Both the position numbers and the translations under genes were made by a program. From the NCBI GenBank assembly GCA_965215005.1, contig CBDCCZ010000044.1, positions 64,001 to 128,000 of the forward strand: a stretch of 64,000 nt of DNA. The letters are read 5' to 3'. The notes under the pieces are model-generated. The model was not told the DNA's origin. It made no database searches and saw only the letters and a list, made by a program, of their open reading frames with translations. Origin of the DNA: Kofleriaceae bacterium. GTDB taxonomy: Bacteria > Myxococcota_A > Polyangia > Haliangiales > Haliangiaceae. Positions 1 through 64,000 of this stretch are shown in pieces (position 1 is the first letter of the stretch; each line of letters begins with the position of its first letter).

Positions 1-2
1 AA

Positions 3-50
3 GCTCAGGAGTTTCGCGAAGCCGGCAAGACCCTCTACGGCTCGCGATAG
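3..50 (+). CDS. 3' end of an upstream gene (partial); C-terminus loosely resembles ThiC
   Basis: Open frame AQEFREAGKTLYGSR* ends at TAG 48-50 and is followed by a hairpin. Too short for a reliable identification. Confidence 0.3.
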   Translation, partial: AQEFREAGKTLYGSR

Positions 51-74
51 AGCTTACTTAAAAGAGACAACTTG

Positions 75-103
75 AGCTCGCCGCCGCTCGAAGGCGGCGA
101 GCT
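75..103. terminator. Terminator-like hairpin
   Basis: Perfect 11-bp stem AGCTCGCCGCC (75-85) / GGCGGCGAGCT (93-103) with a 7-nt loop; no clear U-tract. Confidence 0.45.
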
Positions 104-306
104 ATCGAGTCGGGCAATCGCGGCCAAATCGCCCGGATGTTCCCGGAGGTTTGCGGGCGTATTGGCAGCATTTCAGAGCGCTCGCCGGCCGCGACTCGCC
201 GACTTTCCCGGTCACCAGCGTTGCGCCGCGCGCCGCTACCGTTATGATTCCGCCCGCTGCGGCCGTTTGAGGGGCTGCAGCGGGTTGACTGTTTCGGGGA
301 GTCGTC

Positions 307-1398
307 GTGTCGGCAAAGAAGCGAACGTTCAAGATGGAGAAGCTGGCCCGCGTCTACGATGACGAGGTCCTTCCCGTCTGGTCGCAGCGGTTTGGCAAGA
401 TGCTCCTGCGCAGCCTCGAGGTGGCGCCTCGCAGTCAGGTGCTCGATGTTGCGTGTGGCACTGGCTATCCAGCGGTTGAGGTGCTGCGCCGCATGGACGA
501 TGCGAGTCGGCTTATCGCCATCGATGCGTCCTCGGCAATGCTAGACGTCGCGCGCAAGAAGATCGCAGAGCTGGGCAACCGCAACGTTTTCTTTCGCACC
601 GAAGCGATCGATCCCAAGCTGTCGTTTGCCGACGACGTCTACGACCTGACGATCTGCAACTTGGGCCTCTCGGAAATGGATGATCCGGTGGCGGCCTTGA
701 CCGATCTCGCTCGGGTGACGCGGCCGGGCGGGCAGGTGCGGTGCACGCTTCCGCTCGAAGGAACGTTTCAGGAGTTCTTCGACATCTATCGCGAAGTTCT
801 GACCAAGCACGACAAGCAAGCCGCCCAGACTCGCCTTGCCGAGCATCTCGCGGCTCGGTATCCGAGCGCCGAGCGGGCCGAGCAGTGGCTCGAGCGCGCT
901 GGCCTCATCGACCGACAGCTCGAAGTGGAAGAGTTCCGGCTGCTGTTCAAGAGCTCGCGCGAGTTCTTCTTTGCCCCGGTCATCGAGTACGGGCCGCTGA
1001 TGGAGTGGAAAGAGATCGCGGGGGCGGGCCAGGACATGCAGGACGTGTTTTGGTACATCAAAGAGGCGATCGATGCCTACTTCGGGAACCGTGCGTTCGA
1101 GGTGACCGTGAAGGCCGGCTGTTTGATCGGCACGGTGCCAGAGCTCGTCGAGGACGCGATAACCGATCAAGTGCCGCGGGTGCGTCTGGAAGACGCTTTC
1201 GAGCCGGAGCCAACTCCGCAGGTGGTGGAGCTCGGCGAGGTGACGTCGGAGATCAACATCGACGAGCTCGAAGAAGTCGGCGCCGGATCCGGTCCTACGA
1301 CGCCGATCCGGCCGCCGACCGCCGAGGACGAGGAGCCGCTCGAGGCATTTGTCGATGGCGCGCGCCGGCCGCCGCATCTCGATTCGGGCGAGCCGTAG
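307..1398 (+). CDS. Class I SAM-dependent methyltransferase with acidic, probably disordered C-terminal tail
   Basis: Motif I VLDVACGTG, then IDASSAML and RVTRPGG; last ~80 aa are E/D/P-rich. Confidence 0.85.
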   Translation: MSAKKRTFKMEKLARVYDDEVLPVWSQRFGKMLLRSLEVAPRSQVLDVACGTGYPAVEVLRRMDDASRLIAIDASSAMLDVARKKIAELGNRNVFFRTEAIDPKLSFADDVYDLTICNLGLSEMDDPVAALTDLARVTRPGGQVRCTLPLEGTFQEFFDIYREVLTKHDKQAAQTRLAEHLAARYPSAERAEQWLERAGLIDRQLEVEEFRLLFKSSREFFFAPVIEYGPLMEWKEIAGAGQDMQDVFWYIKEAIDAYFGNRAFEVTVKAGCLIGTVPELVEDAITDQVPRVRLEDAFEPEPTPQVVELGEVTSEINIDELEEVGAGSGPTTPIRPPTAEDEEPLEAFVDGARRPPHLDSGEP

Positions 1399-1438
1399 CG
1401 GTTCGAGGCGACTTTTTTCTGCTCAACGTCTCGGATAA

Positions 1439-3664
<2,226 letters not shown>

Positions 3665-3692
3665 ACCGAACCATTGCGCGGCGAATGCGCCA

Positions 3693-5717
3693 TCAAACGA
3701 GCTTACGGCGGATGCGGCGGTTCCAGGTGCGCGAAAAGACGCGCCGTTTGCCTTCGAAGGCATCGAGCTCGGCGCTGAGGTGAAAACTATCCGCGTCGGC
3801 AGTGAGGAGGGTGTGGGTCGTCGCCCGGACATTCCAATCGCCGCGCTTAAAGGCGCGGAGCGTGCGGGTCTCGCCGCTGATCGAGTTGAAATTGTCGCCT
3901 TGCGATCGATACCACTCGCGCGTTCGCTTCTGCACCTCGAGCTCGATTTCGTCGATGGCGAAGTGGCCGTCGTGGCGCACCACCTCCAGACACGCTTCGT
4001 CGCTCGCGAGGTCGTGAATGACGCGCCAGTTCTCCCGGCCCGGAGCGATCACGCGTTGCTCGATCGGCGGCGCGATCTCCGCAGGTGGGAACGCCGCCAG
4101 CGCCGCATCGTCTTCTGGTCGCGGCCGCCGCACCGGCAGAATGAGCTGTGAGCTCTGCAGATGGATTGTGACCTCGGTGGGCTCCGGCGGCGGCCAGGCC
4201 AGGGGCCAATACGACGTGGAGATCGATACGCGGATGCGATGACCGGCAGGAAACGAGTGCGCGGCACCATTGCATGACACCTGCACCTGATAGCGCCTGT
4301 CCGGTACCAGTGCGGCGGGCTGCGCGTGACCCTCTCGATGGGTGAGGTTTAGCAGCCCGTACGTCACACGGGTGACCTTGCCATCTGGCAGCACGTCGGA
4401 TACCCGAACGGCAACTTGTGCCACCGGACGATTGGCCGACACGTCGAGCTCGACGATGGGTTGTCCGAGGATCTCGAGGCGCTCGCGCAGTGGCTCGGTC
4501 TCGAAGATGAGCGACCCCCCATCGTCGCTGCGCTGGTCGCCGGGCAAGTCGGGAGTTGCTGCATACGAGCACCACTTGCCCGCAAATAGCCCAACGGACA
4601 GTGGAGACTGCACCGAGACCGAATCGGAGACCGCTCCAGGTGCGCTCTGCACGAGCAGTCCACGCTTCAAGCTCCAGGTGCGCCGCTCGAGGTTTGGTGA
4701 CGGCCACTGCCTCTCGGCAACCCAGCGGCCAGGACGGGTCCGATAGGCGGTGCGTGGTGGCACGCTGTCCTGCATCCAGACCCGCAGCGTAGGCTCATTC
4801 TCGACTCCGTTATCGATGTCGCGAAGCCAGCGATCGAGCCAACGCAGTGTCTCTTGCAAGAAGCCAATGGCTGGTCCAGGGACGCCCAGGTGCGGGTATT
4901 TATGGCTCCACGGGCCGATGAGACCGCGCCGCGGCACCTTCAGGTGCTCGAGCAAGCGGAATACTGCGTTCGTGTAGCCGTCGGCCCAGCCGCTGGCGCA
5001 GAGCACGGGGCATTCGATTGCGTCATATTCGCGTCGCACCGAGCCAACGTCCCAGTAGGCATCGTGGTGCTGATGCTCGAGCCAGGTTTCGAGCCACATA
5101 CCGCTACCGTCGAGACGGTCGAGCCACATCTGCCGCCAGCGTTCACCAACCAGCTCCGGGTCGGGTGGGCACGAATTGAAGGCAGCCATGGTGGTCGCTT
5201 CGGAGAGATTATCACCGAGTAGGCAACCGCCCATGTAGTGCATGTTATCGACGTACAGGTCATCGGTTGCAGAGGCAACGACGATGGCTTTGAGCGCTGG
5301 AGGTCGTCGCGCGGCAATCTGCAGCGCGGCAAAGCCGCCCCACGAGATGCCGAACATGGCTACCTTGCCGTTGCACCATGGCTGCTTGGCAATCCAGGCG
5401 AGAACCTCGAGGCCATCGGTCTGCTCCTGTTCGAGGAACTGGTCCTGCAGCACCCCTTCGGAGTCGCCGCTGCCGCGCAAGTCGACGCGAACGCACGCAT
5501 ACCCATGGCCCGCGAAGTAGGGATGGTTCATCGCATCACGACCACGCGTGAGGTCGCGCTTGCGGTAGGGAATGTACTCGAGCAGCGCTGGCGCTGGCTC
5601 GTTCATCGCGTTGTGAGGCAGCCAGATGCGTGCGGCCAAGCGGGTTCCGTCCGCGAGCGGAATCCACTCATGCTCGAGTATCCGAACAGAATGGGGAAAA
5701 TCGGTGACTACATTCAT
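3693..5717 (-). CDS. CocE/NonD-family serine hydrolase (peptidase S15-like)
   Basis: PYRKRD, VDLRGSGDSEG, nucleophile elbow GISWGG, GWADGY, IGPWSH, and a PepX_C-like C-terminal domain. Confidence 0.92.
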   Translation of the reverse strand: MNVVTDFPHSVRILEHEWIPLADGTRLAARIWLPHNAMNEPAPALLEYIPYRKRDLTRGRDAMNHPYFAGHGYACVRVDLRGSGDSEGVLQDQFLEQEQTDGLEVLAWIAKQPWCNGKVAMFGISWGGFAALQIAARRPPALKAIVVASATDDLYVDNMHYMGGCLLGDNLSEATTMAAFNSCPPDPELVGERWRQMWLDRLDGSGMWLETWLEHQHHDAYWDVGSVRREYDAIECPVLCASGWADGYTNAVFRLLEHLKVPRRGLIGPWSHKYPHLGVPGPAIGFLQETLRWLDRWLRDIDNGVENEPTLRVWMQDSVPPRTAYRTRPGRWVAERQWPSPNLERRTWSLKRGLLVQSAPGAVSDSVSVQSPLSVGLFAGKWCSYAATPDLPGDQRSDDGGSLIFETEPLRERLEILGQPIVELDVSANRPVAQVAVRVSDVLPDGKVTRVTYGLLNLTHREGHAQPAALVPDRRYQVQVSCNGAAHSFPAGHRIRVSISTSYWPLAWPPPEPTEVTIHLQSSQLILPVRRPRPEDDAALAAFPPAEIAPPIEQRVIAPGRENWRVIHDLASDEACLEVVRHDGHFAIDEIELEVQKRTREWYRSQGDNFNSISGETRTLRAFKRGDWNVRATTHTLLTADADSFHLSAELDAFEGKRRVFSRTWNRRIRRKLV

Positions 5718-5743
5718 TATGGTTATGCTGGGCTAACGGGTTC

Positions 5744-7027
5744 TTATTCTCGGTCTTCGAACGGCTGCATCTCGAACCGCAGTCGCGAGGCGACGGTGTC
5801 GTAGTGCTCGAGAATCTGCTCACGGCTGTCGGCGGCTAGATACAGCTGCGCGAGCTCGAACGAGTAGGCGTCTTGGTCCTCGAGGTCGCGGACATCGAGC
5901 CCTTCTTTTACGCTGAGTCGCACGAAGCAATCGGGTAGTCCTTTGCACGCCTCCTCGAGCTCTTGCTGGCTTGGCACGCGCTCGACGATGCCGGGTTGAT
6001 GACATCGCAAGAACGCTTTTGCCGCTTTGCGATGCCGCCCCGCCCCAGGATGGACGCGTGGCGCTTGTCCCAGCGCGATCGCTACGGCGATCTCGTGGTC
6101 GGATGCCCCATCGACCATGTCCCAGAGGTAGGCATGCGACTGGGACATGCGCGGATTGACCTCGACGATGGCCAGCTTATCGGTGTCGGGATCCCAGAAG
6201 TACTCGGCGTTGAAGCAGCTGTTGTCGAAGCCGATGTGGCGGATGAACGCAGTGCCTGCTTCGTTCATGCGCTCGAGGACGGCAGCGGGAAGCTCCGTCG
6301 GGTATTCGTAGCGGTGGAACGTTTCTTGGTGTCGGACCATGTCCAACGCGCCGTGAATGCGCACTTGCCCCCGGTAGACGTGGCCTTCGTGGGCAACCTC
6401 TACCCCGGTTAGATACTCCTCGACGATGCAATCGGTGCCGCTGACGTCGGCGACCTCTGCCGGCAAATCAACGCGCTCGAGGACGTCGTCGAACGGGTCG
6501 CCGAGGCGATGAATCGCCTCGCGTATCTCGCCGAGAGCCGCGTCGAGCTGCTGCCGGTTTTCGATCTTGAAGCCGAGCTGCGAGCTAAATCCCTTGACCG
6601 GCTTGATCCAATACGGATAGGGCAGCTCAATCGACTCGGCGGCGTCGCTAGCCATCGGATCGACGCGCTGAAATCGCGGCGTGAGCTCGGGAATGATCTC
6701 CCGTTGCCGCAAACGGCTCCAATACTTATGAGAGCACTGCAGGACGCTGCGCAACGATGGCCCCGGAAGTCCACGTTCCGCGCACAAGATCGGCACTAGC
6801 ACCGTGGTTGGGAAATCCCAGTGCGCAACGATGGCATCGACGGAACCAGGAAAGGCATCGAGTTGGCGACGCGCCTTCGTTAGTAACTCGTCGATGTCGA
6901 CGTTCTTGGCGTGGACGACGTCGCTAGGGCTCAGGAGGGAATGAAACTGATGTTCGTCGGCTTGACGAATTGTCTGCAGCTCGCGGCGCTGCAGCTCATC
7001 CAGCGCGACGATGAAGATATTAGCCAT
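5744..7027 (-). CDS. ATP-grasp domain protein (probable amino-acid/peptide ligase)
   Basis: YPYWIKPVKGFSS, IVEEYL, FNAEYF and IVEVNPR ATP-grasp motifs. Confidence 0.85.
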   Translation of the reverse strand: MANIFIVALDELQRRELQTIRQADEHQFHSLLSPSDVVHAKNVDIDELLTKARRQLDAFPGSVDAIVAHWDFPTTVLVPILCAERGLPGPSLRSVLQCSHKYWSRLRQREIIPELTPRFQRVDPMASDAAESIELPYPYWIKPVKGFSSQLGFKIENRQQLDAALGEIREAIHRLGDPFDDVLERVDLPAEVADVSGTDCIVEEYLTGVEVAHEGHVYRGQVRIHGALDMVRHQETFHRYEYPTELPAAVLERMNEAGTAFIRHIGFDNSCFNAEYFWDPDTDKLAIVEVNPRMSQSHAYLWDMVDGASDHEIAVAIALGQAPRVHPGAGRHRKAAKAFLRCHQPGIVERVPSQQELEEACKGLPDCFVRLSVKEGLDVRDLEDQDAYSFELAQLYLAADSREQILEHYDTVASRLRFEMQPFEDRE

Positions 7028-7248
7028 GTGCACCTCGATGTTGCGTTGCCGCTTGGGTGTCGCGGCGAGGCCTCAGATTGCAACCGAGGGGCCATCATGG
7101 ATTCACCCCGTGTCGCCAACGACACGCGTGCTGTGCGATGCCCGGCGGCCTGGCGTGAACCACCCCAACCGGAAGGATTGGTGGCGGAGACGCCGTAGGG
7201 TAGCTGCGGGTATCGCGACGCAGGCGCCGGGCAGCTAGTGCGCCATGG

Positions 7249-7752
7249 TCACAACCGTGGCGGGTTTGTTCCTGATCCGGAGGCCGATGCGGTTGCTGCC
7301 GGTTCCGCAGCCGGGGACTGAGCTTGCTTCGGAGAGCTCACCGGTGCGTTTTTGCGAAACGCTTGCGCGACCGCGTCGAGGGCCTTTCCGGTGGGATCGG
7401 CGCCCGCGCGGTCGACCAACACCAGGAGTTGCTGGCCCGCTACCAGTGCTAGTCCAGTTGACTCACCAACCAGCTCGAGCGCCGCCGTGCGAGCGGCTGT
7501 GGCGGCGGCATCATCTGTATAGCTGCACAGCGTGGTCTCAAGTCCCGGTCCTGTGCGGCCTCGCAAACAGCTGTTTCCCAGGCTCGCAGAGCCAAACACG
7601 TCGAAGTCGTTGGGGGCGAGCTGGGAGGTTTGCCAGGCGGCGAGCACCGGGACGAATGGTTTGGCCGCTTCGCGCGGATCCGTGCTGTCGCAAGCGCCAA
7701 GAAGAAGGGAGAGGCCAATACCTCCCACGATCATGCTTCGCAGTAAACCCAT
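7249..7752 (-). CDS. Hypothetical lipoprotein
   Basis: MGLLRSMIVGGIGLSLLLGA-C lipobox; start moved to ATG 7752. Confidence 0.7.
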   Translation of the reverse strand: MGLLRSMIVGGIGLSLLLGACDSTDPREAAKPFVPVLAAWQTSQLAPNDFDVFGSASLGNSCLRGRTGPGLETTLCSYTDDAAATAARTAALELVGESTGLALVAGQQLLVLVDRAGADPTGKALDAVAQAFRKNAPVSSPKQAQSPAAEPAATASASGSGTNPPRL

Positions 7753-7838
7753 CGTTCCATGCCTTTCGATTGCCCGGTTCGGTCGTACCCGTGCGGAGCG
7801 GGCGAAACCACAGCCGCGTCCTCTGATGCGAGGCATCC

Positions 7839-8594
7839 TCAATGCTTGCCGTGGTGCTTAAACTTCATTCGGTGACCACGGCCCTTCTTGCGCTTCTTGA
7901 CCTTGTAGTAGCGACGGTCGTGATGATGGTGGTCGTGCTCGACGTACACGGCTGGGGCCCCAACACCGATCTCGATGGTGGGCACGTGTAGCTCGACACC
8001 GGCACGGAACACCGGCGCAGCGACATGAACATCGGCTTCGGCGGCTACCACCGACGAGACGCGCGGCGCGTGAACCTCGACCGCGGGCGCGACGATCACC
8101 ACCGGCCGCGTGTAAACCAGCGGCTCATAATATAGGTCGATCGCGGCGTAGCGCTTCTTGCCTAGCTTGTAGGCGCGTGGGAAGCGCCCCGTATAGACAT
8201 TGATCTCACCGCGCAGCTCGAAGTTCACTCCTGGTGCCTCGACGTGGAAGTGCGGGCCGGTGATGTAGCACCACAGGCCGACTGGCTCCTGGTCGACATG
8301 AACCTCGAGTGGATGATGCCCTTTGAACGCGTAGCGCGGGCCATCGTAGCCGTGAGCGACGGGATCACCGATGAAGATGTAGCCGTCGCCGTGAACGCGG
8401 TAGAGCGTGTCGCGCTCATCGGGCTCGTATACGTGCACGTGCGGCACGCTGATCAGGCAGAACTCCGCTGCATGCGTTTTGGGAATCGGGTGGGTGCCTA
8501 CGTACTGCACTTGTCCGGCGTAGGCCGCGGTGCTCGCTGCTAGCGAGACAGCGGCGGCAATGAGGAGGCACGGAAGCGTTTTCGAGATCATCAT
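7839..8594 (-). CDS. Secreted His/Cys-motif hypothetical protein
   Basis: Signal peptide ending AYA; two GxHP...CxIxxPHxH repeats; HDHHHHD and a basic C-terminal tail. Confidence 0.75.
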   Translation of the reverse strand: MMISKTLPCLLIAAAVSLAASTAAYAGQVQYVGTHPIPKTHAAEFCLISVPHVHVYEPDERDTLYRVHGDGYIFIGDPVAHGYDGPRYAFKGHHPLEVHVDQEPVGLWCYITGPHFHVEAPGVNFELRGEINVYTGRFPRAYKLGKKRYAAIDLYYEPLVYTRPVVIVAPAVEVHAPRVSSVVAAEADVHVAAPVFRAGVELHVPTIEIGVGAPAVYVEHDHHHHDRRYYKVKKRKKGRGHRMKFKHHGKH

Positions 8595-8602
8595 GTTGCT
8601 CC

Positions 8603-9157
8603 TCAGAAGAAGAATCGCACGCCGATCGCGGCGGTGAGATCGAAGTCATCGTCGTAGTAGTCGTCATTCAAGAAGTCGAAGACTGGTACCAGCTCGAAAA
8701 ACACATCGATGGGCGCGTTGCGAAAGTCGAGCGCTACGCCAAACGGCACTCGAAGGCCGGCGTGGACGTGCTCGTCGTAATAGCGATCTCTTCGGTAGTA
8801 GTCGTGCTCGAAAAAGCGAGCACCGACACCGAGGTAGAAAGGCATCGCGAGCGTGGCGTTCTCGACGATCACCGCGGGATGCCAGAGAACATCGAAGTGC
8901 GCGTGTAGGTCATCGTCGTAGCCATAGTGGTCGTCGTAGACGCCGAGGCCGAAGTCGATCGCAAGCGGGCGGTCATCGAGGAACAGCTTCGCCGACAGCC
9001 CCGAAGGCGCTCCGAGCATGATGCCAATCCCAAAGCTCTTATCGGTTACGTAGCTGCGTGAGCGTGCGCGGCGGCGGGCCTCGGCATCACTTGCCGCAAC
9101 CAGTAGCATCGTCGCTGCCACCAATACGCTCGCAGAGCGGAGCACATTAGACTTCAT
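8603..9157 (-). CDS. Small outer-membrane beta-barrel protein (DUF3996-like)
   Basis: SD GGAGGT before ATG 9157, signal peptide, amphipathic strands (FGIGIMLGAPSGLSAK, PIDVFFELVP), C-terminal GVRFFF BAM signal. Confidence 0.75.
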   Translation of the reverse strand: MKSNVLRSASVLVAATMLLVAASDAEARRRARSRSYVTDKSFGIGIMLGAPSGLSAKLFLDDRPLAIDFGLGVYDDHYGYDDDLHAHFDVLWHPAVIVENATLAMPFYLGVGARFFEHDYYRRDRYYDEHVHAGLRVPFGVALDFRNAPIDVFFELVPVFDFLNDDYYDDDFDLTAAIGVRFFF

Positions 9158-9192
9158 TTTTAGACCTCCCATCATCGGACGACTGCCCTCAT

Positions 9193-9208
9193 CGCAACTG
9201 CCGTACCA
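9193..9208 (-). promoter_or_regulatory. Sigma54 (-24/-12) promoter
   Basis: Minus strand TGGTACG-GCAG-TTGCG versus consensus TGGCACG-N4-TTGC(A/T), exact GG-N10-GC spacing, 35 nt upstream of ATG 9157, divergent from a sigma54 activator. Confidence 0.8.
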
Positions 9209-9300
9209 CCATCGCTGCACGCGATATCGCGAGGTTGGCTCGGAGGATTTGGAACCGTGCGGTTCTTGGGGAGCCGAACGGTTCCGCGCTAAGCTAGCTG

Positions 9301-10653
9301 TTGGTGTCGAGCCAGCGCCACGAGCTCCCCGCTGCGACGACGATCGTCCGCTCTGCCGATCGGCTCGTGGCCCTCCGCGTGCCGCGGCTCGATCTGGAGA
9401 TCATCGGTCCCGGCACCCATGCGCGTATGGAATTGAGCGGGCGACGCGTTCGTATCGGCAGCGCACCCACCAACGATCTCGTGCTCGACGATCGCTTGGT
9501 GTCGCGGTTCCACTGCTCGTTGATTGCCGACGACACCGGCTTTCGACTTCTCGACGAACGCAGCGCCAACGGCACCTTCGTCAATGGGGTTCAAGTGCGC
9601 GATGGGTATTTGCCCGACGGTGCTCGGGTGCAGCTCGGCGAGACGCTGGTAGTCGTGCGCTTTGGCAAAAATGCGCAGGAGGTCGAGCTGTCGCAGGAGG
9701 AGAGGTTTGGTGCGCTAGTCGGCCGCAGTGTGGGGATGCGTGAGCTGTTTGCGCTAGCGCGTCGTGCGGCGAGCTCATCGTTGTCAGTGGTGATCCTCGG
9801 CGAGACCGGTACTGGCAAGGACCTGCTCGCTCGCGCCATTCACGACCACAGCCCACGTGCCGCAGGACCGTACCAAGTCTTCGACTGCGGCGCGGTGGCT
9901 CCCACGTTGATCGAGGCAGCGCTGTTTGGTCACGTCCGCGGCGCCTTCACCGGCGCAGACAGCGAACGCGCCGGCGTCTTTGAGCACGCCAGCGGTGGCA
10001 CGTTGTTTCTCGACGAGCTCGGTGAGCTGCCACTGCACCTACAGCCCAAGCTGCTGCGCGTGCTCGAGACCGGCACCTTGACCCGCATTGGTTCCCCGCA
10101 TCCGGTACGCGTCGACGTGCGCGTCGTGGCGGCAACCAACCGCGATCTGCACAACGAGGTCGAAGAAGAGCGCTTTCGTGCCGATCTGTTCTACCGACTC
10201 GCTGTCGTACCACTCACGATTCCGCCGCTACGCGAGCGCCCCGAAGACATTCCGCTGCTCGCCGCGCATTTTCTTGGCCATCTACTCGTGCACTCGCGAG
10301 CCGACGCCGCTTGGCTCGGGCAGCACCTAGACGGTGCGTTCGGCTCGCTTGCACATCATCGCTGGCCAGGAAACGTGCGCGAGCTGCGCAACGTGGTGGA
10401 GCGCGCCGCGGCCATGGCAGATCCTGCCGAGCTGCGCAAAGACGGCTTTGCTCGCCTAGTCGCGCTGCGAACGTGCATCGGCGAGACGATGCGCCGGCGG
10501 CCGCCGTTGGCCGCTGCTCGCGAGCAATTTGATCGCGACTATCTGCGCGACTTGCTCACTCACACCGCAGGCGATCGCCAGCGAGCGGCCGAGCTAGCGG
10601 ATATCCATCCCAAGTCGTTCGCGCGGCTGCTACGCCGCTACGGCATGAGCTGA
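9301..10653 (+). CDS. FHA-domain sigma54-dependent enhancer-binding protein
   Basis: FHA ([15 protein letters not shown]), Walker [15 protein letters not shown] loop, [15 protein letters not shown]-terminal Fis-type HTH. Confidence 0.95.
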
Positions 10654-10657
10654 AGAC

Positions 10658-11416
10658 TCAGCGTTGCCCGAGCTCTGCGTCGACCGCGTCGGCAACCGCG
10701 TCGGTGACCTCCGCGATGCTGCGCCCGGAGGTGTCCACAACGTGATGGGCGCTGGCATAGAGAGGCTCGCGGGCGGCGAGGAGCGCGCGCAGCTCGGCAA
10801 ATGCGTGGGGATTTTTGGCCATGGGCCGCGCATCGCCCTGTTGAATGACGCGGTTCCAATGATCCGCGGCTTTGCCGCGCAACCACACGGTGCGCGTCGC
10901 CTGCTGCAGCAGCGCGAAATTTTCGCGGTCGTTGACGATGGAGCCGCCGGTGGCGAGCACCATCGCTTGTGGCGCGCTTAGCAAACGGCGCAGGACCTCG
11001 CGCTCGATTCGCCGGTAGTACGCCTCGCCGTGAAGCTCGAAGATCTCACTGAGACCCAGCCCTGCGGCCTGCTCGATGCGCGCGTCCACCTCGATGAAGG
11101 AAACCTCGTAGCGACGCGCGAGCTCCGCGCCCACCGTTGATTTGCCGGCGCCGCGAACACCTAGTAACGCAACCACCCGCGAGCCGTTTGCTGTGGAGGT
11201 AGTCCCCGCGAGGAGCTCAGAGGGCGTGGTGCTAAGCGCTTCCGCGACATCGGCAAATCGCGCCAACGAGATGTTGCCGTGGCCGCCTTCGAGCTGCGCG
11301 AGGAAACGCTCCGATAGATGCGAGCGCTCAGCGAGCTGCCGGCGGCTGAGCCCGAGGCGCTCGCGCAGCGCCCGAACGCGCGCGCCGACCGTAGTAAGCA
11401 GCGCTTGATGCTTCAT
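10658..11416 (-). CDS. boxR: BzdR/BoxR-family regulator (XRE HTH fused to a shikimate-kinase-like benzoyl-CoA sensor)
   Basis: HTH LSERFLAQLEGGHGNIS, P-loop GVRGAGKST, LATGGSIV; divergent from boxC. Confidence 0.88.
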   Translation of the reverse strand: MKHQALLTTVGARVRALRERLGLSRRQLAERSHLSERFLAQLEGGHGNISLARFADVAEALSTTPSELLAGTTSTANGSRVVALLGVRGAGKSTVGAELARRYEVSFIEVDARIEQAAGLGLSEIFELHGEAYYRRIEREVLRRLLSAPQAMVLATGGSIVNDRENFALLQQATRTVWLRGKAADHWNRVIQQGDARPMAKNPHAFAELRALLAAREPLYASAHHVVDTSGRSIAEVTDAVADAVDAELGQR

Positions 11417-11422
11417 GGCAGC

Positions 11423-11495
11423 GGAAATATATTGCAATCATCATCCGCTGTCTAGCATTAAAGTGCTTGCCGCGGCGGCGGGAACGCGGTACATA
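11423..11495. promoter_or_regulatory. Back-to-back sigma70-like promoters for boxR and boxC with two TGCA-N6-TGCA-like boxes
   Basis: Minus: TAGACA (11449-54) N17 TATATT (11426-31). Plus: TTGCCG (11467-72) N17 TACATA (11490-95). Boxes GGAA-ATATAT-TGCA (11423-36) and AGCA-TTAAAG-TGCT (11454-67). Confidence 0.6.
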
Positions 11496-11502
11496 GATAG
11501 AC

Positions 11503-13152
<1,650 letters not shown>

Positions 13153-13154
13153 TC

Positions 13155-14570
13155 ATGGCGCACATCTCCGATGAGAAAATTCCCAACAACGTCAACCTGT
13201 CGAGCGACCGGCGACTGCAGCGCGCGCTCGAGAAGTGGCAGCCGAAGTTCTTGGATTGGTGGATGGAGATGGGGCCGGAGGGCTTCCAGCTAGACGATAT
13301 CTACCTGCGCACGGCGATTTCCGTGGATAGCGGCGGTTGGGCTCACTTCGATCACGTAAAGATGCCCGACTACCGATGGGGCATCTTCCTGCAGCCCAAA
13401 GAGGAAAACCGCACCCACCACTTCGGTGATCGGATTGGCCAGCCGGTGTGGGATGACGTTCCCGGTGAGTTCCGCACCATGCTGCGGCGCCTAATCGTCA
13501 CGCAGGGCGATACCGAGCCTGCCTCGGTCGAGCAGCAGAGGCGGCTGGGACACACCGCGCCTTCGCTCTATGACCTGCGCAATCTGTTTCAGGTCAACGT
13601 GGAAGAAGGACGCCATCTTTGGGCGATGGTGTACTTGCTGCACACGTACTTTGGCCGCGACGGCCGCGAGGAAGCCGAGGGAATGCTCTTGCGACGCTCA
13701 GGCGATGAGGATCGTCCGCGTATCCTCGGGGCGTTCAATGAGCCGACGGCCCACTGGCTGTCGTTCTTCATGTTCACGATGTTCACCGATCGCGACGGCA
13801 AGTATCAGCTGTCATCGCTTTCTGAGAGCGGCTTCGATCCACTGGCGCGAACGTGTCGGTTCATGCTCACCGAAGAAGCGCATCACATGTTCGTCGGCGA
13901 GACCGGCGTGCAGCGCGTGGTCGAGCGGACCTGCGAGCTGATGAAGCGCGATCCCAATGGTGAGGCGCGCGCGCAGGGCGGCATCGATCTCGACACCATC
14001 CAGAAGTACCTAAACATGTGGTACACGCTGTCTCTGGATCTGTTTGGTGGCGAGGAGTCTTCCAACGCCGCGGATGCCTTCGCCTCGGGACTCAAGGGGC
14101 GCCATCGTGAAGGACGCTACGAAGAGCACACCTGCCTGAGCGACACCTACACCATCGAGGTCGTCGAGAACGGGCGGATCGGCCAGCGCGAAATTCCCAT
14201 GCGCAAGGCCCTCAATGAGGTGCTCCGCGACGAGTATGTCAAAGACTGCGAGCGCGGCGTGGGCAAGTGGAACAAGACCATCGCCAAGGCCGGCGTTGAT
14301 TACGAGTTGCGTCTGCCGAGCCGCCGCTTTCATCGCTCGATCGGTCAATTTGCCGGCGTTCATTGCGATCCCGAAGGCAATCTCTTGAGTGAGAGCGAGT
14401 GGAACGCGCGGCGCCACGAATGGCTGCCGTCCGAGCAGGACGAAGAGTTCATCAAGAGCCTGATGCAGCCCGTGCGTGAGCCGGGCAAGATCGCCAACTG
14501 GATCGCTCCGCCACTGCGTGGGATCAACGGCCAACCGTTCGAGTTCGAGTACGTGCGTCCCGCCGATTAG
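13155..14570 (+). CDS. boxB: Benzoyl-CoA 2,3-epoxidase, di-iron oxygenase subunit
   Basis: KIPNNVNL, QGDTEPASVEQQ, and di-iron ExxH motifs VNVEEGRHLWAM and LTEEAHHMFVG. Confidence 0.97.
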   Translation: MAHISDEKIPNNVNLSSDRRLQRALEKWQPKFLDWWMEMGPEGFQLDDIYLRTAISVDSGGWAHFDHVKMPDYRWGIFLQPKEENRTHHFGDRIGQPVWDDVPGEFRTMLRRLIVTQGDTEPASVEQQRRLGHTAPSLYDLRNLFQVNVEEGRHLWAMVYLLHTYFGRDGREEAEGMLLRRSGDEDRPRILGAFNEPTAHWLSFFMFTMFTDRDGKYQLSSLSESGFDPLARTCRFMLTEEAHHMFVGETGVQRVVERTCELMKRDPNGEARAQGGIDLDTIQKYLNMWYTLSLDLFGGEESSNAADAFASGLKGRHREGRYEEHTCLSDTYTIEVVENGRIGQREIPMRKALNEVLRDEYVKDCERGVGKWNKTIAKAGVDYELRLPSRRFHRSIGQFAGVHCDPEGNLLSESEWNARRHEWLPSEQDEEFIKSLMQPVREPGKIANWIAPPLRGINGQPFEFEYVRPAD

Positions 14571-14980
14571 TAGCGATTGTTGCTTTTCTAGCGGTTGACG
14601 ACTTCCGCCGCGAACCACTGGCGAGCCTCGTCTCGTACCCGCCTTGTCGGGAAAGTATCTGCCCTTTCGTTCGTTACGACGGCCGCTGCCCATTCCTGCG
14701 ATGCAGCGGCCGTTCGCGGGTTCGGCAACGTCAACGCTTGGCAACGCTTGGATACAAATCAGTACAACTTTCTTCACAGCGCTCGTAGCAGCCCGGTTTT
14801 TACCTGCGCTACGGTGCTCGCCAGTTGCTGTTACGCGCCTGCTTAGGCGTCTTCGATGCAAAAACGCGAAAGCAGCGTCTCAGCAGTGTAAGCGGCAGGT
14901 CCGGGAGACGTTTCTCCCTGGCTAACTCCAGCAGTCTCGAAACCGAAACCACGCTGGACCTACTGATAGAGGAGCGAACC

Positions 14981-15244
14981 ATGCGAATCCTGCGTTCTAC
15001 GATTCTTGCGATTGGTCTGATGGGTCTTGCCGGCGCTTGCGGAGGCAGCGGCGGCGACAAAGACACCACCCCCGAGCCCGCTGCGGCGCCGATGGAAGGC
15101 GACATGGCCGGTGACGACATGGGCGGCGACATGGAGAACCCGTGTCACGGCGACGACATGGCCAACCCGTGTGGTGGTGACATGGACAACCCCTGCGGTG
15201 GCGGCGATGACATGGCCGACCCCTGCGGCGGCGACGACTGGTAG
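14981..15244 (+). CDS. 87-aa lipoprotein with Met/Asp-rich [N/D]PC repeats
   Basis: SD GAGGAG, lipobox LAGA-C, four Mx(N/D)PC(H/G)G units. Confidence 0.85.
   Translation: MRILRSTILAIGLMGLAGACGGSGGDKDTTPEPAAAPMEGDMAGDDMGGDMENPCHGDDMANPCGGDMDNPCGGGDDMADPCGGDDW
15101..15240 (+). repeat. Intragenic imperfect tandem repeat (GACATGG core x6)
   Basis: GACATGG at 15101, 15116, 15128, 15155, 15179 and 15209. Confidence 0.85.
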
Positions 15245-15397
15245 ATCACTCACCAACGTAAGGATTGGCGAGTCGTACATCGGCTCGCTCCTCCTTGGCT
15301 TTGGCGAATGAGGCGTGCTCGCACTGGTGCGGCACGCCTCATTCCGTTTCGGGACGTAGATTGCGGGTGTAGCGAGGGCCCGGGGTATGCTGCGCGG

Positions 15398-16210
15398 ATG
15401 GAGTGGCGCGCCCTCGGAAGAACAGCCATCGAGGTGCCCGTGGTCGGCATGGGGACGTATCGCGTCTTCAACGTCAATGACGATGCCGGCGGGGCCCGAT
15501 GCGAGGCGGTGGTGGATGGTGCGCTCGCCAGCGGCATTCGGCTGTTCGATTCATCACCGATGTACGGCCACGCCGAGCGCGTCTTGGCGGATGCACTCGG
15601 CGAACGGCGAGGCGATGCCGTGGTTGCTACCAAGGTGTGGGCGCGGACCCGAGCGGTAGGCGAGGCGCAGATCGAGCGCGCTCTGGAGTGGTTTGAGCGG
15701 GTTGAGCTGTTTCAGGTGCACAATTTGCTGGCTGCCGGCGATCACCTGCCGCTTCTTCACCACCTCAAAGGCGAAGGGCGTATTTCAGCCGTTGGGGCCT
15801 CGCAGTACTTGACGCGCGGTTTCGCGGAGCTGAGCGAGCGGATGGGCAGCGGCGAGCTCGAGGTGATCGAGATTCCATATCACCCGCTTGAGTGCAGCGC
15901 CCAAGCGGAGCTTTTGCCCGCGGCCGAAGCCTTGGGCGTTGGCGTTATCGCGATGACACCGCTAGGCGCTGGGCGGCTGTTGCGCCGCTATCCACCAGAC
16001 GAAGAGCTCGCGCCGCTTGCACCATATGGCGTGCACACCTGGCCACAGGCGGTGCTCAAGTGGATCCTCAGCGACCGCCGCGTCCAAGCCGTCATTCCCG
16101 CGACCTCTTCGCCAGAGCACGTGCGCGAGAACGCCGCCGCCGGTGAGCCTCCCTGGTTCACCAATGACGAGCGTCAATACGTGCAACGCTTGGCCGAGCG
16201 CTATCAGTGA
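15398..16210 (+). CDS. Aldo/keto reductase
   Basis: VGMGT, FDSSPMYG, VATKVW, FQVHN, VIPATS. Confidence 0.92.
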   Translation: MEWRALGRTAIEVPVVGMGTYRVFNVNDDAGGARCEAVVDGALASGIRLFDSSPMYGHAERVLADALGERRGDAVVATKVWARTRAVGEAQIERALEWFERVELFQVHNLLAAGDHLPLLHHLKGEGRISAVGASQYLTRGFAELSERMGSGELEVIEIPYHPLECSAQAELLPAAEALGVGVIAMTPLGAGRLLRRYPPDEELAPLAPYGVHTWPQAVLKWILSDRRVQAVIPATSSPEHVRENAAAGEPPWFTNDERQYVQRLAERYQ

Positions 16211-16217
16211 GCGGCGA

Positions 16218-16901
16218 TCACGGCTCGTGACGCGCGATTTGTTCCGGCCCAATCTGCTGCATGGCCAGCTTGGCGCAGCTGCGTACGGTATCGCGATCGT
16301 TCATGCTCGGGCCGCCGCGCGCGCCGATGATGCAGCGCGTATCGCGATCGATCGCCTGGTACGCGTAAGCGTCGTACTCGCCCCGTTGCGTCACTTGCAC
16401 GCATGACTCGACCGGCAGGTCGTCCCGAGTGAGCTGGTTTCCCAGCCTGCTGCACCGCGAGCGGAACGCCTCATCTTCGGCGATCTGCCAGCAGTAAAGG
16501 CTGATCGAGCAGAGCTCGTCGCCTGGAAGAACGCCGAGCGTGCGCTGTTTCTCGAGCATCTTTTCTTGTTGCTCGAGGGCCAACGGCTCGCCGCCCCGAG
16601 CAATCGAGCACACTGCGGTAGCTTCGCCGTCGCTACCCGTTGTCGCTTCCATCACCACTGGCTCAGCCTCGCCGAGCGCGTCGGTAAACGCGGTTGGATC
16701 GAGCAAGTCCTCGCAGGCGATGTGTTTGCCGCCGGGCACCGGCGTTGCGACCTTCACCGCACCCGGACCGCCACTGCGTTTTTGCCGCGCTTCGTCTGCC
16801 TGCTTGCGGGCGTAGTCTTTGGCGGCTTCCTCGCTCGAGCTGCATGCGATCAGCGCAAGCGCGAGCAGGCCCGTTACGGCGAACATGGTGAAGCGAATCA
16901 T
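16218..16901 (-). CDS. Hypothetical Cys-containing lipoprotein
   Basis: MIRFTMFAVTGLLALALIA-C lipobox; eight further Cys, probably disulfide-bonded. Confidence 0.7.
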   Translation of the reverse strand: MIRFTMFAVTGLLALALIACSSSEEAAKDYARKQADEARQKRSGGPGAVKVATPVPGGKHIACEDLLDPTAFTDALGEAEPVVMEATTGSDGEATAVCSIARGGEPLALEQQEKMLEKQRTLGVLPGDELCSISLYCWQIAEDEAFRSRCSRLGNQLTRDDLPVESCVQVTQRGEYDAYAYQAIDRDTRCIIGARGGPSMNDRDTVRSCAKLAMQQIGPEQIARHEP

Positions 16902-17002
16902 GATACCCCCTGGGCCGGGCACGATATCACAGGCGATCTGCTGGCGCGGTGGCGACGATTCGTGGGCCTTGCGCTGGCAGCCGCACACGAGTATCAAGCC
17001 CC

Positions 17003-17539
17003 GTGAACTTGGTGCGCGATCTACCGCTGTGGGATGCCGTGGGGAACCTGCAAATGATCGTCGAGGTTCCGCGTGGCAGTGAGGTCAAGCTGAAGTACGA
17101 CGAGGCGACGCACACCTTCGCTTGGTCGCGGCCGCTTTGCGCGGGGATGCGGTTTCCTGGCGACTATGGCTTTTTGCCGCAGACGTTGGCCGAGGACGGG
17201 GACGCCGTTGATGCGCTGCTCTTTTCCGAGCTCGCGAGCTACCCCGGCGTGGTCGTGTGCGGGCGGGCGATTGCGGCGTTGCGGGTCGAGCAGCACAAGG
17301 ACGGCCAGGCTTCGCGGCGCAATGATCGGGTGCTCATCGCGGCCGCCAATGATCATCGAGTCGCTCATGTTCGCGATGTCACCGACATTGCGCAGCGCGT
17401 GCTCGACGAGCTCGAGCAGTTCTTCGCAGCGTCGTTGGCACTCACCGGCAAGCGCGTCACGTTCCACGGTTGGGCCGATTGCGTCGAGGCAAGCGCCCTC
17501 ATCGAGGCGGCCGCGGCTCGCTACGCCGCCAGCCTTTGA
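17003..17539 (+). CDS. ppa: Family I inorganic pyrophosphatase
   Basis: VEVPRGS..KLKYD, DYGFLPQTLAEDGDAVD (DGDPxD-type metal motif). Confidence 0.85.
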   Translation: MNLVRDLPLWDAVGNLQMIVEVPRGSEVKLKYDEATHTFAWSRPLCAGMRFPGDYGFLPQTLAEDGDAVDALLFSELASYPGVVVCGRAIAALRVEQHKDGQASRRNDRVLIAAANDHRVAHVRDVTDIAQRVLDELEQFFAASLALTGKRVTFHGWADCVEASALIEAAAARYAASL

Positions 17540-17588
17540 ATGGCCACATGCTGCGCCAGCAAGCGGCTTGCGCCCATTGCGTAGCAGC

Positions 17589-18893
17589 TCAGCGCTGGCC
17601 ACGAACCCGATGCAGCGCCGCCTCAGCGATCGGCCGCAGCTCATCGCGAAGCTCTGCTGCACACACCAGCCGTACCGCCGACAGCGGCTGCCCAAGCGGC
17701 ATCGAATCCAGCATGTGACCCAGCGTGGCCGCTCCATGACGCGGATGACCGACGACGTGCAGCTCCTCGTCATCGCCGGGCATGTAGCCGACTTGCCGCG
17801 CGGTATCGATGTGAACATAGAATCTCGCCGCCTCGCCAAACCGTTTCTCGGCGAGCTCGCGCACCGGCCCCTCGATGCGCTCAACGATGCGCGGGTCATC
17901 GCCGAGATCGATGGTCTTGAACAGTCGGCGACGAAGCAGCCGAGTCGCTAGATCGCGCAACACGGGATCGCTTGCGGCACCGCGCTCGCCAGCGGCACCC
18001 AGACCTGCCCAAGCATCGATCGCGCCGTTGACGCTGAAGTCGTCGAGGTAGAGGTACTGGCTGACCTCGAGATTTTGCTGTTGGGCCAGCCGCGCAGCGA
18101 TTTCCAGCCCAGTTGGCTCTCTGCCCTCGCGAGCCAACTGGGCGAAGCGTTCGAGCAGCTTGATGAACATCCACTCGGCGGCGCGCACGGTTTTGTGGTG
18201 ATAGACCTGCGCATACATATAGGAGCGCGCAAACAGGTACTGCTCCACGGCGTACATGCCGCGGCGATAGTCCACGACCAGATCGGTAGGATTGGGCGAG
18301 CTCGGCACTCGTTCGATGCGCAGCGCGTGGATGATCCAGTCGAGATCATAGGTGGCGTAGCCCGCACCGGAGTAATGCCCATCGCGCAAGAGATAGTCCA
18401 GGCGATCGACATCGAGCTGCGAAGACACCAGCTTGCGCGCGAACGTCGGCTGATAGGTCTTGTTCCAAAATGCTTCGAGAACCGCTGGCAAGCCAGCTTC
18501 CAAACCTTCGAGCACCGCTGCGAGCTCGGCGTCTTCGGTGACGATGCGCGCGCCCCAGCGTTCATGATCACCACCGCCGAACACGTGCTCCCAAGCGTGG
18601 GAAAACGGCCCGTGCCCGATATCGTGCAGCAGGGCGGCCAGCTTGACGTGTCGCCCTACGCGGGGCTCGAGCTTGAGCTGTCGGACGACCCGCTGCGCCA
18701 CGTGATAGGCGCCCAAGGCATGGCCAAAGCGCGAGTGCTCGGCGCCGGGATAGACCAGCCACGCAAAGCCCATCTGCTTGATGCGCCGCAAGCGCTGGAA
18801 TGCACGCGTCTCGAGCACCGCTGCGAGCTCTGTGTCCTCGCCGCGAAACTCGATCAAGCCGTGCACGGGGTCCCTAAACACGCGGTCCCGCAT
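17589..18893 (-). CDS. HD-domain phosphohydrolase (SAMHD1-like dNTPase family)
   Basis: [56 protein letters not shown]. Confidence 0.92.
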
Positions 18894-19063
18894 GGCTGCG
18901 CCCACTATAGCGGCGCCCGGCGATCACCACCACCCCTAGCGGTTCATGGCGCAAGTCGTGAATCGCTTCGGGGGCGACGCCTCGCGTTCGTGGCGCGGCT
19001 GGGTTGGCTCGGCAACCGCGCTCATCATCCTTGCGCGCGCGTCGGCTCGGCGGCGATAACGTG

Positions 19064-19834
19064 ATGGTGAAAATCGCCTGGCGGCAGCTCTGGCGGCGTA
19101 CCGACGGCTGCGAGAGTGAGGTGGTCGATGCGTTGGTAATCGAGGCTCCGCTCGAGCTTCGCGTCAACGGTGAGCCCTTCGTCGTCATCATGCGGACCCC
19201 GGGGCACGACGTCGAGCTTGCGCGCGGGCTGCTATGGGCGGAGGGCGTTGCCGGTCCACTCGCGATCGAGCAGGTCGAGTCTGACGTCGTCGACATACAG
19301 CTGGCCGCCGCCGAAGCGCGCGCTCTCGGTGGCCGCGCCCTGCTTGCAACCTCGAGCTGCGGCGTCTGCGGCAAACGCGCGATCGCCGACCTGGAGACGC
19401 GGTTGGACATCGTAGAAGCAGATATCGTCGCTTCTGCTGCGGTGGTGGCTGCTCTTCCCGATCGCCTGCGACGGGCGCAGCGGGTGTTCGACGCAACGGG
19501 TGGCTTACACGGCGCGGGATTCTTCGCCGCCAATGGCGAGCTCGTGGCGGCGCGGGAGGACGTTGGCCGTCACAACGCGGTCGATAAGCTCGTAGGGTGG
19601 GCGGCGGCGAGCGGGCGGCTGCCAGCGTCCGACTGGCTGCTGTGCGTCTCAGGCCGCCTCGGCTTCGAGATCGTTCAAAAGACTGTCGCGGCCGGTATCG
19701 GATTGGTCGCAGCGGTGTCAGCACCGAGCTCGCTCGCGGTCGATGTCGCCGAGCGATTTCGCGTCACGCTATGCGGCTTCGTCCGCAGCGGCGGCATGAA
19801 CATCTACAGCCATCCCTACCGCGTCGTCGATTGA
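19064..19834 (+). CDS. fdhD: Formate dehydrogenase accessory sulfurtransferase
   Basis: MRTPGHD, SSCGVCG, TGGLHGA, REDVGRHNAVDKL, SAPSSLA. Confidence 0.95.
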   Translation: MVKIAWRQLWRRTDGCESEVVDALVIEAPLELRVNGEPFVVIMRTPGHDVELARGLLWAEGVAGPLAIEQVESDVVDIQLAAAEARALGGRALLATSSCGVCGKRAIADLETRLDIVEADIVASAAVVAALPDRLRRAQRVFDATGGLHGAGFFAANGELVAAREDVGRHNAVDKLVGWAAASGRLPASDWLLCVSGRLGFEIVQKTVAAGIGLVAAVSAPSSLAVDVAERFRVTLCGFVRSGGMNIYSHPYRVVD

Positions 19835-19862
19835 ACCGCAGTGCCCGGCTCGAGTGCTTCGC

Positions 19863-20543
19863 TCAAATCGCTGCCAGATGCTCCTCAAAGAAGCGCAACG
19901 TGCGTTGCCAAGCGTCGGTCGCGGCTTGTTGGTCGAAGGCATCGGGCCGCGTGTCATTAAAGAATGCGTGGCCGACGCCGGGATAGATATGGGTCTCGAT
20001 GGTGCCGCCGCCGAGGCCGACGTTCTTCTCGAGCTCAGCGACCACCGCCGGCGGCACGGAGGCGTCTTGCTCGCCAAATAGCCCCAGCACCGGGCATCGC
20101 AGGGCCTGAAAGTCGAGCTTGACCTTGGGATGAATGCCGTAGAAGTCCACGCAAGCGGCCACATCGTGCGGCGCTTTGGTCGCTGCAAGAAGCGCCAGCT
20201 GACCACCCATGGAGAACCCCACCACGCCGACCGCGCCACCCGCTCGCCGACGAGCCTCGGCAGTGGCGATGCGCAGCTCCGCTGCCGCGCGCTCGATATC
20301 TAGCGCCATCAGCATGCGCCCGGCTTCGTCCGGCTGGGTGGTGCTGTCGCCGTGGTAGAGGTCGGGCGCAAGAGCCAAAAATCCGGCCTTTGCAAACCGC
20401 TCCGCCACGTCTTGGATATGCGGCACCAGCCCCCACCGCTCTTGGAGCACCACCACCGCGCGGCCAGGTTTCTGGCTCTCGGGCGTTGCGATGTAAGCGC
20501 TGAGATTGCTTCCCGCGGCTTCGAGCTCGATTCGGTCACCCAT
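19863..20543 (-). CDS. Dienelactone hydrolase family protein (Ser at the nucleophile position)
   Basis: QERWGL, LAPDLY, GFSMGG, FYG, YPGVGHAFFND. Confidence 0.9.
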   Translation of the reverse strand: MGDRIELEAAGSNLSAYIATPESQKPGRAVVVLQERWGLVPHIQDVAERFAKAGFLALAPDLYHGDSTTQPDEAGRMLMALDIERAAAELRIATAEARRRAGGAVGVVGFSMGGQLALLAATKAPHDVAACVDFYGIHPKVKLDFQALRCPVLGLFGEQDASVPPAVVAELEKNVGLGGGTIETHIYPGVGHAFFNDTRPDAFDQQAATDAWQRTLRFFEEHLAAI

Positions 20544-20577
20544 GGGCGCAGTATAGGCTAGGCCGGGGATCAGCTAT

Positions 20578-20904
20578 CTAGCCGCGCCCGGGGCCTTTCC
20601 AGCGCAGCAGCCGATGCGGCCACGGCGTGAGCCCGTCGTCCTGGCGCTTTTGGGCGCCGCGGGCGGTGAGCCGCGCAAGCATCGCCAGTCGCTGCTCGAG
20701 CTCTTCCGGCGCCTGCTCGAGAGCCTCGAGTGTGAACGTGCCGTCGAGGCAAAGACTGACCCGATACGCATACTTCTCCGTCGGCGTATAGATGGTGCCG
20801 CCGTAGACCGCGCGTGAAGCATCATCGCTGAGCTCCGCGCGCTCGAGGAGCAGTCGCGCTCCTTCGGAGGGATGCAGGGCGGAATCAGGCCGGTGCGGAC
20901 TCAT
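20578..20904 (-). CDS. Hypothetical protein
   Basis: 108-aa ORF between two co-oriented genes, ending WPHRLLRWKGPGRG. Confidence 0.6.
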   Translation of the reverse strand: MSPHRPDSALHPSEGARLLLERAELSDDASRAVYGGTIYTPTEKYAYRVSLCLDGTFTLEALEQAPEELEQRLAMLARLTARGAQKRQDDGLTPWPHRLLRWKGPGRG

Positions 20905-20990
20905 GCGCAGCAAACTCGGGCAGCGACGCCCGCGAGTCAAGCAATCAGTACGGGCGTAGCGAGGGTGTGCGACTTCGTGCAACGCGGGGT

Positions 20991-21827
20991 TCATAGATCA
21001 AGGTCGGACTCGTCGTCATCGACTGGCTCGAACCGCACCTGCCGTCCCGCTGGACACACGGAGCGATAGTTGCAGCCATAGCACCACGCGCCCGCGTTGG
21101 GCCGCGGACCGTCATCGACGGCGAGCGCCGCCGCCTCGATGTTGTCCAGGAGATTGGGCAGGAACCGCTGACTGATTTCGCTCGAGCGCACCGGCCGCGC
21201 CCACTCGAGCTCTTCGTCGGCGACCCAATAGATGCCGAGCCAGAAGCGCTTTACATGGCGAAAGTAGGCGGCGGCGAGCACCGCGTAGCCCTCGAGCTGC
21301 TCGGTGATCGAGCGGAGCGCGGTGCGCGCGCCGGTCTTGTGATCGACGAGCGCTATGCTGTCGTCATCGTAAAGGAATCCTGCGTCGAGAACGCCGCGAT
21401 AGAGGGCGTCGCCGCTGTAGAACGGCGTCGGGCTGAAGTCTTCGCGAAAGGCGATTGTGAACTCGACCAAGTTGCGCGTGACCTTGCGACGCCGGCGGAA
21501 CTCCGCGATGCGATCGACCAGTGGCTGCACGCCTGCGGCGAGCTTGTCGTAGCGCTTCTCTTCGAGCTCGTCGGCGAGCTTCTCGCGCGCGATGACCAGG
21601 GCTTCGGCGGTAGGCGCGCCCTTGAGGCATTGCTCGATGGCCGCGTGAATTGCCTTGCCAACGCTCGCCTCGGGCATCACCTCGGGTTCGCGCAGCTTGT
21701 CGACGTAGCGGTAGTGGAACAGACGCGGACAGCGCAGCGCCATCTGCACTTTCGACGCCGACCAGGGCATGTGGAGACGTGCGCGAGCCGAGGCCACGGC
21801 CGAGCCTACCACTGCTGGCTCGACCAT
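20991..21827 (-). CDS. Stand-alone PD-(D/E)XK nuclease (AddB/Cas4-like) with four Cys
   Basis: SASKV...CPRLFHY, GKAIHAAIE, RGVLD...VDHKTG, QLEGYA, CYGCNYRSVC. Start is 21827 or 21770. Confidence 0.85.
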   Translation of the reverse strand: MVEPAVVGSAVASARARLHMPWSASKVQMALRCPRLFHYRYVDKLREPEVMPEASVGKAIHAAIEQCLKGAPTAEALVIAREKLADELEEKRYDKLAAGVQPLVDRIAEFRRRRKVTRNLVEFTIAFREDFSPTPFYSGDALYRGVLDAGFLYDDDSIALVDHKTGARTALRSITEQLEGYAVLAAAYFRHVKRFWLGIYWVADEELEWARPVRSSEISQRFLPNLLDNIEAAALAVDDGPRPNAGAWCYGCNYRSVCPAGRQVRFEPVDDDESDLDL

Positions 21828-21899
21828 TCGAAAAGTTGCCCCAGCTAGCGAGCGCGGCGTATCACGGTGGGAACGCGACGAACGTCGGCGGAGGTGGCG

Positions 21900-22403
21900 A
21901 TGATGAAACACACCTGCGGAATTTGCAGCGCCAATGTAGCCGAGCTTCGACGCGGACGCTGCTGGACTTGCTACACGCGCTGGGTGGAAGAGCGGCCGGT
22001 GGCGCGGGGAGCAAAGTGCTGCGTGTGCAACGAACGCCGGCGCGACTTCCTCAAGAGCATCGAGCTGCACGGTGCGTGGGCGGCAATGTGCTTCTCCTGC
22101 CACGGCCGCGCCACACGATTGGCGCCGCTGCCCGATACGATCGCAGGGCTGCGCGAGGCTTTGAGCCGCGACCGGCGCGATGACGATCGCCGGTTCGGCA
22201 AGCGCGATACGCGCGTGTTTCAGTACGATCGCCGCAGTGACGACCGCCGCCTCGGCCGCGCGCGCACGATAGATGACGTGCAAGCGATCGACGACGAGAT
22301 GATCGTCGAGATCGATGGCGAGGCAGAGAGCGTTGGGCAGCCCGGCGACGCCGAGGCGGCAAGCTGTGATTGGTCGGAGCTCACTCGCATCCACGAGCCG
22401 TGA
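21900..22403 (+). CDS. Hypothetical protein with four CxxC pairs (probably zinc-binding)
   Basis: SD GGAGGT; CGIC, CWTC, CCVC, CFSC; DRR repeats; acidic tail. Confidence 0.75.
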   Translation: MMKHTCGICSANVAELRRGRCWTCYTRWVEERPVARGAKCCVCNERRRDFLKSIELHGAWAAMCFSCHGRATRLAPLPDTIAGLREALSRDRRDDDRRFGKRDTRVFQYDRRSDDRRLGRARTIDDVQAIDDEMIVEIDGEAESVGQPGDAEAASCDWSELTRIHEP

Positions 22404-22545
22404 CGCGTCTGGCTACGCGGGCTGAACATGGTGCTCGCGGGTTGGGTGGTACTGGGCCGTGAACGGATGGAGCTCACCGTGGCGGGAGTCGAACTCGCTA
22501 GCTTGAGAAGGTGGGCTCGCGCTCGCGCGAAGGCGTGAGGTCAAC

Positions 22546-22562
22546 CTGTCATGCCATGACAG
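22546..22562. promoter_or_regulatory. Perfect palindrome, candidate operator
   Basis: CTGTCATG-C-CATGACAG within a 425-bp intergenic gap. Confidence 0.45.
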
Positions 22563-22828
22563 CGACTTAGAAGCGTTGTCGCTCTCACGCGTTTAGGGCC
22601 GCGGTAGAGGTTGGCATGAATGGGCTCAAATCGGCTCGTACAGGCGTTTCGCGGCGTTACGCGTGTTCCACTTCGAGTCGCCGAAAACGCCGACAAAAAC
22701 ACGCATGTCAAGACTGGTACCCAGAAATCTAGGCGCTAGGATTCACCACGCAACGCACGAATGGGTCAAACGCCGGGGGGGCGGTGCCCATTGCATAGCG
22801 TCCTTCCTTCCTTCGAGGAGCAAACGAC

Positions 22829-23245
22829 ATGAGTACGCTGGCAGTGGTGGAAGAAATCTTGTGTGAGACCGAAGTGCCCATGTCTGTACGTCAGATCGTC
22901 GAGTACGCCAGCGGGCGTCTGCCGACGAAATCGAAGACGCCAGACACCGTCGTCGCACGCGATCTGTCCATGGACATCAAGAAGAAGGGCGATTCATCCC
23001 TCTTCGTTCGTACTGCGCCGGGGCGCTACACGATGCGCGCGCTCCACGTTCGTACGATAGCCGAGCCCGAGGTGGCAACACGGCATGAGTCGGTCGCCGC
23101 AACGATGGTGCCGCCGAGCATGCCACCGCGGCAGGAGGCGCCGGCGTCGGTGCTGAGCTCGGCAATTCGCAGCGAACGCGCCGGCACGCTCGCCGCGCCG
23201 CGCTCGCCGCACAGCGAGCAGTCTGCGTCGATTCATCAGCATTGA
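22829..23245 (+). CDS. HARE-HTH (winged-helix) domain protein
   Basis: SD GAGGAG; EILCETEVPMSVRQIV...KSKTPDTVVARDLSMDIKKKGDSSLFVRTAPGRY fits the HB1/ASXL/restriction-endonuclease HTH pattern. Confidence 0.75.
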   Translation: MSTLAVVEEILCETEVPMSVRQIVEYASGRLPTKSKTPDTVVARDLSMDIKKKGDSSLFVRTAPGRYTMRALHVRTIAEPEVATRHESVAATMVPPSMPPRQEAPASVLSSAIRSERAGTLAAPRSPHSEQSASIHQH

Positions 23246-23541
23246 GTCAGGCGTCGGGGGCGAGGCACCGCCAATGCGGTGTAGCTAGCCGTGCTTCGAG
23301 GCTGCGGGTGGAATGCCTTCCAGTGTGGAGGCGAGCCACTCGCACCCGCGGCTTCTTGCTACGGCGCTGTGAGCGCGGCCAAGTCGAGCAGCGTTCGCAA
23401 TTCAAGGCGCGTCGCATCCGGCGCGCGTCGCAAATCCGTCGCAATGCTAACCGCGAACTGTCGCGCCGCCAATCGCTTCAGCGCCGTCTAAGCGGTCGCG
23501 GCATGTTGGCCGCGGCCATGGTTCTAGCTACGCTACGGATC

Positions 23542-24012
23542 GTGATTCGCCGGGCATCGCAGGGCGACCGCCTCTGGATACAGCAGGTCGCCGCCGAGGT
23601 CTACGGCGAGCTGGGCGACTACGGGCAGATCATTCCATCGTGGATCGACCACCCTGGGGTCCTGGCGTACGTGGAAGAGGACGAAGCGGCACAGGAGCTT
23701 CGCGGCTTTCTGTTGCTTGGCTTTTATGAAACGTTGGAGCCGCTCAATGGCTTCGTCGCCGATGTGCTGGCCATCGCCGTGGCCCCATCGTTCCAGCGCC
23801 GTGGCTTGGGTCGCAAGCTTCTCTCGCACGCGATCTCACTCGCCGAGATGGCCAACCGCCGCAGTCGGGTGGGCGAGATTCGATTGACGGTCGCCGACTC
23901 CAATCGCGCGGGGCGCCATCTCTACACCAGCTCCGGCTTCCGCGTTCTCGATGAGCAACACGGTCACTACGATGGCGGCCAGCGGGCCATCCGCATGGGA
24001 CGGCGCCTGTGA
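23542..24012 (+). CDS. GNAT N-acetyltransferase (RimI-like)
   Basis: IAVAPSFQRRGLGRKL acetyl-CoA motif, LTVADSNRAGRHLY..GF, YDGG. Start GTG 23542 is inferred. Confidence 0.88.
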   Translation: MIRRASQGDRLWIQQVAAEVYGELGDYGQIIPSWIDHPGVLAYVEEDEAAQELRGFLLLGFYETLEPLNGFVADVLAIAVAPSFQRRGLGRKLLSHAISLAEMANRRSRVGEIRLTVADSNRAGRHLYTSSGFRVLDEQHGHYDGGQRAIRMGRRL

Positions 24013-24083
24013 CGTCCTCGGTTTGCTCGAGCTGCACCCGGACGCATCGGGCGTGAGGTGCATCGCCGGCCTAGGCTAGCAAC

Positions 24084-25454
24084 TCATCGCGCTACACGTT
24101 GGCCGTTAGCGACCGCGTCCGCCTGCTTCTTGGCTTGCTGCTCGGCGAGGAACTTCATGATGAACGGAAAGCCAACCTGGAGGGTGTTGAGCTTCGGCGC
24201 CAGCTGCGCGGACAAACCGAACATGATGATCACCGCGCGTTCGATGTAGAACCAGCCGAGCGGGTACTGTACCGACCTCATCAGCTCGCGCAGCTCATCG
24301 CGCTTCATCTCCGGGCTGGTGAACGCTTGAACTTGTGCCGGCGAAATGCGGCCAAAGTCCTGCAGGTTGAGGTTGAGGAGCTTCTCAAAGTAGCGCCGGG
24401 TGGTGCGCTCGAGCAGCGCTCGGTCGCCGCCTTCGGCGACAAAGCCCATGGTCTCGATGCCGCGAACTACCTCGTCGTCGTTGCGAGTCATCAAGCCGGT
24501 CAGCACCGCGAGCATGCCTTCGGCGAGGGCCTCGGTGACTTCGCTCGACGACCCAAAGTCGAGGATCACCAATCGCGGTTGCCCTGCTGGTCCGCGTTGC
24601 ACGAAGAAGTTGCCGGGATGCGGATCAGCGTGGAAGAAGCGGTCGATGAACAGTTGCTTGTAAAATACCTGCACCAGCTTGGTAGCGACGTCGGCCGGCT
24701 CGAGCCCGAGCTCATCGAGCGCGCTGGCGCGGGTAATCTTGACGCCTTCCATGAACGACATCGTGAGGATGTGTTTGCTAGAGAGCTCATGGTGCACCTT
24801 TGGGAACAGGACGTCGGGATCGCCCTCGAAGTTGCGCGCCATGCGTTCGAGACAGTGCGCTTCATGAATCAGATCGGTCTCGCGTTTCAGCATGTCGCGC
24901 AGCTGTTCGAGAACGCGGTCGAGTTGTTGCACTGGCACGAACAAGCGATAGAGGCGTAGCGCCCACCCGAGCACTCGCACGTCGATAGCGATGATGGTGT
25001 CTACTCGCGGATAAAGCACTTTGACCGCGAGTCGCTCACCCGCATGCGACTCGGCCTCGTGAACCTGGCCGAGTGAAGCGGCGGCGATGGGTTGCTCTGC
25101 GAAGCGTCGAAATGCTTGCGTGGGTGAGGTGCCGAAAGCGCGCTGGAACGCGGCGGCGATGACCGCATACGGCTGATGCGGTACGGTGTCCTGCAGACCT
25201 TCGAGCTCGTCGACGTAGGCACGCGGCAAGAACGTGCCCATGATCGACAGCACCTGGCCGAGCTTTATGTAGACGCCGCGTAGGCGGACGAACCCGCGAT
25301 ACATGCGGCGCGCGTTCCGGCGGTGGACGAGCGGCCAGCGATGCGCGACGCGAGAGCCGCCAACGAGTCGCTGCAAGCCCAGCTGAAGCAAATAGCTGGC
25401 GAAAATCCAGCCAAAGACCCAGCAGGCGGAGATCAACCGTAAGACTGCCCACAT
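24084..25454 (-). CDS. ABC1/UbiB (AarF) family atypical kinase
   Basis: YIKLGQ, LQDTVP, AAASLGQVHEA, AVKV, FHADPHPGN, ILDFG. Confidence 0.93.
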   Translation of the reverse strand: MWAVLRLISACWVFGWIFASYLLQLGLQRLVGGSRVAHRWPLVHRRNARRMYRGFVRLRGVYIKLGQVLSIMGTFLPRAYVDELEGLQDTVPHQPYAVIAAAFQRAFGTSPTQAFRRFAEQPIAAASLGQVHEAESHAGERLAVKVLYPRVDTIIAIDVRVLGWALRLYRLFVPVQQLDRVLEQLRDMLKRETDLIHEAHCLERMARNFEGDPDVLFPKVHHELSSKHILTMSFMEGVKITRASALDELGLEPADVATKLVQVFYKQLFIDRFFHADPHPGNFFVQRGPAGQPRLVILDFGSSSEVTEALAEGMLAVLTGLMTRNDDEVVRGIETMGFVAEGGDRALLERTTRRYFEKLLNLNLQDFGRISPAQVQAFTSPEMKRDELRELMRSVQYPLGWFYIERAVIIMFGLSAQLAPKLNTLQVGFPFIMKFLAEQQAKKQADAVANGQRVAR

Positions 25455-25822
25455 CGCTTGCGCCGATTCCCCGTGACGCTGCTACGAGCGCCGCGCCGCC
25501 TCCAAAGGCAAGATGCTAGCACGCGTATCGAAGATGCAGACCATGTTCTAGCGAGCGCACAGCTGCTCTAAGCGTTTCAGGGGAACCTCAGCGTATGCGT
25601 TTGGCCGCGCGACCGGTGAGAGCTTGGACAGTGCCGCGAGGCTGTCTTGATCGAGGCGTCGGTGCCGACCGATTGGCTGCGCTCGAGTCCATTGCGAGAG
25701 TGACAGACCCGTGCAGTAGGTTGTGGCAACGCACAAACGGGTCGGGAGGCACGGATTCAACGGCAACTAGCTGTAGTAGGTTTGCCTTGACGACCCACAA
25801 CCTCTAGCGTAACAAAGGGCGT

Positions 25823-26104
25823 ATGGCGAAGAAGCAGACACGGCGCAGCATCAGCGTGAGCCGGGTTACCTATGAGCGCCTCAAGGGCTACTGCGAGGCT
25901 CAGGGAGTCTCGATGAGCCAGTTTGTTGAGGCGCGCGTTGGCGACTACCTAGGCGAATCGAAGACCGAAGAGCGAACCACGTTGCCGAGGCCTTCGCGTC
26001 CCGAACCGGTGCCGATGGTGTCGGTGCGGCCTCTTGCGCGAGAGCAACAGCCGGAGGTGAAGGCGCCGCGCAAGATCACCGCCGAGCAGATCTTCACGTT
26101 CTGA
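25823..26104 (+). CDS. Small ribbon-helix-helix-like protein
   Basis: RRSISVSRVTYERLKGYCEAQGVSMSQFVE fits the strand-helix-G-helix RHH pattern; possible promoter TTGCCT-N17-TAGCGT at 25782-25810. Confidence 0.7.
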   Translation: MAKKQTRRSISVSRVTYERLKGYCEAQGVSMSQFVEARVGDYLGESKTEERTTLPRPSRPEPVPMVSVRPLAREQQPEVKAPRKITAEQIFTF

Positions 26105-26471
26105 CCGCGTTGAGCAGGCGAGCTCGTCATCGAGGGGATGGTGGGCTTGCTCGAGTTGTTGACACTGCCAACGGGTTGTTGACGCGCACCTCGTGTCGCC
26201 GGTTTGCGTCGGCGACGCGCTGAGAGTCGCTGCAGCAAAATCTGCGAGACCTCTGCGGCGTTGACTCGCGTGCTGGCTCTGCAAGAGCTGTCGATATCAC
26301 GGGGGGCAGAAGGGGACACCGACGCGGAACGGGCACGTGCAGCACGCCCGCCTCTGTCGCGTGAGCGACGCAACGCGTCGGTGATCTCGGAGGTAACCGC
26401 GGAGGTGGGGGCAATGGCGTCTGTAGCCAGCGCGGGAGGGCTCGAGGCGTTGCTGGACGGTGCGCGCTGGG

Positions 26472-26852
26472 CTAGCGAGTCACCTGGTCGTCGCTGCCCA
26501 AGGCTGGAAACGTCGCGATCACTTCGGTGGTGATGCCCCCGCGTACGAAGAATTTGCCGGTTACCGTCATCCGTCGTGGTTTGGTGGCGGCGACCAAGTC
26601 ATCGAGAATCTGATTGGTGACGGCTTCATGGAAGGCGCCTTCATTGCGGTAGCTCCACAAGTAGAGCTTGAGTGCCTTGAGCTCCACGCACGTCTGTTCG
26701 GGAACGTACTCGATGGCGATGTGAGCAAAGTCAGGTTGGCCGGTGAGCGGGCAGAGACAGGTGAATTCCGGGCAGTCAAAGCGGATTAAGAACCCGCGGC
26801 CCGGCCGAGGATTTGGGAAGGTTTCGAGAGTTTTGCTCGGGGTGCTCGGCAT
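26472..26852 (-). CDS. queF: NADPH-dependent 7-cyano-7-deazaguanine reductase (short type I)
   Basis: [22 protein letters not shown], QueF motif [19 protein letters not shown]. Confidence 0.97.
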
Positions 26853-27113
26853 CGATTGGCTCCGGCCGCGTACATAGCACGACCTCGGGAGTCGCGCCGG
26901 AGCTCGTGAGCGCACGAGAGTCTGCAATTCAGTGAGCACCCGAGCGGTACGGGCGATGGCATAAAGGGCTCTTGCCGGCGCTTCTGGGCGTCACCCGCGC
27001 GTAACGTCTCGGTAAAGACTGCGTGCGGTGACCCCGGTGGCGTGCGCTTGCGGCGCTAGTGAGGAGGGGGCCGAGGCCGTGCCAAGCTACCTCACGGGTG
27101 GGCGTGCAAATGC

Positions 27114-27122
27114 TGCTACTTT
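27114..27122 (+). promoter_or_regulatory. Candidate extended -10 promoter
   Basis: TG-C-TACTTT directly upstream of the structured region. Confidence 0.35.
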
Positions 27123-27367
27123 TTGTAGCGCGGCGGGCACGACGCGCATATGCTGGAGGTACGGCTAACCTCACAGGCCGCCGGTATCACCGCGCGAGCT
27201 CCCAATGCGGGGACCGTGGAGGTGACCGGGGACGGGTCAAAGAAAGGGCCCACAACGAAAGCTCAGCCCACGGGAACCGCCTCCGTTGCATACCACGCTG
27301 TACGCGGCGTGATTGAGCGGGCCGAATAGGCTGAGTGCTGGCATGTAGCCAGGGGAGGTGAGAACGC

Positions 27368-27415
27368 ATGAACCAACACAGTCGTGACTTCAACCGAAAG
27401 GAGCTCTTGCTCTAA
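27368..27415 (+). CDS. 15-aa small ORF MNQHSRDFNRKELLL
   Basis: Near-perfect SD GGAGGTGA (27354-61) 6 nt before the ATG. Confidence 0.45.
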   Translation: MNQHSRDFNRKELLL

Positions 27416-27447
27416 CGTCCCTTCGGGACATTGAGTAGGAACTGCGG

Positions 27448-27480
27448 GGGCCTCTGGCGATGAGTCAGAGGCCCTTTTTT
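27448..27480 (+). terminator. Intrinsic terminator
   Basis: 11-bp stem GGGCCTCTGGC/GTCAGAGGCCC, loop GATGA, then T6. Confidence 0.9.
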
Positions 27481-27691
27481 ATGGTGCTCACGCAGATCGT
27501 TTGAACGCGCTCACGCCGGGCACTGGTGAGATGAGTGCAACGGCGGAGCGCCGAGAACAAGACGCCGCAGGTCAAATGACGCGGGTGCTTTGCGCGATCG
27601 ACGAGCAGTGCCGTGAATCGCCTTGGGTGGGCCAGAGACAGTAGAGCGGTGCAGGTTTGGCAGCGCGGACCTGCTGAGCGACTCGCAGTGG

Positions 27692-30600
27692 TCAAGGCAC
27701 GAGCAGCTGGAGGAATGGGATGCCTTCGGCCCCGCTCGTGATCAGCCCGCCGCCGAGTCGAGCGTAGAGTGCGACGAGGGGAGAGCCTTCGTTGGCGACC
27801 GCCTCCAATGCTGAAAGTACCGCCGCGGTATCGTCTTCGTTGCGTGCGCGGAGCAGCAGTGCACCGGTAGCGACAATGCGGCGCATCGCCTGTCGCTCCG
27901 AGCCACGGAGGCGGGCGCCGAGCTCCGCTGGTGATTGCGTGGCTGCCCAGGCAGCCGCGAGTGCGGGCAACATGGCCGCGCGAACATCGTGCGAGGGGTC
28001 ATCGACGAGCGGCTCGAGGAGCGCGACCGCAGCGGCAGGATGGTGCTCGAGTAGGCCAACTGTCGACGCGGCGGCGCGAGCGCGACGCTCTTCGGAGCGC
28101 GAGGCGAGCGCTTCTGCCAACACGGCGCTCACCGCTTCTGGCTCGCCGACCCGCGCCATGGTCGTCATTGCGGTGGTGCTGATGCCTGGATCGGCATCGC
28201 GCATCGCGAGCGTGAGCGCCCGGTCGCGCTCCGCCGGCTCGAGCTCGCGTGCATCACCGAGACGAGCCAGCGCTTGCCGTCGCACCGCCGGATCGACATC
28301 GCTGAGGGCCGCTTGAACTGCGTTGCTGGTGCCGATTCCTGCGGCCAAGGCTGCATCGATAGCGGCGATTCGCACCCGCGGCGACGCATCGGTGACGGCC
28401 ATATCGATCAGCGCGGTGCTCTCGATAGCCTGTGCGGTAGAGATCAGAACCAGTTTCTCGGCCTCATCGGCGCGATCGAAGGCGGCGACGAGCACTTTCT
28501 TGGCTGCGGCGGGAGCCGATGGACCCACTCCGGCGAGCGCCCGAGTGGCGATCAGACGAACGGCGCGATCATCGTCGCGCGCGAGGTTGATGGTGGTCTC
28601 GATAATCTGGTCCGTCGGCTTTCCGTCGCCGCCGAGGTGGCTAGCCAGCACCCGTGCTGCTTCGGCGCGAATGTCCACGTCCACGTCTTGACTGAGGCGA
28701 GTGGCCACCGCGATCGCCGCGTCGGCTTCGCCAGGATGGTCCGCGACGCATTCGATGATCCGCTGTCGCACCTGATTGAACTTGCTCGATGTCGCCGCCA
28801 CCAGCTCGCGGATCGACGGCGAGTGGTTCGCGACTAGACCGCGACATAGTCCTGCGACAGCCGCTTCTTGCAGATCGTCGTCGTCCTCGCGAGCGGCCGA
28901 ACGAAGATAGCTAAACACCGGCGCCGGACTGGTCCGGGCGATTTCCGCGAATGCTTCCGTGGCATAACGCTTGGGCCGGCCGTCGCGCTTCCAGAGCTGG
29001 CGGATCCCGCCGATTGCAGCGCCGACGTTGCCACCGGCTTCGATGCTGTTTGCGAGCCCATACGCCGCGCCAACCGCTACATCGAGGCGCTCGGTTTTGA
29101 TCATTTTATTGAGCTCGTTTTGCGAGCCTCGCCCGGTGTGTCCATAGGCGCGTGCCGCCGCGGCGCGCACTGCAGGAGTATCATCTTTGAGAAGTGCTTC
29201 GAGCGCCGGCCGGGCAGCGCGATCCTTGCGCTGAGCGATCTCACCCCACGCTAGTGCGATGGCTTCGCGCAGCTCGGGACTCAGCTGACCTTGTAGCAAC
29301 ACGATCTGCTCCGCAGCTTTCTGCGGCGCGAGCCGCGCATACAGCGGCAGTGCCGCCGCGCGAACCGCCTCGACTTTGGCTTTCCATGCACGGCTTATCG
29401 AACGAGTGAATTGCTTTGCGAGCGCGCCTACCAGCTCCGTTGAGAGGTTCTCGTACAGCATGCGCAGCGCCGCAACTCGGTCTTCGGTAGCCGCCGTTGC
29501 GGTTTCGGCTAAGGTCGCGGCGGCGACGCTCGCGGCTTGCGGATCTGTTGCGAACGCCCGTCTCAGCAGCGCGTGAGCTTTTTGTCGCGTAGGGGCTGCG
29601 ACGTCTTCGTTGCCAAGCACCGAAACCGCCGATTCGGCGGACGGGGCGGCTTCATCGGTGTCCGCGGCAACGATGGCCAAGAGCTCGCGACGGGCTGCTG
29701 GATTGGGATCCGTTGCCAATGCATCGCGATAGAGCTGCCGCGCGAGGTCTTCTTGCAACCCTCGCACGGCGGAAAACGCGATGCGACGCAGCTCGTTATC
29801 GGTAGACGTGAGAGCCTCTGCGAGGGTGTCGTGATACGCATCTCCACGGCGCCGAGCGGATGACGCGGCGACTCGCAATGCTGCGGCTTGGACTGCAGGA
29901 GAGGCGTCACTCAACGCAGCTTCGACCAGCTCCACCTCTTCGGGGCCGCCGCGGGCGAGCGGCTCGAGTCGCTCGAGTAGCGTGATCATGTCGCCGGGGC
30001 CTTGCACCATTTTACGCAGCCCCGCGATTTCGGTGGGAGCACCGGTGATCGCGTAGGCGATGAGGCCTGCCAACTCATCATCGAGTGCCGCCAACGCAAT
30101 AGCGGCGTAGCCCTCCGCTCGGTCTCCATTGAGGTCGTGCGATGCCACCGCTCGCCACACGTCGGCTTCGACCATGGGATGGGTAAAGCCGGTGTCGGCG
30201 ATCATCGAGCCAAAGGAGGGACTCGCTGGTAGCCAGTGAAACACCGATAAAGCCGGCTTTCCAGCCCGAACTACGAGCCGCTGATCGGCTGCTGGCCCCG
30301 CAACATCAAGATAGAAGCTCCTTGCGAGGACGATGTACACCACCACCAACGAAATGAGCGGGACGGCGACGGCGACGGCGGCAATGATGGTGAAGAAGCG
30401 CCGCGTGCGCTCGATGACCGTCCGCTCTTCCGGCGTGGAGGGGGCGATGTTTTCGCGGCGTAGCGCCCACCACTCGCGCAGCGATAGCCGCGAGCTTTCG
30501 GCCGCTTTGGAACCGAGCAGCTCGAACGCGCGGCGCGCTGCGACCCGCGCCGGCGCCGCGATCTCGCGAACGCGCGGGATCAGGATCTCATGGCTCAACG

Positions 30601-31645
30601 CATAGTGGGTTTGTGAGTCGTCACTGGTGCCAGTCACTGGGACGACGAGCCCCTTGTCGGCGAACACCTCGAAGGCGCGCCGTGCAAACGCTGGATCGAT
30701 GCTTACTCGGCTCGCTGCCCATTCGGGGGCGTAGGCCACTGGCGCCGGATGCGACGCGAGCTCGGCGATGAGTCGCAGCGCGGTGCGTTCACTGCCGGTT
30801 GCGGCAGCCGCACCGGTGATCCACGCGCGGACGAGCTCGAGCGCTCCGCCGATCGCTTCAAGGCCTGCCAGCGTGGTGATCTGCAGCTCGCGGAGCGCCA
30901 TTGCGCTCATCTGGACGTCTGCAGGAAGAACGCCGCGAGCGCCCTGGTCGAGCTCTCGAGCGACCACGGTGGCAAGCTTTGGATCCGCGGCTATCAGCGC
31001 GACTGCTAACGTTCGCTCTAGCACCGAGGAGGCGGTGGCAAGGTCGAAGCGCTGCAGCTCGTACCGGGCGGGTGGGGGAAATAGCGAACCGGTGCGACGT
31101 TCGAGAGCTCCGAAGAGATGCACGCGCTCACTAGCGCAGCTGAACAGGAAGCGGGCGCGACCGCCGGAGCGCGTGACGACGCGGGCGAATAAATCGCCAA
31201 TCTCGCCGATCACCGGATCGTCGCCGCGCGCGAACACCACATCGACTTCATCGAGGATGAACACGTAGAGCTGGCCCGGCAGCGCTTGCCCGACCACGCG
31301 CGCCAGAAATGTCATCGGGTGCTCACCAGGATCGGGCGCCAGGCCAGTGGCTGTCGCAAGGGCGTGGGTGAAGGAATCGATGGGGCGAGTAACGTCTTCG
31401 CAGAACAGCGCCATGACGCCGTGGTCGCGCAGATGCGGTACCAAGCCCGCGCGTAGTAGCGACGTCTTGCCGACGCCGGGCTCACCATAAAGGAGACCCG
31501 CTCGGAAGCCATCGCCCGTTACAAGCTCGGCGAGCTGATCGCGCTCGCGATCGCGACCGAGGAGCACGTCTCGCTCGGACTCGACAAAGGCGCTCAGCCC
31601 GCGGAGCGGAGTCACCGTCCCCGGATAGGTCGCGACTGCCGGCAC
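27692..31645 (-). CDS. STAND-like (nSTAND1-type) NTPase with one TM helix and HEAT/PBS-lyase repeats
   Basis: LLGRDRE, Walker A GEPGVGKTSLLRAGL, Walker B FILDEVD, YALSHE winged-helix motif, hydrophobic segment near aa 415-440, many 'D..P.VR..A..AL' repeats. Confidence 0.82.
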   Translation of the reverse strand: MPAVATYPGTVTPLRGLSAFVESERDVLLGRDRERDQLAELVTGDGFRAGLLYGEPGVGKTSLLRAGLVPHLRDHGVMALFCEDVTRPIDSFTHALATATGLAPDPGEHPMTFLARVVGQALPGQLYVFILDEVDVVFARGDDPVIGEIGDLFARVVTRSGGRARFLFSCASERVHLFGALERRTGSLFPPPARYELQRFDLATASSVLERTLAVALIAADPKLATVVARELDQGARGVLPADVQMSAMALRELQITTLAGLEAIGGALELVRAWITGAAAATGSERTALRLIAELASHPAPVAYAPEWAASRVSIDPAFARRAFEVFADKGLVVPVTGTSDDSQTHYALSHEILIPRVREIAAPARVAARRAFELLGSKAAESSRLSLREWWALRRENIAPSTPEERTVIERTRRFFTIIAAVAVAVPLISLVVVYIVLARSFYLDVAGPAADQRLVVRAGKPALSVFHWLPASPSFGSMIADTGFTHPMVEADVWRAVASHDLNGDRAEGYAAIALAALDDELAGLIAYAITGAPTEIAGLRKMVQGPGDMITLLERLEPLARGGPEEVELVEAALSDASPAVQAAALRVAASSARRRGDAYHDTLAEALTSTDNELRRIAFSAVRGLQEDLARQLYRDALATDPNPAARRELLAIVAADTDEAAPSAESAVSVLGNEDVAAPTRQKAHALLRRAFATDPQAASVAAATLAETATAATEDRVAALRMLYENLSTELVGALAKQFTRSISRAWKAKVEAVRAAALPLYARLAPQKAAEQIVLLQGQLSPELREAIALAWGEIAQRKDRAARPALEALLKDDTPAVRAAAARAYGHTGRGSQNELNKMIKTERLDVAVGAAYGLANSIEAGGNVGAAIGGIRQLWKRDGRPKRYATEAFAEIARTSPAPVFSYLRSAAREDDDDLQEAAVAGLCRGLVANHSPSIRELVAATSSKFNQVRQRIIECVADHPGEADAAIAVATRLSQDVDVDIRAEAARVLASHLGGDGKPTDQIIETTINLARDDDRAVRLIATRALAGVGPSAPAAAKKVLVAAFDRADEAEKLVLISTAQAIESTALIDMAVTDASPRVRIAAIDAALAAGIGTSNAVQAALSDVDPAVRRQALARLGDARELEPAERDRALTLAMRDADPGISTTAMTTMARVGEPEAVSAVLAEALASRSEERRARAAASTVGLLEHHPAAAVALLEPLVDDPSHDVRAAMLPALAAAWAATQSPAELGARLRGSERQAMRRIVATGALLLRARNEDDTAAVLSALEAVANEGSPLVALYARLGGGLITSGAEGIPFLQLLVP

Positions 31646-31789
31646 CCTGAGACTATATCCTATAAAAGGTGGCGCGCCGGGTCGTGGGGCGCCCGCGACA
31701 GCTGGCCTGCGATCGCAGGCGGCACCGTCATCGCAGGGTACTCGCCGAGGATGTAGTATCCCGATCGAGCACTCTGTAGAGGAATCCGC

Positions 31790-32533
31790 GTGGGCACCGA
31801 GGTCGCTATCGAAGTCTCCGAGCTAACGGTTCATTACGGCCGACGCGTCGCCGTGAATCGCCTGAGCGTGAAGATCGCGCGCGGCGAGATCGTGGCGCTC
31901 CTGGGCCCCAATGGCGCCGGCAAGAGCACCTCGCTCCTCACCATGGCGGGTGCGCTGGTTCCATCCCACGGCACAGTTCGCGTTGCTGGCGCCGACCTCG
32001 CCGCTGAGCCGCTCGGAGCGCGTGCTCGAGTGGGCTTTGCCGACCAGCCTCCTTCACTTTACGAGTTCTTTACCGTGCGCGAGCATCTGGCCTTCATCGG
32101 TCGTGCGCGCGGTAGCAATGAACCGGCGCGAGAAGCTGGCATTCTCGAGGCGCTAGGTCTTGGCGGCATCGCCGAGCGCATGTGCCGCGAGCTCTCGTTT
32201 GGGATGCGGCAACGCGTTGGTCTCGCCGCCGCGCTGGTCGGCGGCGTCGACGTGGTGCTGCTCGATGAGACGCTCAATGGGCTCGATCCGCGGGCTGCCA
32301 AGGCCGCTCGCAGCGTGCTGGAACGGGCGGCGCAGGACGATGGCGTGGCTATCTTGATGTCTACGCACCTCTTGGGAGTCGCGGAGCGGCTGTGCTCGCG
32401 CATCCTCATCATGGACAGTGGTGAGCTCAAAGCCGACGTCTCCGGCGCCGAGCTCGACTCGCTGTTGGCTCGTGGCGCCGGAGCGGTGGAGGATCTGTAT
32501 TTGACACTCGTTGCCGACGAGCCGGCCCATTGA
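31790..32533 (+). CDS. ABC transporter ATP-binding protein
   Basis: GPNGAGKST, LSFGMRQR, LLDE, STH. Confidence 0.93.
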   Translation: MGTEVAIEVSELTVHYGRRVAVNRLSVKIARGEIVALLGPNGAGKSTSLLTMAGALVPSHGTVRVAGADLAAEPLGARARVGFADQPPSLYEFFTVREHLAFIGRARGSNEPAREAGILEALGLGGIAERMCRELSFGMRQRVGLAAALVGGVDVVLLDETLNGLDPRAAKAARSVLERAAQDDGVAILMSTHLLGVAERLCSRILIMDSGELKADVSGAELDSLLARGAGAVEDLYLTLVADEPAH

Positions 32534-33819
32534 TGCTCACTTCGCGTGAGCTGATCCGCTGGGCAGCACTCGATGATCGTCGTCGGCGGCAGGCCCGAAC
32601 GGGTCTTGGGGGGCTATCGCCGTGGATCTGGAGCTCGATGGCCGGTCTGCTGCTGTTTGCGGAGAGCGCCCGCGAGCTCGCTTCTGGGGCGCCGGCATCG
32701 TCGGCGAGTCGCTTGCTGGTGGCGGTGATACTGGCAACCCACGTGGTCGTCATGTTCGGGGCATCGTTCCGAATGTACTGGCGACGCGACTCAGCGATGT
32801 TGGCGCGGCTGCCTATTCCGGGGCGGCCTTTGTTTGATTTAGCGCTATTTCGATCCCTCCGCGCCACCGCCCTCGTCAGCCTGCCATGCGCCGGTGGAGT
32901 CGCCGCGATGGCATTGCTGGCAGACCCTCTGCTGGCGCTACGGCATCTCGCGCTGCTCGTGATCGCCGCGCTCGGGGCCGCTCTGTTTGCCCCGGCAGCC
33001 GCTCTGGCTGCCGGAGGCGTGGTGGCCTCGGAGACCGCGCGCTCAGCGCTTTCGAGCTTGGCCGGCGACTTCGAAGCGCCACGCACGTCCTACCTCGGTC
33101 TCATTCCCGGGCTTGCTGCGACGATGGTTGCGTTGCTGATTGTTAGCGCCACAGGCTGGGCAGGCGGCGCCGAATCCACCGCTGTGGGGCCGGCAGGAGT
33201 GCTTCTCGGCGGTGCCGCGGGCGTCTTTCTTCTCGCGGCCGCTCTCGCAATGGCTCGGGCCGCGGCGGTCATGCCTGCGGCGGTGCGCGAAGTGGCTGCG
33301 CTCGATCAAGAGCGGCTGGCTCACGTCGAGCGCACTGAGCCGTCATTTCTAGAGCGTGCCTTTGCGCGTCTTGCTCGCGGCGTGGGTGCGCGCCTGGTGT
33401 TCGAGAAAGATGTGAGTCTGGCGCGACGACGCTATCCAATTCCCTACTTCGTGGGGCTGATGGCACTGATCGTGTTGTGGATCCTGGCAGTGGCTGCACC
33501 TAGCGAAGCGCTGCTTTGGGCCGGGCTTCTGCTCGGCTCTCTGGGCGCGTACGCCGTGGTGATGGCGAAGCGGCTGCTCGTGCCGCCCATCGAGCACCCG
33601 CGGGTGCTCGCGAGCCTCCCATTCGAGAAAGGTGCGGCGGCCAGTGCCAAGCGCGCACAGATGATCGCTTGGGTGGCGACGTACATGCTCCTAGGAGGCC
33701 TGCCTTTGGCGCTGCGGGCGCCACGCCCCCTACTCGCAATCGCCGTAGTCATCGGCATCGCTGCGGTTACCTTCCTTGCGTGCGCCGTGATCGTTCGCGA
33801 GCCCGCTCGCGCGCAATAG
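32533..33819 (+). CDS. Multi-pass membrane protein, probable ABC permease
   Basis: About 10 hydrophobic segments; translationally coupled to the ATPase gene. Confidence 0.78.
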   Translation: MLTSRELIRWAALDDRRRRQARTGLGGLSPWIWSSMAGLLLFAESARELASGAPASSASRLLVAVILATHVVVMFGASFRMYWRRDSAMLARLPIPGRPLFDLALFRSLRATALVSLPCAGGVAAMALLADPLLALRHLALLVIAALGAALFAPAAALAAGGVVASETARSALSSLAGDFEAPRTSYLGLIPGLAATMVALLIVSATGWAGGAESTAVGPAGVLLGGAAGVFLLAAALAMARAAAVMPAAVREVAALDQERLAHVERTEPSFLERAFARLARGVGARLVFEKDVSLARRRYPIPYFVGLMALIVLWILAVAAPSEALLWAGLLLGSLGAYAVVMAKRLLVPPIEHPRVLASLPFEKGAAASAKRAQMIAWVATYMLLGGLPLALRAPRPLLAIAVVIGIAAVTFLACAVIVREPARAQ

Positions 33820-33823
33820 CGAC

Positions 33824-34786
33824 TCACGCCGCTTCGGCTGCGGGCGCGTGAAAAATGTGCAGTGAGCGCGCGCAGGCTTCTGCTTCACGTCCGCTTTGCC
33901 GCAAGTCGAACAGGCACACGACTTCGGTCCGATGCCCCGGCGAGATGTTGGCGATGAAGCGGGTGACCGAGGACAGGATGAAGTAGAGGCCGAGACCGGC
34001 ACCGCCGCCGAGGCCATCCGGCGTCTTGGGGCGCCCGCGTTCAGCGCGAGCGCGGCTCAGATGATCGAGGATTGCCTCTTTATGGAGCTCGCCGTAGTTG
34101 TCTTGTACAGACACAGCGAAATAACGGCCGTCGCTGGCATAGCGAAGCAGCGCGCGGTCACCCGCGGGCAGAATGGTATCCGCGGATTTCGCGATGCGCG
34201 CTTCTTGACTCACTCCCTCACGCACCGCAGGAGCGTCATACAACGCGTTCATCAGTAATTCGTCGGTCACGCTTTCGATCTTTGCGACGACCTGGCGCCG
34301 CGAGCCGCCCTCTTTGGCGGCCGCCGCAATGGCAAATAGCGCGGCACGTTTCTCCTCGTAGCTAGCAATGTCCAGCTCACTCACCTTTGCGCCCCAAGCG
34401 AGATATTTTTCCAGGCCAAAGATGTCGCCGCTGAGTAGCTTTACAGAAGTGACGATCAGCTCGCCTTCGTCGGGGGCGGCTTCTTCGCTGATGATGTGGT
34501 TCATCGGCTGATTGCGGAGCAGCGAGACGACGTCGGCGTCCTCCAGCGAATCGCCGATGATGATGATCTTGCCGCCGGCGGCGGCAATGCGCGCCAACTG
34601 CGGCGGCTCGGTCGCAAGTCGCAGCTCGCGATCGATGAGTAGGATCGCCGCACCTTGCGCGTCGCCATCGAGCTCATCGGCGAACTCGACGCGTGCCACC
34701 ACCGAGCTCAGCGTACGCCGTAACATCTTCTTGAGCGTAGCGCTTCGAGTAACGCAGACTGCTCGCGGAACGCTAGCTGGATCCAT
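33824..34786 (-). CDS. RsbW/SpoIIAB-like GHKL (HATPase) Ser kinase with degenerate receiver-like N-terminus
   Basis: N-box DELLMNA, G1 VSVQDNYG, G2 GAGLGL, no H-box. Start moved to ATG 34786. Confidence 0.72.
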   Translation of the reverse strand: MDPASVPRAVCVTRSATLKKMLRRTLSSVVARVEFADELDGDAQGAAILLIDRELRLATEPPQLARIAAAGGKIIIIGDSLEDADVVSLLRNQPMNHIISEEAAPDEGELIVTSVKLLSGDIFGLEKYLAWGAKVSELDIASYEEKRAALFAIAAAAKEGGSRRQVVAKIESVTDELLMNALYDAPAVREGVSQEARIAKSADTILPAGDRALLRYASDGRYFAVSVQDNYGELHKEAILDHLSRARAERGRPKTPDGLGGGAGLGLYFILSSVTRFIANISPGHRTEVVCLFDLRQSGREAEACARSLHIFHAPAAEAA

Positions 34787-35249
34787 ACGGCGGTGCTCAG
34801 GATATGCCGTCGCGGCAAAAGCCGTCAAATGACGCGGATGAGTGGGCGTTCGATGACCATGTACCGATAGGTCGTTGCAGGCCGCAAGTGTATGTAGTTG
34901 CCGCTCCAACGCAGCGGACGTCATCGCGTGTCGTGTTGGCGATCGCTCATCGTGCACGAGCAGGAGCGCAGCGCTGACGGCACCTCTGGCGGGTGATTCT
35001 TGTCCGAGCACTTCTGGCCAAGGTTCTTCGGAGACTGATACGATAGCTGCGTTCATGGCGGAGCCACCTTCCAGCGAGGGCCGTCCTCCCGGACTGTTGC
35101 CCATGCCCAGCCGCCAGTTTGGCGATGCGGCGTCGCTCAATGGAGTCTTTGCGGCGGCTGCCACTGAAGGAACTGCCGCCAGTGCTCACTCGCGACTACC
35201 GCGTGGCTTGGCTGGGACGCACTCTCCTTACGCGGTGGCGAACGCCGCG

Positions 35250-38200
35250 ATGATCGAAAGCTTGGCGCAACTTCTCGTGCGCGAGGCCGAGAGTCTCATC
35301 GCTGGCTCCGAAGGCTCCGACGAGCAGCTAGCCGATCTTCACGTTCGCTTGGCGCTCATCTCATGGGATGTGCTTGACGATGGCGAGGCAACCGTCCGCT
35401 ACCTCGAGCTCGCCGATAAACATCCCGTAGCGTGGCGCCTCATGCTCGCGCACGGCATCACCGAGGCTCGCGCCGCGCATATCGAAGCCGCGCACAGCAT
35501 CATCGATCAGGTCGTGAGCGACGAGCGTGCCCGAGCCGCGGCGCTACGTGAAGTTGCTGAGGCGTGGCTGTATCGCTTTGGCGACCATCCGCGGGCCACC
35601 GAGGTGGCCAGGATGGCCCTCGAGCTGCGCGGGGATCCAGAAACCGCGGCTGAGCTGCAACATCTCTACATCCTTTCCCTGTCTGCTGCGGAAGAGTGGG
35701 GCGAGCTCGGCGCCGCGTTGGCCGAAGCTGCCACTCATAAGCGGGCGGGTGCGCACACCATTGCCGAGGCGGTGCATCTGCTCTACGACCGCCTCGACGA
35801 CGCCACCGGCGCTGCCGAGCTGCTCGGACGGACTCTCGAGCGTCTCGAACGTACCGCCTCGCCTGAGGCCGCGACGTTGCATGCCGCGCGCGTACTCGAT
35901 CTCGCGTTGGAGCTTCTCGATGTTCTCGGCGAGCACCCTGCGCTCGATCGCGTCGACTTATTGCGTCGTCGACTCGCGCTGCTCGAGGGCAGCAGCAACG
36001 GTGCGGCTGACGCAGCAGCGCTGCGTTACGAGATTTCCGCCGAGCTCGCCAAGTCGGATGCGCCGGCTGCGGTGGCGCTGCTCGATCAGCTAGTCGAGCC
36101 GGAGCCGGGGACCGGCGGCTGGGGCGGCCGGTTAGCGGCGCAATCTCAGGCTCGGCTGGGTCGTCGCCACGGCGACTTTGCCCGCGCAGTGGCTGCACTG
36201 CGAACGCTGGGACGTCGCCCCGGTGGCGGTGATGCCGCTGGTGCGTATCTGTGGCGCGCCGCCGAAATCTCCGATGCGCGTGCCGGCGATGATCAGGCAC
36301 TGGAGCTGTGGCGGGCGGTCGCTCGCACCGACGCGCGCACCGACGATAGTGGCGAGCAAGCAGCGCGCGCGATCGAACGGCTACTTCTCGATGCCCCACC
36401 TGAGCAGTTGACCGTCTACCTAGAGGAGCTCAGCGAACGCGATCGAGCCCTGCGATCAGTGTGTTTACGTCGTGCCGCTGCGGTGGCCGAGTCGCGTCAA
36501 CGCGACTTGAGCGCGGCGATGCGACTGTATCGCGCGGCGCATGGCGGCGAAGGCGACGTGGCGGGTCACGAGGCGCTGTTGCGAGTGCATCGACAGCAGC
36601 GAGAGGTCGACGCGCTGGCAGCCGAGTATCGCGCGTTGGCGGCCGCCTACGTCGAACCACGGGCTGTAGCGACTGCGCTCTGCGCATGCGGAATGGTCGA
36701 GCTTGCGCGCGATCAGCTCGACGCGGCTGAAGAGGCGTTCGTTGCGGCGGCCGGAAAAGCGCCCAAGGATCCGCTGGCGCGAGCGGCGCTCGCCGGGATC
36801 TATCGGCACCGCAAGCGTTGGGAGCCGCTGGCACCGGTGCTCGTCGAGCTCGCGGAGCTGGCGGTGAGTGAGGAGACTCGAATCAGCCTGTTCTGCGAGC
36901 TTGGAAATCTCTATTCGCGGGAGCTTGGAGACGGTCTCAAAGCGCGGGAGAGCTTTGAAAAGGCACTAGAGCTCGACTCCGACAACGGAATCACTCTGCA
37001 TGCGCTCGCCGAGCTCTACGACCGCGCTGGCGAGTGGAGCAAGTCCATCAAGCTCCGTGAGCGCGCGGTTGCGGCGCTCGATGACGATGCGCGCCGCTCC
37101 GTTGTCCTTCTAGAGCTCGGGAACATCGAGGAGACTCATCGCGCTGATCCCGAAGCCGCGCTGCGGGCTTACGAGCGCGCCTTCGAGCTCGACACGAGCA
37201 ACATTGCCGCGCTGCGGGCTCAGCAGGCCGTCCATCGCGAGCATGGCAACATGGAGGCGCTCCTCGCGGCGCTGCGCGTGGAGCTAGAGCGGCAGGCCGA
37301 GCCACCGACTCCTGATCGCCAGCTCGAAATCCAGCTAGAGATTGCGAGCACGCTGCGGGCTGATGGCGCGCAGGTCGATGGTGCCCTCGCGGCCTACCGC
37401 GCCGCTCTAGAGGTGGAACCGGCAAACGCCGTAGCCCTCGCAGGGCTCGAGCAGCTGGCGCGCGAGAGCGGCTCGTGGAAGGCGATGGCAGAAGCCTTTG
37501 GCCGCGCGCCGAGCACCACTGCAAACCTGCGCAACCTCGCTGAGGCTCTCGAGCAGCTCGAGGACTGGCCCGGCTTCGCGCAGGTTCGTTTGCAAGAGAT
37601 CGATCTCGCCGGCGCCGACGCCGATCGCGCGCGATTGGCGCATGCGCTCGGTGAGGTCTACGAGACCAAGCTCGGCGACATCGACAACGCTATCGCGATG
37701 TTCCAGCGGGCCCTCGATACAGGCGTTGCGGCGCACGGCACGCAGCAGTCGCTGATACGTCTCCTCGAAGAACATCGGCGCTGGCCTGCTCTCGAGAAGG
37801 CGCTCGAGCGTGAGTTGGCATCCACGCCTGCAGGCAAGCTCAAACGGCAGGTAGAGCTGCTCTTGCGGCTCGGCGAGCTCAGGCGGGATAAGCTCGATAG
37901 AGCCGCCGATGCGGCGCTCGCGTTCGAGGCGATCCTCGAGCGCGAGCCGCATCACGTCGCCGCGCTCGAAGCGCTCGAAGCGCTCTATCAGACTCTCGAG
38001 CGCCAGAAGGATCTGTTGCGGGTCCTAGAGACCCGCGCAGACAGCGCCGATACAGGTGTGCAGCGGGCCGAGCTATACGCGCGGGTGGCGGCGATCAAGC
38101 AGGAGCACGCCGACACCGAAGGCGCCATTGCTGCCTATCGAGAGGCGTTCAGCGCTAATCCGGCCGACCGCAACGTGTTCACATTGATGGAGAAGCTCTG

Positions 38201-41200
38201 CTACAAGCACGAGCGTTGGTCGGAAGCGTTGGAGCTGTATCAGACCGCCATCGCCCTCGTCGAAGACGGCAACGCCCGTGCCTATCGGCTCGGCGATCTC
38301 TACGCTCGTCGGGGTCAGGTGCAGCTGCAGTACATGAGCGATCTCAGCGGAGCTGCGCAGTCCTACGTACGCGTTCTGAAGATCGACCCCGATAATGATC
38401 ACGCGCTCAAGTGCTTGGAGTCTATCCACTCGCAGCAAAGCGACTGGAGCGGCCTCATCAAGGTGTACGAGACGCGCGCAGAGCTCATGCGAGACCATGA
38501 GCGCCGGCTCGAGACCTTGCGCCGCGCTGCGCGAGTGGCGGCCGCTAAGCTCAAGAGCGCGGCCGAAGCCGCTCGCATATTCGAGCTGATCCTGCGCAAT
38601 GATCCCGCGGATCGCGAAGCGCTCGATGCGCTGGAGCGATACTACGAACGTGCACAAGACTGGAGCAAGCTGGTCGACGTGCTCAAGCGTCGCCTCGCGG
38701 CCTCGCCCGCCGGCGAAGACGCCACCGTGCTGCTGCGGCGAATCGCGCAGATTTGTGAAGAGGGCCTGCGCGACGAACAGCGCGCGGTGGAACATTATCT
38801 GCGCATGCTCGAGATTGCGCCGGGGAGCCGCGAAGCGCTCGAGGCGCTCGGGCGCATCTACGAGTCCACCGAGCAATGGACCGATTTCATCGACGTGACG
38901 CGGAGACAAATCCGGGTAACGAACGATCGCGGCGTCAAGGCGCTCCTCTACTTCAAGTGTGGCTCGGTCATGGAGGCCAAGTTCAACAAAGAAGAAGACG
39001 CCATCCGATACTACGACGCGGCGATCAAGACCTCTTTCTCGTGTTTGCCGGCGGTTCACGGACTGCGAGACCTGCATCGCCGGCACGAGGACTGGCCTCG
39101 CGTCATCCAGACGCTCGAGCTCGAGGTCAAGCTGTGGCAAGAAGACAAAGAGCGCGCGGGGGTCTTCGCACAAATCGGTCGCATCTACGCCGATCAACTC
39201 GGGCAGCCCGAGCGCGCGATGCACTATTATGAAAGCGCGTTAGCAGTCGACCCGGAGTGCTTGCCGGCCAATAAAGCTCTGTTCGAGCAGTACTTTGGCA
39301 ATGGCGATTGGGAACGCGCACAGAACCTAGCGCAGGCGCTGGCACAAAAAGCGATGCGCGAAGGCGACCCCACCGCCCGCAGCGAATTCTATCGCAAGCG
39401 AGGAATCGTGGCATGGATGACCGGCGATCTGCGTGCCGGCGCCGAAAGCCTGATCATCTCGCTCGAGCTCAAGCCGACCAACATGGAGGCTCTCGACGCG
39501 CTGGGAGAGCTCGCAAAGGCCAATGGTGATGCCTACGACTTCGAGGCGACGTACCGCGAGCTCGAGAAGATCTACAAAAAGCGCGATGACGCGCATCCGT
39601 ATCTGGCGCGGGTTCGCGTCGGCCAGGCCTTCATCAAAGAGCGTGAGGGCGATCTAGACGCCGCCGAAGAACGCTACGCCGAAGCAACGGAGCTGTGCCC
39701 CGCCGACTTCACCATCTTGTCGGCATTGGTGGAGCTACACGCGAACATGCGTCGCTGGACGCATGCTACCGAAGCAATCGTGCGCTTCCTGGAGTCGGAG
39801 CCGGCGCCATCGGACGAGGTGCGGTTGCGCGCGTTGATGCGCCAAGCGGAGCTCCACGCCGACGGCGAGATGGACTCGCATCGCGCGATCAGCGTGCTGC
39901 GCGAGGTGGTCCGCCTGGAGCCAAATCATCAGGAGGCGCATTACCGTCTCGCGCAGGAGTATTTTGCTTTGCAGCGATGGGGCGAAGCGCGGGCGGCGGT
40001 CGATCGCTGCATCGAGCTCGCGACCGTTCCGGGCAGCACGGTCGAGCCGGAGACGCTGGCCAGGTTCTATTTCTATCTCGGAAGGGTGCTGGAAGCGGCC
40101 GGTGATGGCCGCGCGGCAGCGGCTCAGTATCGACGCGCTGCCGAGTATGATCCCGGATATGCGCCGCCAGCGCTTGCGCTTGCGCGTCGCGCCACCGAGG
40201 CCGCCGATCAGCGCCAGGCCGAGACGCTGCTCATCAATGCGGCGCACGCCGCGATGGGCTCAGGCGGGCCCTCGGCGGCGGTGCCGTTGCAGCGGGGGCT
40301 CGCGCGCATCCTGCTGGCTTCGGGAGATCGTCCCGCGGCGATCGAAGCCTATCGCGGCATCCTCAACGTCGATCCCGCCAACGCGACCGACCGCGTTGCG
40401 CTCGCGGAGATTTACGCTCTTGATGATCCGCGCAAAGCGATCTCCGAGCTGCGCAAGGTCATCGAGCGCGATTTGCGGCATGCGCCCGCGTATCGCATGT
40501 TGGCATCGTTTTATACTCGTGTTGGCGAGCCTGAGCATGCCACTCGCGCGCTCACGGTCATGGAGATGCTCGGCTTTGCCGACGGCACCGATCGCGCATC
40601 GCTCGCGAAGACCCGCGCGATGGTGCACCGCGTGCCGCTGCGGCGCTCGGTCGACGATGAGCTGCGTGACGGAATGTTGGCTACGGAAGCGGTGCGTGGA
40701 CCCGTGGGCGAGATCTATTCGGCGATCGCTGAAGAGATCGCGGGATTGTTTCCGCAGCCGCTCATGGGCGAGAACCTGGTGCCGATGCAGACGCTGGAGG
40801 ACCCAACGCTGCGAGCCGCGTTGGCCGATACCAGCCGCTTGTTCGGCATCGAGGCGGATGTGTATCTCGGCGAGCGAGTGCCGACAGGCGCGGTGTTGGT
40901 CTCGTTCCCGCGGCCAATTATCGTCATCGATCGCGAGATCCTCACCCAAGCCGACGCTGAGCGCCGGTATCTTCTTGGCTGGGCTTTCGAAGCGGTGCGG
41001 GGCGGCTATGCGCTGCTTTATTCGTTATCGCGACGGCAGCGAATCGAGCTCGGTTCGCTGCTCGCGTCGCTGCTGTTGCCCGAGGGCGAACGTGCCGGGC
41101 CGACCAACGAGTTCATTCGCTCGCTGCCCAAGCGGGCAGCAAAGCTCATCGAGAGTCACGCCGGTAGCGGCTGGGAGCTCGACATCGACACCTGGATCGA

Positions 41201-41432
41201 GGGTATGATGGCTTCTGCCAAGCGCGCAGGGCTGCTTGCCTGTGATGATTTCGCAGCGGCCGTTCGTATGATTGCGAGGCTGAGTGGCGAGACCGCCGGG
41301 GTAGGAGATGAGGATACTGTGGGATTAGGGGCTGTTTTGGGTGGAGCGGATCTGCTGCGATTCTATTTGGCGGATGACTATCATCGGTTGCGCGATGTCT
41401 TGAGCAATCCATCGCCTTCGTCTGCCGCTTGA
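35250..41432 (+). CDS. Giant (~2060 aa) cytoplasmic TPR protein
   Basis: Dozens of 'A...Y..AL..DP....AL..L..LY' repeats and no signal peptide; resembles large myxobacterial TPR proteins such as AgmK. Start moved to ATG 35250. Confidence 0.88.
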   Translation: MIESLAQLLVREAESLIAGSEGSDEQLADLHVRLALISWDVLDDGEATVRYLELADKHPVAWRLMLAHGITEARAAHIEAAHSIIDQVVSDERARAAALREVAEAWLYRFGDHPRATEVARMALELRGDPETAAELQHLYILSLSAAEEWGELGAALAEAATHKRAGAHTIAEAVHLLYDRLDDATGAAELLGRTLERLERTASPEAATLHAARVLDLALELLDVLGEHPALDRVDLLRRRLALLEGSSNGAADAAALRYEISAELAKSDAPAAVALLDQLVEPEPGTGGWGGRLAAQSQARLGRRHGDFARAVAALRTLGRRPGGGDAAGAYLWRAAEISDARAGDDQALELWRAVARTDARTDDSGEQAARAIERLLLDAPPEQLTVYLEELSERDRALRSVCLRRAAAVAESRQRDLSAAMRLYRAAHGGEGDVAGHEALLRVHRQQREVDALAAEYRALAAAYVEPRAVATALCACGMVELARDQLDAAEEAFVAAAGKAPKDPLARAALAGIYRHRKRWEPLAPVLVELAELAVSEETRISLFCELGNLYSRELGDGLKARESFEKALELDSDNGITLHALAELYDRAGEWSKSIKLRERAVAALDDDARRSVVLLELGNIEETHRADPEAALRAYERAFELDTSNIAALRAQQAVHREHGNMEALLAALRVELERQAEPPTPDRQLEIQLEIASTLRADGAQVDGALAAYRAALEVEPANAVALAGLEQLARESGSWKAMAEAFGRAPSTTANLRNLAEALEQLEDWPGFAQVRLQEIDLAGADADRARLAHALGEVYETKLGDIDNAIAMFQRALDTGVAAHGTQQSLIRLLEEHRRWPALEKALERELASTPAGKLKRQVELLLRLGELRRDKLDRAADAALAFEAILEREPHHVAALEALEALYQTLERQKDLLRVLETRADSADTGVQRAELYARVAAIKQEHADTEGAIAAYREAFSANPADRNVFTLMEKLCYKHERWSEALELYQTAIALVEDGNARAYRLGDLYARRGQVQLQYMSDLSGAAQSYVRVLKIDPDNDHALKCLESIHSQQSDWSGLIKVYETRAELMRDHERRLETLRRAARVAAAKLKSAAEAARIFELILRNDPADREALDALERYYERAQDWSKLVDVLKRRLAASPAGEDATVLLRRIAQICEEGLRDEQRAVEHYLRMLEIAPGSREALEALGRIYESTEQWTDFIDVTRRQIRVTNDRGVKALLYFKCGSVMEAKFNKEEDAIRYYDAAIKTSFSCLPAVHGLRDLHRRHEDWPRVIQTLELEVKLWQEDKERAGVFAQIGRIYADQLGQPERAMHYYESALAVDPECLPANKALFEQYFGNGDWERAQNLAQALAQKAMREGDPTARSEFYRKRGIVAWMTGDLRAGAESLIISLELKPTNMEALDALGELAKANGDAYDFEATYRELEKIYKKRDDAHPYLARVRVGQAFIKEREGDLDAAEERYAEATELCPADFTILSALVELHANMRRWTHATEAIVRFLESEPAPSDEVRLRALMRQAELHADGEMDSHRAISVLREVVRLEPNHQEAHYRLAQEYFALQRWGEARAAVDRCIELATVPGSTVEPETLARFYFYLGRVLEAAGDGRAAAAQYRRAAEYDPGYAPPALALARRATEAADQRQAETLLINAAHAAMGSGGPSAAVPLQRGLARILLASGDRPAAIEAYRGILNVDPANATDRVALAEIYALDDPRKAISELRKVIERDLRHAPAYRMLASFYTRVGEPEHATRALTVMEMLGFADGTDRASLAKTRAMVHRVPLRRSVDDELRDGMLATEAVRGPVGEIYSAIAEEIAGLFPQPLMGENLVPMQTLEDPTLRAALADTSRLFGIEADVYLGERVPTGAVLVSFPRPIIVIDREILTQADAERRYLLGWAFEAVRGGYALLYSLSRRQRIELGSLLASLLLPEGERAGPTNEFIRSLPKRAAKLIESHAGSGWELDIDTWIEGMMASAKRAGLLACDDFAAAVRMIARLSGETAGVGDEDTVGLGAVLGGADLLRFYLADDYHRLRDVLSNPSPSSAA

Positions 41433-41612
41433 CGCAGCACCCGAAGAGGGGACCTATCTACATCCCGATGCGAGGTAACAGGACTTACGGAAACATCACT
41501 TGGCCCGGTCCTGGGCTAGCCGGCTCCGCCGATTTCCGTCTACACTAGCTAAACGCGGCGTTCGATCGTACCGTTGTAGTCATTCTTACATGAATTACTT
41601 GCCGGAGACCCC

Positions 41613-42488
<876 letters not shown>

Positions 42489-42606
42489 CGCAGCCGTAGC
42501 GGAGCCATGATGAGTCGTGGCGTGACCGACCCATGATCGCGCGAAGGGGCTGCGACGGCGCTGTGGTGAGTCGTTGCGTGAAGCGTTTACGCAGGCTGGC
42601 GCAGCA

Positions 42607-43164
42607 TCAGGCGACGAGGCCTTTCTTATAAGACAACAGCTCCTTTTGCGTCTTTAGCAGCAACTGGTTGGTCTCGAGGAGCTCTTTCGTCCGGGTGCGA
42701 ATTTGCGTTGCAAGCCGCTCGCGTTCCCGCGCCTCGTTCTCGAGCATCTCTTGGTACTTCACCTGAACGACCGCTTCGTCGGTAACGTTGCGCTGAATCT
42801 CGAGAGCGCCAACGTGCGCGCCGCTGGCATCGGTGATGGGAACGGCGGAGAGGATGAAACGCATCTGCTGCGCCTCACTATCGCCAATGACTGTACCGCT
42901 GATCTCGTCGAGCCTAACGTGGCGATTGTCGCGCCAGCACTGCTGCGCGATGCAGTCGTTTTTGCAGATGTTCAGCTCGATCACGTCGTAGCACTTCTTG
43001 CCTTTGAGCCCGCGCGCCACCTGGCGCGGCAGCATGGCGTAGAACGCGCGGTTGAAGTCGACGATGCGTCGCTCGCTATCCACCACGAAGTAGCTGTCGA
43101 CGATGACCGACGCCACACGCTTGAACTCGAGCAAGAACGATTGGAGCGCAGGAGACACTTCCAT
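42607..43164 (-). CDS. Stand-alone Cys-rich PAS + coiled-coil protein
   Basis: [39 protein letters not shown]; no output domain. Confidence 0.85.
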
Positions 43165-43413
43165 AAGCTGTGTTGGATTCTACCATTGTCGCTGCGACTG
43201 CAGATGGCCCGCGAGCTTCGCGCTGCAAATTTGGGCCGCCGAGAGCGCCGCGCCGCGAATCCTGTCAGGTCCCTGGCTCGACGGCTGTGATCGAGTGTAT
43301 GGAAGGGTCCGCCGGTTCCGGTGACACCGGAAAACTACGCGCAAAGACGCGATCCACCGCCGGCGAGCGTGCGTTGACCGCTTTGGGTCGAACCCGTAAG
43401 ATCGCGACAACCC

Positions 43414-45084
43414 ATGGCAAAACGTTCCGGGCCGAGCATCTCGGTCAAGATGATTTTAACGTCGACCTTGCTCATCCTCCTGATCGTCGTTGGGTTTGGA
43501 GTCTTGAGCGTTGTGAACGTTCGCACCGTTTATGACGAGACCGCACGAGAGAAGATCGAGAGCTTTCGACAATCGCTTCAGCGCAAAGGTGAGACCACCA
43601 CCCAAGTCTTTTCACAGGCGGTGCTAAGTCATCTGATTGACAACCAGGATGACGAGATTCGTTCGCTCGTCGAGAAGACCGCCAAGCAAGATCCAGAGCT
43701 CACACTCATTTACGTCATCGACCGCACGCTCGGCGTGGTCACGCATTGCCAGGTGGTCCGCAAGGGGGATCAGGTATGCGATACGTCCGCCTTTGGCGAA
43801 GGTCATCCGCCGATCAAGGATGAGACCTGGACGCGCGTGACGGAGCTTTGGCAACAGCGAGTGAAAGATAGCGACTCCGAGGCGCTCGTCAGCTTCGACA
43901 TGAAGGGCAACCAATACTTTGCCTATCCGGTGTTCCTCGGCGGCGTGTCGCCAACCCCCGCGGCGTCACTCGCCGAGGATCCAGGCGACAATCGCCAGGG
44001 CTTCGTGGTGCTTGGCTACGATCTTTCGCCTGCCAACGAGTTCGCCGCTCAAAGTGAAAAGCAGAAAGCTGAAGCGTCGTATCAGGCGGCGCTTCGTACG
44101 GGCGCTGCCGGCGCCCTGTTCGTGCTCATCGGCACGTTATTGGCGATCTTTCAGGGTCTCAGCATCTCGAAACCCCTCAAGCTGCTGGCCTGGAAAGCGG
44201 ATCAAATCGCCCGCGGCGATTTAGAAGCACGGGTCGAGGTGAGCTCGACCGACGAAATCGGCCTGCTCGGCGAGAACTTCAACTTCATGGCCGACCAGCT
44301 GGTGGTGCTCCTGCATCAAACGGCAGAAAAGGCCCACATGGAGAAGGAGCTGGAGGTTGCTCGCACCATTCAAGAAACCCTGGTGCCGCCCAACGATCCA
44401 GTCGATCGAGGGTTCTTCAGATTCGCGGGCTACTTTCAACCGGCATCTCAGTGCGGTGGCGATTGGTGGACGTATCACGACCTTGTCAACGACAAGGTTT
44501 TGGTGGTCATCGGCGACGTCACCGGCCACGGTGTGCCCTCCGCAATGATTACTGCTACCGCGAAAGCCGCTTGTGATGTCGCTCGTTCCGTCAACGGCGA
44601 TGACGTCACCGTGACGACGCTGCTCGAAATCATGAACAACGCGATCTATCAGAGCGCAAAGCGCAAGTTCGTGATGACTTGCTTCGCCTCCATCATAGAT
44701 CCGAAAAAACGCACCATCACCTACGCGAACGCTGGCCACAACTTTCCCTACCTCTATCGTACGGGTGAAAGCGGACGTGGGGAATTTGGGTCGTTGATGA
44801 TCCGAGGTAATCGCTTAGGTGACCTAAAGGAATCTAAATACGAAGCGAAGACCACTGAACTGCTTCCCGGTGATACGCTCATCTGGTACACCGATGGGAT
44901 TGTCGAGTGCGAGAGCGTTACCGGAGAAGAGTATGGTGAAAAACGTTTCCGCTCTTCCATCCGTCGTGCCGCCCATCTCAACTCTGGGGAGCTGCGCGAT
45001 ACCGTGGTGAACGAAGCGATGAATTTCTACGGTGAAATGCCGCGCAAGGACGACATCACGATGGTCATTGGGAGGATCAGCTGA
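43414..45084 (+). CDS. Membrane HAMP-SpoIIE (PP2C, RsbU-like) phosphatase
   Basis: Two TM helices around an extracytoplasmic domain, HAMP (DEIGLLGENFNFMA), ELEVARTIQ, GGDW, GDVTGHG, NAGH, YTDG, DDIT. Confidence 0.95.
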   Translation: MAKRSGPSISVKMILTSTLLILLIVVGFGVLSVVNVRTVYDETAREKIESFRQSLQRKGETTTQVFSQAVLSHLIDNQDDEIRSLVEKTAKQDPELTLIYVIDRTLGVVTHCQVVRKGDQVCDTSAFGEGHPPIKDETWTRVTELWQQRVKDSDSEALVSFDMKGNQYFAYPVFLGGVSPTPAASLAEDPGDNRQGFVVLGYDLSPANEFAAQSEKQKAEASYQAALRTGAAGALFVLIGTLLAIFQGLSISKPLKLLAWKADQIARGDLEARVEVSSTDEIGLLGENFNFMADQLVVLLHQTAEKAHMEKELEVARTIQETLVPPNDPVDRGFFRFAGYFQPASQCGGDWWTYHDLVNDKVLVVIGDVTGHGVPSAMITATAKAACDVARSVNGDDVTVTTLLEIMNNAIYQSAKRKFVMTCFASIIDPKKRTITYANAGHNFPYLYRTGESGRGEFGSLMIRGNRLGDLKESKYEAKTTELLPGDTLIWYTDGIVECESVTGEEYGEKRFRSSIRRAAHLNSGELRDTVVNEAMNFYGEMPRKDDITMVIGRIS

Positions 45085-45085
45085 C

Positions 45086-47614
45086 ATGCGCGTGCCTATC
45101 CCCGTAAAGACTGTTCTGGCGGCGCTCGTCGCGCTTGGGCTGTTTGCCTCGTCGGCAGCAGCGCAGGTCGAAGAAGACCTCAACGAAGCCGACAAGTTGT
45201 TCGATAGTGGCGATCTCGAGAAGGCGGCGAAACGCTACGACAACGCCATTCGTCGCTATCCGGGTCAGGTCGCGGCCGCCGCCTATGGCAAGCGCGCGGC
45301 AATTTTCCTGATTCGGAAGGACTACCAGGGGTGCCTGAAGTTCGTCTCGTCGGTTGCTGAGCCGCAACATCCGGACTCGCCCGAAGTGCTCGAGCAGAAG
45401 GCGCTGTGTCTCTGGGCGCTCGGCTCTAAGCCGGATGCGGTAGCGGTCGCCGAGCAGGTGGTGAAGAAGAAGCCAACGACCTTCACCAATCAGAAGATCA
45501 TCGGTGAGTATTACGCTGCCCGTGAGCCGGAGAAAGCGGCAAGTGCGTTCGAAGCGTATCTGTCTAATCGACCTTCGGAGCTGGAGAAGGGCGATGTGTT
45601 GCCACGGATTCGCCTGGGCTTTTCTTATCTGCTCCTAGGCCAGCGCCTCGATCAGGACAACCTGGAGAAGGCGCAGGCGTTGTACAACCGAGCCGAGGAG
45701 CAGTTCGAGCTAGTGCTCAAGAAGCACCGCAGCCGGCAACACGCCGAGGTCAACGCGGAGAATGGCCTCTGCGCAGCCTATACGGTGCAGGAGAAGTTCG
45801 ACCGCGCGGTCACGCTATGCGAGCGCATTATCCAGGATCCGCGGAAAATCGACCGCAACGGCTCAGTCTGGTTCAATCTCGGCACCGCGTATCTCTTCAA
45901 GAAGCAGCCGCAGCGTGCGCGCACGGCGGGCAACGAATACATTCGGATGCGCCGCAGCGAGCCCAAGGGTTACGTCCTTGTGGGCGATGCGTACTATGCC
46001 GAGCGCGACTGGGCACGAGCCTTGGAAATGTATCTCCGTGCCGAGCAACTGGCCAAGCGAGAGGACGCAGTCGTCAAGCTGGCGAACAAGCTGGGGCAGA
46101 CCTACCGTCGGCTTGGGCAGCTCGATAAGGCAATCGCGAAGCTCGAGACCGCGGTCAAACGCAATCCCGCAAACCTCGGGCTCGCTGTCGAGCTCGGCGG
46201 GGCTTACTTGGAGACGCAGAAGGACGAGAAGGCGCAGGAGACGGTAGAGCGATGGATCCAGAGCGAGCGCTTCGCGGCCACCTCCGACAAGCAGAAGTCT
46301 GGGCTCCTGCTGATCGCCGCCCGCGCTGCGTACAACCGAGGGCAGGTAGCCGAAGCACGCCAGCGTTACGAGACCGCATACGGTATTCGCAAGCGCGACG
46401 TGTTGGTCCGCAACGGACTCGTCCAGACCATCAACATGGAGGCCTTCGAGCAATATCGTAAAGGCGACATGAAGGCGGCAGGCGAGCAGCTACAGGCGGC
46501 ACTGGCGGTATCTCCCAAAGACACGCGCACCAACCAAAATCTTGCCATCATGTCGATCGAAGAAGGCAACTGCGACCGCGCACGCGACTATCTTCAGGCG
46601 CTAAAGAACTCACGCGCAAATTCGCTGGTCTATCATCGACTCATGGGCCGTACTTATCTGTGCGGTCAGAAGGTCGATCAGAACTTGGCGTCTCGCCACT
46701 TTGCAGCGGCCGAGAAGCAGGCAGCCGACGCCAACTTGATGCGCGCGGAGATCTACATCGAGTGGGCGCCGCTGCTGATGCGCACCAACATCGAAGATGC
46801 AGTGGACAAGCTGCAGACGGCGGTGCAGTTTGCAGCTCGCACCCCCGGCGTGGGGGAGGCCGCCAAGCGCAACCTCGCGCTCGCGTTGTTCCGCCGTGGA
46901 TGGGGCTACATGCGCGAAGGTAAGAGCAGCCAAGCCGAGGCGGATTTCGAGCGCGCGGTGCGGGAGCCCCAGTTGCTGCGTGGCACCGAGCCGCTGGCAT
47001 TCGAGTTTTCTTACGCGCTCGCGCAGCTCGAGAATGGCAAGACGAGTGAAGCGGCAAAGATCTTCGGTCAGCTCGCGTCCAAAGGCGCCGCCAGTGCCTA
47101 TCTCAAGGATCCCTACGACAAGGTCGGCAACGAGTTCTTTGAAGCGTACGCAAAGTACCGCAGCGGGAACGTGGCACTGCGCCGCCAGGCGGCGACCGAC
47201 TTCGAGCGCCTCCAGCGGGTGGCCAAGGGTAAGTTCGCCGGCTCGATCCGTGATTTGGCGGCATCGGCTTGGGAGTACGTCGCGTTCGACGCGTACAGCT
47301 CGGGCAACGGCCGCGGTGCAACGGATGCGCTTCAGGGGGCGGCGCGCTCCGGTTCGGGGCGCGTCTCTCGCAGCATTTCACACAACCAGGCTGTGCTGCA
47401 GATGAGCGAGAAATCCTCGTCGTCCCTTCTGAGCCGCTTCCAGTCCATGGGCGACAACCCGCCCGAAGCCCTCGTCAACGCCGGCATCATGTATGACCGT
47501 GCCGGCCAGCCCAAGCAGGCTTATGATGCTTGGGTGCAGGCGCGCTCCAAGGGTGTGAAGTCGCGTGATCTACAGAAGTGGATTGCGGCCAAGCAGCGCA
47601 TCTTCGGCTACTGA
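45086..47614 (+). CDS. Secreted/periplasmic TPR protein
   Basis: Signal peptide ending AAA-Q, multiple TPRs; starts 1 bp after the phosphatase stop. Confidence 0.87.
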
Positions 47615-47638
47615 GACAAGGCGCAAGGGAAACCGTCC

Positions 47639-48565
47639 ATGAACAATAGGTTGGGAATTGGAATCGGCATCGCTGCGTTGGCCGCTTTGGCGATGATTTC
47701 GCTGGCGCGACGCGGCGAGAGCCAAGCGGCCTCTGGCGGGCTGGTGGTTGCCATGTACGCACCCACCGCAGGGTTCAGCACCTCTGCTGAGCGCCTGCAG
47801 TACCTGCAAGGACTGGCGCGAGCGATCGAAGGCAAGGTGGGCAGCAAGGTCGATGGGCGGGTGTATTCGAGCTTGAGCCAGCTGCGCAAGGCGCGGCCGG
47901 ACTTCGCGATCATTCCCGGGCAGTGCTATGCGACGAATCGCGGTTGGACGTTGCTGGCGAATGCCCAGATTCGCGGCAGTGTGGAGCGTCCGTGGGCACT
48001 GTATTCGAGCGCTGGCTCCAGCATGCAGGCGCTGCGTGGCAAGAAGCTGGCCTACGTGCAGACCGGCTGCCGCGACGGCGAGTTCATCGAGAATGCGATG
48101 CTGGAGTCCGAGGTCGACATCAGCTTTTTCGCGGGGCGCGTCGGCAAGTCCGATATTGGTGGTGCGGTCGCGGAGGTCGCCTCCTACAAAGGTGCAGACG
48201 CGGTGTTCGCGCCGGTGGGGATGCAAAAGGGTTTGGCGAAGGTGTTCGACACCGGCGATGTCGCCAATCCCGCGTTCGTACAGGCGAACTCGGATCTTTC
48301 GGGCCAGACAGTGGCCGCGGTGCGCAGCGCCGTGGTTGGCTACGGCGGTGGCGGCGCCATCGACGGCTGGGCTGGCGCTGATGAGAGGCCATTTCGAGTG
48401 CTCACCGGGCGGATGAGCAAGCGCGTGAAGCAGGGCGAGTTTGCAGATCCCACGCCGGTTCGTGTCGATGCGCGGGACGTGCTCGTGCCGCCGTCGACTC
48501 TCGACGAAACCGCGCTGCCGACGGTCGGGCAGCATTTCGACCGTCCGCCGGAGCGACAACAGTAG
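47639..48565 (+). CDS. Periplasmic binding protein, PhnD/phosphonate-binding-like fold
   Basis: N-terminal signal, [24 protein letters not shown] pattern; no cognate permease adjacent. Confidence 0.62.
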
Positions 48566-48575
48566 AGAATGAAAC

Positions 48576-49079
48576 ATGGCCACATCGAGGGCACAGGTGG
48601 AGTCGGTTGCGCTGTCTTGGCGCATCAAGGAGCGGCCGGGATTCACGACGGTGGAGTTCTTCGGCGAAATCGATGAGAACGCCGATTTCGCCGAGCTTCG
48701 GCGGCGGCTGAAGGGAGCGGTGGTGTTCCATCTGGCGGAGGTTCGGCGGATCAATTCGTGCGGCGTTCGCGAATGGGTGAACTTCGTGCGCGACTTGCCA
48801 AACGTCTCCGACCTCACCTTCACGCATTGCTCGCCGGCAATCGTGACCCAATTGAACATGATTTATAACTTCCGAGGTCGCGCCAAGGTTCGGTCGTTCT
48901 ACGCGCCGTACATCTGCGAGGCTTGCGGTCACGAAGACGAGAAGCTCATCGACGTCCAGTCGCAATTCCCGAGTGGGCCCACCGAGGAGGTCCCGGAGTT
49001 TCGCTGCGAACAGTGCGGTGAATTGATGGAGTTTGACGATCTCCCGGAGCGCTATCTTTCTTTCTTATCGGAAGCGTAA
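48576..49079 (+). CDS. Soluble STAS + zinc ribbon protein (paralog of 41613)
   Basis: [31 protein letters not shown]...CEQC, MEFDD. Confidence 0.87.
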
Positions 49080-49082
49080 GAC

Positions 49083-50426
49083 GTGGCTGGAGTCATAGAG
49101 CTCGCTAAACAGCTTCTGGAGGGCAGCGTCGATGCGGCGGTGATCCTCAACGAGGACCGGCGGATCCTCTATTATAACCGTGCTTACGAGGCGCTCTCGG
49201 GTCTCCGCGGTCGGCAGCTTCAGCAGCGAGTCCGCGCCGGCGTGCACTGCTATGAAATCTTTCCGCTCGAGATCTGCAAGACCGACTGCATAGGATGCAA
49301 GGCGCGCGACGTGTCACGAGCGCTGCGCATGGACGAGATCAAGGCGATACGCGGCGCTGATGGCGAGGAGCTCACGGTCATCGTGAGCGCGGTGCCCATT
49401 GCCACGGCCGATGAGCTCGTCATCGTCGAGACCTACCGCGACGTGACTGCCGATGTCCGCATTCAGCGGCGCCTCAAAGTGCTGCTCGAGCGCGAGCGAG
49501 CTGCCAAGGAGAATCTCGAAGACCAGGTGCGGAACCGTACCAAGGAGCTGCGGCAGGCGCAGGCGCAGCTGGTGCATCAGGAAAAGATGTCGTCTCTTGG
49601 TCGCCTCGTTGCGGGCATCGCACACGAGCTGAATAACCCGATCAACTTCGTTTACGGCAACGTCGATTTTCTTGGCCAATACATGGAAGATCTGCTGTCA
49701 CTGGTGCGGCACCTCGAAACGGTCGAGCTATCGCCGGAGCTCCGCGCCCAGCTCGAAACCATGAAGTCCGAGATCGAGTTCGACTTTCTAGTTGAAGACT
49801 CACGCAAGCTCATCCGCTCGATTCGCTCGGGCGCCGAACGCACCGCCAGCATCGTTCAAGACCTGAAGACCTTCTCGCGAACCGGGGGCGGCGAGCTGCA
49901 AGAGGCAGACATCGCGGCCGGCATCGAGACCACGCTCAACCTGATCGCGCCGCTACTCAAGAACCGAGTCACCGTAGAGCGGCATATCGCCAGCAACTTG
50001 CCAAAGATGGTGTGCAACGCTGGTCATATCAATCAGGTGTTCATGAACATCCTCACCAACGCGGCGCAGGCGATCGTGGGCGAGGGTTTTATTCGCGTCA
50101 GCATCGAGTCGATCGACGAGGGCCAATCCATTCGAGTGGTGATTTCTGACGACGGTCCTGGAATACCCGCAGACCACATGGAAAAAATCACCGATCCCTT
50201 CTTCACTACCAAAGACGTTGGTGAGGGTACCGGGCTCGGATTGTGGATTTCAGAGAACATCGTGCGCGCTCACGGCGGCCGCCTCGAATGCATCAGTGCG
50301 CCGCATCGAGGTGCCACCTTCACCGTAACGCTTCCGGTTCGCGCCCCGGAATCAGCGCGCGACGGTCTGGCGCTCAACGCTCGCCGTCCGACGTTGACCG
50401 CCGCGGAGAGTCCCCCTCGTGCATGA
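49083..50426 (+). CDS. Cytoplasmic PAS sensor histidine kinase (NtrB-like)
   Basis: H-box [11 protein letters not shown]-box [29 protein letters not shown]; Cys-rich PAS. Confidence 0.96.
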
Positions 50427-50814
50427 AGCCGATCAACGACCTTGCTTGTTGGTGGTGGATGACGAACCGCTGAATCGTGAGCTCTTGCGGCGGGTGCTGC
50501 GCGAGTATCGAATCGAGGAAGCGGAGGATGCCACCGCCGCTATGCAGGTTCTCGAGCGATCAGCGGCGCACGTGCGCCTGATACTCTGCGATCAGCTGAT
50601 GCCAGGCCTCAGTGGCACGCAGCTCGCGGAACGGGTGCGTGACCGTTGGCCCGACATCTCCTTCATGCTCCTAACCGGCTACGACGATGATCCGGCCGTC
50701 AAGAGCGCTCACGAGCGGGGTCTAGTGTGTGACGTCATCGCCAAACCGTGGCGCGGCTCGGCGCTCAAAGAGCTCATCGCCGATACCCTCGAGGCGACCA
50801 TTTCGAGGCAGTGA
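50419..50814 (+). CDS. Single-domain response regulator
   Basis: [19 protein letters not shown]. Confidence 0.93.
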
Positions 50815-50837
50815 CGTGTGCGAGCCGCCGGCAGGCG

Positions 50838-51860
50838 CTACTCGGCTGGCTGCGGCCACGGGAGCCAAGCAGCGACGCTCGCGTTGGCAATGACGAGCCT
50901 AGGCGCCGTGGTGCGAGGACCATCCAGCTCTGCGCGATAGAGCGCGGGAGCGCCATCGTGGTCGCGGCCGAGCAAGGCGTATTTGCCATCGGGCGACAAC
51001 GTCACGGCTCGATAGCCGCTCCAGCACTTGAACTCGCCGCCGACCGCGCGAACGATGCACGCGGCATCGGGTTCGGCCAACAGCAGCCACTCGGAATCGA
51101 GCGACCACTCCAGCGGCGTTGCGGCGCGGTTCAAGCGGCGTAGCGCGGCTGTGCCATCGAGGCGGAACGTAAACAACGTGCCATTGCCGAGCTCCTGCGC
51201 GCGGTGGTTCTTCTCCTTGCCATCGGCTTCCAGAGCGTCGTTCTTATCGCGATAGAGGCCGACGGCGCGCGCACCGCTTGGGGCGACGAGGAGCTCGGAG
51301 CTGGGGCTATGGGGCGCCAGCGTGCGCTTAGAGCGCATGCTCGGCAGGGTTACGGCCCTAATACCGCGCTTGGTCGCGATGGCCAGTTCCGTGGGGGAGA
51401 GGAAGCCGAGCTGCTCGACGGTGCCGAAGCCGGCAGGAACGGCTCGCTCGACGGCGCGTTGCGCGCGGTTTAGCGCGATGAGCTCGAGCGTGCCAGAATC
51501 GGTGACGCACACGACGCAGCTGCCATCGGGTGCCAGGTGCGGCCTGCTGATGCATTTGAGAGGACGCGGCACGCGAACCTCGGTGGCCGAAGGGCGAAGC
51601 CAGTAGAACGCGCCGCCAGCATCGAGCAGCAAGACCGCGCCGTTGTCGCTGGCTTCGATAGCGCGCAGATTCGCGGCGGTGACGCCCTCTGGAAGCGTGG
51701 CAATAGGAGCTTCGGCGCCGTCGCGCTCGGCAGATTCGACGCGGAACAAGCCGCTATCGCGAGCGAACACGATGGCGGTTTTTGCGCCGTCCTCGGCTCG
51801 CGCAGAGCCCGTTAGCGAGAGAAGCGCGGCGGTGAGTAACGCAGAAGCAACAGCACGCAT
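50838..51860 (-). CDS. Secreted TolB/PD40-like beta-propeller protein
   Basis: Signal peptide ending ARA; repeats APDG, APSG, WSLDS, SPDG. Confidence 0.65.
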   Translation of the reverse strand: MRAVASALLTAALLSLTGSARAEDGAKTAIVFARDSGLFRVESAERDGAEAPIATLPEGVTAANLRAIEASDNGAVLLLDAGGAFYWLRPSATEVRVPRPLKCISRPHLAPDGSCVVCVTDSGTLELIALNRAQRAVERAVPAGFGTVEQLGFLSPTELAIATKRGIRAVTLPSMRSKRTLAPHSPSSELLVAPSGARAVGLYRDKNDALEADGKEKNHRAQELGNGTLFTFRLDGTAALRRLNRAATPLEWSLDSEWLLLAEPDAACIVRAVGGEFKCWSGYRAVTLSPDGKYALLGRDHDGAPALYRAELDGPRTTAPRLVIANASVAAWLPWPQPAE

Positions 51861-51917
51861 GGCGAGGGCATACGACGGCCGGCGGGCGCCGGGCAAGCAC
51901 GGAAACGTTGGCTTCGG

Positions 51918-52076
51918 CTACACGTCGGTCTTGCCGATGCTCTGCTTGGAGTCGTCGGGCACCGGCGCCGTCCTGGCCGCCGCCTCACGCCGCTCGCTGT
52001 AGCGGTCGACGAGAAACTCGCGGAGATCGTCTTCGAGGCTGGGTGCCTTCACTGGATTTCCGTCGTGATGACTCAT
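51918..52076 (-). CDS. Possible 52-aa ORF coupled to arsC
   Basis: ATGA overlap with the arsC stop; [26 protein letters not shown]... Confidence 0.35.
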
Positions 52077-52501
52077 GCGAGGTTCCGCTGCGCCGCGAGC
52101 ACGTCTAGGCGGGCGCGCAGCTGGTCGCGCGCCACTCGGAAGTGGTGCAGGCGTTGCTCGTGGGTGAGCTGCTGGTGCTTGCGGTCGGGGTCCTGGAGTG
52201 GCCAGTGCATCCGCGGCGCATTCGAGAGGAATACCGGGCAGGCTTCTTCGGCGCAGAGGGTGATGACGAGGTCGACGCTGGCGGGGTCGATGCTCTGTAC
52301 CGACTTCGAGGTGTGTGCTCGCAAATCGATGCCGAGCTCGTTCATCACCTCGATGGCGAGCGGATTTACATTCGAGGGCGACGAGCCAGCCGACTGCACG
52401 CGCACCGCATCGCCGAAGAGGTGGCGGGCGAGGCCTTCGGCCATTTGCGAGCGCGCCGAGTTGGCCACGCACAGAAACAGGATCGAATCGTAGTGAGTCA
52501 T
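52073..52501 (-). CDS. arsC: Thioredoxin-type arsenate reductase (LMW-PTP fold)
   Basis: CVANSARS P-loop, [16 protein letters not shown]. Confidence 0.93.
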
Positions 52502-52510
52502 GGCAGCCCC

Positions 52511-53548
<1,038 letters not shown>

Positions 53549-53718
53549 GATGAAGCCTCGGCGAGCAATCGTCAGAATGTGATTTAGCGATGACAGCTGG
53601 GTCGGCGCAGGCTAAACGAGACGTTGTGCAATCCGCACGCTGCGAATAGGCAACGGCGGCCTCGCAACAGCACCGCTTGACCGTGCCGGAGAACCCAACT
53701 TGTAAGGCCGGCTCTTTC

Positions 53719-53738
53719 TAATCGTCGATATACGATTA
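53719..53738. promoter_or_regulatory. AT-rich inverted repeat, candidate ArsR/SmtB-type operator
   Basis: TAATCGT-CGATAT-ACGATTA, 170 bp upstream of acr3. Confidence 0.5.
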
Positions 53739-53915
53739 ATGAGCTGTGGTCGTCAAGGCGGATGGAGGACGCTGCGGCAAGGCGCGCTCAGGCCCAGCCG
53801 CTGCTCTGGGCGGGGACCACGCACAACCAAGCCCGGCGCCGAGCAAGCGCGGGCTCGAACGCGCGGCCTCGAACGCGATTGCGATTCGCACTCTATGGCG
53901 GGCGCGGCGACTCGC

Positions 53916-55124
53916 TCAGCTGACCGACTGCGCCAGTCGCTCGGGCTCGCTGCGGAGCGAGCTGATGTAACGGCCGCGACCGCCAAGGTCGAGCAGCAGC
54001 ACGGGACCAAAGCGCGGGCAGTGGACCTCGAGGGTGCGTAGCTCGGCACTCACGGTGGTGGCCTTCTGTTCGAAGACCGGCCGCGACAGTGGGGTGCCGT
54101 CGATGAAGACCTCGCTGAGGAACTCTAACGGTGCGATGAACTCGGCGCCATTCTCATGAATGCGATCGCGGACCACCCCGGGAAGCTCGCCGCGGCGCAC
54201 AACCGCGTCGAAATCACGTTTTCCCAAGGCTGCTGCGACGTCGAGATCGAACCGCTCAGCGGGAAAGATGAGGAGCAGCCGATTTCCCAGCTCCGTGTAG
54301 GTCAGGGGCGGGCCGCTGGGCGCGGGCTCGGCGACTTCTGGCGCGGGCTTGGCCTCTTTGGCCGCAGTCTTGGAAGCCGGTGCGGCGGCGCTCGGCGGCG
54401 GTTTGCGGCCCCCGCTCGGCGCTCCGGGAATCAGCGAGAAGCGCTCGATCGCGGCGATCGCTTGCTTCATCTCGAGCGACGTTCGCACATCCCAGGTGCC
54501 ATCGGCTTCGAGGCAGTCTACGACCAGAAAATCGCCATGGCGCTCGAGCTTGACAGAACCGAGGTTGGCCAGGATTTCGGCCTCGGTTAGCTCCTCGAGT
54601 CGTTTCTCGTAGGCTGCAATCTTGGCCTCGAATTCGGGCTGCGTGAGGCGGTTTGCGCGCTTCTTGCCGTCGATGTCCAGGGTTGGATCGAGCACCCAGG
54701 GCAACAGGCAGATCGCTCGTAAGTCGACCGCCGAGCGTGCGGCGATGACCGCGTCGGCAACGCCGCCGGGCAGGCTGATGCGCCCCATCCGCACCGGCGC
54801 GCTGTCGCATATGCCGAGCAGCCGCTCTTTCTCGGGGCGCAGGTCGAGCTGCACGACGTAGCCGGACTCTGGATCTTCGAAAAGCGGGCCACTCGAGTCG
54901 TCGAAGATGAGCAGGCGCCGCTCGCCGCGCCGACGAAACGGCATGGAAGGCGATAGCTGCATCTCCAGCATCGGATCCTGCATATCGGGGTCGAGGATCT
55001 TGCGCCCGGCCGCCACGTCTTGGCCGCCAAGGGCCTCGAGCAGGACTTCGGGATCGATCTCGGCGCCCGTGTCGAAGATGAGGTCGAGGAGCAGACTGTC
55101 GAATAGACTATCGAGCGACACCAT
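53916..55124 (-). CDS. Hypothetical two-domain protein
   Basis: 402-aa ORF with protein-like composition and a Pro/Ala linker; no motif recognised. Confidence 0.75.
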   Translation of the reverse strand: MVSLDSLFDSLLLDLIFDTGAEIDPEVLLEALGGQDVAAGRKILDPDMQDPMLEMQLSPSMPFRRRGERRLLIFDDSSGPLFEDPESGYVVQLDLRPEKERLLGICDSAPVRMGRISLPGGVADAVIAARSAVDLRAICLLPWVLDPTLDIDGKKRANRLTQPEFEAKIAAYEKRLEELTEAEILANLGSVKLERHGDFLVVDCLEADGTWDVRTSLEMKQAIAAIERFSLIPGAPSGGRKPPPSAAAPASKTAAKEAKPAPEVAEPAPSGPPLTYTELGNRLLLIFPAERFDLDVAAALGKRDFDAVVRRGELPGVVRDRIHENGAEFIAPLEFLSEVFIDGTPLSRPVFEQKATTVSAELRTLEVHCPRFGPVLLLDLGGRGRYISSLRSEPERLAQSVS

Positions 55125-55157
55125 GGGTCTGGGCGTTTTACAAGCAGCCGCAGGGCA

Positions 55158-57659
55158 TTACAAGTAGCCGCTGCGTTGCCGCAGTAGCCACTCGAGCCCG
55201 AGGAACAGCAGCGCCGCGAGGAGCAGCCCGGGGCGGCTCCAAAGCTCGACATCGGCGCGGCGATCGACGCGGACGATGCGTGGCGGTGCAAAGGGCAGGG
55301 ATGAAGGAAGTTCAGAGGCGGCGGCCAGGTGGGTGCCGCCGGTGCGGGCGGCGATTGCGGCGAGAGTGTCGTCGTAGGCATCGGGGCGATCGAGCTCGGC
55401 GCTGCCCTCGCGCACCATGAAGATGTCGGTGGCTTCGACCTCTTTACCAGCGACCGTGGCAGTCGCTCGCGCGCGATACACGCCCGGCTCCAAGCCGCCG
55501 AGGTCGACACTGCCGTCGCCGGCGTCGCCGGTTTTGACCGCGCGCTGCGTGACCTCCTCGAGCGCGTTCGGATCCGCGCCACGCCGCACCTCGATGGCGA
55601 CTTCGGCGCCGGCAAGCGGCGTGTACTCGCGATTGGTGAGGCGCACGTCTAGCCGCACCGGCGCCCCCGGCTCGTACTGCACAGCGTCGCTCTCGACGTG
55701 CAAGTAGCGCAGCTCTGGATCGTGAATCAGCCAGCGGATGGAGTTTTCCCAGAGCTTGTCGTAGGCGCGACCATCATCGCCGGGTTTGGCGGCGGCAACG
55801 AAGCCCCAGCGCCACAGCGAATCGGTGGTGACGACGAGCGAGCGACCCTGCCCGTATTCGCCCACTACCATGACCGGCAGCGGATTTTTTTTGCTCAGGC
55901 GCAGGCGAGGATGCACCGCGAGCACGGTGCTATCGGGTTTGGCGCTGGCAATGATGTTGGTGCCGCGCAGCGCTGGCAGCGCCGCCCACGCGGCCACGTT
56001 GTCGCGGCTGGCGAACCGCAGCGAGGTCACGGGATGGGCGCGCCCGGCTTCGGTGAGCTGCGGCGAAAACGGCTCCGTGTCCAGCAGCTGCTCGGGAGGC
56101 CGCCAGCTCTCGAGCAGCTCGACCGGTAGCGCCTGCGCCACCGGCGTGTCTGCGTAACCGCCGGAAGAAAACGAGCGGTCGCCACCCAACATGACCAAGC
56201 CACCACCGCCTTCGACGTAGCTGCGAATGTTCTCCAGGTACACGCCGATCCCGTAGGGGCCGTACTCGAAATTTTGCAGGACGATGAGATCGAAGGACGG
56301 CAGCTCTTCTTGGAACAGCTCGCGGGTCGGAAACGGTATCAGCGACATTTCATCGTTGGACACGGCGGTCACGTCATCGTGGGTGCGCAAGATGAAGAAC
56401 GAGATGAGATCGACATTGGGGTTTTGCTCGAGCATTCGGCGCAGCGCGCGGACATCCCACGACGGCGCGCCAGCGACTTGCAGCACGCGAATCTTGTCGC
56501 GGATGACGCGCAGCACGAAGAAGCGGCGATTGTTCTCACTCACCGCTTCGTCTTCGGCAACCGGCGTGGCGATCTCGTAGACGTACTTGCCAACCCGCGG
56601 CGGCGTGAGCTCGAAGACCACCTTGGCTTCGTGCACACCCGCTTCGAGCTCGATCCACTGCTGCCGCAGCGGCTTGCCATCGCTGGAGAGCGTCACCGGA
56701 ATTCGCCGCTTCGCGTAGCCGGTGGTTCGGACCACTGCCTCGAGCCGGACCACCGTGCGCACGAACGCAAACTCGTCGGCCATGACTTTGGCGATGGCAA
56801 CGTCTTTGAGGCCCTGCCGGCCGACCCAGACGGTGTGCACTTTGGCTTCGAGGGAAGCGAGAAAATCGCGCGATGCGCCGTCTTTGGCGCCCACCTCGAA
56901 ACCGCCGGTGCCGACGCCGTCGCTGATGAGCACCACGCCGGCCAAGTCGCGTCCTTCGTAGCGAGCGCGCACTTGTTCGAGTGCTTGGCGAATGAGAGTG
57001 GCCTTGCCGGTCGGCTCGCCGCGCGATGCACTGGCGAGCGACGAAGGCGTGAGCGCATCACTAAAGGTGTAAACGTCCAGGTGATGGCGCTTGCGCCAGG
57101 CGTCGAACGCCGGCGCCGAGGCATCGAGCAGCGTTCGCGCTCGCGCGGCGCGCGTTGGGCCATCGGCACTCTCTCCGAGTGCCATCGAGCGCGAGTCGTC
57201 GACGAGCAGCGCGATGCGGTTGGGCTCGCTCGCGACTTGCCGCAGCTCGACTGCCGGCTCGAGAAACAAAATGAGCGCCGTGAGAGCCGCGGCGCTGCGC
57301 AATCCCACCATCGCAGCACGACGCCATGGCGAGGCGATGCGCGCGGTGGTGCGCCACGCCAGCGCGATGATGAGCGCCACCGCGACGAGCCCGAGGCCAA
57401 CGCCGAGCCGCCCCCAAGGCGCGAGCAGTACCCAGCGATACTCATTGAAGTCGACCTGCTCCGGCGCCGCGGCCGACACCGCGAGGGCGATCAGCTGCTC
57501 GAGCACCAGCGCTCCCGCCGCCGCCGCCGCGGTTACCGCGCCGATGACCGCGAGTCCGGCGCGTCCACGGCGGCCGAGAAGCCACGCGAGCACGCCTGCG
57601 ATGATCGCAAGCGCAAATAGGCTCCCGCGCTCACCACCGGTAAAGATGTGGACGTTCAC
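55158..57659 (-). CDS. Membrane protein with VWA and glutamine-amidotransferase-like (DUF1355-type) domains
   Basis: N-terminal TMs, MIDAS DDSRSM, T, ISDG; GGGLVMLGG; C-terminal LEWLLR. Confidence 0.85.
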   Translation of the reverse strand: MNVHIFTGGERGSLFALAIIAGVLAWLLGRRGRAGLAVIGAVTAAAAAGALVLEQLIALAVSAAAPEQVDFNEYRWVLLAPWGRLGVGLGLVAVALIIALAWRTTARIASPWRRAAMVGLRSAAALTALILFLEPAVELRQVASEPNRIALLVDDSRSMALGESADGPTRAARARTLLDASAPAFDAWRKRHHLDVYTFSDALTPSSLASASRGEPTGKATLIRQALEQVRARYEGRDLAGVVLISDGVGTGGFEVGAKDGASRDFLASLEAKVHTVWVGRQGLKDVAIAKVMADEFAFVRTVVRLEAVVRTTGYAKRRIPVTLSSDGKPLRQQWIELEAGVHEAKVVFELTPPRVGKYVYEIATPVAEDEAVSENNRRFFVLRVIRDKIRVLQVAGAPSWDVRALRRMLEQNPNVDLISFFILRTHDDVTAVSNDEMSLIPFPTRELFQEELPSFDLIVLQNFEYGPYGIGVYLENIRSYVEGGGGLVMLGGDRSFSSGGYADTPVAQALPVELLESWRPPEQLLDTEPFSPQLTEAGRAHPVTSLRFASRDNVAAWAALPALRGTNIIASAKPDSTVLAVHPRLRLSKKNPLPVMVVGEYGQGRSLVVTTDSLWRWGFVAAAKPGDDGRAYDKLWENSIRWLIHDPELRYLHVESDAVQYEPGAPVRLDVRLTNREYTPLAGAEVAIEVRRGADPNALEEVTQRAVKTGDAGDGSVDLGGLEPGVYRARATATVAGKEVEATDIFMVREGSAELDRPDAYDDTLAAIAARTGGTHLAAASELPSSLPFAPPRIVRVDRRADVELWSRPGLLLAALLFLGLEWLLRQRSGYL

Positions 57660-58453
57660 GGAGTCTTGGGCTCGGCGCCGTCTTCGGGTCGCCAGCGGCG
57701 ACGGCGCATGATGAACGGAACGTGCACTTGGTCGGATTTATAGTCCAGGCACAGCGCGTACATGACGATGTTGATGCCCATCCGCTCGGCCATCTCACGC
57801 TGCGGCTCACCCCCGGGAACGCACTGAAACTCGTGGTTACCGAAGTTATCGCGCGCCCACGCTCCGCCGAGATCGTTTTGCACGTAAGCGATGACGAGCC
57901 GATCGTCGCGGGTGATTCCTTCCATCACCGGGCTCACCGCGACGCGGCCGACGGGACGATCCACTAAGTAGAACGACTTGTAGATCACGTGGTCGATGGC
58001 AACCAGAGCCAGACCTTCGCTCGGCGGCGGATACAGCGCCTCGATGAGCCGGCGTACTGATCTATCAAAGGCGCCGTTGGTAGTGCCTTCGGCCGAGTCG
58101 ATGAGTAGAAAGCCGCCAAAGGTGAGAAAGCGCCGCAGCGCCGCCACGGCCGGCTCGCTGGGAACGGCGAACTCACGATCGCCGGCGAGATACAAAAATG
58201 GCGTCTCGTGCAGGTCTGGATCGGTGAGACGCACCGTCTTGGGCTCGAGCTCCACCGCGATGGCGGTGCGCTTCTCGACCTCCCAGCCGAGTCGCCGCAA
58301 CGCCGAAGGTCGTGGATTCCAGCGCTCACCGAGAGCGAGGTGGCCGATGCGGAACTTGGAGGCTTCGCCGATCGCGTGAGAGGATCGCTGGCGCATGCCG
58401 AGCACACCGGCCACGCCAGCCGCAAAGATCCTGAGCACGTTGCGGCGATGCAT
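57656..58453 (-). CDS. DUF4159-family protein with Tat-like signal
   Basis: MHRRNVL, PFLYLAG, LRRFLTFGGFLLID, NDLGGAW, GINIVMYAL. Confidence 0.85.
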   Translation of the reverse strand: MHRRNVLRIFAAGVAGVLGMRQRSSHAIGEASKFRIGHLALGERWNPRPSALRRLGWEVEKRTAIAVELEPKTVRLTDPDLHETPFLYLAGDREFAVPSEPAVAALRRFLTFGGFLLIDSAEGTTNGAFDRSVRRLIEALYPPPSEGLALVAIDHVIYKSFYLVDRPVGRVAVSPVMEGITRDDRLVIAYVQNDLGGAWARDNFGNHEFQCVPGGEPQREMAERMGINIVMYALCLDYKSDQVHVPFIMRRRRWRPEDGAEPKTP

Positions 58454-58711
58454 TGCCGCAAAGGTAGCGGCTCGTCTCTGCTCTGGCCAGCGCCGCAACG
58501 GCGCAGGTGCATGGGGCGCGACATCTGCCGGAGCACGAGTACGCCGCCGCGGGTTTTCTGACCCAGAAATCCGCCGCCCCGATGCGGGGCAAGGGCGGCA
58601 GATTTCTGCTGCTCAGGCGCCGCGTTCGGCGTCTCCCCAAGCGATTGTTGTTTTTCGAGCGGTTCACGACTTCCGCCGTGAACCACGAGCTCCCACATAC
58701 GGCGCGGCGCG

Positions 58712-60340
58712 GTGACAGCAGGGGCGGCCCGCATCGCATCCCCAGGCCGCCCGTGTTCGACGCCTCCGGTGCCACTCGAGGAGCTCGAGGAGCTGGCGCG
58801 GCGGCTGGCACTGGAGCTGGATTTTCAGCTTCTGGTGGCCATTGCGGCGGAGATGGCGCAATGCGACTCGGGGGCGCCTGAGCTGTGCGGGCGGGTATAC
58901 GAGCAGCGGTTGGCGAGTCGACGGACGCAGCGACGCGCCATCGGCAGCTACTACACGCCGGCGTGGCTGGTGGAGCAAGTGCTCGCGCGGTGCATGGCCG
59001 CCGGTGATCGGGTGCTCGATCCGGCGTGCGGCGGTGGCGCGTTTCTTCTGGCTGCTTGGCGTCGCGGTGCCGCGTTGCTCGCTGGCATCGATGTCGATCC
59101 TGGCGCGGTAGCGGTGTGTCGGCTGGCCTTGGCTCTCGAAGGCGTTCCCGCGGCCGCGGTGCATCTCGAGGTGGCCGATGCGCTGCTTGCGCCGGCGCAC
59201 GTGCATGCTCCGTTCGACGCCGTGATCGGCAATCCACCGTGGGGGCAGAAAGGCTTTCGCTTTGCGCCATCGGTGGCGGCGGCGCTGCGACGGCGATATC
59301 GCACCGCGGGCGGCGTGCTCGATCCCTTTAAGCTGTTCGTCGAGCTCGCTCACGAGCGCACGCGCGCCAGCGGGCGCTGGGGCTTGGTGTTGCCCGACAT
59401 CGTGCTGTTGAAGAATCAAGCGCCGCTGCGCGCGTTGGTGCTCACGGAGACGTCTCTCGAGCACATCCTCGATTGCGGTCGCGTGTTCGCCAGCGTTCAG
59501 CTCGATGCGGTGGCGCTGATCGCGCGCAAGGGGCCGCCGTCAACGAGCCATCGAACGCGGATCTGGCGGCGCGAAGCAAGCTCGGAGAAGCTCACGGAGC
59601 GTGCGTCCATCGCACAGCGCGTGTTCTTTGAGCAGCCCGGTCACAAGCTCAATATTCACCTAACCGATGCGATCCTCGCGCGTCTGCGGCGATTGGCGCC
59701 GCTGCCGCGACTTGCATCGCGCTTCGAGATTCATGAAGGCGTGCACTCGGGCAACGTGCGCCACAAGCTGTTTGTCGCCGCTCCGGGGCCGCATCGCGTG
59801 CCGCTCATCATTGGTCGCGGTGAGCTCGCGCGGTATCGCTTGCGGTGGGCCGGCGGGTATCTGGATCGCTCGCCAGGACTCGTGGACAAAGTCGCCGGTG
59901 AGTACGCCAACCTCGGCCGGCGGCAATGGCATGAGCGCGCCAAAATCGTCGTTCGCCGCACCGGCGATCTGGTCATTGCGGCGCTGGATGAGCGCGGCGT
60001 GTACGTGAGTAACAACGCCTTCGTGGTGGTGCCGCGGCAATCGATGGAGACAGATGAGCTCCGCGCCTGGGTGGGGTATCTCAACAGCGCGCTCATAACG
60101 TGGTATTTCCGCGCCGTGCAGCCGCGCACGGGACGATTATTCGCCGAGCTCAAGATTGCCCAGCTCGGCGAGTTTCCCGTGCCCCAACCATGTGTGTGGC
60201 ATGCCCACCGGCAGCGCATCGCAGCGCTGGTGGCCGAGGTGGGGCACGGCCAGCGAGCTGAGCTCGCTGCGCTCGCGGAGCTAGATCGTTGCGTTGAGCG
60301 AATGCTGCTGGGCGAGAAGGCACCTGCGAGCGCGGTTTGA
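58712..60340 (+). CDS. Orphan N6-adenine DNA methyltransferase with TaqI-like C-terminal specificity domain
   Basis: GSYYTP, VLDPACGGGAFL, IGNPPW, KIVVRRTG, YLNS. Start may be GTG 58769. Confidence 0.88.
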   Translation: MTAGAARIASPGRPCSTPPVPLEELEELARRLALELDFQLLVAIAAEMAQCDSGAPELCGRVYEQRLASRRTQRRAIGSYYTPAWLVEQVLARCMAAGDRVLDPACGGGAFLLAAWRRGAALLAGIDVDPGAVAVCRLALALEGVPAAAVHLEVADALLAPAHVHAPFDAVIGNPPWGQKGFRFAPSVAAALRRRYRTAGGVLDPFKLFVELAHERTRASGRWGLVLPDIVLLKNQAPLRALVLTETSLEHILDCGRVFASVQLDAVALIARKGPPSTSHRTRIWRREASSEKLTERASIAQRVFFEQPGHKLNIHLTDAILARLRRLAPLPRLASRFEIHEGVHSGNVRHKLFVAAPGPHRVPLIIGRGELARYRLRWAGGYLDRSPGLVDKVAGEYANLGRRQWHERAKIVVRRTGDLVIAALDERGVYVSNNAFVVVPRQSMETDELRAWVGYLNSALITWYFRAVQPRTGRLFAELKIAQLGEFPVPQPCVWHAHRQRIAALVAEVGHGQRAELAALAELDRCVERMLLGEKAPASAV

Positions 60341-60353
60341 TAAGCTTGCCGGC

Positions 60354-61310
60354 GTGATATCCGGCAAGCGGGTTCTCATTACGGGGGGCGCCGGCTTCAT
60401 CGGCTCGCATCTGGCCGAGCGGCTGGTTAAAGACAACCACGTCGTCATCTACGACAACTACCGGCGCGATGCGTTCACCGGTCTGGGGCTCGATTCTCAT
60501 CCGCGAGTAACCGTCATCCGCGGTGACGTGCTCGACCTCGATGGCGTGCGCGAAGCAATGCGCGGTTGCGACTGCGTCATCCACATGGCGTCCATCGCCG
60601 GCGTCGACACCGTCATGAAGAACCCGGTGCTCACCATGCGAGTGGCGATGACCGGCACCCAAAACGTGCTCGAGGCGGCGCATTCGCAGGGCGCGATGCA
60701 TCGCTTCATCGACTTCTCTACGAGTGAGGTCTTCGGGCGCTTTGCCTACCAAGTGACTGAGTTCGACGCCACCACCCTCGGCGCCGTGGGCGAAGCCCGC
60801 TGGACCTATGCGGTGGCCAAGCTGGCGACCGAACACCTGGCGATGAACTATCATAAGGAGCTGGCGCTGCCGACGTGCAGCATTCGGCCTTTCAATATCT
60901 ATGGGCCACGCCAGGTGGGCGAGGGCGCGATTCACCACTTCATACGCCGTGCGCTCACCGGTGAGCCGCTGGTGGTGCACAACGATGGCGCGCAGATTCG
61001 CGCGTGGTGCTATATCGACGACATCGTCGAGGCGATCCTCTTGTGCCTCGAGCGCGATAGCGCCGTGGGACACGCCTTCAATATCGGCAATCCGCGGTCG
61101 ACGGTCACCATCTACAACCTCGCGCGGGAGATCGTTCGCCTGTCTTCTTCTTCATCGCCGATTCAATTCAAGGAATGGCCGCACGCCGACGTGAACATCC
61201 GGGTTCCCTCGGTGGACAAGGCTCGCGAGCTGCTGGGATATCGCGCGCAGATTGATCTCGAAGAAGGTCTGCTCCGCACCATCCAGTGGTATCGCCGCAA
61301 TCAGGGGTGA
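60354..61310 (+). CDS. NAD-dependent nucleotide-sugar epimerase/dehydratase/decarboxylase
   Basis: ITGGAGFIGSH, STSEVFG, YAVAK, RPFNIYGP. Confidence 0.93.
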   Translation: MISGKRVLITGGAGFIGSHLAERLVKDNHVVIYDNYRRDAFTGLGLDSHPRVTVIRGDVLDLDGVREAMRGCDCVIHMASIAGVDTVMKNPVLTMRVAMTGTQNVLEAAHSQGAMHRFIDFSTSEVFGRFAYQVTEFDATTLGAVGEARWTYAVAKLATEHLAMNYHKELALPTCSIRPFNIYGPRQVGEGAIHHFIRRALTGEPLVVHNDGAQIRAWCYIDDIVEAILLCLERDSAVGHAFNIGNPRSTVTIYNLAREIVRLSSSSSPIQFKEWPHADVNIRVPSVDKARELLGYRAQIDLEEGLLRTIQWYRRNQG

Positions 61311-61314
61311 GGGT

Positions 61315-62415
61315 ATGCGCATTCCTCTGGCACGACCCTCCGTGAGTGAGGCAGACATTGCTGCCACCGAGCGGGTGCTGCGCTCGGGACAGCTGGTGCT
61401 CGGCGCCGAAAACGAGCGCTTCGAGCGCGCTTTGGCCGAGGCAACCTCGCGCACCCACGCGATCGCTTGCACCTCCGGAACCGCGGCGCTCGAGCTGGCG
61501 CTATGGGCACTGGGAATTGGCCCCGGCGATGAAGTGATCGTCCCCGCGGCCGGATTTCCAGCCGCGCCCAACGCGGTGTTGCGTCTGGGCGCCACTCCGG
61601 TGGCCGTCGACGTCGAGGCTGGCAGCTGGAATCTCGACTTCGAGAAGGCGTACGCCGCGGTCGGCGAACGCACCCGCGCCGCGGTTTCGATCGATCTCTT
61701 CGGCTTGGTACACGATAGCGCCGCCGCCGAGCGCTTCGCCAGCGCCGCACGCATCGCCCTCGTCGACGATGCTGCCTGTTCGCTCGGCGCCAGTGATGCC
61801 GACGGCGCGGTCGGTGGCAGCTACGGCGCCATCGGCACGCTGTCGTTTCATCCGCGCAAGGTGATCAGTACCGGCGAAGGCGGCGCAATCGTCTGCGACG
61901 ACGACGAGCTCGCGACCATCTTGCGCGAGCTGCGCAACCACGGCCAAGCAGGACGTGGACGCTTTGCCCGTCCCGGCACCAACGTGCGCTTGCCTGAGAC
62001 CGCCGCGGCCATGGGCTGCGCGCAGCTCGAGCGCCTCGGCGGTATGATTTCCGAGCGACGACTGCTCGCCGATGGCTACTGCGAACGCCTGGCGCCGCTG
62101 CGCAACGGCAATGTTCTCCAGTGGCAGCTGGCGCCCGAGGGCGCGGAGCACTGCTATCAGACGTTTGCCGTGCGCTTGGAGGAAGGCATCGACCGCGCCG
62201 CGGTGATCGCCAGGCTCAGCGAGCGGGATATCGAGGCGGGCGTTGCCACCTATTCCATGACTCGACTGCCCACTCTGGCCGAGTTGCCCAAGGTCACGCC
62301 GTGCAGCAACGCCGAGTTGCTTCACGATCAAGGCCTGGCCTTGCCGCTCTATGTCGGCATGCGCTCGACTGAGCTCGATCGCGTGTGCGAGGCGCTGCGC
62401 GAGGTGCTGCGATGA
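61315..62415 (+). CDS. DegT/DnrJ/EryC1/StrS aminotransferase
   Basis: SGTAALE, GPGDEVIVP, DDAACSLG, PLP lysine in SFHPRK, TGEGG. Confidence 0.94.
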   Translation: MRIPLARPSVSEADIAATERVLRSGQLVLGAENERFERALAEATSRTHAIACTSGTAALELALWALGIGPGDEVIVPAAGFPAAPNAVLRLGATPVAVDVEAGSWNLDFEKAYAAVGERTRAAVSIDLFGLVHDSAAAERFASAARIALVDDAACSLGASDADGAVGGSYGAIGTLSFHPRKVISTGEGGAIVCDDDELATILRELRNHGQAGRGRFARPGTNVRLPETAAAMGCAQLERLGGMISERRLLADGYCERLAPLRNGNVLQWQLAPEGAEHCYQTFAVRLEEGIDRAAVIARLSERDIEAGVATYSMTRLPTLAELPKVTPCSNAELLHDQGLALPLYVGMRSTELDRVCEALREVLR

Positions 62416-63398
62416 CGTGCGCCATCGAGGTTGAAAATCTGGCCAAGATATACCGCGCGCCGTTCTCGCGGCGCCGCGTGGAAGCGGTGCGCGGGGTAAC
62501 ACTCACGATCGAAGCGGGCGAGGTCTTTGGCTTCTTGGGCCCCAACGGCGCCGGCAAGACGTCGACCATTCGCATGTTGATGGGCTTGATTCGACCCAGC
62601 AGCGGGCTCGCGCGCATCTTTGGGCATCGGATTCCGAGTCGAGAGGCACGCGCTCGCGTCGGGTTCTTGCCCGAGTCGCCGTACTTCTATACCTACCTAA
62701 CGGTGGCGGAGCTGCTGGATCTGACCGGCCGGCTCTTTGGCCAAGGGCGCAGTGAGCGGCGCAAACGCGCCAATGAGCTCATCGAGCTGGTGGGCCTTTC
62801 GCATGCGCGCTCGACAGCGCTGCGCAAGTACTCCAAAGGGATGCTGCAGCGTGCCGGTATCGCGCAAGCGCTCATGAACGATCCTGACTTGGTGGTGTTC
62901 GATGAGCCGATGAGCGGGCTCGATCCGGTGGGCAGACGCGACGTCCGCGACATCATCTATCGGCTCCGCGATGCCAAAAAAACCGTGTTCTTCTCCTCGC
63001 ACATCCTGGCTGATGTCGAGTCGGTGAGCGACCGTGTGGCCATCGTCGTTCGCGGCCAGGTCAAGGAGCTCGGCAGCGTTGCCGAGCTGGTAGGCAAGGA
63101 GCGAGTGGGCACTGAGCTGGTGCTGCACGTCGGCGCTGGCGAAGCCGCCCGAATCGCCAGCGAGCTCAGCGCACTGGGCACCACGCGCCACGTCGAGGGC
63201 ACCATTACCGCCACGCTTCCCGCCACTGGCGACGTCGATGCGTTTCTCGTGCGCGCCCGTGAGCTCGGGGCTCGGGTGCACGCGGTGACGCCCAAGCATC
63301 AAACCCTCGAAGACCGCTTCATCGCGCTCGCCCGCGGCGCCGACTCCCATCCGGGCAACCGAGAACGCCATGAGGTCAGCATCGAGGCGCAGCCATGA
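62412..63398 (+). CDS. ABC transporter ATP-binding protein (PilH-like)
   Basis: GPNGAGKT, YSKGMLQR, DEPMSGLDP, SSH. Confidence 0.93.
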   Translation: MTCAIEVENLAKIYRAPFSRRRVEAVRGVTLTIEAGEVFGFLGPNGAGKTSTIRMLMGLIRPSSGLARIFGHRIPSREARARVGFLPESPYFYTYLTVAELLDLTGRLFGQGRSERRKRANELIELVGLSHARSTALRKYSKGMLQRAGIAQALMNDPDLVVFDEPMSGLDPVGRRDVRDIIYRLRDAKKTVFFSSHILADVESVSDRVAIVVRGQVKELGSVAELVGKERVGTELVLHVGAGEAARIASELSALGTTRHVEGTITATLPATGDVDAFLVRARELGARVHAVTPKHQTLEDRFIALARGADSHPGNRERHEVSIEAQP

Positions 63399-64000
63399 TC
63401 GGTCGCATCATCGCCATCGCGCTCAATACCTTTCGCGAAGCGGTACGCAATCGTGTGGTTCACGCGGTGGTCGTGGTTGCCCTTGCGTTGATGATGGCCG
63501 CCATCGTCATCGGCGAGATGTCGCTGCACGAGGAAGCGCGCGTCGCACGCGACCTGGGTCTGTTCGTGCTGTCGCTGTTTGGCATCCTCACCGCGATCAT
63601 CCTCGGCTCCATGCTGCTCTATACCGAGATCGCCCGGCGCACGATTCACACTATTTTGGCCAAACCTCTCGAGCGTTGGGAATTCGTCGCCGGCAAGTAC
63701 GCAGGCATGGCCCTCACGCTGCTGTTCATCGTTGGCGTCTTCACCGGCTGCATGATCGTCTTGTTATGGCTGCAAGACGTTCCCTTCACCGCCGCATTGG
63801 CCAAAGCGGTGGTTCTTGCCTACTTGGAAATCCTCGTCATCGCTGCAGTGGCGGTGTTCTTTTCGTCGTTTTCTAGTCCAGTGTTGTCCGGACTGTTTAC
63901 CTTCGGCGTGTTCATCGTCGGTCGTCTCACCGCCGAGATGCGCCTCATCCTCGAGCAGAGCAAAGACGTTGGAATCGAGAATGCACTGCGGGCAACGCTA
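63395..64000 (+). CDS. ABC-2 permease (PilI-like), truncated by the window end
   Basis: My translation: MIGRIIAIALNTFREAVRNR...EIARRTIHTILAKPLERWEFVAGKY; ATGA overlap with the ATPase; absent from the ORF track. Confidence 0.88.
   Translation, partial: MIGRIIAIALNTFREAVRNRVVHAVVVVALALMMAAIVIGEMSLHEEARVARDLGLFVLSLFGILTAIILGSMLLYTEIARRTIHTILAKPLERWEFVAGKYAGMALTLLFIVGVFTGCMIVLLWLQDVPFTAALAKAVVLAYLEILVIAAVAVFFSSFSSPVLSGLFTFGVFIVGRLTAEMRLILEQSKDVGIENALRATL

Follow-up and report, generated by a model that had tools for sequence, protein, structure and literature searches.

A widely conserved, apparently undescribed myxobacterial RNA family with a mini reading frame and two Shine-Dalgarno sites

A 64,000-nt stretch of a Kofleriaceae genome (the window) almost certainly contains a real, conserved, stand-alone RNA gene, for which transcription is predicted and which genome searches place in more than 200 myxobacterial genomes, almost always once. 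The RNA family is widely conserved, apparently undescribed and unusual in its mini reading frame, which has one Shine-Dalgarno (SD) site ahead of the start codon and another ahead of the stop codon. We favour, at a rough probability of 45%, a reading in which this is a stable, folded stand-alone RNA whose function would be engagement of the ribosome through the translated frame, and not the peptide.

Results

Locus and predicted transcript

The element lies in the gap between queF and an nSTAND1/HEAT-repeat gene, both on the minus strand, and the gap contains a strong plus-strand terminator. Region 27125-27482 folds better than shuffled sequences on both strands (z -3.2 for plus, -3.7 for minus) and folding energy therefore cannot select the strand; homologues select the plus strand, the one favoured by the initial annotation. 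The features are as follows, in window coordinates.

26472-26852, minus: queF, divergent neighbour (PF14489, E 3.9e-33), of interest for synteny only
27126-27131, plus: -35 element TAGCGC, 17 nt before the -10; TGGC occurs there in 42/58 homologues and TAGC in 5/58, positions having been chosen by a scoring script so that the counts lean to consensus
27149-27154, plus: -10 element TATGCT; TAnnnT at the aligned place in 57/58 family homologues
27161-27480, plus: predicted transcript of ~320 nt, from 6 nt after the -10 to the U tract
27162-27180, plus: P1, 5'-terminal hairpin of the minimum free energy (MFE) fold; compensatory changes in 4/4 pairs (16 cells, 57 family sequences)
27181-27229, plus: P2, long irregular hairpin with tip loop AAUG(C); main helices p 0.87-0.98; lineage-specific
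27234-27251, plus: P3 hairpin, p 1.0; compensatory changes in 2/4 pairs (57 family sequences)
27252-27260, plus: single-stranded linker ending in conserved GAA; invariant or nearly invariant columns in alignments A2 and A3
27261-27336, plus: P4, with outer helix 27261-27268/27329-27336, inner core 27272-27280/27317-27323 and a variable insert
27294-27311, plus: UACG-capped hairpin in the P4 insert, specific to this copy
27338-27352, plus: P5 hairpin CUGGC/GCCAG, between P4 and SD1 and adjacent to both; 98% of cells paired
27352-27359, plus: SD1, strong Shine-Dalgarno site GGGGAGGU, invariant in 19/19 homologues (fixed by the search pattern)
27368-27415, plus: mini reading frame of 15 codons (MNQHSRDFNRKELLL) plus TAA; 12-19 codons in 116/116 parsed homologues
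27398-27403, plus: SD2, an SD-like AAGGAG 9 nt ahead of the stop
27405-27440, plus: UUCG-capped hairpin over the last codons and the stop; two main helices p 0.99-1.0; form specific to this copy
27446-27480, plus: intrinsic terminator, 13-bp stem plus U6; 4 terminator-like sites versus 0.9 in shuffles
27692-31645, minus: nSTAND1 NTPase and HEAT-repeat gene, convergent neighbour (PF20703, PF13646)

Aligned homologues share the order TGGCR, 17 nt, TAnnnT, 6 nt, hairpin, and the start was placed at 27161 because their first hairpin begins there, 6 nt after the -10. Predicted transcripts in the family are 252-369 nt long (median 301, n=55). The initial annotation had proposed an RNA with its own promoter and terminator, and both features hold up, with the terminator at 27446-27480. 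The extended -10 that it had named, at 27114-27122, is present in the sequence, but alignment places the conserved promoter at 27126-27154, 35 nt downstream; the boundaries drawn from it were consequently wrong, and homologues give 27161-27480 as the likely transcript. With a loose pattern, a U tract follows the stop codon at no more than 220 nt in 57/59 family homologues and in 24/33 copies of a second family, f10. The 5' arm of the terminator at 27449-27458 (CCUCUGGC) is complementary to the 3' strand of P5 and SD1, and the word CCUCUGGC also occurs directly after the stop in several other genera.

Distribution of homologues

A BLAST search over 60 relatives returned 13 single matches within the family, all of which proved to be true homologues. 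An exact pattern that did not specify ATG matched 19/138 family genomes (reversed control, 0), and all 19 matches have an ATG after the SD and a frame of 13-16 codons. Covariance model R1, which ends a few bases past the ATG and contains neither SD2 nor the stop, detected the element in 125/138 genomes of the Kofleriaceae/Haliangium family and in 70/73 of those of good quality; the tally includes two unpublished genomes (G084 and G085) and is 123/136 without them. Family genomes have one strong match each, two equal matches being seen in one genome, and the window's own genome holds no second copy. Apparent double copies were noted at L350, where a short metagenomic contig carries one on each strand, and in G007 and G464, with two matches each; these may be assembly artefacts.

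The element extends beyond the family. In a genome collection, 17/61 pattern matches scored at least 70 bits with R1 and carry the labels Kofleriaceae, Haliangium, Myxococcales, Nannocystineae or delta proteobacterium, while the other 44 scored at most 28 bits and were dropped as chance. Models R2 and R3 found the element in 39/151 genomes of the class, in 11 families, in 101/151 genomes of f10, and in 21/151 of a phylum sample, with a single one outside the class; besides the window's family and f10, nine more families of the class carry it. It should be noted that these distant matches come from models containing ATG, SD2 and stop columns. Searched genomes of f5 (0/20), f12 (0/19), f14 (0/20), f16 (0/11) and f13 (0/10) gave no match. 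Absence from these five families and outside the class may reflect divergence, since one carrier (G249) was missed by a strict filter and caught by a lax one. Two patterns run against a viral collection gave 1 chance match and 0.

Conserved structure

Compensatory changes are seen in P1, P3 and P4 among 57 family sequences. P4 and P5 are paired in 95%, 92% and 93% of cells in three alignments, and their covariation exceeds all 500 shuffles and the slid controls in each, although one of these alignments, the third, had been fitted to the model and related sequences are not independent. All 8/8 pairs of the outer P4 helix change on both sides, and one pair of P5 switches from U-A (19) to C-G (13) across families. 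The inner P4 core, GG-AA-CCGC/GCGG-G-CC, is nearly invariant within the family and eroded or replaced in several distant families. The GAA linker is also present in other families, and in f10 two adjacent covarying hairpins occupy the place of P2. The 5' domain is thus structured, yet lineage-specific; the features that are constant across families are GAA, outer P4, P5, SD1, an AU-richer spacer, AUG, the frame, SD2, the stop and the terminator. The sequence after the stop varies among homologues. No covarying long-range or pseudoknot helix to the frame or the SD sites was found.

Two further observations concern loops. The paired f10 hairpins (for example in L262 and L272) end in conserved loops, AUGG(U) and AGCAC, between which a kissing interaction could form, an arrangement that may resemble the SRP Alu domain; in other families P2 again has an AUG-like loop at its tip.

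Several helices of the initial annotation survive: CCGGU..CACC/GGUGACCGG at 27181-27191/27221-27229, GCUCAGCC/GGCUGAGU at 27261-27268/27329-27336, the UUCG hairpin at 27405-27440 and, as sequence, the UACG hairpin at 27294-27311, for which ViennaRNA prefers a shifted pairing (p ~0.6). Its multibranch closure does not. The stem UAUGCUGG/CUGGCAUG, said to close a multibranch domain, appears in one MFE (z -1.1, with 28/200 shuffles as good), but the -10 box supplies its 5' arm, and in all homologues the 3' arm folds into the local hairpin CUGGC/GCCAG. Similarly, the 5' arm of the proposed AGGU/ACCU helix lies upstream of the inferred start.

The mini reading frame

The parsed set comprises 116 homologues, 59 from the window's family and 57 from 11 other families, and represents loci returned and fetched rather than all matches; L119, L183, L186 and L241 were dropped as false matches, L257 was left out of the counts (start mis-parsed) and L196 was not parsed. 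The frames end in TAG (62), TAA (43) or TGA (11), GTG replaces ATG twice, and changes in AUG-to-stop length preserve the frame through indels. Because R2 and R3 favour ATG, SD2 and stop features, a bias-free test was run with a pattern ending at the ATG. Of 120 metagenome loci, giving 105 distinct matches of which 103 were scorable, 70/103 have frames of 11-19 codons and 61/103 of exactly 14. We consider the frame very probably translated.

Conservation of the frame is not matched by that of the peptide. In 12 pairs from the window's family the dN/dS ratio is 0.44, where queF gives 0.077; a set of 29 disjoint pairs yields 0.63, and 30 pairs of 14-codon f10-type frames yield 1.07. Changes by codon position number 40/46/50 in the frame versus 59/44/290 in queF, synonymous sites are less variable in the frame (pS 0.18 versus 0.43 in queF), and conserved frame positions use one codon, exemplified by AGT in 58/78 with other Ser codons absent. 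The conservation of synonymous sites, together with the use of one codon per conserved position, suggests selection on the RNA. The frame therefore appears to be kept by selection while the peptide is hardly selected. There is a hint of amino-acid constraint in the window's family, as the in-frame ratio of 0.44 is below those of the shifted frames (1.0 and 0.93, 12 pairs). Ser, Glu, Arg, Thr and Cys are common in the peptides, which are polar and differ from copy to copy, and the frames contain no run of regulatory codons. The suggestion in the initial annotation of a switch controlling the internal peptide is weakened by these data.

SD1 forms a duplex of median energy -10.1 kcal/mol with an assumed anti-SD motif (116 homologues), the 16S 3' end having been looked for in this assembly and not found. 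The SD1-to-AUG spacing is 7-13 nt. The start region has an AU share of 0.56-0.59, compared with 0.33 upstream, and SD1 is predicted to be largely base-paired (mean unpaired 0.21-0.33), the P1 loop being a possible partner in this copy (p 0.79).

A site of -6 kcal/mol or stronger 5-19 nt before the stop (SD2) occurs in 105/116 homologues versus 10% of 3779 genes of the genome, and GG at -13/-12 before the stop in 98/116 versus 9% of genes. The GAG of SD2 begins 12 or 15 nt before the stop in 90/102. SD2 falls below the -6 kcal/mol cut in 17/70 metagenomic copies. At L188 an in-frame stretch extends the frame to 19 codons and SD2 still lies 8 nt before the stop, which a CU-rich tract follows. 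L018 and L172, two of three sampled members of one genus, have no SD2 and retain a 15-codon frame; L051, from the same genus, has SD2 and has lost the queF neighbour.

Events at the stop codon itself gain no support from the homologues. A restart codon follows the stop in at most 7/116, no slippery site or constant read-through length was seen in the homologue frames, and re-initiation, frameshifting and read-through are all unsupported by these sequences. TGA was absent as frame stop from a set of 62 copies and from all 59 loci of the window's family, although 53% of the genes in this genome end in TGA; copies in other families do use it. Termination by RF1 only, which the 0/62 had suggested, is ruled out as a general rule by TGA in 11/116 and 17/70 copies.

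Gene context

Within the window's family queF is divergent at 52/59 loci. It is near none of the distant homologues (0/58 loci, searched to ~1.5 kb), which rules out a link to queuosine, and the genes beside the element vary in kind and direction across loci (rough strand caller). The element therefore appears to stand alone and not to be tied to one neighbour. Some distant copies have a same-strand gene downstream; in the window there is none, the next gene being convergent, which agrees with the earlier view that the element is not a simple attenuator. A rough neighbour survey showed no recurring modifying-enzyme gene near the copies. The convergent gene at 27692-31645 (minus) encodes a 1317-aa protein with an nSTAND1 NTPase domain, a membrane segment and HEAT repeats, and shows synteny with the RNA in some members of the family. 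At 25823-26104 (plus), convergent with queF, lies a gene for a small ribbon-helix-helix protein (weak PF07878), and an N-terminus resembling this protein recurs beside the RNA in several family loci.

Comparison with known RNA families

Rfam 15 at gathering thresholds gave 0 matches in the window and 0 in 20 diverse homologous loci, and E-value scans (up to 10) of the window and of 19 homologues yielded sub-threshold matches, mostly to terminator hairpins. The Rfam result, together with the homologues, upholds the initial description of an undescribed structured RNA. Its exclusion of tmRNA, RNase P, SRP and 6S RNAs was also correct, as none matches at the element and all are found elsewhere in the genome. 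ARAGORN found no tmRNA in the window (the genome's own is on contig C3), and RNase P RNA (RF00010) and SRP RNA (RF00169) are likewise excluded by their own loci. 6S RNA (RF00013) has no model match at the element, which forms a series of local hairpins and not a rod with a central bubble. Separate 6S genes score above the cut-off in 3/5 genomes tested, all three of them carriers of the element, ruling out a 6S stand-in. The likely 6S gene of this genome is at G000:C4:61516-61658, 81% identical to a relative's 6S over 147 nt, and was missed by the RF00013 genome search. A resemblance to the ykkC/guanidine-I-type riboswitch did not hold: none of the 22 matches obtained from 19 homologues (E up to 10) was to this class, and no downstream gene is consistent. 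Type I toxin-antitoxin mRNAs, for which a conserved hydrophobic peptide is expected, are ruled out by the polar, variable peptides.

Discussion

Comparison of homologues reveals an element that has its own promoter and terminator and, between them, a 5' hairpin, the covarying helices P4 and P5, SD1, AUG, an in-frame stop and SD2. On the mechanism that we propose, transcription would run from 27161 to 27480, with both ends protected by hairpins. A 30S subunit would load at SD1, beside P5 and in the AU-richer start region, and 12-19 codons would be read. With the stop codon in the A site, SD2 would pair with 16S rRNA, and this pairing would slow release of the RNA. Its GGAGG would end 5 or 8 nt before the P-site codon, which approximates the spacing of a start site and is similar to the 7-13 nt that separate SD1 from AUG. 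In vitro, an SD upstream of the stop makes mRNA release from post-termination ribosomes 50-fold slower and leaves the rate of 70S splitting unchanged (PMC5737721). Ribosome holding may thus be brief, as splitting is not slowed. Also counting against the model, SD-induced pauses during elongation have been argued to be an artefact (PMC6377232), SD1 is predicted to be largely paired, some copies lack SD2 or fall short of the energy cut, and the window's family shows a hint of amino-acid constraint. More speculatively, the RNA could buffer or park ribosomes and present its 5' domain on them. This ribosome-engagement model leaves the 5' domain without explanation. In its fullest form, which we put forward only tentatively and hold to be less than an even chance, the element would be a class-wide myxobacterial housekeeping RNA that holds ribosomes as RNA only, a decoy message with an SD at the start and another in stop register that captures, cycles or stores ribosomes with its structured 5' domain docked on them. 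Our searches brought up no RNA of this type.

In its working the element comes closest to a leader-peptide attenuator RNA that has no operon attached. The attenuator RNA rnTrpL, 140 nt long and encoding the 14-aa peptide peTrpL (PMC12612679), typifies a group that resembles the element in its short frame, SD-like site near the stop, intrinsic terminator and small released transcript. Unlike them, the element has neither a consistent same-strand operon downstream nor a regulatory codon run, occurs in varied gene contexts and carries ~200 nt of covarying structure before the SD. It could nonetheless be a translation-gated, trans-acting regulator, an orphan attenuator RNA in which passage of the ribosome toggles SD1, SD2 and anti-SD pairings and thereby sets RNA stability or exposes a trans-acting part. 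The frame is of leader-peptide size, SD-like sites near the stops of attenuator leaders are cited in PMC5737721, and in 41/59 full-length family folds either SD1 or SD2 is paired to the segment after the stop. SD1 complementarity to that segment exceeds shuffles in 19/59 family members versus 1/59 for a control segment, and the P1 loop offers a partner for SD1 in this copy. However, significant SD1 complementarity is seen in just 6/57 distant homologues (this count and the 19/59 also weaken the peptide switch), the alignments contain no conserved pairing seed after the stop, and neither the regulatory codons nor a covarying long-range helix to the SD sites was found. We consider this reading rather unlikely.

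A riboswitch or thermosensor governing a functional, fast-evolving peptide (a signal, RiPP precursor or kin marker) would account for a structured domain that abuts the SD, a nearly invariant inner P4 loop within the family, the weak in-frame constraint (family dN/dS 0.44) and the prevalence of Ser, Glu, Arg, Thr and Cys; it is improbable given a dN/dS of 1.07 in the 30 f10-type pairs, single-codon conservation, the erosion or replacement of the P4 core in several families, the absence of any riboswitch model match to the core (19 homologues, E up to 10), and neighbours that, in the rough survey, include no recurring modifying enzyme. Nucleotide-level conservation inside the frame and several GGA motifs would also suit an untranslated protein-binding RNA, such as a CsrA-type sponge, in which GGAG, AUG and UAR are simply nucleotide motifs. 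Such an RNA is hard to reconcile with length changes that keep the frame, three interchanging stops and the exchange of ATG and GTG, while CsrC matched a terminator hairpin alone, weakly, in 1/19; we give this view little credence. Least probable of all is cis attenuation or antisense control of a neighbour, either queF, divergent in 52/59 family loci, or the downstream gene, which is on the same strand in some distant copies, as queF is absent at 58/58 distant loci, the downstream genes differ and the gene here is convergent.

Other stand-alone RNAs share part of this design. tmRNA (RF00023) is, like the element, a structured, single-copy, ribosome-directed RNA with a short frame. The element differs in having no tRNA-like domain and a canonical SD and AUG start, in a genome that has its own tmRNA. 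6S (RF00013) and Pxr of Myxococcus are stand-alone structured myxobacterial RNAs of similar size class; no model matches the element, and carriers have separate 6S genes.

The dual-function small RNAs SR1, SgrS, Spot 42, VcdRP and PhrS (PMC12612679) are likewise stand-alone small transcripts with an ORF and their own terminator, from which the element differs in its peptide, not conserved as a functional product (dN/dS 0.44-1.07, with weak constraint possible in one family), and in the lack of a conserved pairing seed. The sORF/uORF candidate motifs of comparative screens (PMC11109978) share a conserved SD, start and in-frame stop, but are defined by coding-type conservation or a consistent downstream gene, neither of which the element shows. 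The literature searched, mostly open-access, brought up no description of the element. Term look-ups in the main texts of PMC8538405, PMC11109978 and PMC10128143, and of 2026 preprints on genome-wide ncRNA mining, likewise gave none; the supplements of either group could list the motif among unnamed clusters.

Few structured RNAs of this size are both single-copy and widely conserved, and those that are usually have central roles, as do tmRNA, 6S and SRP RNA. The present one has escaped annotation in a class whose members likely include cultured producers of natural products with large genomes. Selection appears to keep the frame and both SD sites, not the peptide. The element thus provides a natural experiment on whether ribosomes are retained in vivo by an SD ahead of a stop codon, a matter of continuing dispute, and on whether translation can itself be a function.
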